NCBI GenBank assembly: GCA_965208675.1
Contig: OZ242351.1
Span: 3,424,001 to 3,488,000, forward strand
Source of the DNA: Candidatus Poribacteria bacterium
Lineage (GTDB): Bacteria > Poribacteria > WGA-4E > PCPOR2b
Direction: 5' to 3'
Length of the DNA: 64,000 nt
Position 1 is the first letter of the stretch. Every line of letters starts with the position of its first letter. Below, piece by piece: positions 1-64,000 of the stretch. The notes beneath the pieces were generated by a model, which saw only the letters and a list, made by a program, of their open reading frames with translations, was not told where the DNA came from and did no database searches. A program made the position numbers and the translations under genes.

Positions 1-365
1 CCTTGAGGCAATCCAGTTATTTCGCTGTGTGACGGGTCAGCTTCAAATTCGTCCTCCGCATCCAAAGGCTTATGAATGAAGCGAAGTCCCTCAAATACTG
101 TGCGAACGTACTGTTTTGTTGCGCCGATGTTAAGCTCAGCTAGACGACCACGTTCTCTCATCTTCAGCCGCGCTAGCCTCCTCACTTCAGCGAGTTGTTC
201 CTCTTTTGTACAGTTGGGAAAGCACTCAAGCCAATTAACCGACAAGCCGGTTTCACCGGAACGTAGACAGAATGCCGCCCCTGTCACCTTTCCGTCTGTG
301 CGGATGCTTGTAGGTTTTGCATATCGAACGATATGGTGGTCATCCGGTAAGTCAGCGCCAGTCAT
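1..365 (-). CDS. Putative ADP-ribosyltransferase-like toxin (runs off the window start; absent from the ORF track)
   Basis: Hand translation from ATG 365 (ATGA overlap with the upstream stop): MTGADLPDDHHIVRYAKP...GETGLSVNWLE...DPSHSEITGLPQ, open to position 1. The R...GLSV...H pattern resembles ART-fold (RES/Tse2-like) toxins. Confidence 0.55.
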   Translation of the reverse strand, partial: MTGADLPDDHHIVRYAKPTSIRTDGKVTGAAFCLRSGETGLSVNWLECFPNCTKEEQLAEVRRLARLKMRERGRLAELNIGATKQYVRTVFEGLRFIHKPLDAEDEFEADPSHSEITGLPQ

Positions 366-1033
366 ACTTGGAGAAGTGATTCAAGGTCAAAAGTACGCAA
401 CTGCTGTTTAACTCCGTCAAAAGTATCCTGCCCAGCCACACGCGAAATATGATTGGTACCTTTTCTTCGACGGAAGATCACATATTGCAGAATACGGTCC
501 CCCAGAAATTGAATACCGAAGTGATTGCCATCTTCATCGTCCCAAATGACACGCAGGTTGCTATTGTCCAAGAGTACCACTTCAGCCTTGGAAGCAAAAG
601 GCACAGATATTATGAATGACCAGAAGTCAATCTCGGACCTCTCATTTACAGTGAAGCCGTCAATCTCTGCATCGCTGCGTAGGTCTTCGATTCGAAGTCT
701 ATAGGTCTGGTGATTCTGCTGCGTCTTTCTTGCTTTATCCGCGATTTCCTCCATGTATTGATTCGATACATCAATCTTGTCGACCGACTCTATACTGGGG
801 TAAACGTAAGCTGATAGGTGGCTGGTGGATGGCTTTGAGAATACACGGAAAATACCCTCGGACATATCGGGCGAGGTAGTTGCTATATGTGATTGCTCCG
901 TTTGGGAGATAGTATAGTCTACCTGCGGTTGAAACATATTGTATTTGGAGTAGAAGGTGGAAGTTGAACCAACCATTGGCAGCAGTGGAAACAGCGAATG
1001 GCTTGGAGCAAAAACATTCACCTGGGCGTTCAT
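362..1033 (-). CDS. Hypothetical protein (223 aa), middle gene of the TIGR04255 triad, candidate antitoxin
   Basis: ORF 362..1099; the likely start is ATG 1033, which overlaps the upstream stop (ATGA) and follows GGAGG. Ser/Thr-rich N-half, folded-looking C-half. Confidence 0.6.
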   Translation of the reverse strand: MNAQVNVFAPSHSLFPLLPMVGSTSTFYSKYNMFQPQVDYTISQTEQSHIATTSPDMSEGIFRVFSKPSTSHLSAYVYPSIESVDKIDVSNQYMEEIADKARKTQQNHQTYRLRIEDLRSDAEIDGFTVNERSEIDFWSFIISVPFASKAEVVLLDNSNLRVIWDDEDGNHFGIQFLGDRILQYVIFRRRKGTNHISRVAGQDTFDGVKQQLRTFDLESLLQV

Positions 1034-1824
1034 TTCATTTCCTCCGTTCGTTTCCAAAAGCGATGTTGAATTTCTGCGCTTGTCATACCAACAAAGCATC
1101 TTTTAATGTGGTCATGGGCGTGCTTGAACCATTCATCTGTGGCTGGTTTTCCAACTTTTCCAAGGCGGCCGCTCGCTTTGATTTCGAGTATCAGTACAGG
1201 GACCTCCGGTTGCTGTGTCATGGTGGCAGCGCAAATGCCAACATTAAGCTGTAGATCGGTTGCAATCTTGTAGGCGTAATTACAATTGAACCCAGCAAGT
1301 TCGAAAGCGTTGATGTCAGGATCCAAAATCGAGAAAGAGGGGATGACATTTGCGGTGTCTTGTGGCCCTGACCAGAACTCACTGGGTTCTAGGGCATTGA
1401 TATAGGTCAACTCACAAAGGTCAACAAGAAGATTTTCCACGGACCTAAATTCTGTTCGGATAAACTCGCTGAATAAGCCATAGTATTTATCAAATGTAGG
1501 CTTGATGTGCCTGTGGAAACGGGGGTAATCCTCGTCTCTGCGACGCCAATTAAACATGAAAGCATTTTTCTGTATTTGGATGAGATTGATGTCGTTTTCG
1601 GCGATAAACCAGTACCTTGGCATTGGGGAAGGTTCTTCAGCGGCGATCTCCAGTCCAACTCCCACCGGAAGTTGCTGGCGTACGATAGGGAATTCGCCCC
1701 TTATCCTTTCCCAGAAAAGACCAACATGCTCGTTACGAAAGTTTGACAACGGTGGATTAAAGTACGTAGACATCACAACTTCATTTACTGGTGGATTATC
1801 GAAGGCTATAATCTGTGACTTCAT
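1030..1824 (-). CDS. TIGR04255 family protein
   Basis: N-terminal FDNPPVNEVV..YF, GLFWERIR, PRYWF, LIQIQ..F.FNWR..YPRF and LTYIN motifs typical of TIGR04255. Confidence 0.75.
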   Translation of the reverse strand: MKSQIIAFDNPPVNEVVMSTYFNPPLSNFRNEHVGLFWERIRGEFPIVRQQLPVGVGLEIAAEEPSPMPRYWFIAENDINLIQIQKNAFMFNWRRRDEDYPRFHRHIKPTFDKYYGLFSEFIRTEFRSVENLLVDLCELTYINALEPSEFWSGPQDTANVIPSFSILDPDINAFELAGFNCNYAYKIATDLQLNVGICAATMTQQPEVPVLILEIKASGRLGKVGKPATDEWFKHAHDHIKRCFVGMTSAEIQHRFWKRTEEMK

Positions 1825-2083
1825 TAGAGTCCTTAATCCTTATACTCCTAACAATACCTATGGCGGTTCTATGTTAAATTCTCAAGATTGCGATGTGTTC
1901 TTTTTGGAGTTTTGGGAGTCATGTCCAATGGTTTAACCGAAAATCGTCAAGTGCTTCACTGATACTACCTTGCGCTGTATGATTCCACCCATTACATCAG
2001 AGTTTGTTGCTCCAATTGTCTATTTTGTCAGTAGCAATAGGGGATGTTGTAAATAAGCGATTCACCAAAACACAGTTTAGGTA

Positions 2084-2527
2084 TTAAGAGGTTGGGCGGT
2101 TTATTTTAGGGCGCAGCAGATGGATTCCCATTGCACCGTTCAACACCGGGAGCAGCGCATCGAAGAATGTCCACACCAGCGAACGGACATCTGCGCTGAC
2201 CGCGGTAAAATCTTTTGCAGCCTTGCTGATGCCGAACCAGTTCCAGAAAAAGAGTATGGCAGCGAACACGAACCCGTAGAACAGCGCGTTGGCTGCGATG
2301 AACTCTTTAACGCCCGGATTCTCGCGGGTGCGGCGCATGCGAAGGTATCCGAATTCCAAACCTACAATTATAGAGATTGCGGAGAGCGGGTCAATAATTT
2401 TCCAGATGCGGCTGTACGGATGATCGCTTGAGGACGTGTGGTAGATTGGCTCAACAATGGTGTGGATGGCGACGATGGCTCCAATTAGAATGAGAACTAC
2501 GCCAAAGAACCGCTTGAGTCCTTCCAT
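2084..2527 (-). CDS. Four-TM membrane protein (paralog A)
   Basis: Four hydrophobic segments; closely similar to 2911..3345 (AIVAIHT.EP, EFIAAN.LFYGF, LFFWNWFGIS, FTAVSADVRS). Confidence 0.75.
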   Translation of the reverse strand: MEGLKRFFGVVLILIGAIVAIHTIVEPIYHTSSSDHPYSRIWKIIDPLSAISIIVGLEFGYLRMRRTRENPGVKEFIAANALFYGFVFAAILFFWNWFGISKAAKDFTAVSADVRSLVWTFFDALLPVLNGAMGIHLLRPKINRPTS

Positions 2528-2910
2528 GTAAAATTTTTCCTCATTAACGCTCGATTCAGCAATCCTGGCTGAAGTTGGTGGGTAGGCTTTTGAGGTTCAA
2601 TCCTGAAGATTACCCCGATTTTCGGATTGCACGCTTCAATCCGTAGAGATGCGGAGGGCACAGAGACAATCTTCTCTGCGCCCTCACGTATTTGTTTCTT
2701 GGTTGGGAACGGGGATTCACATTCCCGACACGCGCTACCTTTTCTGGCGCACAACTAATCAAGGCGGCGGTTCAGGTTAGGAAGTAGTGTGGATTAATGA
2801 AAGGCTGTGCTTGTTCAGTTGTGACCATCCCAATACATACGGATTTTGCGTTCTGCAGCACAAACGTATGGTAAGCACCGGTTTTGATGACGGGTCACAA
2901 ACGGTGTTGG

Positions 2911-3345
2911 CTATTCGCTGGCGCTGGAGCGCAACAGGTGGAGGCCCATCGCACCGCTCAACAGTGGGAATAGGGCATCGAAGAAAATCCATACGATCGA
3001 CCGGACATCGGCACTGACTGCAGTAAATTCTTTCCCGACGCCGCTGATGCCGAACCAGTTCCAGAAAAAGAGTATGCCTGCGAACAGAAATCCGTAGAAT
3101 AGCGTGTTCGCCGCGATGAACTCTGGACCGCTCGCATTTTCGCCGGCACGTCTCATGCGGCAACAGCCGAATATCAACCCCAGGATAATGGCAACCGCAG
3201 TAAGCGGGTTGATTATACCCCAAGTTGAACTGTACGGGTTCGCATCGGTGGAGGTGTAATAAACCGGTTCAATAACCGTGTGGATGGCAACGATTGCCGC
3301 AATTAGGATGTGAACAACACCTACAATTTGCTTGAAGACGTTCAT
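2911..3345 (-). CDS. Four-TM membrane protein (paralog B)
   Basis: AGGAGG RBS; tandem paralog of 2084..2527. Confidence 0.8.
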   Translation of the reverse strand: MNVFKQIVGVVHILIAAIVAIHTVIEPVYYTSTDANPYSSTWGIINPLTAVAIILGLIFGCCRMRRAGENASGPEFIAANTLFYGFLFAGILFFWNWFGISGVGKEFTAVSADVRSIVWIFFDALFPLLSGAMGLHLLRSSASE

Positions 3346-3574
3346 GGCAATGTCCTCCTATTTGTTTGTCGGTTTCAGTTAAATCCTGTCCCAAGAAACG
3401 AAACACCGTATATCATATCATACACCCGCAAAAAATCAACGAAAATGTTACGGAACAATTTGCTCAACTGTCAAGTTATTCCAATGGGAGAAATGGGTAA
3501 TGAGTAATGAGTAAAGAAAAATGCGTAATGAGAAAAAGTGGTAAATCAGATTCTGACCGTTCAAAAGGGTTGCG

Positions 3575-3954
3575 CAGTAAATCACAGCGAACCGATAACG
3601 TTGTGAATTTATTTCGCGGCAAAAGAGGGTCGGGACGTCATATAGAGATTGATGTTCTTGCGCCCTCCAATTAGGTTTTCATGTCATTGAACGCACAATT
3701 CGGAAGTGTAAAACCCCACCTTCGAACGCAATCCCGTTCTGCTGCGAGATTACGACTCCGCCGTAGACAATAACTTCGGCCCTTCTTTGCTCAAGGTTTC
3801 CCATGCCAGCCGAATCTGTGCATCATTCACCTGCACCGAGACGCATACGAAAAAATGGTTGCGCAAACGCGGTGTGGAATGGTAAAACTTAACGAGAGGC
3901 ATAGGTAAATTTCACAGTAATTCACAGTAAATTGATTGTGTTGTGAATTTATTT
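3575..3954. promoter_or_regulatory. Two palindromic operator-like sites TCACA-N15-TGTGAATTT (3575-3614 and 3915-3954) in a divergent intergenic region
   Basis: cagtaaatcacag..ttgtgaatttattt and cagtaattcacag..ttgtgaatttattt, with identical 15-nt spacing, 340 bp apart. Confidence 0.5.
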
Positions 3955-4045
3955 TAAGATAATAAAGGGGCGGAAAGTCAGTCTGTGACTGAATTTCGTA
4001 CGGTTGAGGCAAATGAAGCACAAAAATCTACTGTGAAAAAACTTT

Positions 4046-5011
4046 ATGTTTCAAAGAGGAGAATGGGAAGGAAAGATGACGGAAAAAAGAGCAGGAGCTA
4101 CGCTGTTGGCGGAAATTCGCGGAGAGAGATCGAGTGAGGAATATGATGAATTCAAGACGGATGTACGCGAGTTAATTGAGACGTTGAGCGGTTACGAACT
4201 TGTCGATGCGGTTATTAGCAGGGTCAACCAGTTTGTTGAAGATGAGGTAGAGAGGCTTATGGCACACGGCGAAAATCCGAGAGATCAGTATTTTATAGAC
4301 GGTTTTCGAGCAATCATCCGCTTCGAACTGACAGAGTGCATCTCGCATTTTGTGTCAGACGCGCATCGTGAGTTTGTGGTTTGCGCTCATGCACGGGGGT
4401 TATCTACGTCCGCCGCAGTTTCAGAGTTGATTGAGGGGGACGAGACGATTCATCGTTTGGCGGAAGGGGATGCTTTGGGACATATGGAACTTCAACGAGT
4501 CTTGGTTCTTCGGATGGCGTATCTGAAACCGGGGACAGCGCGGTGGCCCGAGAAAAAATACGGCGCGGTTTGGCGAGAAGCACGGGCAGCATATAAACAA
4601 GCGGTGACCGATTACCCGTTAATGACTAAGGGTGAACAAGCGGCGCTTATAGCCAAACATGCAGAGCGCATTGATTATGCATTGGAAACGAAACGTCTTG
4701 AACCGAAAGACTTTCAAGTGCTGACGAACACGTTAATGCAAACGTTGGAGAGACTTAATAAGCTGACTGAGGAAAAAGAGCGGACGGAAGAGGCGCTTTC
4801 TCATCCCCAGCTTTTTGCGGTATTGGAGCGGCTGACGCTTGCATTGAGAAAACCTGATGAGATTCCGATTGGAAGTGAGGCGGAAGCTCTAGCGGGGATT
4901 CTTGAACGAATGGCGCTTGCATTGAAACAGCCCGATCAGAAGACGGTAGGCATCGGACCAACTGCGCTGCCTGCGCGCGGGGATGGTGAGAAGAAGGATT
5001 CAGGCTCGTAG
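4046..5011 (+). CDS. DUF2280-like (phage-associated) domain protein
   Basis: Central FVVCAHARGLSTSAAVSEL...YLKPGT..WPEKKY..VWREAR..Y...VTDYPL pattern resembles DUF2280; helical extensions on both sides. Confidence 0.5.
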   Translation: MFQRGEWEGKMTEKRAGATLLAEIRGERSSEEYDEFKTDVRELIETLSGYELVDAVISRVNQFVEDEVERLMAHGENPRDQYFIDGFRAIIRFELTECISHFVSDAHREFVVCAHARGLSTSAAVSELIEGDETIHRLAEGDALGHMELQRVLVLRMAYLKPGTARWPEKKYGAVWREARAAYKQAVTDYPLMTKGEQAALIAKHAERIDYALETKRLEPKDFQVLTNTLMQTLERLNKLTEEKERTEEALSHPQLFAVLERLTLALRKPDEIPIGSEAEALAGILERMALALKQPDQKTVGIGPTALPARGDGEKKDSGS

Positions 5012-5170
5012 CAGAGAAACTTAACATATATTAAGTATATTTATTGCCGTAGGGATACTTGGTGGGAATCGTGCGGTTAGCAGTATGCGTTAGGAAGGAA
5101 GGCGTTTCTATATTGCAAATCTTTTTGGTAAACGACGCTCGTCAGAATTTATTACTTCATCAAAGCGCGC

Positions 5171-5461
5171 CTACAAGGAGCGTTTATGGAGTGCTGTTTG
5201 GGTATTACTTTGGCGTGAGTAGGTTGCCCATAATGATTTTGGTTTGTCAACGGACAGTCCGACGTTACCACATCCGCCGCAAACCGTGGCTCTCAGTTTT
5301 GCTGTGCGGGCTTGCTTGAAGATTAGGGCGTCAGGATTCCCCTGCACTTCAACTTCTAGGTCCTTTGCCGAGCCTACGGCGTCGCTGTGATCCCGAATCC
5401 TCAAGTTGTGCATGATATCCTCGGAACCGCACCTAGGACACTTAATTTTCGCCATTGACAT
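5171..5461 (-). CDS. Small zinc-ribbon protein
   Basis: CPRC ... CGGC motifs; AGGAGG RBS. Confidence 0.7.
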   Translation of the reverse strand: MSMAKIKCPRCGSEDIMHNLRIRDHSDAVGSAKDLEVEVQGNPDALIFKQARTAKLRATVCGGCGNVGLSVDKPKSLWATYSRQSNTQTALHKRSL

Positions 5462-5973
5462 TTGCCTCCTTATCTATTGGGCTGGTGTGCATTATGTGAC
5501 AGACGATTCTTAGATTTCAGCGGTGTAGGTTGGGGGTTCACTGGATTTGGGAAATATCAATCAGACTCCATCTCGGAAATATAAGTGGTATGCGTGGTTT
5601 GTTTGATGGGTGTGGTTCGACGTAATCTACCCACCAAAATGGTCTTGATAAATTTCTTGATGTTTGTTATAATTAGAATCGTGGCTAGGGACAAAATTCG
5701 GCTCCATGCCGTGTGATTGTCGGGCTGCGGTTCGCTCAATCCTATATGCCTAGCTATTTAATTGCGTATCTCCCCTCCAAAGCCGCCGCATTGAGCGGTT
5801 TTTTTGTGTGTAATACACGCCATAACCTGCCTCACGTCTATCATGGATGTCCTACACCAACCGAAACGTCCGCCACAAATATCTTACATACCGTTCTTCG
5901 CCGCGTTCATAAAGCCTTTGTAGCGCCCAGACGAAATAATCTACAGCTTGTAAGTCAGCTTGTTCCAGCTGTT

Positions 5974-6058
5974 GTAGGTTGCGTTGAGCCAACTGCGAAA
6001 CCCAACGCTTTTGAAACTGCCAGACGACAGAAAAGCGTTGGGTTTCACTTCGTTCCAC
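5974..6058. repeat. REP doublet (REPIN-like)
   Basis: GTAGGTTGCGTTGAGC..GCGAAACCCAACGCTTTT followed by its inverted copy AAAAGCGTTGGGTTTCAC. Confidence 0.65.
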
Positions 6059-6078
6059 TGCATCACGAGCATTATCCC

Positions 6079-9000
6079 TCAATCATCCAAATCTAACAAA
6101 TCAGATCTGCCAACGCTGAGTAGGTTTTCACGGGCGCGTTCTGCGTTTTGGCGCACCTCTTGATTGTCGCTTCCTAGCCCAGCTTTCAGGACTGTCTTTG
6201 CCTCCTCTGCATAGATATAGATGTTACCATGTCTACTTGCATCAGTTAGCTTGACGAAACACTCAATCACCCTTGCGGTGTGATCCGGAAGCAGTTTGCA
6301 CAGCACCTCCACCTGAGTAGCGATTGACAAATCTCCTGTTTGGTAGACATCAAGTACCTTAGCGTATGCATCCAGCCTCCATTCAGCTTCCAGGCACTCG
6401 GCTTCCAACCAGCCGGTAAACTGCTGAAGTTCTAACGGGTCTTTTTCTGCTAACCGCCAGTCAAAAAAGGCAATGATTCTATCTTTCAAATCTTTAGGTA
6501 GTTGCTCAGTATTCACCAGAAGGTCACCAACATAGTAAAATAGATTCGCCCAATGTTCTCGTTCGTCCGCCGTTAATTGGAAATATTGCTCAAGTGGGGA
6601 AAAGTGGTCATTGCGTCTCGCTAATCCTTTGAGCGGGTACATTCCCCACAAATAATAGTCAAACAGGTGGTGGCTAAGGCTGTCTATCAGTATTTCCTCG
6701 GGGTCATTTTGCTTTATGTGACGACCAATAATATCCAGCTCTTTTTCTTGGGAACCACCATGTTTCTTGAGGTCAGTCAGACACTGTAGCGCAAAATCAA
6801 AGTCGCCCCGAAAAATATCAAAGGTGCGCTCGAATGGGGGATTATAGTGTAAGAAGCTACTGAATGCAGCCAGCCATGCAGGCAACATGTCCTGTGGGAA
6901 AAAGTCTGATTTGTGCTCGGTCACCCATGACTCATTAAGAGTAAAGAAAAGACGATAATCTCTGCCTAGAATCGCATACTCGGGCAACGTCAAGGAATGC
7001 TCGGTTTCCGGTGCAAAGCGTTTTTCAAGTATCGCAGTTATCTCGGGTAATTCAGTCGCAGAATCATGCCTGCGTAACCAGTAACCGAATTTTGCAAGCG
7101 TCCTTAACGCGCGCCCTCGAACACTGTTGATGGCTTTATCAATTAGGTTGCCACGATACAAATTTGGATCCAGGTGCCGATCGAATTGCGTACAAAGCAT
7201 GTCTAGCAGCTTAGCAATTTGACCACGAGCGGTAACTGGTACGTCCAAATCCTTTTCGAGACAAGAATCGATAAAGTCGCCGACTATTTCTCGTGAATTG
7301 TACCAGTCAGGATTCTGTCGGGACTCATCTCCTTGTCTGCCTAGACTATAGTCGGTGTCGCTCCCTTCGTTGGGCTGTGAAAGTATCCATTCGCCAAATG
7401 TCAACCATTCGTGCAGTCTGTCGAAGTTCTTCTGTTTTACATCCGTTTGCATCCCGTCAATCATCATTCGCACGTAGATAGGCCGTGCAATTCTCCCGCA
7501 ATTGTCAATCCAAAACTGGAGTCTATTAGCATCGGGGAGGATTGATTTCGTAAAAACGGTCTGAAACGCGCGGGCGAGCCCTTCAACATTAATTTCCACA
7601 AGCGAGTTTCCTTCCGAGACTAGTTCATTCTCTTCCCATTCGTTTATGACAGAGAGTAACTCCGTGTCGGTGAGGTCGTATAGTGAGTCTATTGAGTGTG
7701 GACTGCGCCTTCCCACGGCTCCACTTTTTGTTCTAATTGGAGGATAATCCTCATCAGAAATTGGAATCGCAGATTCATTTTCCAACTCTTGAAAGTAGCT
7801 TTTATATTCACCAAACAACACCGGAACAAATGGTCTAAATTGTTTCCGATGGAAACGGCGTTGATGTTGCTTAAACTCTTCCTCGGTGAATCCATCTTTA
7901 GAGGGACCATTAAGAATGCAATCGAAGATATGTTTGCGTTTCTCTTCCGCAAGCAATGCCGTACCAAAATGTTGACAAGCGCTTTGTATCATTTGTTGAA
8001 ATTCATAACTATGCTCCCACCGATGATAATCTTCATGCGCCAGAATCATTTCGCGAATCCACGGTTTGGTTTGCTCACTTGGATATTGGGCATAAAGGTG
8101 CTGGCGCAGGCGTTTGAATATACGCCAATGCTTATTTCGTAAGGCGTCGTCCAAATCGTGAATTGAATCCGTCTCTTTTTCATAAACCGACTGACAAGCG
8201 AATGTGAGCGTGTGAACTAGTGATTTGTCAGCGGCTTCATAATCACCCTCAAATTCAACGAGCCGCTCACACCAGATTTCGGAATAGTCGAAATCTTTGT
8301 CAAATCCCTCCTGATGCGTTCGCAGACGAATCATATTGGCGGTGGCATTGATAAGAGTGCACGCAACCTTGTAAGGTTCTTTCTCGGCAAGCGGTCGAAC
8401 ACCTTTGGACATTATCTCACAGTATTCCCCGCGGTTAGTTCGAGGTGACGGCTCAAGTTGCGTCTCCGCTGCCATAGTTGCTATTGCGGCTAAATCTTGC
8501 GAGTTCTCTCCCCGCCGTTTTCGCTTGTCCTTGTCTCGAGGATCAGGCACAAACGCAACTAGTATTGTTGCAAGTTCCAATGCAGCCACCACCTGATTTT
8601 CCTTTGTCCAATGGGCTAACAAGTCCGCGTATTGATATGTCCAAACCTGATGCTCTAACTTCAGAGATTGAAGAATTTTTGGCATAAGTTTCGTAGATTC
8701 TTGCCCGTGGAGTTGCAAGGCAATTTCCAAAATGTCATCATAGACGTTAGGGTTGTCAACTTTAGGGAATCCCAATACTAGATTAGTGACTTCATCGGGG
8801 GCATGTTTGGAAATTTTTGCAAGATAGTGCAGGGGCCACCAAAAAGGAAAATTGACTCGACCTTCGCCTATTGGTTCTGCATCTGGCGGGTTATCGAAGT
8901 AACCTCTCATGTCAAGGTGGGATAACCAAGATGCATCTGCGGTCTCGGCAGCCTGCTTAAAGAAGAAAACATAGTTTGCACCTCTGCGCTCAATGAGGAA

Positions 9001-9702
9001 GAATATACGGTCTATGTCAGCCTCAGATCTGACGGTGCAATTCAAAATGGATTGAATTTCTTTCTGATCCTGAGCGGTAATGGGAGCGAGAAGGTCATAT
9101 ATTGTTCTTTCCAGGTCCTCCAAGCACCTTCTAAACTCTTTTTCATCCGGTTCGCTTTTATGGTGAGCAAAGTCTTCCAATCGCCTCCATAAATCTAGTA
9201 GTCGCTTCCGTTTCATTTCTTGAATCTCACTGCTAAAGCGATTGACCATTGGATCTATAGTCGCTACTGCTTTCCCAATCCGTTCTTTCCGATTTGGCTG
9301 CTGATTGCGCTCAAGATAAACGTCAAATTTGCTGAGGGTCTTGGCCAAATGCGCGTTAATTGTTTTGTTCTTCCAGCCTTCAGGGAAGCTTTCTTTGTCT
9401 TTCAAAAAGCGCTCGTTTAGCTGGCGTCGCATTCCCGCAAAGTCGGAATGGTATCCTTGTACATCGCTTCCCTCTATTACTCGTGGGAGTTTTTCGAGTA
9501 GTTCTCGTAGCGACTGTGCTGCTTGTGACATGCGATCAGGGTTAAAGGAGTTATCTAATGTGTAAAGAGCACCAAGGTACCAATTGCTTATTGGGTATTC
9601 TTCTGTTTCTTTATCTCTCAATATATCCAATAGCCGTTGCTGTTTAGGTGTTAGTCTCAGTGGTTCGGAAACTGTGTGATTGTCACTTGCATCCATCGTC
9701 AT
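6079..9702 (-). CDS. 1207-aa protein with an N-terminal HEPN-like domain and a long alpha-helical repeat region; candidate defence protein
   Basis: NPDRMSQAAQSLRELLEKL ... RRLEDFAHH (Rx5H); HEAT-like C-terminus; ATGA overlap with the mod stop. Confidence 0.55.
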   Translation of the reverse strand: MTMDASDNHTVSEPLRLTPKQQRLLDILRDKETEEYPISNWYLGALYTLDNSFNPDRMSQAAQSLRELLEKLPRVIEGSDVQGYHSDFAGMRRQLNERFLKDKESFPEGWKNKTINAHLAKTLSKFDVYLERNQQPNRKERIGKAVATIDPMVNRFSSEIQEMKRKRLLDLWRRLEDFAHHKSEPDEKEFRRCLEDLERTIYDLLAPITAQDQKEIQSILNCTVRSEADIDRIFFLIERRGANYVFFFKQAAETADASWLSHLDMRGYFDNPPDAEPIGEGRVNFPFWWPLHYLAKISKHAPDEVTNLVLGFPKVDNPNVYDDILEIALQLHGQESTKLMPKILQSLKLEHQVWTYQYADLLAHWTKENQVVAALELATILVAFVPDPRDKDKRKRRGENSQDLAAIATMAAETQLEPSPRTNRGEYCEIMSKGVRPLAEKEPYKVACTLINATANMIRLRTHQEGFDKDFDYSEIWCERLVEFEGDYEAADKSLVHTLTFACQSVYEKETDSIHDLDDALRNKHWRIFKRLRQHLYAQYPSEQTKPWIREMILAHEDYHRWEHSYEFQQMIQSACQHFGTALLAEEKRKHIFDCILNGPSKDGFTEEEFKQHQRRFHRKQFRPFVPVLFGEYKSYFQELENESAIPISDEDYPPIRTKSGAVGRRSPHSIDSLYDLTDTELLSVINEWEENELVSEGNSLVEINVEGLARAFQTVFTKSILPDANRLQFWIDNCGRIARPIYVRMMIDGMQTDVKQKNFDRLHEWLTFGEWILSQPNEGSDTDYSLGRQGDESRQNPDWYNSREIVGDFIDSCLEKDLDVPVTARGQIAKLLDMLCTQFDRHLDPNLYRGNLIDKAINSVRGRALRTLAKFGYWLRRHDSATELPEITAILEKRFAPETEHSLTLPEYAILGRDYRLFFTLNESWVTEHKSDFFPQDMLPAWLAAFSSFLHYNPPFERTFDIFRGDFDFALQCLTDLKKHGGSQEKELDIIGRHIKQNDPEEILIDSLSHHLFDYYLWGMYPLKGLARRNDHFSPLEQYFQLTADEREHWANLFYYVGDLLVNTEQLPKDLKDRIIAFFDWRLAEKDPLELQQFTGWLEAECLEAEWRLDAYAKVLDVYQTGDLSIATQVEVLCKLLPDHTARVIECFVKLTDASRHGNIYIYAEEAKTVLKAGLGSDNQEVRQNAERARENLLSVGRSDLLDLDD

Positions 9703-11624
9703 TCTCCATAGAATTGTTTGTTCAACGCCTTGTCTTCCTCGCTGATACCAAAGTCCTCATCGTCAATTTCGGAGAGATTGACATACAATTGGTTCTTGTC
9801 CAGCAGTTCCGCGAGTAGTTTCTTCTGCTTTTCCAGTCCATTTTCGGTTTGACCGATTGCGATGAAATCCTCTACGGCATCTTCCGGTGTTTCTTCGTTC
9901 GCGTACCAGTTAAGGAATGAGTTTTCGGCGATGTCCCGCCAGAGCGACACCAGTTCATCGGACGATTGTGCGGCTTGTATTTTATCCATGAAGGCTTGGT
10001 TGTACGGCATCAATTCGCAATAGGTGAAGTCGCCGTGATTGTTTTGCTCAATAACCTTCTTGATGCGCTCCCTGGTTATTGTTTCAACGTAGTGCATCTG
10101 CTCGCAAATAATGAATTTTCGTTTACCTCCGTCTTTGTTTAGTTCCAACACGGCGTGAGCAGTCGTACCGCTGCCACCGAAGAAATCTAAGATAATCGCG
10201 TCTTTATCATCGGCGACCATTGAATACAAGCAGTCATAGACATTCCAAAGAGATTTTGGAAATGCAAAATCACAGTCAGACACGAGTGATTTTACAATTT
10301 GAGTTCCGTAGACATTAGCATCGTACCGGCTATCTTCCCAAACAGTGCGGTATACGCCAAAATCCTTTCCGATTTCAATTTCATAACCTGTTTTCGTTTT
10401 CTTTGCTCTGAGTAGATGCCTAACTTCTTCCACGCTCTGCCGCGCATATCTCCATTTGCGTTCAATCATATTATGATCAATCGGGTACACAAAATCACTC
10501 GTCTCATGCGGGACTGTTTGTGAAAAGGGATGTTCATCGCTATTAAGGACATCCCCAAACCCAGCAATCTCGCCCTCCTCCACAATAATCGGATAAAAGC
10601 AATTCTTCGCATTTTCACGTTTTGATTCTCCGCCCCAATTTCTGAAGTTTGACCATGTGACTTCTTCTGGGGGAATCTTTCTATCGCCAATTACCTTTTC
10701 TCCTTGTGGAATAACAAAAAGTGCATACTCGTGAGTATATGAGAAATTTGTCCCTTGAACACCGCGAGGGTTGTGTACAATTGTAATACAGTGGATTTCA
10801 TACTCGCTAAATATCTCTTTGAGCAAGACCGCTAGATACGCCTGTTCATTTTCATCAATGGCTACAATGAGGGCACCGTCTTTAGTCAGCAATTCTTTCG
10901 CTACTTCCAGCCTATTCTTCATGAACGTCAGCCAAGATGAATGATTGAAATTATTATTGTAGACGAATGTATTCGACGGACTATCCGGGTTGTACGGCGG
11001 GTCGATGTAAATCAGTTTAACCCTACCGCGGAACTGGGTTTTGAGGGTGTGTAACGCTAATAGGTTGTTCCCCTTGATGAGCAGGTTTTCCCGAATTACG
11101 CCATTGACATCACGCTTGATTTCCTTTACATTTTGCTCGCCATCCACCGTGTAGCGTGTCCAACCGGTCTGCACCTTGGGGTCAAAAAGGCGGTCAATTT
11201 CGTCCCGCGCCAAGATTTCATTGAAAAATATTTCTCTTCGCTTTTCCTCCTCCTTTGTCTGTCCGCCCTCCAAAACGCAGTCTTTGTAAGGCCAAACTAG
11301 AGACACCTCAGCACGTTCCCTGAGAAATTTGTCCTCAATGTTCAAGCCGATTTTGTTGCGGAAGCGGGTGTAGGAATTGGCAAGGAAATTTTTGTCGGAG
11401 ATGTAGTCAATGAAGGTGACCGTATTGAATATCCAGTGTCCGTCAATCTCGTCAAAGAATTGGGATTTGATGTCGGGGTCACGCAGTAGCAATCTCACGA
11501 GGCCGTGGTCAATTTTCCGCGCTTGATTGATTACGGTCGCTTTGACTAATTCGCCTTCGTTGTCAACGAAACGGGGGTCGGTTTTGAGAAGGTTTGTTAG
11601 TTTTTCGTGAAAGTGATTTGACAT
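9699..11624 (-). CDS. mod: Type III restriction-modification methyltransferase (Mod)
   Basis: NLLIKGNNL, IYIDPPYN and ILDFFGGSGTT motifs in beta-class order. Confidence 0.92.
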   Translation of the reverse strand: MSNHFHEKLTNLLKTDPRFVDNEGELVKATVINQARKIDHGLVRLLLRDPDIKSQFFDEIDGHWIFNTVTFIDYISDKNFLANSYTRFRNKIGLNIEDKFLRERAEVSLVWPYKDCVLEGGQTKEEEKRREIFFNEILARDEIDRLFDPKVQTGWTRYTVDGEQNVKEIKRDVNGVIRENLLIKGNNLLALHTLKTQFRGRVKLIYIDPPYNPDSPSNTFVYNNNFNHSSWLTFMKNRLEVAKELLTKDGALIVAIDENEQAYLAVLLKEIFSEYEIHCITIVHNPRGVQGTNFSYTHEYALFVIPQGEKVIGDRKIPPEEVTWSNFRNWGGESKRENAKNCFYPIIVEEGEIAGFGDVLNSDEHPFSQTVPHETSDFVYPIDHNMIERKWRYARQSVEEVRHLLRAKKTKTGYEIEIGKDFGVYRTVWEDSRYDANVYGTQIVKSLVSDCDFAFPKSLWNVYDCLYSMVADDKDAIILDFFGGSGTTAHAVLELNKDGGKRKFIICEQMHYVETITRERIKKVIEQNNHGDFTYCELMPYNQAFMDKIQAAQSSDELVSLWRDIAENSFLNWYANEETPEDAVEDFIAIGQTENGLEKQKKLLAELLDKNQLYVNLSEIDDEDFGISEEDKALNKQFYGE

Positions 11625-11682
11625 GTTGAGGCTCCTGCGGCGTCGTCATGGTTGATGTCTATTCATGAGATTTCACGTTGCT

Positions 11683-12441
11683 CTATTTAGGCGGAGTGTG
11701 TTTCATAATTGTGCGTTCTATTAAATTTATCAATCGATTCATCAGCTCATGAGGATTTGTCTGCTTGAAAGCGATTTCGTGCAGTGTAGAAGTATTATAC
11801 CGAGTACCGCGTCCGGGGGCGTTTAGAAAACGAAGCAGTATTTGGAAAAGTGATTTTCCTCGGAGTTGTAGTTTGTACCCGTCCCTTATTCGGTGATAGA
11901 GTTCATTTCCAGGAGGGCGAAATCCACGTTGTGTTCGGAATTCGAGATCCATTTCGGTCACTCCAATCGGGACAATCTCGTTGCAGTGTTTATTTACTTG
12001 CGCCTCCCTTCCCGCCAAATGCTCTTCGACTTCAAAAGAAAACCACTTGATTAATGAAGCCAATACCTGTTGGTGTTCCCTAGCTTCATCGGATTCAAGC
12101 TGGTTTTCCAAATCGGCACCTGCATACAGGTCATTCTCAATGCTATACCCTTGTGTCCAAATGATACCGTGATAGTGTGTCGGAATTCCGGAGAACAGCC
12201 ACATATCTCTATCCGCGACGAAAGCGACGGGCAAATGAGCATATTCATTTCTTCTTTTATAAACCGCTAGGAGCATGTCTCTCCCGCCCACAGGCAGTAC
12301 ATTTGCGTTTCGTGTGCCGATACGCGCTTCTACCCACCGATAGATTCGCTCATCCTCTTTGCCTTCAACAATAACTGTTGGGAGTTGAGAGCGACGAAGT
12401 GTCGCTACTAACTCGTTTTCTGTGGGATAATGCGCTGGCAT
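11683..12441 (-). CDS. DUF4435 TOPRIM-like protein (PARIS AriB-like)
   Basis: VIVEGKED, VGGR, FVADRD, YSIENDL and RGK motifs; TAATG coupling to the upstream ATPase. Confidence 0.75.
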   Translation of the reverse strand: MPAHYPTENELVATLRRSQLPTVIVEGKEDERIYRWVEARIGTRNANVLPVGGRDMLLAVYKRRNEYAHLPVAFVADRDMWLFSGIPTHYHGIIWTQGYSIENDLYAGADLENQLESDEAREHQQVLASLIKWFSFEVEEHLAGREAQVNKHCNEIVPIGVTEMDLEFRTQRGFRPPGNELYHRIRDGYKLQLRGKSLFQILLRFLNAPGRGTRYNTSTLHEIAFKQTNPHELMNRLINLIERTIMKHTPPK

Positions 12442-13589
12442 TACTCTCCTCCGCGATCTTTCCCCAAGAGGACTTCTTTTTCAGGAAATTTAGTATAAAT
12501 AAAGGGCGAATGTGTAGCAACGAAAAACTGATTTTTTGTTTCCTGTTCAAGTAAGGTGGGCAATAGAAGTCTTTGCCAATCGACGTGGAGACTTAACTCC
12601 GGCTCGTCAATGAAAATTGCTGTATTTTCGTTAAAAGTGTTGTAGCACAAAAAACTGAGCATCTGTTTTTCTCCAGAGGAAAGTTTGTTAGAGTTGATTG
12701 CCTCCTTTGTCTCTCCAAATGCAACCGTCTTTGTAACGCAAATTCCCTTCTGGTAAAAAATTTCAAGAATCCGTTCGCGCAACACTACAAACGGTTTACG
12801 TAACGCCTCTCTCTCATTGGTAACCTGATTAACCCGATTTTGTATACCTGCTAATACGGGAGTGGCATCGTCAAGTGGCTTCGTTTTGGAAATTTTGCGT
12901 GTAATGTCTTCCGACAACTTCGTATGAAGCGCGTCCGTCTTTTCAGAAATTTCGGTGTATTTCTCTGTCAGCAGGTCGGCAATATCATGAGTTGAAATTG
13001 AAGCAATGAACCTATGGTCATCAGACGCTGACATTTCAATTGATAGTCGTGACATCGCTTCTTGAAGCATCTCTGCTAAATTATTCACAGGGTTGTCTCG
13101 TCTCCGGTTGGTCAAATCTTCAGTACGAGTATATCTGCGGGCGGAATCATCAGTGGGAATGTGCCTGAGACTCCTAGCAAAACCTCCTTCTATTCTTCTA
13201 AACGATGGAAAGAATAAGCTGTTCATCCTATGGGAGGTTTGTTCATTTATCTCCTCTATCTGTTTATGAATTACGGTCTGCAATGGTGTCTTAAAATCTA
13301 CATCCACATTACCCTCATTAACGAACTCACATCTAAGCTTACCTACGCCAGATTCAAATTGAGTAATGGACAGAGTAAACGAGGAAGTTTCAATTACGAC
13401 AGACTGAAGCGGAATGTCAGAAACTATCTGTCCGATATTTCCACTGATTAAATACCAAATTAGTTTCAGCAACGTTGTCTTGCCCGAGCCGTTTCGCCCA
13501 GTGATGATGTTCAAGTCTTCGTTGAACTCCCAAGCACCATCAATACGGGTATTCAGTCCCTTTACTTCAAGTTTTCGGATCATGTGCAT
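12441..13589 (-). CDS. ABC/AAA_21 ATPase (PARIS AriA-like)
   Basis: Walker A GRNGSGKT, signature LSSGEKQ, Walker B IFIDEPELSLH, H-loop ATHSP. Confidence 0.85.
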   Translation of the reverse strand: MHMIRKLEVKGLNTRIDGAWEFNEDLNIITGRNGSGKTTLLKLIWYLISGNIGQIVSDIPLQSVVIETSSFTLSITQFESGVGKLRCEFVNEGNVDVDFKTPLQTVIHKQIEEINEQTSHRMNSLFFPSFRRIEGGFARSLRHIPTDDSARRYTRTEDLTNRRRDNPVNNLAEMLQEAMSRLSIEMSASDDHRFIASISTHDIADLLTEKYTEISEKTDALHTKLSEDITRKISKTKPLDDATPVLAGIQNRVNQVTNEREALRKPFVVLRERILEIFYQKGICVTKTVAFGETKEAINSNKLSSGEKQMLSFLCYNTFNENTAIFIDEPELSLHVDWQRLLLPTLLEQETKNQFFVATHSPFIYTKFPEKEVLLGKDRGGE

Positions 13590-13942
13590 GTATTTCCTTT
13601 CTTTGAGCGGTCAGGACGATTGGCGGGATTCGCCAAAAACAATGATATACCCCAAACCCGTCATTTGTCAATTGCTATTGGCGCATGTAGGAAGAAAGTG
13701 CTAAACGAATAGAGTAAGTGTTGGCTTTCGGTGCAAACTGGAAGAAACTATTGGTTACCCTATTTAGTCGGTTGATCGCTCTACCTAACCTACAAGACTT
13801 CTCAGTATGCAACGCAGTATTCCCAGTACGGCGGTAGAGACGTTCTCTCGATCCCCTCTCCGCAAACTTAATATTACCCGCATCTCAATGAGATCGAATC
13901 ACGCTTTCCTAGAAACATTGATTTATCGCAAATGTCCACATT

Positions 13943-14068
13943 CCGCTCCGCTGGAGCGGGTATGGGGCGGACATGTCTCGGCTATAGACATAGCACTCCG
14001 CAGGAGTGCGCGGCATTGTTACCTATTTAGGCGTTTGCAGTTAGAAGGGTTTCGCTCCAGCGGAGCGG
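13943..14068. repeat. Cluster of short palindromic repeats (CGCTCCGCTGGAGCG type)
   Basis: ccgctccgctggagcgg, gcactccgcaggagtgc and cgctccagcggagcg. Confidence 0.55.
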
Positions 14069-14099
14069 CATGTTTCTTGGCAAGGGGAGGGTTTTGGGC

Positions 14100-16685
14100 T
14101 TACAGGTGTTCGTTTTTTTGCAAGGCGGACCCAAGGCACTCCCGGAACGGGGTTTCATCTTGGTTGTTGTAGAATGGGACGCCAAGCAGTCTGTATGATT
14201 GCGTTCCGCTACGGGTCTCAAAATCGAGCGTTTTGCCGTCGAATTTTTCTTTTATTTGTTTCAGGAAATCGGCTTTCCATTGGTCGTGTTCTTGCAAGTG
14301 CTTTCCTTTCGGTTCGATAATTATCTGATAGGTGAGGGTGGTTCCGCTTTTTTCACGCAGGTACAGCACGAAATCGGGTTCAAATGCCTGTCCGTCGTCG
14401 AAGTTGTAAATTTTGAAATGCCTTTCGTTTCGGATAAGATATATTCCGTCGTATTTTTCCTTTAGCCAGTGTGTCTGCGCGTCGAGCATTCGGACAAACG
14501 CCTTTTCCTCGCTGGTGCCGTAGTTGGCGTTGTACACATACCAATCCCTATTTGAGACCAAAGCCTCGTCCCCATCCGCCCGTTCGCTGCCTTCAACCAA
14601 TTTTAGGGTTTTGTCGGTGAATATTGAACTGATGCTGTTCGGCGCGAACGTCGATGTGCCCTTGTATTCGGTTGTGTTTTGACGCAACTCAACCGTAATT
14701 CGGTTAAGGAGATCCGTCATGGCGTCGAGTTGGGCGCGGTTGGATAGAGGCATCAACTCAGAAGGCTCGCCTTGGAACGTGATTGACATCCCACCCAGGT
14801 ACTCATCCGATTCGATGAATTGACGGACGGATTTCAGGTGTGGAAAATATCTTTGCAAGGTGTTGAAGACAAAGAAGGGATTCCTCGCCACCGCGCTTCG
14901 CACTATATGGAACGGTATGGCTTTCACCTGCACATTTCTGCGATTTGCTTCTGCAATCTGCTGCACCTCGCTGCTGCCCGTCAGAATTGCCTCAGATACG
15001 CCTTTGCCAGTGGGGATTGAATACTCGAATCTCTGTGAGGACACACCGATATCGGCAAATGAGCGGACATCCTCATTTCTGTTCACAACCCGTTCATTGA
15101 TGTAGATAACGCCACGCTTGTAGAGATCGGATTCCTTAAAAGAAGATTTCATTTCAAGCGACTTGTCTACAGCTTTTTCGTCAAGGATTCCTTCGTTAAT
15201 TAGTGCGGTGCGAATCTCCGAGATATATCTAGGTTCGTTCTCGCTGTGATAGTGCAACTCCTCCAACACGCGGAGTTCCGCCGTTAGGTCATTATCGAAT
15301 TTTCGCCGGTATCGGTCGGGATTGCCGTCGGCGGCGAAAGGGAAGTAACGCGCCCCGCGTCCAATCAGTTGCGCTTCGGACATCGTGGTTTTTCCGATTT
15401 TGCTTTTTCCGGAATCTCGCCCTTCGTAACACCGAACGATATCGAAAAGGTTTAGAACGTCCCACCCTTCGTTCAGTTTATGGACAGCGAAGATGGCGCG
15501 GATGCGGTTGTCGGGGTTTTCGAGGGTGTTGACCAGAAGTTGATAGTTCTCTTTCTCTGTTTCATCGTTGACCGAGAGGCAGTATTCCTCACGAAATTCC
15601 CGTTTTATGCGCTCCGCCAGCCCTTCATCGGTGATGTTGTTCGCGTCGAAGAATTGAAATGCCCGTTGAACCAGCGGAATATTCGATCGGCGAATATTGG
15701 CAATGTGCGCTCCCGTGAGATTATCAATGAGTTTATGAAATTCGGCTTTGTTGGTTTTCGACTGCTCAATGGTGCGTTTCGCCTTGAACAGAATTACCGG
15801 TTTGAGGTTTATCTGATGTTTTGCCGCGACCTCCCGCTTGTATTGGTTGAGAATCAATGCCTGAATGGTGCGGTCTTTTTCTTCAAATTCTGATCGAACG
15901 ATATAGACATCCTTGGAGAAGCGGTCATTCCGGAATTCACGTAAGTCATACTTGAACAATACCTTGTTGCGGTATTTATCAACAATGTCTTTGTGGGTGT
16001 AGTCTAGGGTAGCGGTAAATTCCAGGAGCAAATTGTCTAGATTTTGACGAAAGATTCGCTCCACCGTATGTTCCCAGCTTTCTAACAGTTCACGACCGGC
16101 TTTGGTGCTGGTGTTGATGTGATGCGCCTCGTCAGCCAGAAGGACTATCTTTTTGTCTCGGAAATCCTCATAGGTTAAAGCATTTTCCTTCGCGGTTGTC
16201 AAATCGGCATGCAATTTTTGGATGGTAGTGAAGCAGATGTTGATGTCGTTTTGGTTGGCGCCTTCGAAATTGGCGACCGGTGTCACGGGGACGCGAGCCG
16301 ATTTGAAGTGAATGGGTTCGTCAAACAGGTATTTGGAAGACAAAGGATTAAGGAAGTTGTCCTTTGTCTTTTCGATGATGTTGGTGGAGTTGACAAAGAA
16401 TAGGAAGTTTCGATAGCCTTTCTCGTAAAGGTATAGAATCAAGCCCGCCATAATGAGAGTTTTGCCGCTGCCAGTCGCCATGTTGAAAAGGAGATGGAGG
16501 GGCGTTTCTTTTCCCGGGAATTCGCTGTCAAGACAGTGAAAAAAGCGGGCGAAGGCTTCTATCTGATAAGGGCGGAGGTCAAACGCCGAGTTCAGATTGT
16601 CACTGAGATAATCTGGGATTTCCTTTTTTAGAAAGCCCATTTGGGAAACAGAATCGAGCGTTTCGTATAAAAACTTGTCAGGCAT
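14100..16685 (-). CDS. res: Type III restriction endonuclease (Res), SF2 helicase plus PD-(D/E)xK nuclease
   Basis: MATGSGKT, DEAHH, FTAT, LNEGWDV, QLIGRGAR and C-terminal FEPDF...IEPKG motifs. Confidence 0.92.
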   Translation of the reverse strand: MPDKFLYETLDSVSQMGFLKKEIPDYLSDNLNSAFDLRPYQIEAFARFFHCLDSEFPGKETPLHLLFNMATGSGKTLIMAGLILYLYEKGYRNFLFFVNSTNIIEKTKDNFLNPLSSKYLFDEPIHFKSARVPVTPVANFEGANQNDINICFTTIQKLHADLTTAKENALTYEDFRDKKIVLLADEAHHINTSTKAGRELLESWEHTVERIFRQNLDNLLLEFTATLDYTHKDIVDKYRNKVLFKYDLREFRNDRFSKDVYIVRSEFEEKDRTIQALILNQYKREVAAKHQINLKPVILFKAKRTIEQSKTNKAEFHKLIDNLTGAHIANIRRSNIPLVQRAFQFFDANNITDEGLAERIKREFREEYCLSVNDETEKENYQLLVNTLENPDNRIRAIFAVHKLNEGWDVLNLFDIVRCYEGRDSGKSKIGKTTMSEAQLIGRGARYFPFAADGNPDRYRRKFDNDLTAELRVLEELHYHSENEPRYISEIRTALINEGILDEKAVDKSLEMKSSFKESDLYKRGVIYINERVVNRNEDVRSFADIGVSSQRFEYSIPTGKGVSEAILTGSSEVQQIAEANRRNVQVKAIPFHIVRSAVARNPFFVFNTLQRYFPHLKSVRQFIESDEYLGGMSITFQGEPSELMPLSNRAQLDAMTDLLNRITVELRQNTTEYKGTSTFAPNSISSIFTDKTLKLVEGSERADGDEALVSNRDWYVYNANYGTSEEKAFVRMLDAQTHWLKEKYDGIYLIRNERHFKIYNFDDGQAFEPDFVLYLREKSGTTLTYQIIIEPKGKHLQEHDQWKADFLKQIKEKFDGKTLDFETRSGTQSYRLLGVPFYNNQDETPFRECLGSALQKNEHL

Positions 16686-16903
16686 TATACATCTCTCTGA
16701 GAAAAAGATAAGCGTTGGGTTTCAGAGAAGAGACTATCGCCCTCCCTGTTCGGTCGGTTGATCCTTCGCTATTTGCTTAGTTGATCGTTGGGTTTCGCGT
16801 GCGCGCTCTACCCAACCTACAAAAGCTATTAAACACCATAAATACATTGAACTCTCGGTTGTGCGGCCTACGTTAAATGTCCCCGCTCCCGCCACAAGAT
16901 GGG

Positions 16904-17104
16904 TTATGAACGGTAGCGCGGCGTAAACACATATTCTCCGCAGTTCTTGCACCTCCTACGATGTTTTGGCGCATTATCCCAATCGTGACCGCCCCGCCAT
17001 GTCCTGCACGACGGATGGCGCACATAGAGATTCTCAAGTAAAAAAGGCACGCCGCCGACTACCAGCGCCAAAACAAACAACCAAAAGAAAATCTCAAATT
17101 GCAT
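16904..17104 (-). CDS. Small membrane-anchored Cys/His protein
   Basis: N-terminal TM helix, then C..W.GGHDW..RCKNCG; GAGG RBS. Confidence 0.5.
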   Translation of the reverse strand: MQFEIFFWLFVLALVVGGVPFLLENLYVRHPSCRTWRGGHDWDNAPKHRRRCKNCGEYVFTPRYRS

Positions 17105-17125
17105 TTCAATTACCTCGCATGCTTT

Positions 17126-17416
17126 CTAGATCGGACACGGGATTTCAATCAATTCACTGTTTATAGCAGAGAGGCGGTTGTGAATACGATCTATGTCAAA
17201 GCGGCACAGAGGTGTGACGGTGCGTTTGAGCTTCTTTGGTTCTGTTTCAGAAAGTCTTTCAGATATGTCATTGAGAGAGGGGGCAATCTCCATTATGTCT
17301 CTAAGCACGGTGGTTATATTTAGAAAATCATGTGTTTGTGCCTCCAGTGCATCAAGAGCCGCACTAATGAGTTTACGGTGCGCTTCCACATCTGTAATAT
17401 CAGGAGGCTTTGGCAT
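17126..17416 (-). CDS. Small helical hypothetical protein (96 aa)
   Basis: Likely start MPKPPDIT at 17416, preceded by AAGGA. Confidence 0.5.
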   Translation of the reverse strand: MPKPPDITDVEAHRKLISAALDALEAQTHDFLNITTVLRDIMEIAPSLNDISERLSETEPKKLKRTVTPLCRFDIDRIHNRLSAINSELIEIPCPI

Positions 17417-17627
17417 ACCAATTTCCTTTTGTGGACGAGGACAGACTTTACTTGCCGCCATTCTTTGGACAGGAAAAAAATGAGATTTTGGGTGCAAAAC
17501 GTTGGCTATTTGGTCAGATTTGAAATACCTGTATTTTTTGGTAATATACCTGATGTGGTGTTTGAAAGTCAAGCGATAGGAAAATACTTGTAGGTTGGGT
17601 TGATTCGGCGGGAAATGCAAAATATAA

Positions 17628-18045
17628 CCTCCCCTAACCCCTCCTTAGTAAGGAGGGGAATAAAGATTGTATGAACCGCAATCGTACTCCTCCCTTAAGT
17701 CCTTCGTAGTAAGCTTACTATTATCCACAAGTCCGCAAGGTCGGATAGTGTACGGGTTTTCTACCCTCATTCTTGACGTAACCATGCTGCGAAGCGCCTG
17801 TGGGAAGGGTTTCCTAGCCCTGATTATCGGGACAGGGATGTCCCTCCCACAGTTTACATCATACCGAAATGAGCAATCATTCTTAGCCCCAACATAGACG
17901 GCATCTAACTCCAGAGATTTGTGGGTAATAGTAAGCCTTAGTAAGGAGGGGAATATAGATTGTATGAACCGCAATCGTACTCCTCCCTTAACCGCTCCTT
18001 GGCAAGGCGGGGAATTTTGATTGTATGAACCGCTATGGTACTCCT
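17628..18045. repeat. 61-bp tandem hairpin repeat; unit 2 interrupted by a ~224-bp MITE-like insert
   Basis: Units start at 17628, 17689 and 17982. Insert 17713-17936 has 21-bp inverted ends (2 mismatches) and an internal REP pair. Confidence 0.7.
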
Positions 18046-18170
18046 TAATACAGTCGCTTGAATCCAACACAAACTACAAAGGTTTGATGTACAGATGTGT
18101 TTCTGTGTATAATATTAGCATCTTATTCCGCGACTTACACACCACCACTAATCAGATAATGGAGGACATC

Positions 18171-18992
18171 ATGAAATACGTACTTGCGTTGTTGCTATGT
18201 GTTGTATTGATTGTGGGCTGCGGGGATGAGAATAACATGCCCGTCATTGAGAACATCCATGCTCCCGACGAGGTTCGCGCGGGCGCGCGCATAGAGTTTG
18301 AAGCTACGGTTGCCGATGAAGATGGCGATACCCTGGTTTACAAATGGGAAGGTCCCGGGTTTTTTAGTTCGGAGACCACACCGACGACAATGTGGACTGC
18401 GCCGGTTGAGACAGGGGTTGCAACCGTTACATTCACGGTAGACGACGGTATTAACAGAGTAGCGACAACTTCGATTGAAGTAAACGTCATCCATGTATTG
18501 ATTGTGCCCGGGCGAGAGGCTGCCGGTATTCGGTTAGGAGACGAATATGATACGGTGAAGGCATTGTACGGCGAACCGGACAGCTTTGACCACAGCCATT
18601 TTTCGTATTGGAATCAGGGCCACGGTTTTTCCGGCTTTGTTGACGGCATCGGTTTGGTGGAAAGTCTATTTCTCAGCAGCCCAAATACTTCCAAGACTGC
18701 CGGCGGCAATGGTATCGGAAGTTCTCTCAGCAGTATAGAGGGCGAATTTGGTGCGGCGGAAGAAATCAATGATGACGAATTCGATGAAGGCGACGATCAC
18801 TGGTATTGGACAATGGGAATTCAGTTTGATTATGATGCCGGTTCTAATGTAGAAAGGATTTTCGTCTTTAAGCCGCACATTAATTTCGCCGGGGCACCGG
18901 TACAATACGGCGATGTAACGATACAACAAGAACAGATTCTCCAGAACAAGGCGGCGTTTGAGGCATTTTCCGGAACAGCGTTGAGACGATAA
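18171..18992 (+). CDS. Lipoprotein with a PKD/Ig-like domain
   Basis: MKYVLALLLCVVLIVGC lipobox, DEDGDTLVYKW...WTAP PKD motif, GGAGG RBS. Confidence 0.8.
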   Translation: MKYVLALLLCVVLIVGCGDENNMPVIENIHAPDEVRAGARIEFEATVADEDGDTLVYKWEGPGFFSSETTPTTMWTAPVETGVATVTFTVDDGINRVATTSIEVNVIHVLIVPGREAAGIRLGDEYDTVKALYGEPDSFDHSHFSYWNQGHGFSGFVDGIGLVESLFLSSPNTSKTAGGNGIGSSLSSIEGEFGAAEEINDDEFDEGDDHWYWTMGIQFDYDAGSNVERIFVFKPHINFAGAPVQYGDVTIQQEQILQNKAAFEAFSGTALRR

Positions 18993-19276
18993 CGGCAATA
19001 GCGAGCGCATCTACGGAGATAGCTTCCCGCTCAAACTCGACCTAACCTTGAAAGTAAATTTGTTTCGTGACGCTATTCCAAGTTGGGTGTAATTACCCCC
19101 GCTAACTCCCCCTTATAAAAGGGGAGGATTTTACCAGAGAAGACTATCACACTCCCTATTCGTTCGATTTGTTCCGCGTTAGTCAATCAGTTGCTCCTTT
19201 GGCAAACTGGAGAATTTTGAATATCTTGGCTTGACTCAAGTTTTCAATGGTAAGGGCGGATTAAAAATACTCCCCT

Positions 19277-19605
19277 TCATTTCATGGTATAAGCTCTATT
19301 GTGTGGACCAACTGTCAAGAAAACAACGGTCGCATCTTCTCTGTGCTCGCAGAAGCAGTATTGGCACTCCCTGATGTGCTGACATTCTTCGCAGATTACG
19401 AAATCACGCGAAAATTCCTGTCCACCCGAGCACTTCGGCAGCCGCGCAAATCCAGTCCGCCAGCAACTTGCCCAAGCCGCTCTGTGTTGGCATAGGGGGC
19501 TCTAACGATCTTTTCAACGCTTCGTTGTATACGTTGACGTAAATTTGAGTAGCGAGCGAGGTTTCGGGCAAATCTGCGCTCATAGAATGCTTGGTATTCA
19601 TTCAT
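19277..19605 (-). pseudogene. RelE/ParE-family toxin with a Cys-rich insert, frameshifted near 19402
   Basis: The ORF stops at RVIS*. Adding one T restores RVIFVICEECQHIRECQYCFCEH..TVVFLTVGPHNRAYTMK*. Confidence 0.7.
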
Positions 19606-19828
19606 TCCAAACTTCTTCGTGGGTATGAAATTTCAACTGATTTGTTTTTTTTCGTTCAAGGATATCTTCCATATCTTTATGAAGTGGAGATTCCTTACCA
19701 AGGCTAAAGAAATCCTGTGAAGCAAACTGCATGAGTTCTTCACGAACTACTTTACGGATTATTACTTCCAACTGCTCAACGGTCAGTGTAATTTTCGTAT
19801 GTTGTGTTGTCGTTACATCGTCGGTCAT
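19598..19828 (-). CDS. Antitoxin of the RelE-type TA pair
   Basis: 76 aa, overlaps the toxin start, ends in HEEVW, GGAGG RBS. Confidence 0.7.
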   Translation of the reverse strand: MTDDVTTTQHTKITLTVEQLEVIIRKVVREELMQFASQDFFSLGKESPLHKDMEDILERKKTNQLKFHTHEEVWNE

Positions 19829-20258
19829 TTTGACTATCCTCCTTCAATAGCAGTAACGTATTTCTTTCTAGCACGAAATATTCACACTTTCCGCCCCATG
19901 GACGAGTTTAAAATTACCCCCAAAACCTATAGTTTGTCAAATGATATTGTTTCATGAGGAACAACATCGCATCGAAAATGAGCAAGTGTTGGTTTTGGGA
20001 TTAAACGTGTGATGACTATCGCGCTCCCTATTTGGTCGGTTGATCTCTACCCAACCAACAAAAACCTGACCCCCTCTAACTCCCCCTTATCAAGGGGGAG
20101 AATTTTACTTGAGAAGACTATCGCCCTCCCTATTCGTTCGGTAGATCTTTCGTTATTCGCTCGGTTGAATCCAATCAACGAAAACTAGGGATAGGATTCA
20201 AGTTTAAGAAACCGAGATTTCAAGAAAAATCTCGGTTTCGGCGGGGGTTGCCGCCTGG

Positions 20259-22103
20259 TTAGATAATCGCCCTCACTTTGCGAACAATGGATGCGGCGCT
20301 GATGCCGTGCTGCTCCATGAGTTCATCGGGTTTTCCGGATCGGGGAAGGCTGGTAACGGCGAGTTTGTGAACTTTAACTCCACGGGAACCGACTGCGTCG
20401 AGGACGGCGTCGCCAATCCCGCCCTCACGGTAGTGGTCTTCGACCGTGATTAGCGTGTTATCCGTGACAGAGGCGGCTCGAAGGAGCGATTCGGTATCAA
20501 CGGGCTTGACAGAGTAGAGATCGATGACGCGAATGAAGATGCCTTCTGATTTGAGCTGATCGTAGGCTTTTAGGGTTTCATTGAGTGTAACACCTGCCGC
20601 AACAACAGTGGCTTTATCGTTCGAAGTTTCTCGAAGGGTCTTGCTGCCTCCAATGGGGAAGTGTTCGCCGTTTGAATAGATTACGGGGGTTTTGGGGCGC
20701 GATGTACGGATATAAACGATGCCTTCATGCCGCGCGGCTTCACCGACTAAGCGCTCGGCTGAGACTGCGTCGCTCGGATAGAGGACAACAGATCCCGGAA
20801 GCGTTCGGAACATCGCCAGGTCCTCTAAGCCCATTTGCGAGGGGCCGTCTTCGCCGATAGAGATACCGGCATGGGAGCCAGCGTATTTGATATTCGCTTG
20901 GGAGATTGCAGACATGCGAATCTGATCGGCTGATCGAGTCAGAAATGCCGCGAAGCTGGATACGAACGGCACCTTTCCGCACTTTGACAACCCAATTCCC
21001 GAACCGACGAGGTTCTGCTCCGCGATAAACATTTCAAAATACCGGTTGCCGTGCTTTTCCATGAATTGTTCGGCGTATGTGGAATTCTTGACATCCGCAT
21101 CCAGCGCCACGACCTGCGGGTTTGCATCTCCCAACTTTGCGAGACCTGCCCCGTATCCACTACGGGATGCGACGTTTTCGCCAATCTCATAGTCCGGCGG
21201 TGCGACCTCTTGCATCTCGGCAACGGCCTGATTTGAGGGTACAACCGGCCTTTCAATTTGAAATCCGCCATTTGAACTGAGCGGACCAAGTTCATCAAGC
21301 GCTGCATTGAGTTGATCGCCTTTGGGAATTGCTTTTCCGTGCCAACCCTCTTTGTCTTCAACAAATGAGACGCCTTTACCTTTGATAGTCTTTGCGACAA
21401 TCATTGTTGGCTGAATTGTCGACGCTTTCGCACTGTCTAATGCAGACAAAATATCGTCAAGATTATGTCCGTCAATGGCGATTGTGTTCCAACCGAACGA
21501 CTCAAAGCGGCGGCAATAAGAATCAATGTCGAACCCGTACATGGTGCGTCCGCTCTGTCCTCTTCCGTTGACATCGACAATACCAATTAAGTTGTTGAGT
21601 TTATAGTGCGACGCCAACGCAACCGCTTCCCAGACGCCGCCTTCAGCCGATTCGCCATCGCCCATGAGGACATAAACGCGGTAATCGGATGTGTCCAAGT
21701 ATTTACCGTTAAGCGCCATCCCAACGCCAATTGACAGGCCTTGCCCCAACGATCCGGTTGCCACATCGACCCAATCCAGGCGCGGGGTGGGGTGGCCTTC
21801 GAGGTCGCTGTCAATTCGGCGCAGATCGAGCAGATTGTCAACAGAGATAATGCCTGCCTCTGCCCAAGCCGCGTAGAGCAGGGGCGCAGCATGGCCTTTT
21901 GACAAGATGAAGCGGTCGTTGTTTGGGTTATGCGGATTATGACGATCATAACGCATGGTGTGAAAAAAGAGCGCAGCAACGATATCTGCGGCTGACATAC
22001 ACGTCGTTGGATGGCCGGATGCGGCTTCAGATGTAGATATGATTGAGTGGATGCGTAAATTATCGGCTTTTTGCTTCAGAAACACCCTTAGGTCTTCGGT
22101 CAT
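20259..22103 (-). CDS. tkt: Transketolase
   Basis: SGHPT, DRFILSKGHAAP, LEGHPTP, GDGESAEG TPP motif, GEDGPSQ. Confidence 0.95.
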   Translation of the reverse strand: MTEDLRVFLKQKADNLRIHSIISTSEAASGHPTTCMSAADIVAALFFHTMRYDRHNPHNPNNDRFILSKGHAAPLLYAAWAEAGIISVDNLLDLRRIDSDLEGHPTPRLDWVDVATGSLGQGLSIGVGMALNGKYLDTSDYRVYVLMGDGESAEGGVWEAVALASHYKLNNLIGIVDVNGRGQSGRTMYGFDIDSYCRRFESFGWNTIAIDGHNLDDILSALDSAKASTIQPTMIVAKTIKGKGVSFVEDKEGWHGKAIPKGDQLNAALDELGPLSSNGGFQIERPVVPSNQAVAEMQEVAPPDYEIGENVASRSGYGAGLAKLGDANPQVVALDADVKNSTYAEQFMEKHGNRYFEMFIAEQNLVGSGIGLSKCGKVPFVSSFAAFLTRSADQIRMSAISQANIKYAGSHAGISIGEDGPSQMGLEDLAMFRTLPGSVVLYPSDAVSAERLVGEAARHEGIVYIRTSRPKTPVIYSNGEHFPIGGSKTLRETSNDKATVVAAGVTLNETLKAYDQLKSEGIFIRVIDLYSVKPVDTESLLRAASVTDNTLITVEDHYREGGIGDAVLDAVGSRGVKVHKLAVTSLPRSGKPDELMEQHGISAASIVRKVRAII

Positions 22104-22601
22104 TCGGTGATATTCCTTTCTGGTTAAATTTTGTCGGGTTCAATAAAAATGCCTCCAAACCTGCGTCTGCAATACATGCTCTTATAGACTGACACTTTTC
22201 ATAAATTGGGGCGGCTACACCTTGTGGATTGGCAACATTGGAAACTCTCGGTTGAGCGATGAGGTGTTGTAATTTGATGCTTCATCGCGAATGCGGGGCA
22301 AGATGCCCCGCGTACGATGGGTGAAACGTCTGAATATGCCCTTCGGCGCCCAGTGAATCGGGCAACCACAATCTGAAGTGTGTAAGTCCTAACTGACACA
22401 AAATGACCGCTATGTTAATAAGACACCTTCATAGACCAAAGATATGTTGCCAAATTCAGATTAGCGGGCATATTATACCTGATAAACATCACTCAGACAA
22501 CCCTTCAAAAATTGAATTTATATATGTAAGTGTTATCGACAAAATTCACAAAAAATGCCGGGCTGTTCCGTTGCGCGCCGAAGAGGAACAGCGATTGAGA
22601 G

Positions 22602-24002
22602 CTAATCCGCCTTCACATTGGGACCAATCATCTTACTGGGAACGACGGTTCGATCGAATTCTGCGGCGGTCAAGAGGTTCAGTTCGAGGGCAACCTGCCG
22701 CAGCGTTTTGCCCTCTGCGTGTGCGGTTTTCGCTACCCGTGCGGCGTTGCCGCAGCCAATTTTGGGCGAGAGCGCGGTCGCTAGCATTAAGGAGTCGTTC
22801 AGATAACTATTGATTTTTTGTAAGTTCGGACGAATGCCGTGCACACAGTTTTGGGCAAATGAGTTGCAAACGTCGCCCAAGAGGCGAATTGACTGCAAGG
22901 CGTTAAAAGCGATTACGGGCATAAATGCATTGAGTTCAAAGTTGCCGGAAGCACCGGCTACGGCGACGGTGGTATCGTTTCCGATAACCTGCGCGCAAAC
23001 CATAGTCATTGCTTCACACTGCGTTGGATTGGTCTTGCCCGGCATGATGGAACTCGCCAATCCATCTGCCGGCAGGATAAGTTCTCCAATTCCGCAGTGC
23101 GGGCCGCTCGCTAGCCACCGGATGTCGTTTGCAATCTTATTGAGCGAACACGCCAGCGTTTTGAACGCCCCGCTGGCTTCGACAACAGCATCTCGGGCAG
23201 CAAGGGCTTCAAACGTATTAGGCGCCGTTACAAAAGGGAGTCCGGTAAGCCTTGCTATTGACGCCGCTGCATTTACCGCGAATTCGGGGCGAGTGTTTAA
23301 ACCGGTGCCGACTGCGGTTCCACCAATCGGCAATTCATAAAGATGAGCGAGGCAGTCATCTATTGCGCGGAGCGCATGAGACAACTGAGATGCGTATCCC
23401 GAGAGCTCTTGCCCGAGCGTTAGCGGGGTTGCATCTTGCATGTGCGTGCGCCCAATCTTCACAATGTCTTTGAACGCTTCGGCTTGGTTGGCAAGCGCCT
23501 TCTGCAAATCTGTTACTGCGGGAACAAGCTTACAGTGAATACTTTCCACAATGGCAACGTGGATAGCGGTTGGAAAGGTGTCATTAGACGATTGAGACCT
23601 GTTAACATGACCATTCGGCTGGATTGGATTGTTACTTCCCAAAACGCCGCCCAGCATTTCAATCGCGCGGTTGGCAATCACTTCGTTGACGTTTATATTC
23701 GTCTGAGCGCCGCTGCCGTTCTGCCAGACGACAAGGGGAAAATGGTCATCAAGTGTACCGTCAATCACTTCTTGAGCGGCTGTCATGATAACATCCGCTT
23801 TGGCTTGTTCCAATTCCCCTATTTGGGCGTTTACTTCGGCGGCGGCATACTTTACGATTCCAAGCGCGCGGATCATCTCGCGCGAGAAACGCTCAGCGCC
23901 GATCCTAAAATTGTGAAGTGAGCGTTGGGTTCGCGCTCCCCAGTACCGATCCGCGGGGACGCCAACGTTGCCCAGGCTGTCTGTCTCGAGTCGCGTGTGC
24001 AT
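22602..24002 (-). CDS. fumC: Class II fumarate hydratase (divergent)
   Basis: [30 protein letters not shown] and [14 protein letters not shown] motifs. Confidence 0.85.
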
Positions 24003-24325
24003 CTATCTCTCTAAATCACCTCTATTTCAAAACCGCGTAAGAACCTCCGTAACCGTCTCGCTTTAGCTATGCTTTGGTAAAGCAAGAAGAATCTCTGCGG
24101 AGCATAAACCGGTTAAATTCGTCAATAGTTTGGCGAGGACATCACGGGATTCGAACTCGTTTGGGCACGTGGTCTTGGGGAGTAAGTTTCGGACACAGAA
24201 ACAGATAAAGCCGCTGGCATCTACAGATATATGCGGCTTTCGTCTTAATTTAAGTTCGTAGAAATACCACCTCACCCTCGGCAAGCCATCAAGACGATAT
24301 GCTGCGCGGCGACGGTGAGAAGGCG

Positions 24326-25207
24326 CTAGGGGGTATCAAGTCCGGTGCAGCGAAACCCGCGGAAGTTCTGGGTGTCCGAGGGATCGTAGTTTAGGCGGAG
24401 CGCCACAGGCAGGTGGATGGGAATATCAAACCAAGACGCACCGCGCAAAACACGATCCGATGTTATGCCCCTGAGGTAGCCGTTCGCAAAGTCGAGTAAT
24501 CCTCCAGCCACCGGATTGTTCTTTGGGCCGGTGGTATAGAAGCCTGCCTGGTACTGGTCCATGCACCATTCCCAGACATTTCCTGCCATATCGTGCAAAC
24601 CGTAGCCGTTGGGCGAAAAACTTCCAACAGGGGCGGTACGCGCGTAACCGTCATCATACCCTTCAAAGACTGACCAACTGGGAAAGGCTCTCTTTGCCGC
24701 TTCGTCAGCCAAGTTTCCTGCGCCTGGGGGCGGGGTCGGCGAATCGCCCCACACGTAACGTTTCCCCACCAACCCGCCTCTAGCGGCTTTTTCCCACTGG
24801 GCTTCGGTTGGAAGCTGCTTTCCCGCCCATTTGGCGTAGGCGACAGCGTCATGCCAATTGACACCGACGACCGGGTAATTGGGTTGGTTGTATTGCGAAT
24901 CATTCCAATACGGCGGCGCCCGGTGGCCTTTAGCCTCCATAAATTTTTTGTATTGGGCGTTTGTCACTTCATATACATCAATGTAAAAATCGTCTAGATA
25001 TACCGTATGTACGGGCAGGTCGTCGTCGGCACCGTCATCGAAATGGTCTCCCATTTGGAACTCACCGGCGGGAACCAGGCGCATCAATGCTCCGTCGGTT
25101 GGGGATTTAATCTCCACAGGCAGTTCTTCTGCGGCACCCTCGCCATCAGCGCCGATATTGGCGGCAATGAATAAAACCGTTACCAATAACAGAATCATTG
25201 AAATCAT
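24326..25207 (-). CDS. Secreted FGE-sulfatase (SUMF1-like) domain protein
   Basis: Signal peptide, EVTNAQY, LPTEAQWEKAARGG, GLHDMAGNVWEW, GFRC. The catalytic CxxxxC pair is absent. Confidence 0.85.
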   Translation of the reverse strand: MISMILLLVTVLFIAANIGADGEGAAEELPVEIKSPTDGALMRLVPAGEFQMGDHFDDGADDDLPVHTVYLDDFYIDVYEVTNAQYKKFMEAKGHRAPPYWNDSQYNQPNYPVVGVNWHDAVAYAKWAGKQLPTEAQWEKAARGGLVGKRYVWGDSPTPPPGAGNLADEAAKRAFPSWSVFEGYDDGYARTAPVGSFSPNGYGLHDMAGNVWEWCMDQYQAGFYTTGPKNNPVAGGLLDFANGYLRGITSDRVLRGASWFDIPIHLPVALRLNYDPSDTQNFRGFRCTGLDTP

Positions 25208-25340
25208 CGGGGGCAGGGTTGCGCAGAGAGGCGGGTTGGTATAATGCACGGCTTTTTTCATGAATCTTGTGAAGGTCCGGAAATTCATGGAAAGGGCTGG
25301 TTGAAACGAGCGCTTCCACCGCCGATTCAGGCGGGTGCAG

Positions 25341-26186
25341 CTACGGCCGACGAGTTTCCTCATTAACTGATTGAGAAATCCTTGCGTCGTGGTACGCGGA
25401 CAAGAAAACAGGCTGATTATACTGTGCTAACACGCGATATTCTTCCTCTTTCCCACACAACCAGTAGAACATCTCGGCAGCATCATTAATTGCGCGGTGG
25501 TATTCGCGGTGATAGTTGGGACCTGCGGGCAGGCCTTTTGCACGCGATGGCTGGAAATCCGGCTCGCGAATCCAGTCGCGCTCGGGCGGCACAGTTCTCG
25601 TATAGCCATACTTCGACAGATTTCGGACCGCCTTCACGGTGGATGCGGTGCGGCGGTGCCAAACGGTGTAGGCGGATAAGAAGATTGAACCTGCCGGGGC
25701 AGCGGTGGAAAATGCGCCGCGAATGCTGCCGTAATGCGCCATAGAAGGGATTCCGTCGGCGATGAGAAAATGAGAACCCGGCAGCAGCTCGGTCGGGCCA
25801 AGCTCGGGAGGAGTGTCCTGGGGATAGTAGAATCCCAGCAGACTGTCCAGTTTGGGACCGAACACGGCGCCGCCGTCGACATGCCAAGGACCTGCGGGCA
25901 TGGGGCAATCAGCGCGGTGCCCTTCGCCCAAGTGAAATGGATAAGTGAAGTTCTTTCCTAACAGAGATCGTACCGCACCGGCTGCCTGCGGATTAAGGAA
26001 CACATTCTCGACGACCCCGTCTAAGGTCGCGGCGTTACTGCCTCTAGGCTGCGTTGCGAAAAATTCAACCACCTGACGGTTGATTTCATCGGGAACAACA
26101 GCTTCCAGCATCAGGAAGCCCTTTCTGCAGAATTCCAGCACCTGCGAGTCGGTCAGGGTTGGTTCGCAGTCGTATGTATTCTCCAT
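25341..26186 (-). CDS. Phytanoyl-CoA dioxygenase (PhyH) family Fe/2OG enzyme
   Basis: WHVD, GPTELLPGSH and VWHRR facial-triad motifs. Confidence 0.85.
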   Translation of the reverse strand: MENTYDCEPTLTDSQVLEFCRKGFLMLEAVVPDEINRQVVEFFATQPRGSNAATLDGVVENVFLNPQAAGAVRSLLGKNFTYPFHLGEGHRADCPMPAGPWHVDGGAVFGPKLDSLLGFYYPQDTPPELGPTELLPGSHFLIADGIPSMAHYGSIRGAFSTAAPAGSIFLSAYTVWHRRTASTVKAVRNLSKYGYTRTVPPERDWIREPDFQPSRAKGLPAGPNYHREYHRAINDAAEMFYWLCGKEEEYRVLAQYNQPVFLSAYHDARISQSVNEETRRP

Positions 26187-26551
26187 AGTGAGTTTTCTCC
26201 AAGCCGGGATAGTTCTTTGTCAGAACGTACCGCGGCGACGGTGTTGAGTAGAGTTGGCGTTATTCGAAAATGTAATATATTTAGTTTACTACAAAGGACA
26301 ATTTATTGTCGAGAAAAAACTGTTGTTTTCAAAAGCAGCGGTATATCAGACCCAATGTTTTTCAGTTACAAAATTTCCTGTTGTTATATTTGCCGAATCG
26401 TGTTATATTTAAGGGATAGATATATAGTGCATTGTTTCAAGGCATGAAAATGTGTCAACCAAATCCCAACGGAGGATTAAGGGTATTTGTGATTCAAATA
26501 ATCCTGCCTTGTGGGAGAGTTGATTCATCGGCATAATCGGGAGGTAAAACA

Positions 26552-27331
26552 ATGTTAAACAGAAAGTTCGCTATATTTTTCGTCGTTGCCGGTCTAGCCA
26601 CGCTGGCATGGTATACGGCGGGCGCTCAAATCGTCGAAGATGGGCTTGTGAGCTACTGGCGTTTAGATGAAGAAAAGGGCGGCGAAATCCGGGACGAGGT
26701 TGGACCGAACCATGGGACAATCAGAGGCAACCCAAAATTTGTTGAAGGCGTATCCGGAAAAGCCTTGCAGTTTTTTGGGCGCGATGCCGTATTTTTTGAA
26801 AACGTAGGTTTCCCGAATGGGAATGCGGCGACGACATGGTCTGCTTGGTTCAAACGAGAATCCAGTGCTCCATTGTCTCAGTATATTGTTACATACGGCC
26901 AATGGAGAGGACCCGGCGGTGAAGGTTTCGGCATTGGGACTGGGCATAATAGGGCGGATCGGCTCTTTATGACGCAATGGGGCCCGAATTTTGATACGTT
27001 TGGTCCCGATATCACCACGTTCGACGAATGGCACTATGTCACGGCTGTCTATGACGGAAAGCAACATAATACGCTGTATCTCAACGGGGAAGTGGTGGCT
27101 GAAAAAGATCTACACCTCAAGCCAAACGTACCCAATAATAATCAGGGGGTCATTGGAGCAAACACGAACTTCGATGAATCGATGGAGGGTTTCATTGACG
27201 AAGTCGGGCTTTATGATCGCGCCTTAACCGCGGACGAGGTTCTACAGAACTTCAATTCGGACATAGAGTTTGGTGTCGATCCGTCTGGAAAAGTATCAAC
27301 GACATGGGGCAAACTCAAAACAAGACCGTAA
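26552..27331 (+). CDS. Secreted LamG (concanavalin-like) domain protein
   Basis: Signal peptide, GLVSYW.LDE, WHYVTAVYDG, IDEVGLYDRAL, C-terminal GKVSTTWGKLK. Confidence 0.88.
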   Translation: MLNRKFAIFFVVAGLATLAWYTAGAQIVEDGLVSYWRLDEEKGGEIRDEVGPNHGTIRGNPKFVEGVSGKALQFFGRDAVFFENVGFPNGNAATTWSAWFKRESSAPLSQYIVTYGQWRGPGGEGFGIGTGHNRADRLFMTQWGPNFDTFGPDITTFDEWHYVTAVYDGKQHNTLYLNGEVVAEKDLHLKPNVPNNNQGVIGANTNFDESMEGFIDEVGLYDRALTADEVLQNFNSDIEFGVDPSGKVSTTWGKLKTRP

Positions 27332-27575
27332 TCCCCATTTTAATTGAACCTTAGCGGCGGCGACCGCCGTTCATTAAACAAGAGCGAATTTTCGCTTGGC
27401 ACGCAAGCAATTGTATGCTAGAATAGCCACATTTCAGATTGACGGTATTTTGCCGGTGGATTTCAGTCCATTAGCGCGGCAAAATTAGACAAACTATCAA
27501 TCATTCCACTTTAATATTTCAGACTTCCGGACTCCTCGAAACGTCGGAGGTCTAAATAGCTTGAGGAGGCACATA

Positions 27576-28337
27576 ATGATGTTTAAAAGCATAGCGGTTC
27601 TTTTTGTGGTGGTAGTAGCGGTCGCGTTTGCTATTACCGCAGGTGCGCAAGTCGTGACAGACGGGCTTGTGAGTTATTGGTCTTTCGAGGATGGCGATGT
27701 CTCAGACCAAGTAGGAACTAACGACGGCACAGTCGTGGGCGATCCTGAGACAGTAGCCGGTCACGTCGGCGCGAATGCTATGAAATTCGACGGGGATGAT
27801 GCTATAACTTTCCCCATGGACGGTTTCCCCACCGGAAACGAGCCGAGGACCTTTTCGGCTTGGTTTAAGAGAGAAGTCAGCGACGGCGGTGCGTCTCAGT
27901 ATATTGCTGCATATGGGACTTGGGACGGGAAAGGCAACGGCTTTGGAGTAGCGACTCGCGGCGGCGATCAGATATTTATTGCCCAATGGGGGCTTGATAC
28001 GGTAGGTCCTACGGTTTCTCTAGGGGAGTGGCACTATGTGGCGGCTGTCTATGATGGAACTGCGGATATTATATATCTGGACGGAGCAGAGGTCACAAAC
28101 AACGTTTTAGGTGAACCCATAAACACCCAAATGGGTAACGGTGCCATTGGAGCCAATCCTGACCCTAATGAATTCATGGAGGGTTTGATTGACGATGTCG
28201 GTCTTTATAACCGCGCACTCAGCGCTGAAGAAGCCACACAGAATTATGAGGCGCGCGCCGGACTGGAGTCAATGACCTCCGTAGAGACGGCTGGAAAACT
28301 CACGTCCACATGGGCGAAAATGAAGAGCGGCAAATAG
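27576..28337 (+). CDS. Secreted LamG domain protein (paralog)
   Basis: Same architecture; GAGGAGG RBS; C-terminal GKLTSTWAKMK. Confidence 0.88.
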   Translation: MMFKSIAVLFVVVVAVAFAITAGAQVVTDGLVSYWSFEDGDVSDQVGTNDGTVVGDPETVAGHVGANAMKFDGDDAITFPMDGFPTGNEPRTFSAWFKREVSDGGASQYIAAYGTWDGKGNGFGVATRGGDQIFIAQWGLDTVGPTVSLGEWHYVAAVYDGTADIIYLDGAEVTNNVLGEPINTQMGNGAIGANPDPNEFMEGLIDDVGLYNRALSAEEATQNYEARAGLESMTSVETAGKLTSTWAKMKSGK

Positions 28338-28454
28338 CCAACTCTAAACCTTCGGAAGGTCTTGAACCTTCCGAAGGTATTTTTACCAAACCTTAAGAAA
28401 TCCTTCCCGACTTTTCTTCCCAACGTCTCCGACATACCTACCAAGCCGATGCGG

Positions 28455-29294
28455 TTACGCGCCATTAACTTGGTCGACAATCTCTCTGATTGGCGCAAGA
28501 GCGACGCTCACATCGCTCACGGTCGGAAAACACTCGAGTCCGAGATAACCTTCGTAACCCGCCCTCTTCGCTACTGTGAGAAAGTTCAGATAATTAATTT
28601 CGCCGGTGCCGGGTTCGTGGCGACCGGGTACGTCGGCGACATGGATGTGGCGAATCAGGTCAATGTCTTGCGTAAGGCTGTTTATCAAATTACCTTCGTT
28701 GATTTGATGATGGTAAGCGTCAAACGTCAATGCGACCGCCGGGCTGTCCACTTCTCTGACGATTGATACTCCTTCCCGCCAAGAGGCAAGGTAGTAGTCC
28801 GCATGGTCGACCAATGTGTTAAGGCATTCCATCACGAGGGTCATTCCCTCTCCCTCCGCAATTGGCGCCACGGTTTTCACGGCGCGGACAATGTTGTCAC
28901 GTTGGCGGCGGCGAAGGTCGCGTTGTTTCTGGTCGCGCTGGTATTCGTACCAAGGCTGTCCGGGCGTCCATTTCACCTCTTCAACCAGCAGACCCAACAA
29001 CGAACACCGCATTTGCCGGGCTAACTGACATGAATGGCGTACGGATTGAATTAAGGCATCGATCTGGTTTCCGTCGAGCAAACACAGTCTGGGCTGAACA
29101 CTAATATTTGCGACAACCAAGTTGTTTCGCGTAACTCGTTCAGCGATGGTTGACATGTCCACTTCACCCGATGTCGCTTCCGGGTCAGGACCAAATTCGA
29201 GTGCGGACAGACCGAGTTCGGCCACTGCGTCAATGCGGTCAACGAATTCGCGGTCACGGAACATGAATTCAATATTCGCCGAAAGTTGCAGCAT
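28455..29294 (-). CDS. Hydroxypyruvate isomerase-like TIM-barrel protein
   Basis: LSANIEFMF, ECLN, FDAYHHQINEG, HIHVADVPGRHEPGTGEINY. Confidence 0.85.
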   Translation of the reverse strand: MLQLSANIEFMFRDREFVDRIDAVAELGLSALEFGPDPEATSGEVDMSTIAERVTRNNLVVANISVQPRLCLLDGNQIDALIQSVRHSCQLARQMRCSLLGLLVEEVKWTPGQPWYEYQRDQKQRDLRRRQRDNIVRAVKTVAPIAEGEGMTLVMECLNTLVDHADYYLASWREGVSIVREVDSPAVALTFDAYHHQINEGNLINSLTQDIDLIRHIHVADVPGRHEPGTGEINYLNFLTVAKRAGYEGYLGLECFPTVSDVSVALAPIREIVDQVNGA

Positions 29295-29368
29295 CTTATC
29301 TCCTTTTTGAAACATACTACAATTTAAATTTAAGGCGAGCCATGTCTTGTTAGGCGCATGACTTCAAC

Positions 29369-30283
29369 TTAGGCGAGTTCCTGTTTCGACCACACGCGCT
29401 CATCGGTGATGTCACCGGGAAAGCCTCGAACGACGCCGTCAAGCCCTTTGTGCGGGCTGGGCCAGCACTGCCCGCCCATTACCGCGAACTCGCCGCCTTT
29501 CCCGCACAACCAGAAGAAAAGTTCAGCGGCGTCGTTGCAGTCTCTGGTGGGCGGCCGCGTGGTGGGGCGATCGAAGAACTCATAGTCTGCAGTTCGTAAA
29601 TCGAAATCCGGTTCAATAACCCAATCTCGGACCGGCGGCGTCGTCCGCCAATAGTTGAAGCGGAACAGATGCCGATAGCCCTTTGCCGTTGACGGGGTGC
29701 GGCGGTGCCACAGGTTGTATGACATAATCAGGATAGAGCCGGCTGGCGCGTCGGGCGGGCCAAAATACACGGTTCCCTTGAGATTGCCGTAATGGCCAAC
29801 GGGCGCGGAGGCTAGATGATGGGAGCCCGGCAGAATCGCCGTGGGGCCATTCTCCATGGGCACGTCATCCGGGTGGTAGAAGACTTCGAGGTAGTTCAAT
29901 TTCTTTTCAAGTACGTAATTCCCGTCGCGGTGCCATCCTCCCGGCTTCGGCATGGGTATTTCTGCGCGGTGGTCGCTGATAATGTTGGGGAGCGTAAAGC
30001 CTCTCCCAAGCAGCGACCGTACCGCCCCGGCTGCTTCAGTGTTGAGCAAGACATGCTCGACGAACCAATCCTCCTCCAAGAGTGGAAGGTGAAATTCAAT
30101 CTCGCCTGATCGCCGCGGCGCCCGGTATTCGGGCCGAGTCTCCGCAATTTCGTTGGTGTATTGTATAACTCGCCGGTTAATCTCATCCGGCACGACCGCC
30201 GGAAATAATATGTAGCCTTTCTTGCAGAAATCGAGAATCTGGGAGTCGGTCAATGTTGCGCGAATATCATCCGTAGTTCTCAT
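29369..30283 (-). CDS. PhyH-family Fe/2OG dioxygenase
   Basis: WHRD, GPTAILPGSH, LWHRR. Confidence 0.85.
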   Translation of the reverse strand: MRTTDDIRATLTDSQILDFCKKGYILFPAVVPDEINRRVIQYTNEIAETRPEYRAPRRSGEIEFHLPLLEEDWFVEHVLLNTEAAGAVRSLLGRGFTLPNIISDHRAEIPMPKPGGWHRDGNYVLEKKLNYLEVFYHPDDVPMENGPTAILPGSHHLASAPVGHYGNLKGTVYFGPPDAPAGSILIMSYNLWHRRTPSTAKGYRHLFRFNYWRTTPPVRDWVIEPDFDLRTADYEFFDRPTTRPPTRDCNDAAELFFWLCGKGGEFAVMGGQCWPSPHKGLDGVVRGFPGDITDERVWSKQELA

Positions 30284-30286
30284 TGC

Positions 30287-30658
30287 TCATCTCCACTTTT
30301 CAAGCACAAACTCGCCGCCGACCTCATAGGTCCGCGTTTCATCGATCCACAGGGCGAGTTCGGGAAATTTTATTACACGCCAACCGTCTTGGATGGCATC
30401 AATTACGTTTTTGTACGGCCAGTCCTCCGGACGCAATGGGCCTTCGCTCATTTCGCCGTTGTCCAGCATCAACATGCCGATAACACCTGAATTAATCGTC
30501 CACCCTTCCACCCGCAGGAACAACAATTGTTGCCGGGGCGGGTGTTCTTCCATGGCTTGGAGTATTCCATTCAGACTAGCCTCCGTAAGAATTCCTTGCG
30601 CAAATTCCTCTTTACATCGATCGACTTGCGCCTTGATTTTACTGTATTCCTCCATCAT
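30287..30658 (-). CDS. Small hypothetical protein coupled to PhyH
   Basis: 123 aa, WPY..V..AIQDGWRVIKFP motif, 3 bp upstream of the PhyH gene. Confidence 0.7.
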   Translation of the reverse strand: MMEEYSKIKAQVDRCKEEFAQGILTEASLNGILQAMEEHPPRQQLLFLRVEGWTINSGVIGMLMLDNGEMSEGPLRPEDWPYKNVIDAIQDGWRVIKFPELALWIDETRTYEVGGEFVLEKWR

Positions 30659-31646
30659 CCTTCCCTTTGTGAGCTATCATGAATCCTCTACTGTTGCTAA
30701 GGTAGTTCTTCCCATAATCATCATAGAGTGTTGCGGGGGTATTCTCAAGAATCGTATCGATTCGATCGAGTTCGTCAGTGGTGAACGAGGCACCTGCCGC
30801 ACCGAGATGCTCCGTGACTTGATTGGTGTGCTTTGCGCCGACGAGTACGCAACTCACCGACGGCAACCGCAGCAGCCACCCGACTGCCATTTGAATCAGT
30901 GAGAGGCCTTTGTCCGCCGCTATCTGTTTAAGTTGATCGGCAACATTGACGTAATGGGCAAACGGCTCCCCGCGGAAACGTGTAAGGCGTGCACGCTCGT
31001 CGTCTTCCGGGAATACGTGACCTACTCGGTAGCGTCCGGTAAGCAATCCTTTCGCTAACGGACTGTGAGCCATGACGCCGATTCCGTTACGTTCGCAGAA
31101 GGGGAGCACCTCCGGTTCTACGCGGCGGTCGAGCATGTTATAGCGCGGCTGGTTCGTATGGAGGGGGGCGGTCTTCAGGGCTTCCTCCATATGTTCGACC
31201 CAGAAGTTTGAAACGCCAATATAGCGTGTCTTGCCCTGTTCTCGAAGCCGTTCAAGGGCTTCCATTGTCTGATCAATTGGAAAGGAAGGGTCAGGGTGGT
31301 GAATCTGATAGAGGTCTACGTAATCTACATTCAGTTTGCGCAGACTGTCTTCCATGGCGGCGTAGATTGCCGGCGGCGAGTAGTCATTGTCCTGTTCGCG
31401 CCATACCTTGGTGGCGAGGAAACACCGATTACGGTATCCGTCCTTCAGCGCCTTGCCCAGCCGTTCCTCACTCACGCCGTACACTTGCGCCGTATCAATG
31501 AGATTGATGCCGTTATCAATAGCGGCTCGTGTAATTGAGATTACGCTCTGATCGTCAATGGCTCCCATACCGCCGCCGAAGGGCCAGGTGCCAAGCCCTA
31601 TAGCGGACACCTTGGTTCCGTCTCTCGTAAGTTGTCTGTATTCCAT
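30639..31646 (-). CDS. Aldo/keto reductase
   Basis: IGLGTW, IDTAQVYG, LATK, DLYQIH, IGVSNF, SPLAKGLLTG. Confidence 0.93.
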   Translation of the reverse strand: MEYRQLTRDGTKVSAIGLGTWPFGGGMGAIDDQSVISITRAAIDNGINLIDTAQVYGVSEERLGKALKDGYRNRCFLATKVWREQDNDYSPPAIYAAMEDSLRKLNVDYVDLYQIHHPDPSFPIDQTMEALERLREQGKTRYIGVSNFWVEHMEEALKTAPLHTNQPRYNMLDRRVEPEVLPFCERNGIGVMAHSPLAKGLLTGRYRVGHVFPEDDERARLTRFRGEPFAHYVNVADQLKQIAADKGLSLIQMAVGWLLRLPSVSCVLVGAKHTNQVTEHLGAAGASFTTDELDRIDTILENTPATLYDDYGKNYLSNSRGFMIAHKGKDDGGIQ

Positions 31647-31743
31647 AATACAGGTCCGTGATAGTTCCCATGAAAGTGATAATCAACGGGAAAACTCTGA
31701 GTCTGTTGCCGCGTGCGCCCTTACCGCGAATTTGCACGACACA

Positions 31744-32487
31744 TCAGGATGCCCGGAACTCCAGAAATCCGCCGATGGCTTTGTAGCCTGAAGGTTCTAG
31801 CACGATAATGGTCGAGCGCCCTACAGCGGATTTCGCCATCGGGAGGGTGACGGTATGGTGCCGTGCGATATAAACGGTAGCGCGTGGGTGGCGATTGATA
31901 AAAACATCAACCGGCTTCATCCGACCAGCATCGGGACCGCCTAGCGGAGGCACGGCATAGTGCATCGGCACAATCCATGTCGGCTTTAGGAACTCAATCA
32001 TGTCGTCGAGGTCGTCCAGCTTTACTGTGTTCCTTTCACCGACAATTGGGATTAGCACATCGCACTTGTTTTCCCACGGCGCCAGCTCTTCGTTACTTAG
32101 TCCATAACCGAGATCTCCCAGATGTGCGAACCATAATCCGCCGGCTTTGAAGGCGTACATGGCGTTATCCATCGGGTCATGCAGGTCATGGTCGGCGGCC
32201 TCGGCTGTGGCGATTGCTACTAACGGTTCACCATTGATTGTTGCCGAAGCTGTCCCCAAAGCCACGTCGAGAGCGTTGATGACGCGGGGATTTCCCCGCA
32301 CGAGCGAAACGTTGTTGTGGGATTCGTCCGTGAGTGAACTTACAATGACGGTGTCGGCGTCGAGGCGCGAGCCGTCATCTTCCAATTGCGTATCGTGATG
32401 GGAGTATGGATCAGTTACGATAGTTGGCTTACCATTCTCCCACAGGCGGAAACACGCGTGACCAACAAATTCGAGTTGTACAGACAA
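31744..32487 (-). CDS. MBL-fold hydrolase-like protein (Lactamase_B_3) with a degenerate metal motif
   Basis: GHACF, VTDPY, HLGDLG, VPMHY; TTG start after GAGGAGG. Confidence 0.75.
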   Translation of the reverse strand: MSVQLEFVGHACFRLWENGKPTIVTDPYSHHDTQLEDDGSRLDADTVIVSSLTDESHNNVSLVRGNPRVINALDVALGTASATINGEPLVAIATAEAADHDLHDPMDNAMYAFKAGGLWFAHLGDLGYGLSNEELAPWENKCDVLIPIVGERNTVKLDDLDDMIEFLKPTWIVPMHYAVPPLGGPDAGRMKPVDVFINRHPRATVYIARHHTVTLPMAKSAVGRSTIIVLEPSGYKAIGGFLEFRAS

Positions 32488-32710
32488 GTTTATTCCTCCT
32501 CAACTACGTTCTAGATTTCGCTAATTTCGGGTGTTCTCATGCACCTTTCAGGACACATTCGTGCAGAATAGGCGGAATCACGCCTCAACGCGCCGCAATG
32601 CTTACTTTCTCCAAAGTCCAGTTAATATCCGGTTTGCCGTATACAGATTCGCGTTTTGGATTGTCTCAGGGGTCATTCTTGCGAACTATCCCGGCTGTAC
32701 AACACTGCTA

Positions 32711-33526
32711 TCACGCCATATAAACGGGTAGGCTGCTATCGTTGCCGCGAAATGCGGCATGATTGCCGCACAACCATAAGAAAATCTCGGCGGCATCATT
32801 GAACGCTCGGTGCCCTTCCCGCGCGTAGAAGTAGTGCCCCTGCCGCATGTTATATATCTGTTCAACGTTGAAATCCGGCTCGATGACCCAATCACGTTCC
32901 GGCGGCGCGGTTCGGACATAGTGGTATTTCATCAGATTACGGGTGCCCGCCGCCGTAGCCACTCCCTTTCGGTGCCAAATATTGTAGAAGCATACGATGA
33001 TGGAACCCGCTGGTGCTGTTGTTGGCATAGCGCCCCGAATTCCGGTATAATGGCCCATATAATCCCCCGCATAGAGGAAGTGTGAACCGGGCAATAAATC
33101 GGTTGGCCCCATTTCCAAGGGGGTATCCTGCGGATAATAGAACACCTTGAGTGAATCTATCTTGGGGCCGTAAAGCGAGCCGGCATCTCGGTGCCATCCG
33201 CCAACCCCGCTTGGGCACACCGCACGATGGTTCGCCATGAAAGTCGGGAGTTGAAAATTTTTGCCCAATAACGATCGGACGACACCAATTGCTTCCGAAT
33301 TGAGAATTACATTGTCAGCGAACCAATCGAGTTCAAAGATTTCGTCAGGCAGCCGAACACGGTCCTGTTCGAAGGGGCCGCCTTCAGCATAGAGGTCGCA
33401 GTAATCGCAGGTTTTTTTGTTAACCTCATCCGGAACGACAGCTTCCAACATCAGAATCCCTTTTCTGCAGAACTCCAAGACTTGAGTGTCCGTCATTGTG
33501 GGTTCGCAGTCGTATGTACGTTTCAT
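32711..33526 (-). CDS. PhyH-family Fe/2OG dioxygenase
   Basis: WHRD, GPTDLLPGSH, IWHRK; N-terminus nearly identical to 25341..26186. Confidence 0.85.
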   Translation of the reverse strand: MKRTYDCEPTMTDTQVLEFCRKGILMLEAVVPDEVNKKTCDYCDLYAEGGPFEQDRVRLPDEIFELDWFADNVILNSEAIGVVRSLLGKNFQLPTFMANHRAVCPSGVGGWHRDAGSLYGPKIDSLKVFYYPQDTPLEMGPTDLLPGSHFLYAGDYMGHYTGIRGAMPTTAPAGSIIVCFYNIWHRKGVATAAGTRNLMKYHYVRTAPPERDWVIEPDFNVEQIYNMRQGHYFYAREGHRAFNDAAEIFLWLCGNHAAFRGNDSSLPVYMA

Positions 33527-33792
33527 GGTAAATGTCCCTCATTTATTCCTAAGATTATTCAATTCAATGGAATTATTTGCCTGAAAACGCTAATGATTGT
33601 TCAAACATTTCATTTAGATGTAAATCCTAAATAGAGGCGCCGGAATGTATTATGCACATTTTGTATTCTATCACAACGGGCATCAGCCCGCAAGAGCAAT
33701 AACCATACTCATCGAGCCAACCGAGTGCCTAGCCAAAAACAGCGATTCGGCACGCCGCCTGCGCAACAAGTTCCTATTGTTCAACTAAACCG

Positions 33793-36141
33793 CTATCCGC
33801 TGCGGGCGGCTTGGAGAATACGATCTGCCCATCCACCGGGTTTGATAGGGCCGCTCAGATCCTCGCCATCTAGGGCGGCGGGCAGCCCCCAGAGTATCAG
33901 GTTAAGGTGGGAGCCGTAATCGCCGAGTACCTCGCCGGTGTTTTCATCACCTCGTGTGCCGCCGGCAGAATTCCAGATGTAGCCCTGTTTAACGATAGCT
34001 TCATAGTCGCGGCGGACTATCTCCAATCCGAATTCGGGTTCTCCTTCATACATGTACATCATGGCAAGGAACGGAAGGTAGCAGGTGAGGATCGTATAAG
34101 TCCCGAACCCGATATTTTGGACCGGCGTTCCGTCCGGGTTGGCGTAGTTAAGTGCACCAAATTCGGTAAGGGCAACATTTGTCCGCTTTATGGTATCCAG
34201 CGTGGTCTTCACCCGATCACTTCGGAAGACACCATCTAACCCTTCAGACCTTGCCATCCACTCGCCATCCAACTGGTAGGCAAGGATTAGGTCGGATTTT
34301 TTGCCGGTTGTGGGTTCGAAATAGTTCAAGTAGTAATCTCCGGTCCACAGTTTGGTCTCCAATGAATTACTTCCCTGAGCAAACCAGTCTCTACATTGGT
34401 CGGCGAACGCCGTATCCCCCATTTCTTCAGCCATGCGTTCAGCCATCTTTAGATGCGCTAGGTGGATACCTGCCACATGAGCCGTCATTCCGTGGTACTC
34501 GCACATCTCAATCCAATCGGTACCGAACCCCGGTGCAAAACCTAGTATGGAGGCGTTCTGTTCATGCGCAACGCTGATTATGCCGTCGGGACCGAGATCG
34601 GGCCTCAAATTCATGGTGTAAATTGTAGTCTTCTTTACGGATTCGTAGAATTCTTTCAGCATCTCATCGTCGCCGGTACAATTCCAATACCGATTCACAA
34701 TATCCACATATTGGGGGGCGTTGGTTGCGGTCTGCCAGCCGGGGGTTGCACTCACCATACCGCATGGGGGGGTATGGTAACTAAACCCGCTAAACATGAA
34801 TGCGGTGGCACCTTCCGGACTCTGATACGCCTTGAATGCGCGAAGCGTGGACAACGCCAGTTCGGGGAAGAAGTAGACGAGTGGAATGTTTCCCTCGAAG
34901 GTTGGGGGCAGGCATTCAATCTGCGGGCAATATTTAGGGGATTCATTCATGCCGAAAATACCATCTTCCTCGCGGCACCACTCCCCAATCGGCGGTTCCG
35001 CCACTGCCCACATGCTGTTTTCAGCGATGTGGTTTAAGCCATTCAGCAGCGAATCCTGCAACCATCCGGGCAATTTCTCCTCTGAATAGAAGACTTGCTG
35101 CCAAGCTAGAATGCGTTTTAATAAGGATTCATGATTTTCAGCCAAAACCTGCGCCGCGTCAAGCGCACTGCGATATCTGGTGGTGTACATATGTGTGTAC
35201 GTATATCCACCCGCCGTAGGTGTTCCTCCACCTTTCCAACGCGGGCTATACCAACCGAGGACAAACCGTACAATTTTAGTTTCATGCGGGTCAAGAGAAA
35301 AGTCGACCGCCAGGGATGAGCCTGGCTTATATCCTAAGGCTTCAGGAAGCTGACTTTCAATTTTTGCCCAAGCTTCCCCATTGATACCGAGTTCCCCGCC
35401 ATACCGGATTTTTTCGTTTCCTACTACGCCCAAGGCATATCCGATGCCGCGGCTATTTGTCACCGAGATTCCCGAGAAAGTCCCTTCTGCGGCTTCACGG
35501 GCAAACGTCGTTGCGTCTTCCATCTCCTCATCAGAGGGGCCAGGGAAACTGAAGGCGACGGTACCGCTCTGCGGGGTATCTTTCACGTTGCGCAGGTGCA
35601 CCTCGAAGACTGCACCGGGAAGGAGGGACATATCGACATCTCCCGGAATGAACGGCGCCCAAGCCCTCATTCCTACGCTGACGGGCGTGTCTTGAAGGTC
35701 GTATTCCACATCAGCTACCGGATAGTGGCCCCAGTAATGGATTTCACGGAGTGGATCCCGCGGCAGGCTTCGGAGTTTCGGTTCGCCCGCTTCCCAGTAA
35801 CATACCCAGTCTTGGGCACATTGCGCCTTCGTCAGTAACCGCGGTTCACCGTCAACGCTGATACCTAAGAATGGGCGGTTGACTAGCCGCCGAGGGACAT
35901 GAGAGTTAAAGAGTGTGCAGAGCCCGAAGGTTCCATTGACCTCAAGGTCTATACATCCGGTGTCGATCGCCCCTAGCGGCATACCCTCGTTAGGCGGGCC
36001 CAATTCAATTCCGGTTTCGCTGCGAGTGCGCTTCGTAGTAAAAATCATCCCGCTTACGGGCGCGGTAAATCCTTCTGCTTCAAACCTTATCCACTCCCGT
36101 TCAGGGAGATCTGTCGGGAAGAGTTTCTGATAATCATTCAT
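33793..36141 (-). CDS. GH116 family glycoside hydrolase (non-lysosomal glucosylceramidase-like)
   Basis: GMPLGAIDTG, APFIPGD, YFFPELA, LWTGDYY, QLDGEW; AAGGAG RBS before ATG 36141. Confidence 0.8.
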   Translation of the reverse strand: MNDYQKLFPTDLPEREWIRFEAEGFTAPVSGMIFTTKRTRSETGIELGPPNEGMPLGAIDTGCIDLEVNGTFGLCTLFNSHVPRRLVNRPFLGISVDGEPRLLTKAQCAQDWVCYWEAGEPKLRSLPRDPLREIHYWGHYPVADVEYDLQDTPVSVGMRAWAPFIPGDVDMSLLPGAVFEVHLRNVKDTPQSGTVAFSFPGPSDEEMEDATTFAREAAEGTFSGISVTNSRGIGYALGVVGNEKIRYGGELGINGEAWAKIESQLPEALGYKPGSSLAVDFSLDPHETKIVRFVLGWYSPRWKGGGTPTAGGYTYTHMYTTRYRSALDAAQVLAENHESLLKRILAWQQVFYSEEKLPGWLQDSLLNGLNHIAENSMWAVAEPPIGEWCREEDGIFGMNESPKYCPQIECLPPTFEGNIPLVYFFPELALSTLRAFKAYQSPEGATAFMFSGFSYHTPPCGMVSATPGWQTATNAPQYVDIVNRYWNCTGDDEMLKEFYESVKKTTIYTMNLRPDLGPDGIISVAHEQNASILGFAPGFGTDWIEMCEYHGMTAHVAGIHLAHLKMAERMAEEMGDTAFADQCRDWFAQGSNSLETKLWTGDYYLNYFEPTTGKKSDLILAYQLDGEWMARSEGLDGVFRSDRVKTTLDTIKRTNVALTEFGALNYANPDGTPVQNIGFGTYTILTCYLPFLAMMYMYEGEPEFGLEIVRRDYEAIVKQGYIWNSAGGTRGDENTGEVLGDYGSHLNLILWGLPAALDGEDLSGPIKPGGWADRILQAARSG

Positions 36142-36445
36142 GAATTTTCTCCTTACAATTTCACCATCTGCACGCACAGCGATGTTTGCCGCGAGAGTTT
36201 CCCCCTCCCCAAATTCATGGTAACTACAAGGATTTTCAAAAGCAATGCCAGACGTTTTTGCCATGTAAAATCCTTGAGTTATTGGCGAATTGATAGGGCA
36301 GCCAATTTGAGGGATTTCTTCACCTAGTAAGTGACGCGAACAGTTCCTTCATATTCAACGTTTTGGCAGGTTTGAAATGAAACGAAGCACCGGCGAATGG
36401 GCATAGATATACTACTGCAATGCACAAGAGAGACAGGACAAAGCG

Positions 36446-37825
36446 TTATGCAAGAACTTCCGATATTATTTTGCCGTGCACATCGGTTAACCGAAAGTCG
36501 CGACCCCCATAGCGGTAGGTGAGTTTCGTGTGGTCAATCCCCATCAAGTGCAAGATGGTGGCGTGGTAGTCATGGACATGGCACGGCTGCGAGACAATGC
36601 CTAAACCATACTCATCCGATTCGCCATATGCTACGCCGCCCTTAATACCGGCGCCCGCGAGCAAACAGGTAAACGCTGTGCCATGGTGGTTGCGGCCTAC
36701 GCCGTCCGAAAACGGCGTGCGGCCGAACTCGGTACAGATTGCGATAAGCGTTTCATCAAACATACCACGTTGCTTCAAATCTTTGACTAGCGCTGAGAGC
36801 GGCAGATCGACGCGTCGGGCTTTTGGACGATGTTCTTCCATGTTGCCGTGGGCGTCCCAGTTATCATTTGAGCCAGTGTCGATGAGTTCCACCACGCGTA
36901 CGCCGTGTTCGACCATCCTTCGAGCCACCAAACACTGCCAAGCGAACGATTTGTTGTCGTCTCTTTTTAGTCCGTACAGGTTTAGCGTGGCATCGCTCTC
37001 CTTTGATACATCGAACATCTGCGGCGCGGCACGCGCCATACCCTTAGCGGTGTTGTCAGCATTCATTCGGGCACGCAGTTCCAAATCGCCGGGGCGCTGC
37101 TGTGCGTGAATTTCGTTGACATCGTGCAGCATGATTCGTTCAAGTTCCGCCAGCTTTAGCGACCTAGAGTTGGATTTTAGATTACTTATCGGTTCGTCTC
37201 CCGGAATGACGCGTACACCTTGATGCACCGGCGGCAAGAAATGACTGTCCCACACCTGCGACCCGGAGTAGGGAATACGCTCGCACAACACCATGTACGA
37301 TGGCAGGTCGAGGTTTTCCGTGCCGAGCCCATAACTCAACCATGCGCCGATGCTCGGCATCGGTACTGTTGCGGATCCGGTGTGCATGGCAAGCGTCGCT
37401 TGAAAATGCTCTACAAGATCGGTGTGCATGCTTCTTATCACGCATAGGTCGTCCACTATGCCCCCAAGGTGAGGGAACAACTCGCTAATCATAAGCCCGG
37501 ACTCGCCGTACGGCTGAAATTTGAAGGGTGAGCCCTTTGCCGGTTGCGTGGTGTTTCCCCACGCCGGAATTTCTTTGCCGTGATCCTGCTGCAGTTTCGG
37601 TTTATAGTCGAAAGTATCGACGTGCGAGAACCCGCCCGTAAGGAACACGAAAATCAGGTTTTTAGCCTTCGCCGGATGATGGGTCAGCTTGGGCGCCAAA
37701 GGATGTCCGTTGTGGAACTCTGCGGCGAGACACAGTTTGGTTATAGGACCAAGCATAGTGGTGGCGCACCCGGTGAGTGCATAGTTCAGAAAACGCCGTC
37801 GATTGATTCGATGTTCTTCTTTCAT
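36446..37825 (-). CDS. DUF1501 domain protein (Tat-exported)
   Basis: NRRRFL Tat motif, GGFSHVDTFDYKP, WDAH, EFGRTP, GRDFRLTDV. Confidence 0.9.
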   Translation of the reverse strand: MKEEHRINRRRFLNYALTGCATTMLGPITKLCLAAEFHNGHPLAPKLTHHPAKAKNLIFVFLTGGFSHVDTFDYKPKLQQDHGKEIPAWGNTTQPAKGSPFKFQPYGESGLMISELFPHLGGIVDDLCVIRSMHTDLVEHFQATLAMHTGSATVPMPSIGAWLSYGLGTENLDLPSYMVLCERIPYSGSQVWDSHFLPPVHQGVRVIPGDEPISNLKSNSRSLKLAELERIMLHDVNEIHAQQRPGDLELRARMNADNTAKGMARAAPQMFDVSKESDATLNLYGLKRDDNKSFAWQCLVARRMVEHGVRVVELIDTGSNDNWDAHGNMEEHRPKARRVDLPLSALVKDLKQRGMFDETLIAICTEFGRTPFSDGVGRNHHGTAFTCLLAGAGIKGGVAYGESDEYGLGIVSQPCHVHDYHATILHLMGIDHTKLTYRYGGRDFRLTDVHGKIISEVLA

Positions 37826-37850
37826 GGTTGCACCTGCCTGTCTATTGAAG

Positions 37851-40397
37851 TTAGTCAATGTAAAGAAATTCGTTGGCTGTCAATACGACTCGCGCGTAGC
37901 TTGACCACGTCTCCAATTCACGTTGTTCAGGCGACATGTCGTACGCATTGAGTTCTTGAGACACTTGTGCGATATATTCTGTTGCCCGCTGCTGTTCGCC
38001 AATGTATGCTTCACGTCCATAAGCGACCTGGTGGGCGCGGTTGACACGCTGGGCAGAATCTTTGGACGATTCAATTAATCGGTTCGCAAAAGCCGCCGCC
38101 TGTTCTTGCACCCACGGGTGATTCCTCAAAAACAGAGATTGTTGCGGGACGGTTGATTGCTTTCGCTTGCCGGTAGTCGTGTTGGTGTCTGGCGAATCAA
38201 ATAGACCGAGGAACGGGTGGCGCTGAAGCCGCTGCGTCATCAGATAAACGCTGCGATGATTGGATGGATAGGTCTTCTTCTTGAACGGGTAATGCTGCGT
38301 CCATCTCCACGTACTTGCGGGTGGAAATGGATGTCCTCCTGGTGGGTTTAGCTTCAGAAGACCGCTGACTGCCATCATTGCATCCCGTATTGCTTCGGCT
38401 TGGAGCCGGCGACGGTCAAATCGCCAATGATAGGCATTGGCTGGGTCTATTGAGGCATTCTGAGCGTTATAATCACTCGCGAGTTGATAGGTTTTCGAGG
38501 AGAGAATTAGCCGGTGCATCTCCTTAATCGACCAGCCGCTCTCGACGAACCGCTCCGCTAGATAATCAAGCAATTTTGGATGCGTTGGCATGGCGCCGCT
38601 GCGTCCAAAATTGGATGGCGTTGGCACAATGCCCTTTCCAAAGTGGTATTGCCAGATACGATTGACCATGACCCGCGCAGTCAGAGGATTCGCCTGGTTG
38701 GTCAGCCACTCCGCCAATTGAAGGCGGCCGCTCTGCCCGCCGGGAATGTCAAGAGAACTGTTGCCGTTCAGGAATTTGGGCGTGTTTCTTATGGCTACGG
38801 GCCCCGTCTCCTTTGGATTTCCCCCAATTTGAATGGGGACATCCTCAGGGGTACCATCTTGGACAGCATAGGCTTGAGGTAAATCGCCGGGGAGGTCGGA
38901 CCGCGCGAGTTGCTGCTTGAGTTCCTTTTTCATTCTGTCAATTTGCCGTTTAACTCTGTCACGGCGTTCTGTGAGCATCTGCTTTTGTGATTCGATAGCT
39001 GTAATATCCTGCCCCGCCTCCTTCAGTGCAGCAATTTCCTTGTTGACGCTTTCAACAATGAGATTCAACTCATCACGTTTTTTTGCCGGCACACTTTTAC
39101 CTTCGAGTCGATTCATCTCGTCTTGAATCTGGGCAAGCTGTTTCCGATGCGAATCGACTCTTGGTTGAGCTTGCTCTGGCAGTAATAACGGGACGAAATT
39201 CATACGCCGTTCGCTGCCGAACCGGAAAAGTTCGGAGCCGGTATAAGGATACTGTGTGCTAGCGAAAATGCCATAGAGGGCATAGTAGTCTTCCATGGTA
39301 ACCGGGTCGAACTTGTGGTCGTGACAGCGTGCGCACCGGAGCGTCATTCCCATAAACGCGCGCCCTACCGTCTCAATGGTATCTTCAATTATGAGGTGGC
39401 GCAATTCGTACGGAGATGTACCGTAACGGCGTGACAAAGCGACGAACCCGGTTGCAATCACCTGCTCGGCAAAGCGTTCCGGACTTCCACCCTTAGCGAG
39501 GATGTCACCGGCTAGCTGCTCTTGAATAAACTGGTTGTACGGCTTGTCCGTATTAAACGCATCAATGATATAATCTCGGTATTGATGAATCTCGGGTATG
39601 GGATAATCTGCGTTGTCACCTGCCGTATCCGCGTAGCGTACTACATCCATCCAATGCCGTCCCCAGCGCTCGCCATATCGGGGTGAGGCTAACAGTTTCT
39701 CCACAAGATTCTCAAATGCATCGGGGGATGTGTCATTTACAAACGCGGAAACCGTGTCGGGCGACGGCGGCAAGCCGATGAGACCGAAGTAGACGCGCCG
39801 GATGAGCGTTCGCTTGTCCGCAAGAGGGTTGGGAGACAACTCATGTGCGTCCCACCCGGCAGTGATGAATTGGTCAATTGGGTGATTTGACCAAGCGTTT
39901 GACGGGACGAGCGGTTCAACCTTTTTCACCGGTTCAAACGACCAGTGGGGTTCGACCGGATCGGACTCTTCCGCACCCCAAGTTGACTCCGCTGGCCACA
40001 AGGCGCCACTGCTCACCCAGTTTTCAAAGTCGGCTACAACGTGATTTGGGAGTTTCTCGTCAGGCGGCATGTGAACATATGCCGTATCGTCATGCCGAAT
40101 CGCCTCAAGCAACAAACTTGCGTCCGGCTGGCCGGGAACAATGGCTGGACCGTGATATCCGCCTTCAATCAAAGCTTCCCGCGAATCTACCCGGAAACCG
40201 TTGTTGACCTCCTCGCCGCCGTGACAGTTGAAACAGGTGTTTAACAACACGGGACGAATTTTCGCCTCAAAAAAAGCGTGCTGTTCATCTTGAAATTCTT
40301 GCTCGGCGCCTGTCGCCGCCGCTAGATTGAGGCAAAATGGTATGGATAAAGTAACTACAATTCCCATTAAAAATACGATTCTATTCCGCCTTAGCAT
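37851..40397 (-). CDS. PSD1 / planctomycete cytochrome c protein (PSCyt1, DUF1549, DUF1553)
   Basis: FFEAKIRPVL..CFNCH, YGERWGRHWMD, CARCHDHKFDP, NPLTARVMVNRIWQ. Confidence 0.9.
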   Translation of the reverse strand: MLRRNRIVFLMGIVVTLSIPFCLNLAAATGAEQEFQDEQHAFFEAKIRPVLLNTCFNCHGGEEVNNGFRVDSREALIEGGYHGPAIVPGQPDASLLLEAIRHDDTAYVHMPPDEKLPNHVVADFENWVSSGALWPAESTWGAEESDPVEPHWSFEPVKKVEPLVPSNAWSNHPIDQFITAGWDAHELSPNPLADKRTLIRRVYFGLIGLPPSPDTVSAFVNDTSPDAFENLVEKLLASPRYGERWGRHWMDVVRYADTAGDNADYPIPEIHQYRDYIIDAFNTDKPYNQFIQEQLAGDILAKGGSPERFAEQVIATGFVALSRRYGTSPYELRHLIIEDTIETVGRAFMGMTLRCARCHDHKFDPVTMEDYYALYGIFASTQYPYTGSELFRFGSERRMNFVPLLLPEQAQPRVDSHRKQLAQIQDEMNRLEGKSVPAKKRDELNLIVESVNKEIAALKEAGQDITAIESQKQMLTERRDRVKRQIDRMKKELKQQLARSDLPGDLPQAYAVQDGTPEDVPIQIGGNPKETGPVAIRNTPKFLNGNSSLDIPGGQSGRLQLAEWLTNQANPLTARVMVNRIWQYHFGKGIVPTPSNFGRSGAMPTHPKLLDYLAERFVESGWSIKEMHRLILSSKTYQLASDYNAQNASIDPANAYHWRFDRRRLQAEAIRDAMMAVSGLLKLNPPGGHPFPPASTWRWTQHYPFKKKTYPSNHRSVYLMTQRLQRHPFLGLFDSPDTNTTTGKRKQSTVPQQSLFLRNHPWVQEQAAAFANRLIESSKDSAQRVNRAHQVAYGREAYIGEQQRATEYIAQVSQELNAYDMSPEQRELETWSSYARVVLTANEFLYID

Positions 40398-40676
40398 TTT
40401 AAACTCCCCATAGGTTGCTAAATTGTACCTGAAAAATACTAAAATCTCAAGGAAAATCAAGGTACGGCATTGCTTGGCGGTAATGAAAATTAAAGCGCAG
40501 GCGCCTAACAAAACTTATCTTGGAGATTGCGTGAGGCAAATCGAACAATAATCTCACACCGTACGGGAATTTTTGCCAACAAATCCTCGCTTGAAACTTG
40601 ACAAATCGGGTTGGTTTATTTCTCGCTAGTTTTTTGGATTGCGCATTTGCTATAATTTTAAAGTTTGTTTGAAGAG

Positions 40677-40812
40677 TCATTTGATTCGATTTTTCATCAA
40701 GTAAATGTAAGCGATGTACACCATAGTCTCAGCAGTGCTAGGATATCGTTCATAATCCAAAGTCAATCGACGAAACCAACCATGCCAAGAAAATGTGCCT
40801 TCAACAATTGAG
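40677..40812 (-). mobile_element. IS5-family transposase C-terminal remnant
   Basis: IVEGTFSW..WFRRL..DYER....E.M..IA motif. Confidence 0.7.
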
Positions 40813-40825
40813 AGCGATAGCGTGT

Positions 40826-41178
40826 CGCATTGCCATGACGGACCGTGGGAAACCGCGGCAGAATCCATACGTTGAGAGTACGATTGGCAGAATCAAAGAC
40901 GAGTATGTCGTTGACTCTGAGTATCAGAATTTCCACGATGCATACAACCAACTTAGTCTAGTATTAGATGTCGTGTATAATCAGAAAAGGCCTCATTCAG
41001 CGCTAGGCTATCGGACACCTGCTGAATTCGAGGCAGCGTATAATGCACACTAGAACACCAATTGAAATTTCATCTTGAATCAACTACGCAGCACTAACAC
41101 AGTTATAGGTAAGTCCTAAACTTCAAAATACCTTCTTAACATCAACAATTTCGTGTCCAAACAATTGGGGTCTCTGCC
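40826..41178 (+). mobile_element. IS3-family transposase (integrase core) 3' remnant with a probable right end
   Basis: GKPRQNPYVES....IKDE...YNQKRPHSALGYRTPAEF; GTGTCCAAACAATTGGGGTC resembles an IS3 end. Confidence 0.75.
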
Positions 41179-41225
41179 GATTACCTTATATAGTTCCTCA
41201 CGAACCGAAGAAAGGAATTACAGAA

Positions 41226-42137
41226 ATGAAGAGACAGGAAAGTTATCACAAATTGTTTGTGATTATCCTTCTGTTACTATGGCCCGCTTCCAAGGCTCTT
41301 GCACTTGAGCTTGAGCCGTCCCCGGCTGGGGGTGGCTGGCTCGAGGTCCAAAAGCGGGGTGGGTATGCAGTTGCTAACGACCATGATGATTTTGACGCCA
41401 ATCTAGTTGATGAAGCCACAATTGAAATGTGGATTTACCTCAAAAGGGCACCCACGTGGCGCGAGTCGTGGGTTTTATTACACAAAGAAGGCTGCTATCT
41501 AGTAATATTAGGCGGGCATAGTATTGGTGGCTTCTTTGGAGAAGTTAATCGCTTGGGGGAGAATCAGGTTTCTAATCTGACTTTCCACGTGACGCATCCA
41601 AAAGGTTCTAGCAGAAGTTCACGTTCCCAGTTTAAGGAAAACCTGCCGTTGAATAAGTGGCATCATCTGGCTTTTATTGTTGGTAACAGAGGAATCGTGC
41701 TCTATCTCAATGGAGTGCGGGAGCTCGGCGATCCACAAACTCCGCACGGTCCGTTGCCTGATTCAGAATTTCCACTATTTATCGGCGGGACGGGCATCGT
41801 GGAGACTGAATTCTTAGCGCATGTCGATGCTAAGTGGAATAAATTTGGCTGGCTTCGATTTACCGGTGGCCTCATTGATGAAGTGAGAGTCTCAAACATA
41901 GCCCGTTATCTACCGGAGGAGTTTTTTGTTGCGACACCACGCGGTCGATTGGAAGCTGATGAAAACACGCTTGCCCTCTGGCATTTTGATGGCGGGCGAT
42001 CTGAATGGCTCAAGGATGCTACCGGAAACGGACACACGTTGACTGATGTGGATTTGGCGTATTTACATGTGGAGGGTCATGGGAAACTACCCACGCTTTG
42101 GGGAAAAATCAAAAAACGTGAAGCGATTTCACGTTAG
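41226..42137 (+). CDS. Secreted LamG domain protein
   Basis: Signal peptide, TIEMW, WHHLA, IDEVRVSN.ARY, C-terminal GKLPTLWGKIK. Confidence 0.82.
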   Translation: MKRQESYHKLFVIILLLLWPASKALALELEPSPAGGGWLEVQKRGGYAVANDHDDFDANLVDEATIEMWIYLKRAPTWRESWVLLHKEGCYLVILGGHSIGGFFGEVNRLGENQVSNLTFHVTHPKGSSRSSRSQFKENLPLNKWHHLAFIVGNRGIVLYLNGVRELGDPQTPHGPLPDSEFPLFIGGTGIVETEFLAHVDAKWNKFGWLRFTGGLIDEVRVSNIARYLPEEFFVATPRGRLEADENTLALWHFDGGRSEWLKDATGNGHTLTDVDLAYLHVEGHGKLPTLWGKIKKREAISR

Positions 42138-42146
42138 GAGTACCGC

Positions 42147-42872
42147 TTGGTTTGGGTTTTCGGTATGTGGTTGATGAACATGATGAAGAACACTAAACTG
42201 GATGTAATCTTTCCGGAGGCGCTTTTTGATTACGAACGCTTTGAGCATAGGCATCTATTTGCAGATGTCCGCTATGTGTGGGAGGCGTTACTGTTATTGG
42301 ATGATTATATTGCGAAATATATTGCCCGACCGCGCCGCCATATGAATGCTGTCATTATGCAAGGCGCAATCGTAGGGCCCGATGTCGTATTAGGTGCCGG
42401 TGTGGTTATAGAGCCGAATGTATATATCAAGGGGCCGGCAATTGTTGGCGACAGGACAGTGATTCGACATTGCGCATACGTTCGCGAAAATGTCATCATC
42501 GGGGAAGATTGTGTTATAGGATATTCGACCGAAATTAAGCATTCGATTGTAATGAATGGAACACGGGCGGGCCATTGCAACTACATCGGCGATTCAATAA
42601 TTGGATTGAACGCGAATCTAGGGGCAGGGGTCAAGTTCGCTAACAGAAAAATCACAGATACCGATGTAATTGCGCGAAATCTTGATGGAGACAAATTTAC
42701 AACGGGGCTTCGGAAACTTGGAGCTATTACGGGTGACGATACGCAGATAGGTTGTAATTCGGTGCTGAACCCCGGCACGCTGCTTGGGAGGGGGTGTGTA
42801 GTATACCCGGTACTGTCCGTCCAAGGGACACATTCTCATCATGAAGTAATCAAGTCTATGTGCGATGTCTAA
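42147..42872 (+). CDS. Stand-alone GlmU-like left-handed beta-helix acetyltransferase
   Basis: Hexapeptide repeats, HCNYIGDSIIG, NLGAG, TGLRKLGA; true start may be ATG 42174-42183. Confidence 0.8.
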   Translation: MVWVFGMWLMNMMKNTKLDVIFPEALFDYERFEHRHLFADVRYVWEALLLLDDYIAKYIARPRRHMNAVIMQGAIVGPDVVLGAGVVIEPNVYIKGPAIVGDRTVIRHCAYVRENVIIGEDCVIGYSTEIKHSIVMNGTRAGHCNYIGDSIIGLNANLGAGVKFANRKITDTDVIARNLDGDKFTTGLRKLGAITGDDTQIGCNSVLNPGTLLGRGCVVYPVLSVQGTHSHHEVIKSMCDV

Positions 42873-42917
42873 TGTGGATTGATTTAAGAATATTAGTCGG
42901 GATTAGGAGTACCTTTA

Positions 42918-44741
42918 ATGTGCGGAATTGTCGGATATATCGGCAACAATTACGCTGATTCTGTATTGTGGACAGGATTGGAAAGACTTCAATACAGAGG
43001 ATATGATTCAGCAGGTATCGCTGTTATCCACGACGGCGAGTTGAACCTCAGGAAAATCGCAGGTAAGCTACACGTTCTAGACGAGAGCCTTCGCCAGAAA
43101 CCTATGCACGGCCCCATCGGCATTGGGCACACACGATGGGCGACACACGGCGAGCCAAATGAACGAAATGCTCACCCGCAAGTGGACGAAAATCAAACGA
43201 TAGCTGTCGTTCATAACGGTATTATTGAGAACTATCTTCAACTCCGGCAGGAGTTGCAAGCACGCGGTCATGAATTCATATCCGATACGGACACGGAAGT
43301 GCTCGTACATTTATTTGAAGAAAATGTAAATGGAGATATTGTCGATGCCGTCTGCAGGACGCTTCAGCGATTGGATGGGACGTTTGCCGCCGCCTTTATT
43401 CACCGGCAGTTTCCAGATTGCATTGTTGCTGCTCGACGCAATAACCCGCTTATATTGGGACTAGGAACAGGTGAGAATTTCGTTACTTCGGATTTGCCTG
43501 CGCTGCCTACCCGCACGCAGCGAGTGATTTATCTTGAAGATAATCAGGTTGCTGTTGTAGGTCGAGAGCACATTGAGGTGCGGACGATATCCGGTGAGCG
43601 AATTGAACCGCAGATTCATTCCATTCATCTGAGCGCCGAAACGATCGATAAAGGGGACTACCCGAACTTCATGCTCAAAGAGATACACGAACAACCTGAT
43701 GTCTTACGGCGTTTATACAACGCGTATGTGACGGATACGATGAGGGTTGATTTCGGGGAGTTTGGATTGGATGACTCATTTCTGGGCAAAGTCAACCGTA
43801 TTGTAATACAGGCGTGCGGCACATCATGGCATGCGGGCTTAATTGGCAAGTATTTGCTGGAGCGGTATACACGGATTCACACAGAGGTGGACATCTCCTC
43901 CGAATTCCGCTATCGAAATCCAATTTTGGAGGGTGATACGCTCGTCATTTCAATTTCCCAATCCGGCGAAACCGCCGATACGCTGGAGGGGCTGCGCGAA
44001 GCACGTAGCAAGTCCATGCCGGTATTGGCTATCTGCAACATGATTAACAGTACCATTGCTCGGGAAGCAGATGCCGTGATAGACATTCACGCCGGATTGG
44101 AAATTGGTGTCGCGTCAACCAAAGCCTATACGGCTCAGATTGCCGTCCTTGGACTCTTCGCACTGCATATGGGACAGATTAAGGGGTTGCTAAAATTTGA
44201 AGAAGTTCAACGTTTCCTCGCGGCGCTTCGAAACGCCCCCATTCTTATAGAACGATTTATCCAACAGCAGCAAATACAGGCATGCGCGGAGAAATACAGC
44301 GATGCGGGCGTGTACATATTTCTTGGACGAAGCTACAACTATCCCAACGCTTTGGAAGGTGCACTCAAACTCAAGGAAATTTCATATATTCACGCCGAAG
44401 GGCATCCTGCGGGCGAGATAAAACATGGTCCCATAGCGTTAATCGACGGCAATGTGCCGGTCGTGTGTATTGCCAATAATAGCAGCATCTACTCGAAGGT
44501 CGTCAGCGCCATCCAGCAGGTGCGCGCTCGCGATGGAGTCATCATCGCAATCGCTACCGAAGGCAACACGGAAATCCATGCACACGCTCAGGAGGTTATC
44601 TTTGTTCCGGAAATTGCAGAGGAACTCTCACCCTTGCTGGTTGCGGTTCCGCTGCAATTGCTTGCTTACCACAGTGCCGTTCATCGGGGGTGCGATGTCG
44701 ATCAACCGAGAAACCTGGCTAAGAGTGTTACCGTTGAGTAG
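42918..44741 (+). CDS. glmS: Glutamine-fructose-6-phosphate aminotransferase
   Basis: MCGIVG, YRGYDSAG, GHTRWATHG, SQSGETADT, PRNLAKSVTVE. Confidence 0.98.
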   Translation: MCGIVGYIGNNYADSVLWTGLERLQYRGYDSAGIAVIHDGELNLRKIAGKLHVLDESLRQKPMHGPIGIGHTRWATHGEPNERNAHPQVDENQTIAVVHNGIIENYLQLRQELQARGHEFISDTDTEVLVHLFEENVNGDIVDAVCRTLQRLDGTFAAAFIHRQFPDCIVAARRNNPLILGLGTGENFVTSDLPALPTRTQRVIYLEDNQVAVVGREHIEVRTISGERIEPQIHSIHLSAETIDKGDYPNFMLKEIHEQPDVLRRLYNAYVTDTMRVDFGEFGLDDSFLGKVNRIVIQACGTSWHAGLIGKYLLERYTRIHTEVDISSEFRYRNPILEGDTLVISISQSGETADTLEGLREARSKSMPVLAICNMINSTIAREADAVIDIHAGLEIGVASTKAYTAQIAVLGLFALHMGQIKGLLKFEEVQRFLAALRNAPILIERFIQQQQIQACAEKYSDAGVYIFLGRSYNYPNALEGALKLKEISYIHAEGHPAGEIKHGPIALIDGNVPVVCIANNSSIYSKVVSAIQQVRARDGVIIAIATEGNTEIHAHAQEVIFVPEIAEELSPLLVAVPLQLLAYHSAVHRGCDVDQPRNLAKSVTVE

Positions 44742-44775
44742 ACAGTCGACATTACTAAGACAAATCATTTAAGCG

Positions 44776-44812
44776 AAGGGAGCGGCACCGCGAGGCGTCT
44801 CTCCCTTTTTTT
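44776..44812 (+). terminator. Rho-independent terminator after glmS
   Basis: aagggag...ctccc hairpin followed by a T run. Confidence 0.65.
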
Positions 44813-45774
44813 GTGGTGAAAATTAGGATGGAAACGCTGCGGAAAATGCCGGATTTCTGGGTGAATCGATGTTGATGGTTACCTTTCACTGTAATGCGCC
44901 GGCCCGCTTGTGGTGCGGGTTCATTGAAATCGCGGGGTAACCAAAAGGTAACCAAGAAAAAAAGATCTGTAGGTCTTTTGGGTGGCTGTAATGCTAAATT
45001 ATTAGCATTCACTATTTAGAGGCGATTCATAAAAAAGATCAGGCGGCGGATCGCCGTGTCAAGGGGAAACAGGAAGCGCAATGCGCAAAATCAGGGAAAG
45101 ATATTGCCAATGGGGTCGTATAGCGTAGATGGCGTGTGGGATAGGGAGACTAGCGCAGAGGATTTGCGGAAGCGGGTAGCGGAAAGAGGGTGGTAGGTTT
45201 TTAAGGATGGGTTTCGCAGAAAACTATCACCTTCACTGTTGGCGGAGATTATCGTTCAACCCAACCTACAAAGACTTTACAGATCGGCGTTTGCCTACTA
45301 TATATCGCGGCTGTAAGCTGCTCCCACAGATAGTGTGCCGCGATTCGGAGATTGCTGCTACAGAGAGACGAATTCTTTAAATCATAGCCTATCATTTAAT
45401 CATACAGATCACAGTTCAGACAGTTTTTGGATATGGCGGCGCGTTTGCTTAATGGGTGTCGGTTTGGAAATACGAAAAGCGTTGGGTTACGCTCTGCGCA
45501 TCGTATTTTGTACATCAATAGGTTTCCAGAGCGGTTCGTTGAATTGTAAAATTTTTGGTGAAGACCGCTCAACCCAACCTACAAGAACTGCCTACGTAAT
45601 TCAAAGATGAGGTGCTGTAATCCGACGCTTCTTCAAAAATGCGGGGAAAGACGCACCGCCTACCATGGGTGCAAGAGGTGAGATTTTATAAGAGGAGACT
45701 ATCGCCATCCCTATTCGGTCGGTTGATCGCTATTCGCTCAATTGATCGCTTTTCATCGCGGTAGAGGTTGTTAC

Positions 45775-46106
45775 CCCTGCAACGGTGGTTTCCGCCCGCG
45801 ATATCCCCCGACCGCACGTGTCAATCTTGCGAAAAACCGTACACCCCGAAGCGCCGAGGCCAACGTTATTGTTCAGGCCGTTGCGCAAAAATAGATTATT
45901 ACCGTGTATCCACCGTCACTAAAAACCCTGAAAAGTTTTTTACATTCAAGCGAATAGGTGATATATTAAATTGCGAAGAATGCGGCAAGCGAACAAAACG
46001 AACCAACGGCCGCCAGATATACTGTTCAAAACGTTGTTCAGGCCGCGCCGAAAAAGGCGCCATCTCACACATCGTCAGAAGAAGAAAGGTAAATAATGAA
46101 AATTAA
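45775..46106 (+). CDS. 5'-truncated double zinc-finger protein fragment (phage-like), inside the giant spacer
   Basis: CQSC..YCSGRC and CEEC..YCSKRC; the frame is open from the repeat edge, and the listed TTG start lies within the repeat. Confidence 0.6.
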
Positions 46107-46152
46107 GTATGAAATCAACACGTCGAGAATCAAAACGAAAGGAAGGTAGTCA

Positions 46153-46362
46153 GTGCGAAAACCAACAACAGAAGATTTATACGCGGAACTGGTGAACACA
46201 ACCACGGGCAAATTTGGCGAGGAGCTGCGCGAAACGTATGAGCCCGTCAAGCATTTAGAAGTACCCAACAAAATTAAAGAACCGCGGGCGTGGAAAGAGT
46301 GGCGTTCCCGTCCGGACGTAGCGAAATTTTTCCGACTAGTACGCCGTTTCGATCATAATTGA
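46153..46362 (+). CDS. Small hypothetical protein inside the giant spacer
   Basis: GTG start after GGAAGG; 69 aa; tight phage-like packing. Confidence 0.5.
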   Translation: MRKPTTEDLYAELVNTTTGKFGEELRETYEPVKHLEVPNKIKEPRAWKEWRSRPDVAKFFRLVRRFDHN

Positions 46363-46368
46363 AAAGCC

Positions 46369-47060
46369 TTAATCTTCCAAGGATTCAACCAGTTCGCCGA
46401 ATTCCTCGCTCCAGTCAAAAACCGCTATCGTTTCAACATTTTCGGGATCGAGTATAAAGCCGTCAGTGGGCCATGTCATGCCTATGTCTTTTGCGCGGAT
46501 GACTTGAATAACCGGCTCTTCTATTCCGACACGAGCCACCCAATTCCAGCCGCTTTCAGACGCAATATCGATAGCCTGATCTCTTCCTTCCATGAATTCG
46601 ACCGCGTTCAAGCCTGTGTAGTAAATGTTGTCGCCGTGCGTTGCAACATGGGCGTGAACCTGTTCTGTCAGTGGCGCCTCCGCGGCATCCGGATCATACA
46701 TTTTAAAATCATCAACTACGTCCACAATTGCGTTGGCGTAAGCCGCGGTGTAAATAACAGTTTCATCGCCCTGAGCTATGCTCACCTCTTCGAGTTCGCT
46801 AATGAGGTCTTCTTGATCTTCATAGGGTGATTCGCGAATCTTACGTTCAAGCCGCTTTCGTGTTTGGTCTAATTCTGCCCGCCTTGCCTGAGCTTCGGTT
46901 TTTAGTTCTCTAATTGGTTTGACTAGGTCATCCAACCCCCCTCGCCCTCTACGGCGCCTTCGACATGTTCGCGAATAGCGTCGCCCCAAATGTCCCTTAT
47001 CTCTTGCGCTTCCCCAATGGATTGCGAATATTGCTGATGCAACCTCCCCTTATCCGTCAC
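46369..47060 (-). pseudogene. 5'-truncated acidic/coiled-coil gene fragment inside the giant spacer
   Basis: One frame is open from the repeat edge (VTDKGRLHQQYSQ...EGEG) and joins ORF 46369..46989 (LDDLVKPIRELK...) through a 1-nt shift in the G6 run near 46936-46941. Confidence 0.5.
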
Positions 47061-47301
47061 GCTTTCAGTCCGCTTTTCATCGCGGTAGAGGTTGTTACTG
47101 AAATGCAGTGGTCGGTGGCTAGTGGTTAGTGCCCAGCTTTCAGTTTGCTTTTGATTGCAGTATAGCTAGTGGCCGGCGGTGGAAAACTTTCTTGCCCACG
47201 AAGTTAAATTACTCTGAATCTGTAGTGATGTAGTAGAAACAAGACTATCGCCTTCGCTATCCGTTCAGTTGATCGCTTTTCATCGCGGTAGAGGTTGTTA
47301 C

Positions 47302-47693
47302 CGACCTCGTGAAGAAAGGTGAAGATTGGACAAACACAGCAGTAGTCCACGTTTGTAAGCTCCATCTCCTATCATGGCAGATACACCCTGTTGTGTCAAT
47401 GGAAAATTGTTAATGTGCGGCGAGTTAAGTAATCGCCTGTATTGAGGGCGTTCTTGCTCAAATTTTCGCAAATCTACTGATTTCTACCGAATGCCGGCAG
47501 AACTCGTTTTTCGCCAAGCTAATCCGTCGAAAATCGGGCTAAAGTTGCCCTAAACCGCAATCCAATTCTCGTTTACGCACGAGAAAGTTCGCCGAAAATG
47601 CGTATTAATCCGTGTGGCGTCTGGATTTTTCGTTAGCATAGACCTTTCGCAAATCGCCCCGATTTTTCCGCAGAAAACCGATTTGCGAAACGC
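47302..47693 (-). promoter_or_regulatory. Putative CRISPR leader
   Basis: Non-coding ~390 bp between the cas4 stop and the first repeat; repeated TTCGCAAATC/GATTTGCGAA motifs. Confidence 0.55.
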
Positions 47694-47768
47694 TCACAAC
47701 ACATCGGCGCAGAACCGGCGAAATTCACACTCAACGCATTTTCCGCGCTGCGGCGTCGGCGTCGGAAT
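47694..47768 (-). pseudogene. cas4: cas4 3'-end remnant
   Basis: An alternative frame reads IPTPTPQRGKCVECEFRRFCADVL*, the C-terminal KCxxCxxxxxC Fe-S motif of Cas4. Confidence 0.75.
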
Positions 47769-48618
47769 CAGGCTCTTCCCACTCGACGTTAAACCTTTTG
47801 TTTATCATGGCAAACACGACTCTATCCACGACGGACTGGCGGAACTCTTCGATAAAATCCAAGACTAAGGACGGTTTGCCGGGGCGGTCGACATGCAGGA
47901 ACCCGGCAAACGGCTCGAGTCCAGCGAGTGACAGCACGCTCCAAACGTGCGAGTAGAGCATCCCGTAACCGTAATTTAGCAGTGCGTTTACATCATCGAC
48001 GGCGCCGCGATGGTTTCGGGTGGTGAAGCGTCCGGTAGGCAACAGCCGTTGGACGCATTCCCAGTAGAGTGCGCCGGCGCGTCCTTCGAGATTGAGAAGC
48101 GTCGAATGCATTGCGTCAACCGGCGTGGTAGTATCCGCGGGCGTTTCCAGAGCGCTCAACTCCGACAGAATCGCCTCAATTTTTGCAATGCGTTCCATGA
48201 GTTCAGAATATTTTTTTGGTGATTGTTTCTTGCGGTATTTTCCGAAATAACGGACGAGATTTACTTGGTTCTTCAGCTTGCCCGCAGCGAACCGTTTGGC
48301 AATCTCCAATCCGCGCACGTCGTGGTAGGCGGCGAGTTGTTCGCGTCTTGAGATTACGGTGGCGGTAAGGGATGGGCTGTTGAGTTTCGCGTACGGTTTA
48401 CCGTTGAAACTGAGGAACGAGATTTCGATGCCGCGCTCGGTACAGGCTTCAATCAGGTCTGAAGAGACACTGACGCCGCGCGAGGCGATAACAATCTGGT
48501 CGAGATCCATCAGTGCGTGTTCCTCTTTTTTCCGCTCCTTGTCTCGGAAACGGACGCTGACGCGCTCGGAGTGTTTGCCAAGATAAGTACCGTAATCGGA
48601 GATAATCAGTTCATTCAT
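47731..48618 (-). CDS. cas1: CRISPR-associated endonuclease Cas1, C-terminally truncated
   Basis: KLKNQ, LEGRAGALYW, NALLNYGYG, GLEPFAGFLH, SLVLDFIEEFR..VD; 295 aa, the last residues read out of frame into cas4. Confidence 0.92.
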   Translation of the reverse strand: MNELIISDYGTYLGKHSERVSVRFRDKERKKEEHALMDLDQIVIASRGVSVSSDLIEACTERGIEISFLSFNGKPYAKLNSPSLTATVISRREQLAAYHDVRGLEIAKRFAAGKLKNQVNLVRYFGKYRKKQSPKKYSELMERIAKIEAILSELSALETPADTTTPVDAMHSTLLNLEGRAGALYWECVQRLLPTGRFTTRNHRGAVDDVNALLNYGYGMLYSHVWSVLSLAGLEPFAGFLHVDRPGKPSLVLDFIEEFRQSVVDRVVFAMINKRFNVEWEEPDSDADAAARKMR

Positions 48619-48791
48619 TTTTCTTTTCCTAACGTATATTTGTGGGAGAGGCTTCCTAGCCTCGATTATCAGTCAGTCACTCCTTGTGTAAATTTCAACC
48701 TAATTGACTATAGATTACACAGAGATACCGCTTCACGGGCTAGCGTATTATATTTGAAGTTTGTATATACACATGGTATACTAGTTGTTCA

Positions 48792-48956
48792 ATGGAGTTC
48801 GAATGGGATTCGATGAAGAATCAGCGTAATATTGAAAAGCACGGCATTATACTTTATGTCGTGTACACCACGCGAGGCGACATTCGGCGTATCATTTCAG
48901 CGAGGAGAGCGAATCGCCGTGAAAGAAGAACGTACCGTGAGAGTTTCTCTCAATAA
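48792..48956 (+). pseudogene. brnT: BrnT toxin with an in-frame internal deletion (54 aa; absent from the ORF track)
   Basis: MEFEWDSMKNQRNIEKHGI joined directly to ILYVVYT.RG..RRIISARRAN.RER..Y; the central segment is missing. Confidence 0.75.
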
Positions 48957-49221
48957 CCTCCCGAAAAAAACGCAAACCGATTGGGAGAAGGTCAAAAAAA
49001 TGACCGAGGCCGAAATTAACGCGGCGGCAGTATCGGACCCCGATGCCCAGCCGACAGATGCGGCATTCTGGAGAGATGCCGAGATTGTGATGCCCGAACC
49101 TAAACACGCTATATCTCTGCGCGTTGACAGCGATGTGCTCAAGTGGTTTAAATCTCAGGGCAAAGGTTACCAGACCCGCATGAACGCCGTGTTGCGGGCG
49201 TATATGAAAGCACATCAATAG
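48919..49221 (+). CDS. brnA: BrnA antitoxin family protein
   Basis: ISLRVDSDVLKWFKSQGKGYQTRMNAVLRAYM; GTG start overlapping brnT. Confidence 0.88.
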   Translation: MKEERTVRVSLNNLPKKTQTDWEKVKKMTEAEINAAAVSDPDAQPTDAAFWRDAEIVMPEPKHAISLRVDSDVLKWFKSQGKGYQTRMNAVLRAYMKAHQ

Positions 49222-49286
49222 GGAGCCCTCAATCGAGTTTGAAACATGAACCGTGCCGCTATGACACAATTAATACGTCCACAATA

Positions 49287-49590
49287 GCGATTCGTTAAAT
49301 TGTAAATTTTTTGGTGAAGACCGCTCAACCCAACCTACAAAGACATTACAGACCGGCGTGTGCTTACTACTATATCGCGGCTGGAAGCCGCTCCCACAGG
49401 TGGTTTGCCGCGATTCGGAGATTGCTGCTACAGAATTCGGTGAAGACCGCTCTACCCAACCTACAAAAGCTAATCGGCCGGATGGTTGTATAAAATATGT
49501 TGCGGTGTATTTCGGGCGAGACGGAATTGGATTTGGGTGAAGACTATCGCACTCCTTATTTAGCCCCTTGATCACTCAACCAAACCTACG
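49287..49590. repeat. REP cluster with segments duplicated at 45253-45364 and 45531-45582
   Basis: Near-identical ~110-bp and ~52-bp blocks containing GCTCAACCCAACCTAC on both sides of the CRISPR/cas1/brnTA segment. Confidence 0.75.
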
Positions 49591-49747
49591 ACCGAAAGGA
49601 AGAAGACAAATAGTGTGCGGACGATATACGCTTGCAGTAGACACTTAAAATTGATATAGTCATATTCAGTGTATTTAGTTTGATTCATTGACTGAATTCT
49701 AACCAATATTCTGCTAACTGCGTAACTTCTAACAACATTCAATTCTG

Positions 49748-50482
49748 ATGTATAGTTGCTATGCTTCTCCGGCGCGGATATCAAAGGACGCAATCCACAT
49801 TGATGACGCGGAACGCCACCACCTGCTCAATGTGCTGCGCCTCAAAGCAGGCGATTCGGTGCACGTCTTTGACGGCGAAGGCAACAGCTACACTGCAATC
49901 CTTCGTGATACCCACCTCCCCGCACTGTGCGCTACCATAATCAAACATCAATTTCATCCACACACCCCGCCGCATATCACACTTTTCCAAGGTTTGCCAA
50001 AGTCGGACAAGATGGATCTTGTTGTTCAAAAAACAACGGAAATCGGTGTTGACGGAATTGTGCCCACGATTTGCCATCGTTCGATTCCAAAGCGATCGGA
50101 AACTGCCCAAGAGAAGTTGCAAGCGAGGTGGCAGCGGATTGCGAATGAAACCGCTAAACAGTGCAGGCGTTCGCGATTGACCAAGGTACACGAAGCAAAA
50201 GAGATAGAAAGGTGCTTTGCGCAAGCAACACAATTCGACCTGTCAATTTTGTTGTGGGAAAACGAGGAAGAACAGGGAATCAAGGAGGTGTTGCGACGCC
50301 ATAAAAACGCATCATCAGTCGGGCTTTATGTTGGACCGGAAGGAGGGTTTTCGGCTGACGAAACTAAAACTGCTATTCAATGCGGAATACACCCCGCCAC
50401 ACTTGGCCCAAATATCTTGCGTACCGAAACCGCGGGAATCGTGGGTGCGGCGATTGTTATGTATGAATTACGCGAGGCTTAA
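49748..50482 (+). CDS. rsmE: 16S rRNA m3U1498 methyltransferase
   Basis: HHLLNVLR, VQKTTEIGV, VGPEGGFS, LGPNILRTETA. Confidence 0.95.
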   Translation: MYSCYASPARISKDAIHIDDAERHHLLNVLRLKAGDSVHVFDGEGNSYTAILRDTHLPALCATIIKHQFHPHTPPHITLFQGLPKSDKMDLVVQKTTEIGVDGIVPTICHRSIPKRSETAQEKLQARWQRIANETAKQCRRSRLTKVHEAKEIERCFAQATQFDLSILLWENEEEQGIKEVLRRHKNASSVGLYVGPEGGFSADETKTAIQCGIHPATLGPNILRTETAGIVGAAIVMYELREA

Positions 50483-50535
50483 ATAGGACTAGACGATTTC
50501 ATCCTTTGTAGTCATTTGGGTACATATTGTCACAC

Positions 50536-50643
50536 GGAAGCCTCTCCTACAGGCTAATCGAGGTTAGGAAGCCTCTCCTACAGGCTAATCGAGGCTGGGA
50601 AGCCTCTCTTACAGGCTAAATGAGGCTGGGGGCGTCTCCCACA
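50536..50643. repeat. 31-bp REP-like tandem repeat x3.5
   Basis: ggaagcctctcctacaggctaatcgaggtta units at 50536, 50567, 50598 and 50629. Confidence 0.8.
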
Positions 50644-50709
50644 ATATAATCGAGTTAGAACGGTACGGATGGGAGTTCCGTTTATGACATTCAATTGCGG
50701 ACCAATTTT

Positions 50710-50800
50710 TTGCTTGCAAAATCCTAACCGGGTATGATAATATTTAGCCAGACCGCGAGGAACCTTTCCCTACCGGGAAAAACATCGCGGTTGTTTTTTT
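50710..50800 (+). promoter_or_regulatory. Sigma70-like promoter and rimP leader attenuator
   Basis: TTGCTT-N17-TATGAT, then an ACCGCGA...TCGCGGT hairpin and T7 upstream of rimP. Confidence 0.6.
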
Positions 50801-50880
50801 GTGTATTGCGCTTTGACACCTTGGTTTGATAATTGAGACTTGTAATTGCTTCAGCGAGACAATCTTTTTAGTACGCCGTT

Positions 50881-51342
50881 ATGAGTTCCTCACTGAAAAC
50901 TTCAGTTTTCGACTTGTTATCACCCGTTCTGGACGGCGATGGGATTGAGTTGGTTGACGTTGAACATGCAAATCAAAAGAATCATGGAACGCTTAGACTT
51001 TTAATTCATAAGCCTGACGGAATAACGACTAAGGATTGTCAGCGTGTTAGTGAAATTGCCGGTCCAGTTTTAGCGGTGCATGGATTTAAACTCGATAGTT
51101 ATAGTCTGGAGGTTGCATCTCCGGGATTGGATCGTCCGCTTATTTCGGAATCAGACTTCCGCAGAAATTTGAGTCAGAACATTCAAATCGAAGTGTTTTC
51201 GCCATGCGGAAAGTTTTTGCAAATGAGCGGCGTCTTGAAAGATGTCAACCGGGAACAGATTTGTCTTACTCAACGTTCGGGGGAAACAGTTCAGGTTAAA
51301 CTTTCAGATATTACTAAAGCTCATGTCCAACTGATGTGGTAA
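50881..51342 (+). CDS. rimP: Ribosome maturation factor RimP
   Basis: YSLEVASPGLDRPL; sits before nusA. Confidence 0.93.
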   Translation: MSSSLKTSVFDLLSPVLDGDGIELVDVEHANQKNHGTLRLLIHKPDGITTKDCQRVSEIAGPVLAVHGFKLDSYSLEVASPGLDRPLISESDFRRNLSQNIQIEVFSPCGKFLQMSGVLKDVNREQICLTQRSGETVQVKLSDITKAHVQLMW

Positions 51343-51361
51343 TATTTTTGGATGGAATACA

Positions 51362-52666
51362 ATGACCAACGACTTACTTATGACTATACGTCAAATCATG
51401 AATCAGACGGATCTGCCGCAGGAGATTTTTATCGAGGCGATCGAAGCCGCACTATATTCAGCGGCGAAGCGGCGTTACGGCTCAACGCAAGGTGTATCCA
51501 TTAAGATTGATTCTGAGACCGGCGAGATAAAATGTTATGTTCCCCAGAAAGTGGTTGAAATAATGCACCACTTCGCGAGAGAGATTCCGATTGAGGAAGC
51601 CTTGAAAATAAAACCCGATAGCCAGTTGGATGAGATTATCGAGGTTGAAGTGGATCCGAGAGAATTTGGTAGAATAGAAGCTCAAACGGCGCGTCAGATT
51701 CTTGTCCAAAAAATTAAGGAAGCCGAACGGGAACAGATTTATCAGGAATATAAAACCCGCGAAGGAGAGATAATCACAGGGTATGTGCAACGAGTTGAAC
51801 GCGGGAATGTCATCCTTGATTTGGAACGAACCGAAGGAATATTACCGTATAGCGAAAGTGCTCATCCGCACCATTATCAACGCGGCGACTCGTTAAAGTG
51901 TTTGATTTTGGAAGTGCAAGCTGATGCGAAGGGGCCGCAAATCGTCCTTTCCCGGACACATCCCGATTTAATAGACCGATTATTTGAAATGGAAGTGCCT
52001 GAGATTTATGACGGATTAGTACGCATCATGGCAATCGCACGGGATCCGGGAAATCGAGCAAAAGTGGCTGTTACTGCGCCATCTGAAAATATTGACGCCG
52101 TTGGCACTTGTGTTGGGGTAAAAGGTTCTCGGGTTGAGGCGGTTGTCAGGGAGCTGGATGGGGAGAAAATTGACCTCCTCGAATGGAACGCATCGCCAGC
52201 GACTTTCATTGCAAATGCTCTCCAACCTGCTACGGTGGCTTCTGTGAACATTTATGAGGGGGCCGAAAACGCAGAAGTTATTGTACCGGACGATCAGCTG
52301 TCGCTAGCGATTGGCAGGCGCGGTCAAAACGCACGGCTTGCTGCAAAATTGACGGGGTGGAAAATTGATATAAAAAGCGAGTCGGAAGCGGACACACAAC
52401 TTAAGGAGGAAATCGCGGCAGAACTATTTAGTGCTCAGCCGAGTGAATCAGAAGATTCTCCGCGGACAGCAGCGTCTGACGGCGAGGTGGATTTGACGGA
52501 TTTGGATGGCGTCGGTGCAAAAACTGCAACAGCACTCAGAGACTCTGGATTTTCAACTATACAATCCGTTGCGGGGGCAACGTTAGATGAACTTTTGGCG
52601 GTTCCGGGGGTTGGCGCAAAAACTGCCGAGAAAATTCAGCGTAGCGCGGCAGAAGCTGAAGGCTAA
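51362..52666 (+). CDS. nusA: Transcription factor NusA with C-terminal HhH repeats
   Basis: FGRIEAQTARQ, EVPEIYDG, QLSLAIGRRGQNARLAAKLTGWKIDI. Confidence 0.97.
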   Translation: MTNDLLMTIRQIMNQTDLPQEIFIEAIEAALYSAAKRRYGSTQGVSIKIDSETGEIKCYVPQKVVEIMHHFAREIPIEEALKIKPDSQLDEIIEVEVDPREFGRIEAQTARQILVQKIKEAEREQIYQEYKTREGEIITGYVQRVERGNVILDLERTEGILPYSESAHPHHYQRGDSLKCLILEVQADAKGPQIVLSRTHPDLIDRLFEMEVPEIYDGLVRIMAIARDPGNRAKVAVTAPSENIDAVGTCVGVKGSRVEAVVRELDGEKIDLLEWNASPATFIANALQPATVASVNIYEGAENAEVIVPDDQLSLAIGRRGQNARLAAKLTGWKIDIKSESEADTQLKEEIAAELFSAQPSESEDSPRTAASDGEVDLTDLDGVGAKTATALRDSGFSTIQSVAGATLDELLAVPGVGAKTAEKIQRSAAEAEG

Positions 52667-53088
52667 CAATACTAATTTGGACTTACGCAGTTGGACTCGG
52701 TTACTATATTTCCGTTCCGGCGGCCGGAGATTGGGTAGGCACAAGACCTGCCCCTACCAACTTCGCTTCAGCTATAACCTAAGCGGCTTTGGGGGATTGT
52801 TACGGCGTCGACATCATTCTGAACTTTAATTGCGCGCCACGGAAATCCCCAATTAGAACTTACTTCGGTTTACTTGCGATTTTCTCCAAAGGCTCTGAAT
52901 CCGTTAAAAACGCAGGCAACCATGTTATGGCGTTTAGGTTTGCCAACCAAATTCTGCAACACCGCAGCTTTCAGGTCTCCCAAAATCATTTGCTTTTTTA
53001 TGGGCGTGAATCGCTCAAAGTAAACATTGCGTTTTATCAAACAGGAACTGCTTGACCTGACGAATTAGACAAGCGTGAAGAGGTGTGA

Positions 53089-55110
53089 ATGAAAACCGAT
53101 AAAACTAAGAACAGCAAGAATATAAGAGTTTACCAATTGGCAAAACGCTATGGGTTGAGCAGCAAAGCATTCATTGAAGAACTCCAGAAGTTCGGTGTGC
53201 CTGTCAAGAACCACATGAGCACGCTAGATCCGGAAACCGTGGAGTTAATTGAAGCTGAACGTAATTCGAAAAAAACCAAACTTGACACGCCTTTGAATCA
53301 AGGTGAAGCGGCAATTGAAGAAACCGCGACTGAAGCAGTTACTGTTAAAGAAGAAACCCCAAGTTTTCCGCAAGTTCAAGAAGGCGTCACAGTGGCTCAG
53401 ATTGCTTCAATTCTGGGATTTAAGGACACAGAAATGATTAGGCGGCTGATGAAACTTGGTATAATGGCGAGCATTAATCAACGCCTAGATTTCGACACGT
53501 TGGAGAGTATCAGCGAGAAGTTTGAATTTGAAGCTGTCCGCCAATTAACACTAGAGGAAAAAGTTCTGAAGGACGCACCTGAAGATCCAAAAGACCTCGT
53601 TCCCCGCGCCCCGGTTGTCACGATTATGGGACATGTCGACCACGGCAAGACGTCACTGCTTGATGCCGTTCGCGAGTCGAATGTAATGGAGACAGAAGCT
53701 GGAAATATAACGCAACATATTGGCGCGTATCATGTGGAATTGAAGAACGGCAACGTTGTTTTTCTAGACACCCCCGGGCATGCGGCATTCACGGCTATGC
53801 GCGCGCGCGGCACACAAGTGACAGATATCGTCGTCCTAGTTGTAGCGGCAGATGATGGTGTAATGCCGCAAACGATAGAAGCTATCAATCACGCAAAGGC
53901 TGCAGAAATTCCCATTGTTGTTGCAATCAACAAAATTGATGTGGATAGTGCCAGACCCGATTATGTCAAACAACAGTTGGCGGATCAGGGTCTTATTCCT
54001 GAGGATTGGGGCGGGCAAACGATATTTGTTGAGATTTCTGCGAAGGAAAGTATTGGCGTTGATGAACTGTTGGATATGCTGCTCCTTGAATCGGAACTGC
54101 TTGAACTGACAGCCAATCCAAATAAAGCGGGACGAGGCGCTATTATTGAAGCGAAGCTGGATAAAGGGCGAGGTCCTGTAGCAACAGTGCTAGTGCAAAA
54201 CGGGACGTTGGGAGTTGGGGATGTGTTCATCGCCGGCCGCAGCTATGGCAAGGTGCGGGCGCTAATTGATGATCGAGGGCATCGGCTAAAAATGGCATCC
54301 CCATCGACACCGGTTGAAGTACTTGGTTTCACCGGGGTACCAGAAGCAGGGGACAGCTTTCACGTTGTAGATTCCGAGAAAGATGCCAGAACCATCAGCG
54401 AAACTAGGCAATCAGAACATCGGTATGCTCAGCTCAGTCCGCAGAGCCGTGTGAATTTAGACGATCTCTTTCAGCAGATTCATGAGGGGGATATCAAAGA
54501 ATTAAACGTGATTATCAAAGGCGATGTTCAAGGCTCCGTTGAAGCTGTTTGTGATTCGCTGCGAAAGTTAAACGCCAACGAGGTCAAAGTCAACATCATC
54601 CATCAAGCTGTAGGGGGAATTACAGAAACAGATATCTTACTTGCATCTGCATCCAACGCAATTGTGCTCGGATTTAACGTGCGCCCGACAACAGAAGCCT
54701 TGATAGCAAAGGACCTCGAAAGTATTGATGTTCGGACGTACAATGTGATTTATAATCTGATTTCCGATGTCAGGTCTGCAATGGAAGGACTGTTAGATCC
54801 TGAGGTTCGAGAGGTTGCCGTGGGCAGAGCAATTGTTCGCGAGTTATTCAAGATTCCACGGAGGGGAATGATTGCTGGAACTTATGTCAATTGGGGACAA
54901 ATCATTTATAACTACCCCTTGCGTGTATTGCGTGACAATCGACTGATTTATGAAGGTAAGGTTGACTCGTTACGCCGTTTCAAAGACGACGTTACCGAGG
55001 TTGCGGCGAACTACGAATGTGGTATCGGCACGAGCGCTTTCGACGATTTCAAAGTGGATGATGTGTTAGAATGCTATACCCACGAACATATCCCGCGCGT
55101 ATTGAAGTAA
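53089..55110 (+). CDS. infB: Translation initiation factor IF-2
   Basis: [20 protein letters not shown]. Confidence 0.98.
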
Positions 55111-55230
55111 AAACAGGGAGTACGCGGGTTATGTATCCGTAGTCTCAGGACTTCCGTTCTGATTCAATTTATGTTGCAAATTCAGCACGTTATTGGTTGC
55201 GTTACAGGAAATCATTGATGTTCAACGGCT

Positions 55231-55515
55231 ATGCATGTTGGGATTTGTAAAGCCTTTTTGACGATTTCAGAGAGCTATTCGCTGAAAGAGAAACGGCGGG
55301 TTGTCAAAAGCATTATTGCGCGGTTGAAAAATCAGTTTAATGTTGCCGTTGGCGAAGTTGATGCGCTAGATGTGCACCAACGAGCCGTGCTTGGCATTGT
55401 TTCCGTGTCCAACGATTCAGCGCATCTCAACCGTGTGTTGTCGAAAGCAATAAATTTTATTGAGACAAACGGATTAGCAGAATTAACTGACTACGAGATT
55501 GAATTCATATACTGA
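55231..55515 (+). CDS. DUF503 (YlxP) family protein
   Basis: SLKEKRRVVKS...FNVAVGEV; located between infB and rbfA. Confidence 0.9.
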   Translation: MHVGICKAFLTISESYSLKEKRRVVKSIIARLKNQFNVAVGEVDALDVHQRAVLGIVSVSNDSAHLNRVLSKAINFIETNGLAELTDYEIEFIY

Positions 55516-55525
55516 CGAAGCGACA

Positions 55526-55918
55526 ATGTTTGAAAACAGACGCATAGATCGGGTGAGCGCACTCATACAGAAGGAACTAAGTTACATTATCCATCGATCG
55601 CTCAAGGATCCGCGAGTAAAATTTTGCACTATTACGCAGGTCGAAGTTTCTTACGATTTGAAGTATGCCGATGTTATGGTGAGCGTAATTGGCGACAAAC
55701 AACAAAAACAAGGGGTGATGGCGGGATTGAAAAGCGCCGCCGGTTATCTCAGACGCGAAGTGGGAGGGCGAGTTGATTTGCGATATGCGCCTGAATTGCG
55801 TTTCAAGTTGGACCAGTCGATTGACCATTTAATGAAATTAGACCGACTACTGAAGCAGGTGCGTTCTGAGGAAGAAAAACTCGGTATTTCGTCGGAATGC
55901 GGCGATGAAATATCCTAA
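55526..55918 (+). CDS. rbfA: Ribosome-binding factor A
   Basis: RIDRV, LKDPRV, LRYAPELRF. Confidence 0.95.
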   Translation: MFENRRIDRVSALIQKELSYIIHRSLKDPRVKFCTITQVEVSYDLKYADVMVSVIGDKQQKQGVMAGLKSAAGYLRREVGGRVDLRYAPELRFKLDQSIDHLMKLDRLLKQVRSEEEKLGISSECGDEIS

Positions 55919-55933
55919 ACCGCTTCATTAGAT

Positions 55934-56956
55934 ATGGAAACCTACAATACAGTCCTTGATGTTTTTGCTGGCCACCAGAATTTTGCGCTTTCCACACACA
56001 TCAATCCCGACGGCGATGCGATTGGATCGGAATTAGCACTTTATTCATTTCTTAAAGACTTAGGGAAGCAGGTGCTGATATTCAATACAGATGCTGTTCC
56101 GAAAATCTACCAATTCCTTCCTTTCTCCGATGCTGTTTTACCCCCCGAAGCGATTCAAGGATATTCACCTGAGATTCTAGTCGTTCTTGACTCAGGAATG
56201 CTAAAACGAATTGGTGACGACCTCTGCCGGAGCCTAATCCCATCAAAAGCGATTGTAAACATCGATCATCACGCCACGGCAAATCATTTTGGGAGTTTCA
56301 ACCTTATTGAAGAAGAAGCGTCATCAACATCTGAGATTATTTATCAGTTGATCAAACACCACGGGACGCCAATTGGGAGAGATAGAGCGGTATGCCTTTA
56401 CACCGGAATCATGTTTGATACCGGCTGTTTTCGATATTCGAATTCCACACCCGCGGCGCATCGAATTGCTGCAGAACTCGTTAATGCGGGTGTATCCGTA
56501 GATGAGATTTACCGTTTGGTTTATGAAACCACGCCGGTTGCAAGAATTCGTTTGCTTGGCGATGTACTTCAAACTCTCGGTATGTCGCCCGATGGCAAGA
56601 TTGCATGGGGGTATGCGACTCAGGAAATGTTCCGAAAAACAGGAACGGGCCGGGAGGAGGTAGATGGATTCATCAATCACATACGATCGATTGATACTGT
56701 TGAGTTTGCGGTGTTGGTAAGTGAACAGGAAGATGGGCGGTCTAAAGCGAGTCTGCGCAGCAAATCATATATTGATGCCGGGGAAATTGCCGCGGAATTT
56801 GGCGGGGGCGGGCATCAACGCGCCGCAGGCTGCGAGATTGATGCGCACTATGACGTAGCAATTGCGCAACTCGTGGCAAGCGCTCAACAACGAATCAACA
56901 AGTTGAAGGAGGTATTGGGCGTTAAGTCTGAAGAGTTTAGTGGACGGCTAAACTAA
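55934..56956 (+). CDS. nrnA: DHH/DHHA1 oligoribonuclease / pAp phosphatase
   Basis: HINPDGDAIGS, IDHH, DTGCF, GGGGHQRAAG. Confidence 0.9.
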   Translation: METYNTVLDVFAGHQNFALSTHINPDGDAIGSELALYSFLKDLGKQVLIFNTDAVPKIYQFLPFSDAVLPPEAIQGYSPEILVVLDSGMLKRIGDDLCRSLIPSKAIVNIDHHATANHFGSFNLIEEEASSTSEIIYQLIKHHGTPIGRDRAVCLYTGIMFDTGCFRYSNSTPAAHRIAAELVNAGVSVDEIYRLVYETTPVARIRLLGDVLQTLGMSPDGKIAWGYATQEMFRKTGTGREEVDGFINHIRSIDTVEFAVLVSEQEDGRSKASLRSKSYIDAGEIAAEFGGGGHQRAAGCEIDAHYDVAIAQLVASAQQRINKLKEVLGVKSEEFSGRLN

Positions 56957-57241
56957 TCCTTTTGCCTCTGATGCCAAGTTCTATCACTAAGTTCTGTTGA
57001 CAATTGGAAATTTGAACCCATCTCCATGCACTGAGTTTTTGGGCAGGCACAAGACCTGCCCCTACATAATCCTTGTAGGGGCAACGCATGTGGTTGCCCT
57101 AATACGTCAGACATCGCCCCCGACTTGGGTTTTTGGCGAATTAAACGGTTGTATGTTGCATTAGTAACACCAAAATGTCAACACGCCCCAATATTCACAT
57201 CGCACAACACGGTTTGTCCGATAATCTACAATGGTTGCCCA

Positions 57242-57982
57242 ATGCGGATTGACGGCGTTCTCAACCTGAATAAACCTGACAAAATGACCTCTAGGCAAGC
57301 AGTTGATCGGATTAAACACCTGTTAAATGTCCGGAAGGCTGGGCATGGAGGAACGCTCGATCCCGATGCAACTGGTGTACTGCCCATCTGTTTGGGGAAT
57401 GGGACAAAGTTGTTTGAACCGCTACAGCTTGGTACAAAGGAGTATGAAGGCACACTGACATTAGGCATCACCACGGATACGCTTGATGCAAGTGGACGTA
57501 TTCTCAGCACAGCGGAGGTAAGTGAGGTTACTTTAGATAAAATTTATACCGTTTCCCAACAATTTATTGGAGAGAGTGAGCAAGTTGTTCCAATATTTTC
57601 TGCTGCGAAACGCAAAGGTAAACGGCTGTACAAACTAGCACGCCAAGGAATTGAATTGGAGCATTTACCCAGAAAAAAGGTGTTTATTGAATCACTTGAG
57701 ATTCTGTCAACCAAAATACCAGAAGTACGGTTCAGAGTCGTTTGTTCCAAAGGGACGTATATCCGGACACTTGTATCAGATTTTGGTACTGCGCTGGCTT
57801 GCGGCGCTCATCTTTCACAGTTAACCCGCACGCAATCCGGAATATTCAAAATCTCGGACTCTCATTCTCTTGACAGCCTTGAAAGCAATCCGGAACTTGC
57901 TCATCAGACGGTTATGCCGATTGAAGATGTTCTTGAAGCGCTGCATCGCCGTTTCCCATTGCAGGCAAAAAGTGCGTTTTAA
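57242..57982 (+). CDS. truB: tRNA pseudouridine-55 synthase
   Basis: KAGHGGTLDP.ATG, CSKGTYIR. Confidence 0.95.
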   Translation: MRIDGVLNLNKPDKMTSRQAVDRIKHLLNVRKAGHGGTLDPDATGVLPICLGNGTKLFEPLQLGTKEYEGTLTLGITTDTLDASGRILSTAEVSEVTLDKIYTVSQQFIGESEQVVPIFSAAKRKGKRLYKLARQGIELEHLPRKKVFIESLEILSTKIPEVRFRVVCSKGTYIRTLVSDFGTALACGAHLSQLTRTQSGIFKISDSHSLDSLESNPELAHQTVMPIEDVLEALHRRFPLQAKSAF

Positions 57983-58081
57983 TTTATACGTTTATTCATA
58001 GCTGTCGTGAATGGTTAAAGTTGAAGATAGCAGGATGTTGTCTTATCACGTCGAAATTCGTCCAAACTTGGAGACTGATTT

Positions 58082-59014
58082 TTGGAAATTTTCTACAATC
58101 TAGAAGCAGCGTCTAAGTTTTGCCATGCATCTGTTGCTACCGTTGGTGTGTTCGACGGATTACACATTGGACATCAAGCTGTCATTCAGCAGGTATTAAC
58201 TCAAGCGGAAAAGTCTGAGTTGCCTAGTCTTGTTCTTGCTTTCCATCCGCCTCCGCTTGCTTTTCTAGCTCCCGAAAAGTGCCCGCCAACTTTGACGGTT
58301 ATCTCGAAGCGGATTGAGATACTAGAACGCCTCGGTGTTGATACCGTGATTTTTGCCCGTTTCGATCCCAACTTGCAAAAAATGTCTCCCGACCAATTTG
58401 TGCGGCTGGTCTTACTAGGGCAATTGCGCGCAAAACAGGTAGTCATTGGCTATGAATGGCAGTTCGGCAAAGGGCGGACCGGCAATGTGGAGGATTTGAA
58501 GCAACTTGGAACACAGTATGAATTTGGCGTGGTCGTTGTTGGCCCCACAGAATTTCACGGGCTTCCCGTTCATAGTACTCGCGTCCGCGAAGCGATTGCA
58601 ACAGGTAAGCTTGATTTAGCGGCGCAACTATTAGGCCGCCGGCACTCGATTCTCGGTAAGGTGATAAAGGGAGCGGGCCTTGGACGCACACTTGGGTTCC
58701 CGACCGCAAACATTGACGCCGGCGATCAGATGCTCCCGCCAAACGGCGTTTACGCAATCCAAGCGACATTAAGGAAACGCATGTACGATGGGGTACTGAA
58801 TATGGGAACGAGGCCGACGTTTGATGGATTGAAGTTCCAAATTGAAAGTCATCTATTCGGTGTTGAGGACATGTTTTACGATAAAGACATTGAAATTTTC
58901 TTTGTCGAAAAAATTCGCGATGAGCGTACGTTTCCAAATCAAGGCGCTTTAGTGCATCAAATTCAGCAAGACATCGTCACGACTCAGGCAATTCTTAAAC
59001 AGCGGGAGAATTGA
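58082..59014 (+). CDS. ribF: Riboflavin kinase / FAD synthetase
   Basis: GVFDGLHIGH, GRTLGFPTAN, IRDERTF. Confidence 0.95.
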   Translation: MEIFYNLEAASKFCHASVATVGVFDGLHIGHQAVIQQVLTQAEKSELPSLVLAFHPPPLAFLAPEKCPPTLTVISKRIEILERLGVDTVIFARFDPNLQKMSPDQFVRLVLLGQLRAKQVVIGYEWQFGKGRTGNVEDLKQLGTQYEFGVVVVGPTEFHGLPVHSTRVREAIATGKLDLAAQLLGRRHSILGKVIKGAGLGRTLGFPTANIDAGDQMLPPNGVYAIQATLRKRMYDGVLNMGTRPTFDGLKFQIESHLFGVEDMFYDKDIEIFFVEKIRDERTFPNQGALVHQIQQDIVTTQAILKQREN

Positions 59015-59046
59015 CCGTGGTGCATACCACTAGCTAGAATATTTAA

Positions 59047-59075
59047 TTTACAAAACGATTTGATTATGGTATATT
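59047..59075 (+). promoter_or_regulatory. Putative rpsO promoter
   Basis: TTTACA-N17-TATATT with an extended TG. Confidence 0.55.
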
Positions 59076-59129
59076 ATCCTTCAGGGAAAGGCTTAATGAG
59101 GGGAATGTGCCAAAAGGAGGTGAATTGGA

Positions 59130-59420
59130 GTGGCACTTGAATTTGAAAGGAAAAAAGAACTCTTGGAAGCACACAGATTGCACGATAGTGATACGGGTTC
59201 ACCCGAAGTACAAGTTGCAATTATTAATACCCGTATCCGAGAGTTGACGGAGCATTTCCGCAATCACAACAAAGACCATCATTCCAGATGCGGCCTTTAT
59301 AAGCTTGTGGGAAAACAGCGCCGTTTATTGCGTTATCTTTACAAAAAGGATGTTCGGCGTTACCACAAGCTCATCGAGCAATTGGGAATTCGGGACACGA
59401 TCACTGTAAGGAAAAGCTAG
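59130..59420 (+). CDS. rpsO: 30S ribosomal protein S15
   Basis: [16 protein letters not shown]; AGGAGG RBS. Confidence 0.97.
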
Positions 59421-59457
59421 CAGTCCACCGTAGGACTTTTTGAGGAGGAAGAAGATT

Positions 59458-61683
59458 ATGAAGGTAGAAATGCAACTTGGAGAGGAAAAGCTGTCGATCG
59501 AGACAGGGAAGGTCGCGAAACAAGCGGATGGCGCTGCTTGGGTGCAATATGGCGGAACGGTGGTTTTAGTGACTGTCGTTGCGGATAAGAGGGAAAGTAA
59601 CTTAGATTTTTTTCCTTTAACCGTTGACTATCGTGAGAGAGCCTATGCTGCGGGGAAGATTCCAAATGTTTATGGAAGACGAGAACCGCGTCCCGGTATG
59701 CGGGAACGTTTGGTTGCACGTCTAGCTGATCACTGTATTCGCCCGCTTTTTCCGAAAGATTTTAAACCTGAAGTACAGATTTTGGCGACGGTACTTTCTT
59801 CAGATCAGGTTCACCCGGCGGATGTCCCTGCTTTAATTGGGACTTCGGCGGCGTTGAGTATCTCGGATATACCGTTTAATGGTCCGGTCGGAGCGGTTAC
59901 CGTAGGAAAACTGGATGGCAGATTAGTTATTAACCCAACCTATGAAGAATTGGAAGCATCTGAGCTAGAGCTCTTTGTGAGCGGCAACACATCCGCGGTT
60001 ATGTCCGTTGAGGGCGGGGCTGACGAACTCCCAGAAGATGAAATTATTGATGCGATCGTTTTTGCCCATGAACAGATTAAGGAAATTATCAAACTTCAGG
60101 AGGGTTTGGTTGCGTTATGTGGAAGACCTGTGCGAGAGTATCAGACCAAGGAAATTGATGCGGAACTGAATGCACAGGTTCGGAATCTTGCTACGGAAAA
60201 AATCCGTGCGTCCATTGGTATGACGAACAAACAGGATCGCGAGGATTACCTTGAGCAGGTGCAGGAAGATGTTCTGTCAGAAATTTTGGACGAAAACGAG
60301 GAACCGGACAGCGCCGTAACACAAAACGCCATCGCCGTATTGAGCGAAATTGAGAAAGAGGAGATGCGGCGTTCTATTTTGGATGAAGGCAAACGCGCCG
60401 ATGGACGCGGCACTCAGGAAATTCGTCAAATCACGGGAGAGATTTCTCTTCTTCCGCGAGTACACGGTTCGTCACTGTTCACACGCGGGCAAACCCAGGC
60501 GCTTTGTGTTGTAACGCTGGGTACTTCAGGAGATGCCGATGTGGAACGGGGGCTCCTAGGTGAAATCAGCCGTCCGTTCTTTTTGCACTATAATTTTCCG
60601 CCGTTCAGCACTGGTGAAGTGAAACGCATGATGGGGCCGGGGCGAAGGGAAATGGGTCATGGCGCACTGGCGCAAAGGGCGCTTGAACCCGTTATTCCCT
60701 CGAAGGAGGAATTTGCATATACCGTCCGCGTCGTCGCAGATATTCTTGAATCGAACGCCTCATCCTCCATGGCAACAGTATGCGGCGCAACATTGGCGTT
60801 GATGGACGCAGGTGTGCCTATAAAAAAACCGGTTGCCGGGGTTGGCGTGGGCTTGATCAAAGAAGGCGACCAGGAGATAATTTTGACGGACATGCTTGGC
60901 GCCGAAGACTTTCTTGGGGATATGGATTTTAAGATAGCGGGTACGATGAGTGGTGTGACTGCCATTCAGATGGACATTAAGATTGGCGGTGTGACGCCGG
61001 AGTTAATGCGAAAGGCTATCCATCAGGCTAAGGAAGCCCGCGTGATTGTGCTGGACAAGATGGGCGAGGTGATTGCGGAACCGCGTGAAGAACTTTCCCC
61101 GTACGCGCCACGAATTTATTACCTGCAAATTTCGCCAGCGAAGATTAAGGATTTGATTGGTCCCCGCGGCAAAGTTATCCAAGGCATTCAAGAAGAAACG
61201 GGCGTGACCATCAATGTAGAAGATGATGGAAAAGTTGAGGTGGCGTCAACAAGCGCGGAAGCCGCCAAAAAAGCGGAAGAGAGAATACTTGCGGTGACGG
61301 CCGTGCCGGAAATCGGGAAAGAATATGCTGGGAAAGTGATTCGGACAACGTCGTTTGGAGCTTTTGTTGAAATACTTCCGGGTCAAGACGGACTTATACA
61401 TATTTCGCAAATGGGCGATGGTTACGTCCGGCAGGTTGAAGATGTGATGAACGTCGGTGACGAAGTTGCCGTAAGCGTATTGACGATTGATGAACAGGGC
61501 CGCGTTGATTTAAAAATGGCAAATGATGGGCCGTCGGCTGAATCAAGCCCGGCGGAACGGAGTGCGCCGCGCGGCCGTCGAGGAGGACAACGCGATTCTC
61601 GTAACAATCGGAATGGCCGCAACGAAAATCCACGCGAGTCACAGCGGCGCGGGCCGCCGAGAATTCCTAAAGGACGCGTTTAG
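59458..61683 (+). CDS. pnp: Polyribonucleotide nucleotidyltransferase
   Basis: FFPLTVDYRE, FTRGQTQ, GDMDFK, KH and S1 domains. Confidence 0.98.
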   Translation: MKVEMQLGEEKLSIETGKVAKQADGAAWVQYGGTVVLVTVVADKRESNLDFFPLTVDYRERAYAAGKIPNVYGRREPRPGMRERLVARLADHCIRPLFPKDFKPEVQILATVLSSDQVHPADVPALIGTSAALSISDIPFNGPVGAVTVGKLDGRLVINPTYEELEASELELFVSGNTSAVMSVEGGADELPEDEIIDAIVFAHEQIKEIIKLQEGLVALCGRPVREYQTKEIDAELNAQVRNLATEKIRASIGMTNKQDREDYLEQVQEDVLSEILDENEEPDSAVTQNAIAVLSEIEKEEMRRSILDEGKRADGRGTQEIRQITGEISLLPRVHGSSLFTRGQTQALCVVTLGTSGDADVERGLLGEISRPFFLHYNFPPFSTGEVKRMMGPGRREMGHGALAQRALEPVIPSKEEFAYTVRVVADILESNASSSMATVCGATLALMDAGVPIKKPVAGVGVGLIKEGDQEIILTDMLGAEDFLGDMDFKIAGTMSGVTAIQMDIKIGGVTPELMRKAIHQAKEARVIVLDKMGEVIAEPREELSPYAPRIYYLQISPAKIKDLIGPRGKVIQGIQEETGVTINVEDDGKVEVASTSAEAAKKAEERILAVTAVPEIGKEYAGKVIRTTSFGAFVEILPGQDGLIHISQMGDGYVRQVEDVMNVGDEVAVSVLTIDEQGRVDLKMANDGPSAESSPAERSAPRGRRGGQRDSRNNRNGRNENPRESQRRGPPRIPKGRV

Positions 61684-61763
61684 CTAATAAGGCTAGGGTG
61701 TTGCGGGTATTGTCTGATTCTAACCTTTTAGTCTATGCTCATACTTGATGAAAGCCGTGTGAG

Positions 61764-62039
61764 ATGCAATCAAAAAGACCGATTCGGGCAAAAAGAGATT
61801 TACTGGATCAGAAATGGTTGACCTATTTCTTAATCTTTGTATTGCTCCTTTTAATTGCAATCTTCGTACTGTCCTTGAGGTATCAAGATTCGATTGTCCG
61901 AAATGCAAAACGGCTACTGCATCATGCGAAGCAGTTACTAAATAGAAAAAAAAGCGAACCTCCCCGTCCACGTCCGATGGGAATGCGGCAAAGCGAGAAA
62001 GCGGCCCCTATGCCAACTTTCTCACTTTGCCTCGCATAG
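61764..62039 (+). CDS. Small membrane-anchored hypothetical protein
   Basis: Single TM helix and a basic tail. Confidence 0.45.
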   Translation: MQSKRPIRAKRDLLDQKWLTYFLIFVLLLLIAIFVLSLRYQDSIVRNAKRLLHHAKQLLNRKKSEPPRPRPMGMRQSEKAAPMPTFSLCLA

Positions 62040-62104
62040 TGCATCTCTCACCCGCCCATCTTTTTACTCTCCGCCGCAAAATTTACAAGGCAGGAGCACA
62101 TCAG

Positions 62105-62644
62105 ATGTCTGAAAATAAACAATCATTTGTGCCTCAATGTGTTCTGATTACGGTGCTATTAATTTTGCCCACTTTCATCTTCGGTTGCGGCTATGTGTCA
62201 ACATCCTCTTATCTTGAACATATCAAGACTGTAAATATTCCGCTAATTACTATTGAAGATCCAGACTTTTCTTATGACGCGGATTCAGGTACAACGTACG
62301 ATGAAATTATTACGGAGCAATTGAGGGATCGGTTTAACCAGAAATGGCGCGACGGCAACGATGCACAACTTGATTTGGTTATACTCGACTACGACTTGGA
62401 ACCGATTCAGTATGATGTCAACAATAATCCGTCTCAGTTTCGCATGAGTTTGCAGATTGAATACGAGTTTCGTGATCGCGTACAAAACAGGATTATTGAT
62501 CGTCAGGAGAACTATATACAAATTCACGACTTCTATATAACTTCAGTTACAGGCGAGGAACCGGAGACTCGCCAGGAAGCAACGACACGGCTTATTCGAG
62601 AACTAACTGACGATCTTTACAACCAGCTCGCTGAACAGTGGTAA
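62105..62644 (+). CDS. LptE-like lipoprotein
   Basis: IFGCGY lipobox, HIKTVNIP and a C-terminal amphipathic helix ending in W. Confidence 0.6.
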   Translation: MSENKQSFVPQCVLITVLLILPTFIFGCGYVSTSSYLEHIKTVNIPLITIEDPDFSYDADSGTTYDEIITEQLRDRFNQKWRDGNDAQLDLVILDYDLEPIQYDVNNNPSQFRMSLQIEYEFRDRVQNRIIDRQENYIQIHDFYITSVTGEEPETRQEATTRLIRELTDDLYNQLAEQW

Positions 62645-62647
62645 ATT

Positions 62648-63688
62648 GTGGGCGGAAATTTCGGAAATCCAGGAATGGGAACGCGGCAGCAGTATCTCTG
62701 GTTTTTTCATACCATTTACGCATTAATCTTTCTCTCATGCCGCGCAGAACAGGGCAATTACACCGCCGTAAATCATAACGGCCGCTATCTTTATGGAGTT
62801 TGGCATGCCCATACAGCCAAAGCGGCAGAGAATCTCTCACGCCAAATAGCGACTGCCTGCGCAGCAAATCCTCCGCAAATTGAGCAACTTCCAATAATCA
62901 CAGTCGACAAATCAATAAATCTCTTGCCAAAAAATGGTGAAGCATCCGATTGGGTGCGCTCACGGACACCGAGTACGTATACAGGTCAACATCTGTATAA
63001 AGATGTGATCGGCGGCAACGCTGGATTGTATCATGCCTACGGATTTGTCGAAGCGGCGAATGTTGAGTACCAAACCCCCAAGCTTGGATCCAAACCCCTG
63101 ATTTTGGTGGAAATCTTCGACATGAGAAAACCTGAGAACGCCTTTGGACGCTTTAGCTTTGATCGCTACCCTCAAGATAACCACGAGTGGGTCGGCAGCA
63201 AAGCAATCATCTCCGGAGATACGCTTAGTTTTTGCAAGGGGAAATATTTCATACAGATTGAAGGTTATGAGTTTGCTAGTGCGATTAAAGACGGCATGAA
63301 GGCACTTGCCCGAGTCATTGCCAAGCGCATCAAAGATTCACCAGACCCAAAACCGCTGCTACTGAAGTTACTTCCCCGAAAAAATCAGGTGCGGTATAGC
63401 GGAAAATATTTCACATCTGACTCGCTGTTAAGAGAGACGTATCGCTTCCTACCTGAGAATGTGTTAAAACTCGGCTCAAACGCTTCTACCGTTTCAGCGC
63501 AGTATCACCATAAGTCCTCCAAAAAACCCACAAATTTAGCTTTGCCAGATGCCATGATTGGATTTATCAGCCGGTATGAAAATGCATCTGATGCAAAGGG
63601 AGCTTACAAAGTTTATCAAGGATACCTCGATGAAAACGCAACTGTTGTCAATACAACGCAATCTGGCGGAATTATTGCCAAGCATTAG
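62648..63688 (+). CDS. Putative lipoprotein (DUF6599-like)
   Basis: FLSC lipobox-like; LY..IGGNA.LY.AYGF, VEIFDM...NAFG.F, FCKGKYF motifs. Confidence 0.55.
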   Translation: MGGNFGNPGMGTRQQYLWFFHTIYALIFLSCRAEQGNYTAVNHNGRYLYGVWHAHTAKAAENLSRQIATACAANPPQIEQLPIITVDKSINLLPKNGEASDWVRSRTPSTYTGQHLYKDVIGGNAGLYHAYGFVEAANVEYQTPKLGSKPLILVEIFDMRKPENAFGRFSFDRYPQDNHEWVGSKAIISGDTLSFCKGKYFIQIEGYEFASAIKDGMKALARVIAKRIKDSPDPKPLLLKLLPRKNQVRYSGKYFTSDSLLRETYRFLPENVLKLGSNASTVSAQYHHKSSKKPTNLALPDAMIGFISRYENASDAKGAYKVYQGYLDENATVVNTTQSGGIIAKH

Positions 63689-63878
63689 CGCAATTATTGC
63701 CGCGAACCTTGTCTTGGCTGTCACTACAAGGCGTGAGTTAAATGGGGACGCCGATTGTATCTATTGACCATAAATTTGTTGCACCTGCCCTTTAGCCAAC
63801 TCAGTTCGTAAAGGCAGGTTTGGAGTTAAAATAGAGGTTAGACAAGATTTGACGTATTTTTCTTAAATACACTACACC

Positions 63879-64000
63879 ATGCAAGAGAGCCTAAAACGCA
63901 CGCCGCTCTACCACATACATAAAACCCTCGGTGCGAAACTAATTGAATTTGGCGGTTGGGAAATGCCCGTCCAATATAGCGGAATAATAGATGAACATTT
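63879..64000 (+). CDS. gcvT: Glycine cleavage T protein, 5' part
   Basis: [36 protein letters not shown], running off the window end. Confidence 0.93.

What the first reader, a model, noticed from the sequence alone, without database searches (positions are those of the whole stretch)
45775..47061. 1287-bp gene-bearing 'giant spacer' between two CRISPR repeats
Seen: 1287 bp lie exactly between repeat 47062-47098 and repeat 45747-45774, with no internal repeat, whereas the neighbouring spacer is 38 bp. The segment holds convergent, tightly packed ORFs. Both outer ORFs (a double zinc finger and an acidic coiled-coil protein) are open right up to the repeats and lack their starts, as expected for a piece cut from a foreign genome. 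Inference: (a) oversize integration by an adaptation module that lost Cas2/Cas4 length control, (b) recombination of two spacers with their target, capturing the DNA between them, or (c) an assembly chimera through two spacers. Options (a) and (b) would make the array a gene-capture site.
Basis: partly seen in the sequence, partly recalled or inferred. Interest (0 to 1): 0.85.

Follow-up and report, generated by a model that had tools for sequence, protein, structure and literature searches.

The report
Kilobase pseudo-spacer in decayed CRISPR array
A 1.3-kb piece of phage-like DNA carrying three small genes sits where a 36-base spacer should be in a broken-down CRISPR array, a rare arrangement that recurs in related bacteria and shows that arrays can trap gene-sized DNA.

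Summary
1287 bp (45775-47061) lie between a full 37-nt repeat (47062-47098) and a 28-nt repeat remnant (45747-45774). A dispersed REP-like element replaced the rest of that repeat. The locus is a wreck of a type I-B-like system. Compared with a same-genus genome, cas4, cas2, the 3' end of cas1, the whole effector module and about 40 spacers are missing.

The insert is single-copy. I found it in none of 40 relatives, nor in the phage or plasmid collections. It has no transposon ends and has the same read depth as its flanks. Its left ORF is a 5'-cut zinc-ribbon gene with phage relatives. Its right ORF looks complete.

Orthologous arrays in 5 of the 18 other genomes examined also hold 0.2-1.9 kb inserts in spacer positions, all at the trailer end. 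One is an internal fragment of a giant mobile-element methylase gene that is flush with the repeats at both ends.

One published precedent exists: the Sulfolobus islandicus "pseudo-spacer" SiL-E1.

The mechanism is unresolved. I favour recombination of array spacers with matching invader DNA, then faulty Cas1-Cas2 integration. Loss of Cas2/Cas4 is not the cause, because relatives that keep the cas2-cas4 segment show the same thing.

The parts
45696..45746 (+). REP-like dispersed element (a 35-nt module plus an extra 19-nt sub-unit) that replaces the trailer-side part of repeat R4
   Evidence: 116 copies with <=6 mismatches in the genome; 19-nt tandem unit; coverage profile of self-BLAST
45747..45774 (-). 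R4': the leader-side 28 nt of a CRISPR repeat, identical to the same part of R3 and R1'
45775..47061 (.). 1287-bp insert in a spacer position (pseudo-spacer). It is single-copy. No transposon ends were found.
45777..46103 (+). ORF A, 109 codons with no ATG or GTG start. It has two CxxC...YCSxxC zinc ribbons and is the 3' part of a longer phage-type gene. It is antisense to array transcription.
   Evidence: (phrog_1271, E 1e-9, profile positions 178-245 of 361)
46153..46362 (+). ORF B, 69 aa, GTG start, matches no family
46369..46935 (-). ORF C, 188 aa plus stop. It has a TTG start with a strong Shine-Dalgarno sequence, a helical N-terminus and an acidic C-terminus. It is an orphan and runs in the same direction as array transcription.
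47062..47098 (-). R3, a full 37-nt repeat identical to the repeat of the 43-repeat array of G002
47099..47136 (-). ordinary 38-nt spacer
47137..47173 (-). R2, a degenerate repeat (about 77% identical to R3); G002 has an orthologous stretch
47174..47273 (+). 67-nt stretch followed by a REP-like module (47241-47273/4), shared with G002
47274..47301 (-). R1': the leader-proximal repeat, of which 28 nt are kept, joined directly to the leader
47302..47730 (-). leader, 86% identical to the G002 leader. It holds a sigma-70-like site at 47399-47371, which is not above chance.
47731..48618 (-). cas1, 295 aa, C-terminally truncated. It covers positions 2-257 of the 327-position TIGR00287 model. The G002 ortholog is 366 aa.

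Best explanation
The 1287 bp are a real chromosomal 'pseudo-spacer'. Foreign, phage-like DNA occupies exactly one spacer position between two genuine repeats (R3 and R4) at the trailer end of what was once a working type I-B-like array.

Shown:
- The locus is now defunct. cas1 is truncated, and cas2, cas4, the effector genes and about 40 younger spacers are absent.
- The insert is single-copy, has no transposon ends, and has the same depth as its flanks.
- Orthologous arrays in relatives carry the same kind of insert at their trailer ends.

Inferred:
- R4 was a normal repeat that a REP-like element later hit, independently of the hit in R1.
- The DNA was captured by a process that joins foreign DNA exactly at the repeat borders. 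I think the most likely process is homologous recombination of a fragment of invader DNA with two array spacers that matched it. This would replace spacer-repeat-spacer by the whole stretch between the two protospacers. The 36-nt spacers would act like recombineering arms, and interference would supply the DNA ends.
- The event predates the decay of the locus and does not depend on the present truncated Cas1.
- The insert is now inert cargo. ORF C could still be transcribed with the array.
For: Structure and uniqueness.

Reality of the assembly.

Decay of the locus, judged against G002 (cas1 95% identical, syntenic between glmS and rsmE).

R4 is a genuine repeat and not a copy of R1'. The 28-nt cores are identical, but the adjoining REP parts differ (85% identity over the 40-nt register, plus a 19-nt indel). 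At that divergence, 28 of 28 identities would be expected with p of about 0.01 (my calculation). REP-like elements cut repeats at the same position in 5 genomes whose sequence I looked at: G000, G001, G002, G038 and G043.

Foreign origin: ORF A matches phage families and aligns with the last two ribbons and the preceding linker of longer multi-ribbon proteins, right from its first codons. I found no copy in 40 relatives, elsewhere in G000, or in the phage and plasmid collections.

Recurrence: 10 inserts of 213-1909 bp in 6 of 19 genomes examined.

Border precision in the best case, G001_1538: an 88% identical paralog aligns to the last base before the repeat and the gene continues 1.75 kb beyond. 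A 58% identical homolog aligns from residue 2. PHROG profiles place the fragment inside proteins of 1259-3431 positions.

Points for recombination over a slipping ruler: 706 ordinary spacers measure 33-45 nt and there is no continuous tail up to the inserts. The repeats flanking inserts differ from each other by 1-6 positions in G001_1538, G003, G006 and G021, as expected if they come from different units. All 10 inserts lie in the six trailer-most intervals, that is, in the oldest units.

The precedent's authors propose the same two routes (PMC3718332; passages read).
Against: - No source element was found for the G000 insert, so flushness at its right end and any PAM cannot be tested.
- None of 706 spacers from 19 genomes matches any insert, or the G001 element, over 20 nt or more. 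No sister strain shows the insert ends as ordinary spacers.
- Some relatives' inserts look self-derived. This fits spacer-guided recombination badly. G019_513 is 96% identical to the 3' end of the regulator gene of its own cas locus and is not flush (2-6 nt and about 50 nt remain). G006_1909 is a complete host-type LRR gene, 80% identical to a paralog.
- Trailer-end clustering could equally reflect trailer-specific rearrangement, or selection against inserts in the middle of an array.
- R4 lacks its other half.
- The evidence that ORF A is cut at the border rests on a short linker motif.
Confidence: 0.4

Rival explanations
1. Faulty adaptation. Cas1-Cas2(-Cas4) of the then-intact system integrated an unprocessed, kilobase-long DNA fragment at a repeat and duplicated that repeat, in the way a casposase inserts long DNA.
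For: Junctions exactly at the repeat borders are what integrase chemistry gives. This is seen at both ends of G001_1538. In G000 the 28 nt of R4' are identical to R3. The mixed origin of the inserts (mobile-element, host paralog, own cas locus) fits indiscriminate capture. The authors of PMC3718332 list this route.
Against: Ordinary spacers are tightly sized at 33-45 nt (n = 706), with no intermediate tail. All 10 inserts lie at the trailer end, not spread along the arrays as acquisition-time errors should be. The repeats flanking several inserts differ by 1-6 positions, although a duplication should make them alike. In G000 the insert lies distal to units shared with G002. The present Cas1 is truncated and has no Cas2.
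Confidence: 0.2
2. The insert is unrelated to spacer biology. Foreign DNA landed in an old spacer or in the junk-rich trailer flank by illegitimate recombination or a decayed mobile element, and R4' is merely a remnant of an older array. The spacer position is incidental.
For: Any DNA inserted within a spacer looks flush with the repeats, because spacer remnants cannot be recognised. The trailer flank is variable and full of REP-like repeats. In G002 it holds a toxin-antitoxin gene and an rve integrase fragment instead. Trailer ends in relatives carry older repeat variants. G019_513 is not flush.
Against: G001_1538 is flush at both ends, with 0 nt and at most 4 nt left over. ORF A's homology starts at its first codons. 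The insert has no inverted ends and no recombinase. Ten such inserts in six arrays are many for random hits into roughly 36-nt targets.
Confidence: 0.25
3. The insert is the remnant of a temperate phage that used the CRISPR repeat as its attachment site and later lost most of its genome.
For: Phage integration into CRISPR repeats is documented for Streptococcus pyogenes phage PhiAP1.1 (bioRxiv 10.1101/2020.10.09.333658; abstract and outline read). ORF A is phage-like.
Against: There is no integrase and no att-like arm. A gene is cut at the left border. A remnant flush on both sides needs the internal deletion to spare both ends. This route cannot explain G001_1538, which is an internal fragment of a single gene.
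Confidence: 0.07
4. Assembly chimera, or an episomal circle wrongly threaded through the 34-nt exact repeat.
For: The 34-nt exact direct repeat (45742-45775 = 47269-47302) breaks short-read unitigs, so contigs alone cannot prove the left join.
Against: The genome is a single 4.89-Mb contig. Insert and flanks have equal depth in two runs, one unitig covers 45746-47298 with 0 differences, and no contig joins 45775 directly to 47303. The same architecture occurs in five other assemblies.
Confidence: 0.03

Closest known systems
Pseudo-spacer SiL-E1 of Sulfolobus islandicus LAL14/1 (Open Biol 2013, PMC3718332; passages of sections 4.6, 4.11 and 5 read)
   Same: A kilobase, multi-ORF piece of mobile-element DNA lies between two repeats of an array, where a spacer should be. 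It is absent from related strains. There is no sign of transposition. The same two routes were proposed: faulty processing by Cas proteins, or recombination with matching spacers.
   Different: SiL-E1 is archaeal and about 2 kb with 5 ORFs. It is 82% identical to and collinear with known pING1-like plasmids up to both repeats, is flanked by two perfect repeats, and is followed by further units. Here the host is a planctomycete-like bacterium, no source is known, one flanking repeat is truncated by a REP-like element, the locus is decayed, and the feature recurs in 6 of 19 related genomes.
Spacer-protospacer recombination between phages and CRISPR loci (staphylococci; Varble et al. 2019, recalled from memory, not retrieved)
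   Same: About 30-36 nt of spacer homology is enough to recombine invader DNA with the array.
   Different: As I recall it, a single crossover there makes phage-CRISPR hybrids that are then transduced. Here a double exchange would have to fix the intervening DNA in the array. This was not tested.
Prophage integration into CRISPR repeats (PhiAP1.1, S. pyogenes; bioRxiv 10.1101/2020.10.09.333658, abstract read)
   Same: Phage DNA ends up bounded by array repeats.
   Different: That case is site-specific, involves a whole prophage with an integrase, and is reversible. Here there is a 1.3-kb fragment without a recombinase and with a cut gene at one border.
IS or MITE insertion in CRISPR arrays
   Same: It interrupts the regular spacing. 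The REP-like element at R1 and R4 of this locus is such a case.
   Different: The 1287-bp insert has no inverted ends, no target duplication other than the repeats, no transposase and no second copy.
Casposons (Cas1-solo transposons)
   Same: A Cas1 lies beside long DNA flanked by direct repeats.
   Different: This cas1 is the ortholog (95% identical) of an adaptation cas1 that sits next to cas2 and cas4 and a 43-repeat array in G002. There is no polymerase B and there are no terminal inverted repeats.

Membership tests
Canonical CRISPR spacer | Lies between two direct repeats of one array, with its borders at the repeat ends | tested here: met
   R3 is a full repeat. R4' keeps the 28 nt that adjoin the insert. 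The borders fall at the ends of the 37-nt repeat as defined by 19 related arrays.
Canonical CRISPR spacer | Length set by the system's ruler | tested here: not met
   1287 nt, against 33-45 nt in 706 spacers of this repeat family and of G000's other array.
Canonical CRISPR spacer | Added at the leader end by Cas1-Cas2 | not testable with these tools
   The insert is the trailer-most interval. The local Cas1 is truncated and Cas2 is absent.
Pseudo-spacer (SiL-E1 type) | Kilobase, ORF-bearing insert in a spacer position | tested here: met
   1287 bp with three ORFs.
Pseudo-spacer (SiL-E1 type) | Flanked by identical repeats of the array | tested here: inconclusive
   The 28 retained nt of R4' are identical to R3. 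The remaining 9 nt are replaced by a REP-like element and the other half was not found.
Pseudo-spacer (SiL-E1 type) | Collinear with a known mobile element up to both repeat borders | tested here: inconclusive
   No source was found. ORF A's homology to phage-type proteins starts at its first codons. This feature is met for the relative's insert G001_1538.
Pseudo-spacer (SiL-E1 type) | Absent from related strains | tested here: met
   0 of 40 relatives' genomes hold it. G002 has other DNA at this place.
Insertion sequence / transposon | Terminal inverted repeats, target-site duplication, transposase, several copies | tested here: not met
   None of 17 inverted pairs has its arms at the insert ends. 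No transposase family was found. It is single-copy.
Casposon | Casposase-type Cas1 with family B polymerase, TIRs and a target duplication | tested here: not met
   The Cas1 is an adaptation-type ortholog. There are no TIRs and no polymerase among the ORFs.
Type I-B-like CRISPR-Cas locus (the surrounding system) | cas8b, cas7, cas5, cas3 plus cas4, cas1, cas2 and an array | tested here: not met
   G002 has them: Cas5b 102.7 bits, Cas7/Cst2 165.9 bits, Cas8b1 domain 35.1 bits, Cas3, Cas4, Cas2 and Cas1. G000 keeps only a truncated cas1 and 3-4 repeats, so it is a remnant and not a system.

The most novel reading that the evidence does not exclude
In this planctomycete type I-B lineage, CRISPR arrays repeatedly take up gene-sized DNA at exact repeat borders: 10 inserts in 6 of 19 genomes, including whole genes with their ribosome-binding sites. 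The arrays would then act as a cassette-capture platform. Captured genes mostly point the same way as the pre-crRNA and are bracketed by Cas6 sites, so they could be expressed and cut out as separate messages, much like integron cassettes.
Probability: 0.12. Interest if true: 0.85.

Novelty: new member of a known kind. Interest (0 to 1): 0.55.

Why it matters
Kilobase pseudo-spacers have, as far as my six literature searches show, been described once, in one archaeal strain, with no mechanism.

This report gives a bacterial case and a lineage in which the feature recurs. One example is flush with the repeats at both ends. That turns a curiosity into a question that comparison and experiment can answer: does spacer-guided recombination or a misfiring integrase put gene-sized DNA into arrays?

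Either answer bears on three things: how arrays evolve, how immunity loci exchange DNA with their targets, and how array-finding software, which usually splits arrays at such gaps, miscounts them.

The particular G000 copy sits in a dead locus and probably does nothing now.

Tried and rejected
Source hunt for the insert:
- DNA against 40 relatives, the phage collection and the plasmid collection: nothing.
- ORF C against 5.8 billion proteins: only itself, among 122 candidates.
- ORF C and ORF A against viral contigs: one weak locus each, 33% over 61 residues and 31% over 96 residues. I did not follow these up.
- ORF C in the ESM Atlas: no usable hit.
- The AlphaFold model of ORF C has mean pLDDT 47.5, too poor for a fold search, so none was run.

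Other negative results:
- Rfam found nothing in the window.
- Pfam gave only sub-threshold hits on the three ORFs.
- The promoter and terminator scan was at chance level: 4 found against 2.6 expected, and 2 against 2.9.
- An 11-nt inverted match of the repeat inside the insert (46946-46956) is at chance level by my estimate (about 0.5 expected).
- Spacer matches: 706 spacers against all inserts and a 40-kb G001 element gave none of 20 nt or more. The first run printed too much and was cut.
- G021_732, G003_532, G001_631 and G019_1672 have no second copy in 41 genomes.

Rows set aside from the count of inserts:
- G043, 1109 bp: both flanks are REP-truncated, and there is no open frame over 105 codons.
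- G041, 298 bp: REP ends.
- G044, 8777 bp, and G029, 9198 and 652 bp: the flanking 'repeats' are regex matches that are not convincing repeats, or belong to distant arrays.
- Gaps of 81-203 bp: REP insertions or missed degenerate repeats.
- G016 and G141 (short contigs) were not fetched.

Limits:
- My repeat detection is a regex with up to 4 mismatches, so degenerate repeats inside large gaps could be missed. This is excluded where one frame runs through the gap, as in G001_1538 and G006_1909.
- The orientation bias of insert ORFs (the longest clear ORF is co-directional with the array in 5 of 6 inserts) is not significant.
- Supplementary files of papers were closed. Figure 6 and any supplement of PMC3718332 were not seen.
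Full report
WHAT IS THERE. Window 45775-47061 (1287 bp) lies between a full 37-nt repeat, R3 (47062-47098), and a 28-nt repeat remnant, R4' (45747-45774). The 28-nt core common to both occurs three times in the 4.89-Mb single-contig genome, all at this locus. The third copy (47274-47301, R1') is joined directly to the leader. Between R3 and R1' lie a 38-nt spacer, a degenerate repeat (47137-47173), 67 nt of other sequence, and a 35-nt dispersed module. No repeat copy lies inside the insert, and the insert has no second copy in the genome. The array is transcribed on the minus strand, from the leader next to cas1 (47731-48618, minus strand).

THE TRUNCATED REPEATS. The sequence that replaces the far part of both R4 and R1 is a REP-like module with 116 copies (<=6 mismatches) in the genome. 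It is joined to many different neighbours. The same kind of element cuts repeats of this family at the same position in G002, G001, G038 and G043. A REP-associated tyrosine transposase gene sits inside the cas locus of G002, and G000 has two such genes over the family cut-off. The REP parts next to R4' and R1' differ: 85% identity over the 40-nt register, plus a 19-nt extra unit. The 28-nt cores, by contrast, are identical. I therefore read them as two independent hits into two genuine repeats, not as a duplication. The missing half of R4 was not found.

THE LOCUS IS A WRECK. The cas1 has orthologs of 77-95% identity in 19 of 40 relatives (two of them are split) and in 20 of 158 other genomes of the order at E<=1e-100. 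In G002 (same genus, cas1 95% identical, syntenic from glmS to rsmE) the order of genes is as follows:
- glmS
- a toxin-antitoxin gene and an rve integrase fragment
- the terminal repeat, then a 'spacer', then the same degenerate-repeat/REP/28-nt structure as in G000
- 40 more repeat-spacer units
- the leader
- cas4, cas2, and cas1 (366 aa)
- a toxin-antitoxin pair
- cas3, cas5b, cas7 (Cst2/DevR) and cas8b1
- a RAYT gene
- rsmE

G000 lacks three things. It lacks a 1271-bp block holding cas4, cas2 and the 3' end of cas1; its Cas1 covers model positions 2-257 of 327. It lacks the effector module; only 1.1 kb with a BrnA-type gene lies between cas1 and rsmE. It lacks the 40 younger units. A separate, complete type I-B-like system with a 47-repeat array of a different repeat lies at 95-106 kb of the genome.

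IS THE INSERT REAL? Two runs that hold the stretch give one 1553-nt unitig over 45746-47298 with no differences. Depth over the insert equals that of the flanks, and no contig joins the outer flanks directly. These runs are probably the source sample. A 34-nt exact repeat stops unitigs at both ends, so final proof needs raw long reads, which I could not lay.

WHAT THE INSERT CARRIES. ORF A (45777-46103, +) has two CxxC...YCSxxC zinc ribbons and no ATG or GTG start, and it is open into the repeat. It matches phage families: phrog_1271 at E 1e-9, positions 178-245 of a 361-position profile. It has 145 remote relatives at E<=1e-3, the best at 2e-13 and 36% identity. In an alignment with 9 of these 145, chosen because their matches start near the query's N-terminus or score best, ORF A corresponds to the last two ribbons. 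Its first residues align with the linker after an earlier ribbon. This suggests a gene cut at the border.

ORF B (69 aa) has no relatives. ORF C (46369-46935, minus strand) has an in-frame stop at 47050-47052, a TTG start with a strong ribosome-binding site, and 188 residues. It is an orphan, and its model is poor. The GC content of the insert is 48.6%, against 49.2% for the genome. There are no inverted ends. There is no match in 40 relatives, or in the phage or plasmid collections.

THE SAME THING IN RELATIVES. I examined the arrays next to the orthologous cas1 in 19 of the 21 genomes that have it, G000 included. Inserts of 200 bp or more between recognisable repeats, not explained by REP elements, occur in 6 of the 19:
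- G000: 1287 bp
- G001: 1538 and 631 bp
- G003: 532 bp
- G006: 1909, 233 and 213 bp
- G019: 1672 and 513 bp
- G021: 732 bp

The rows I set aside are listed under Tried and rejected. The six inserts from G000, G001, G003 and G019 share no sequence with each other; I did not compare the G006 and G021 inserts with the others. All ten lie within the six trailer-most intervals, in arrays of 22 to about 130 repeats apart from G000's remnant of 3-4 repeats. Ordinary spacers measure 33-45 nt (n = 706), with no tail towards the inserts.

THE BEST CASE IS G001_1538. It is a single 512-codon frame open at both ends. It matches giant phage methyltransferase families in the middle of their profiles. An 88% identical paralog elsewhere in G001 aligns up to the last base before the repeat, and the gene runs on for 1.75 kb. 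A G003 homolog aligns from residue 2. No room is left for remnants of an older spacer.

OTHER INSERTS DIFFER. G006_1909 is a complete secreted LRR gene with its ribosome-binding site, 80% identical to a paralog in the same genome. G019_1672 holds two complete lipoprotein-like genes. G019_513 is a 96% identical copy of the 3' end of the WYL/WCX regulator gene of its own cas locus, and it is not flush.

HOW IT PROBABLY AROSE. Three facts point to a process that joins DNA at the repeat borders: the flush borders of G001_1538, the cut gene at the G000 border, and the lack of transposon features. Two such processes are known in principle, and the authors of the only precedent I found named both. 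That precedent is the ~2-kb, five-ORF pseudo-spacer SiL-E1 of Sulfolobus islandicus LAL14/1, which is collinear with pING1-like plasmids up to both repeats (PMC3718332; passages read).

I favour recombination of invader DNA with two matching spacers, for four reasons. The size gap between ordinary spacers and inserts is discrete. The flanking repeats often differ from each other. The inserts sit in the oldest units. And 36-nt arms suffice for annealing-protein-driven exchange; this last point is established knowledge of recombineering and was not tested here.

Faulty Cas1-Cas2 integration remains a serious rival, and it fits the self-derived inserts better. An insertion unrelated to spacer biology cannot be excluded for G000 itself, because no source was found.

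G001 and G003 hold inserts and keep the roughly 1.1-kb cas2-cas4 segment. The G000 insert also lies distal to units shared with G002.

KNOWN OR NEW. This is a new member of a known but barely documented kind. Six literature searches found the Sulfolobus case and phage integration into repeats. They found no bacterial kilobase pseudo-spacer and no lineage in which the feature recurs.

VERDICT. The mechanism is unresolved, with probabilities of 0.4 for spacer-guided recombination, 0.2 for faulty integration and 0.25 for an unrelated insertion. The interest is moderate to high because of the recurrence, although the G000 copy itself lies in a dead locus.

Noticed in passing
window 45696-45746, 47241-47274; also 45221-45260, 49541-49580; L022 3431-3465; L024 (cas1 placed at the right) near 5470 and 5870: A 35-nt REP-like module has 116 copies in G000. 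It cuts CRISPR repeats of this family at one and the same position (just before TTTTCATCG) in at least 5 genomes of 2 families. In G001 a duplicated TTTTCATCG appears on both sides. A RAYT gene sits inside the G002 cas locus. This looks like a REP/REPIN element with a target preference for the loop of the CRISPR repeat hairpin.
   Followed up: partly
genome G000:C1 845709, 1533615, 3033562, 3042430, 3759957 (outside the window; L004-L008): There are five further loci with single or paired repeats of the same family (5-9 mismatches, with compensatory changes in the stem). Two of them are repeat-spacer-repeat mini-arrays. None of the 10 largest neighbouring ORFs scanned around four of these loci is a cas gene. 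They are either remnants of lost arrays or dispersed solo repeats.
   Followed up: partly
L060 4526-4560 (G019) and L061 5539-5575 (G002): A degenerate solitary repeat is conserved inside the cas loci of G019 and G002; in G019 it lies next to the 3' end of the WYL/WCX regulator gene. It may be a regulatory repeat-like element of the kind that guides Cascade to a promoter.
   Followed up: no
genome G000:C1 95098-105960 (L009): A second, complete type I-B-like system (cas8-like, cas7, cas5, cas3, cas4, cas1) has a 47-repeat array of a different 30-nt repeat. Three spacers occur twice in it (at 102973/103106, 105372/105640 and 105506/105707).
   Followed up: no
window 47731-48618 and its orthologs: This Cas1 is 80-87% identical across three families of the order (21 of 159 genomes at E<=1e-100). 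That is unusually conserved for a cas gene and suggests recent horizontal spread of the whole module.
   Followed up: no
L024 (cas1 placed at the right) 5295-5906: The G001 array holds a tandem duplication of about 400 bp that includes a REP-split repeat and two spacers.
   Followed up: no
inserts in L024, L026, L043 and window 46369-46935: In 5 of the 6 inserts with a clear coding strand, the longest ORF points the same way as array transcription. ORF A and ORF B of G000 are the exceptions. This is not significant, but it is the pattern expected if expression from the leader matters.
   Followed up: partly
window 50536-50630: Three tandem copies of a 31-nt unit (92% matches) lie between rsmE and rimP. 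Related single copies occur at 49383 and 50628.
   Followed up: no
window 47062-47301, as seen in run X2: A run labelled as a sponge metagenome holds contigs that join this repeat to ordinary 31-36-nt spacers. Organisms with the same repeat family and normal arrays therefore occur there.
   Followed up: no
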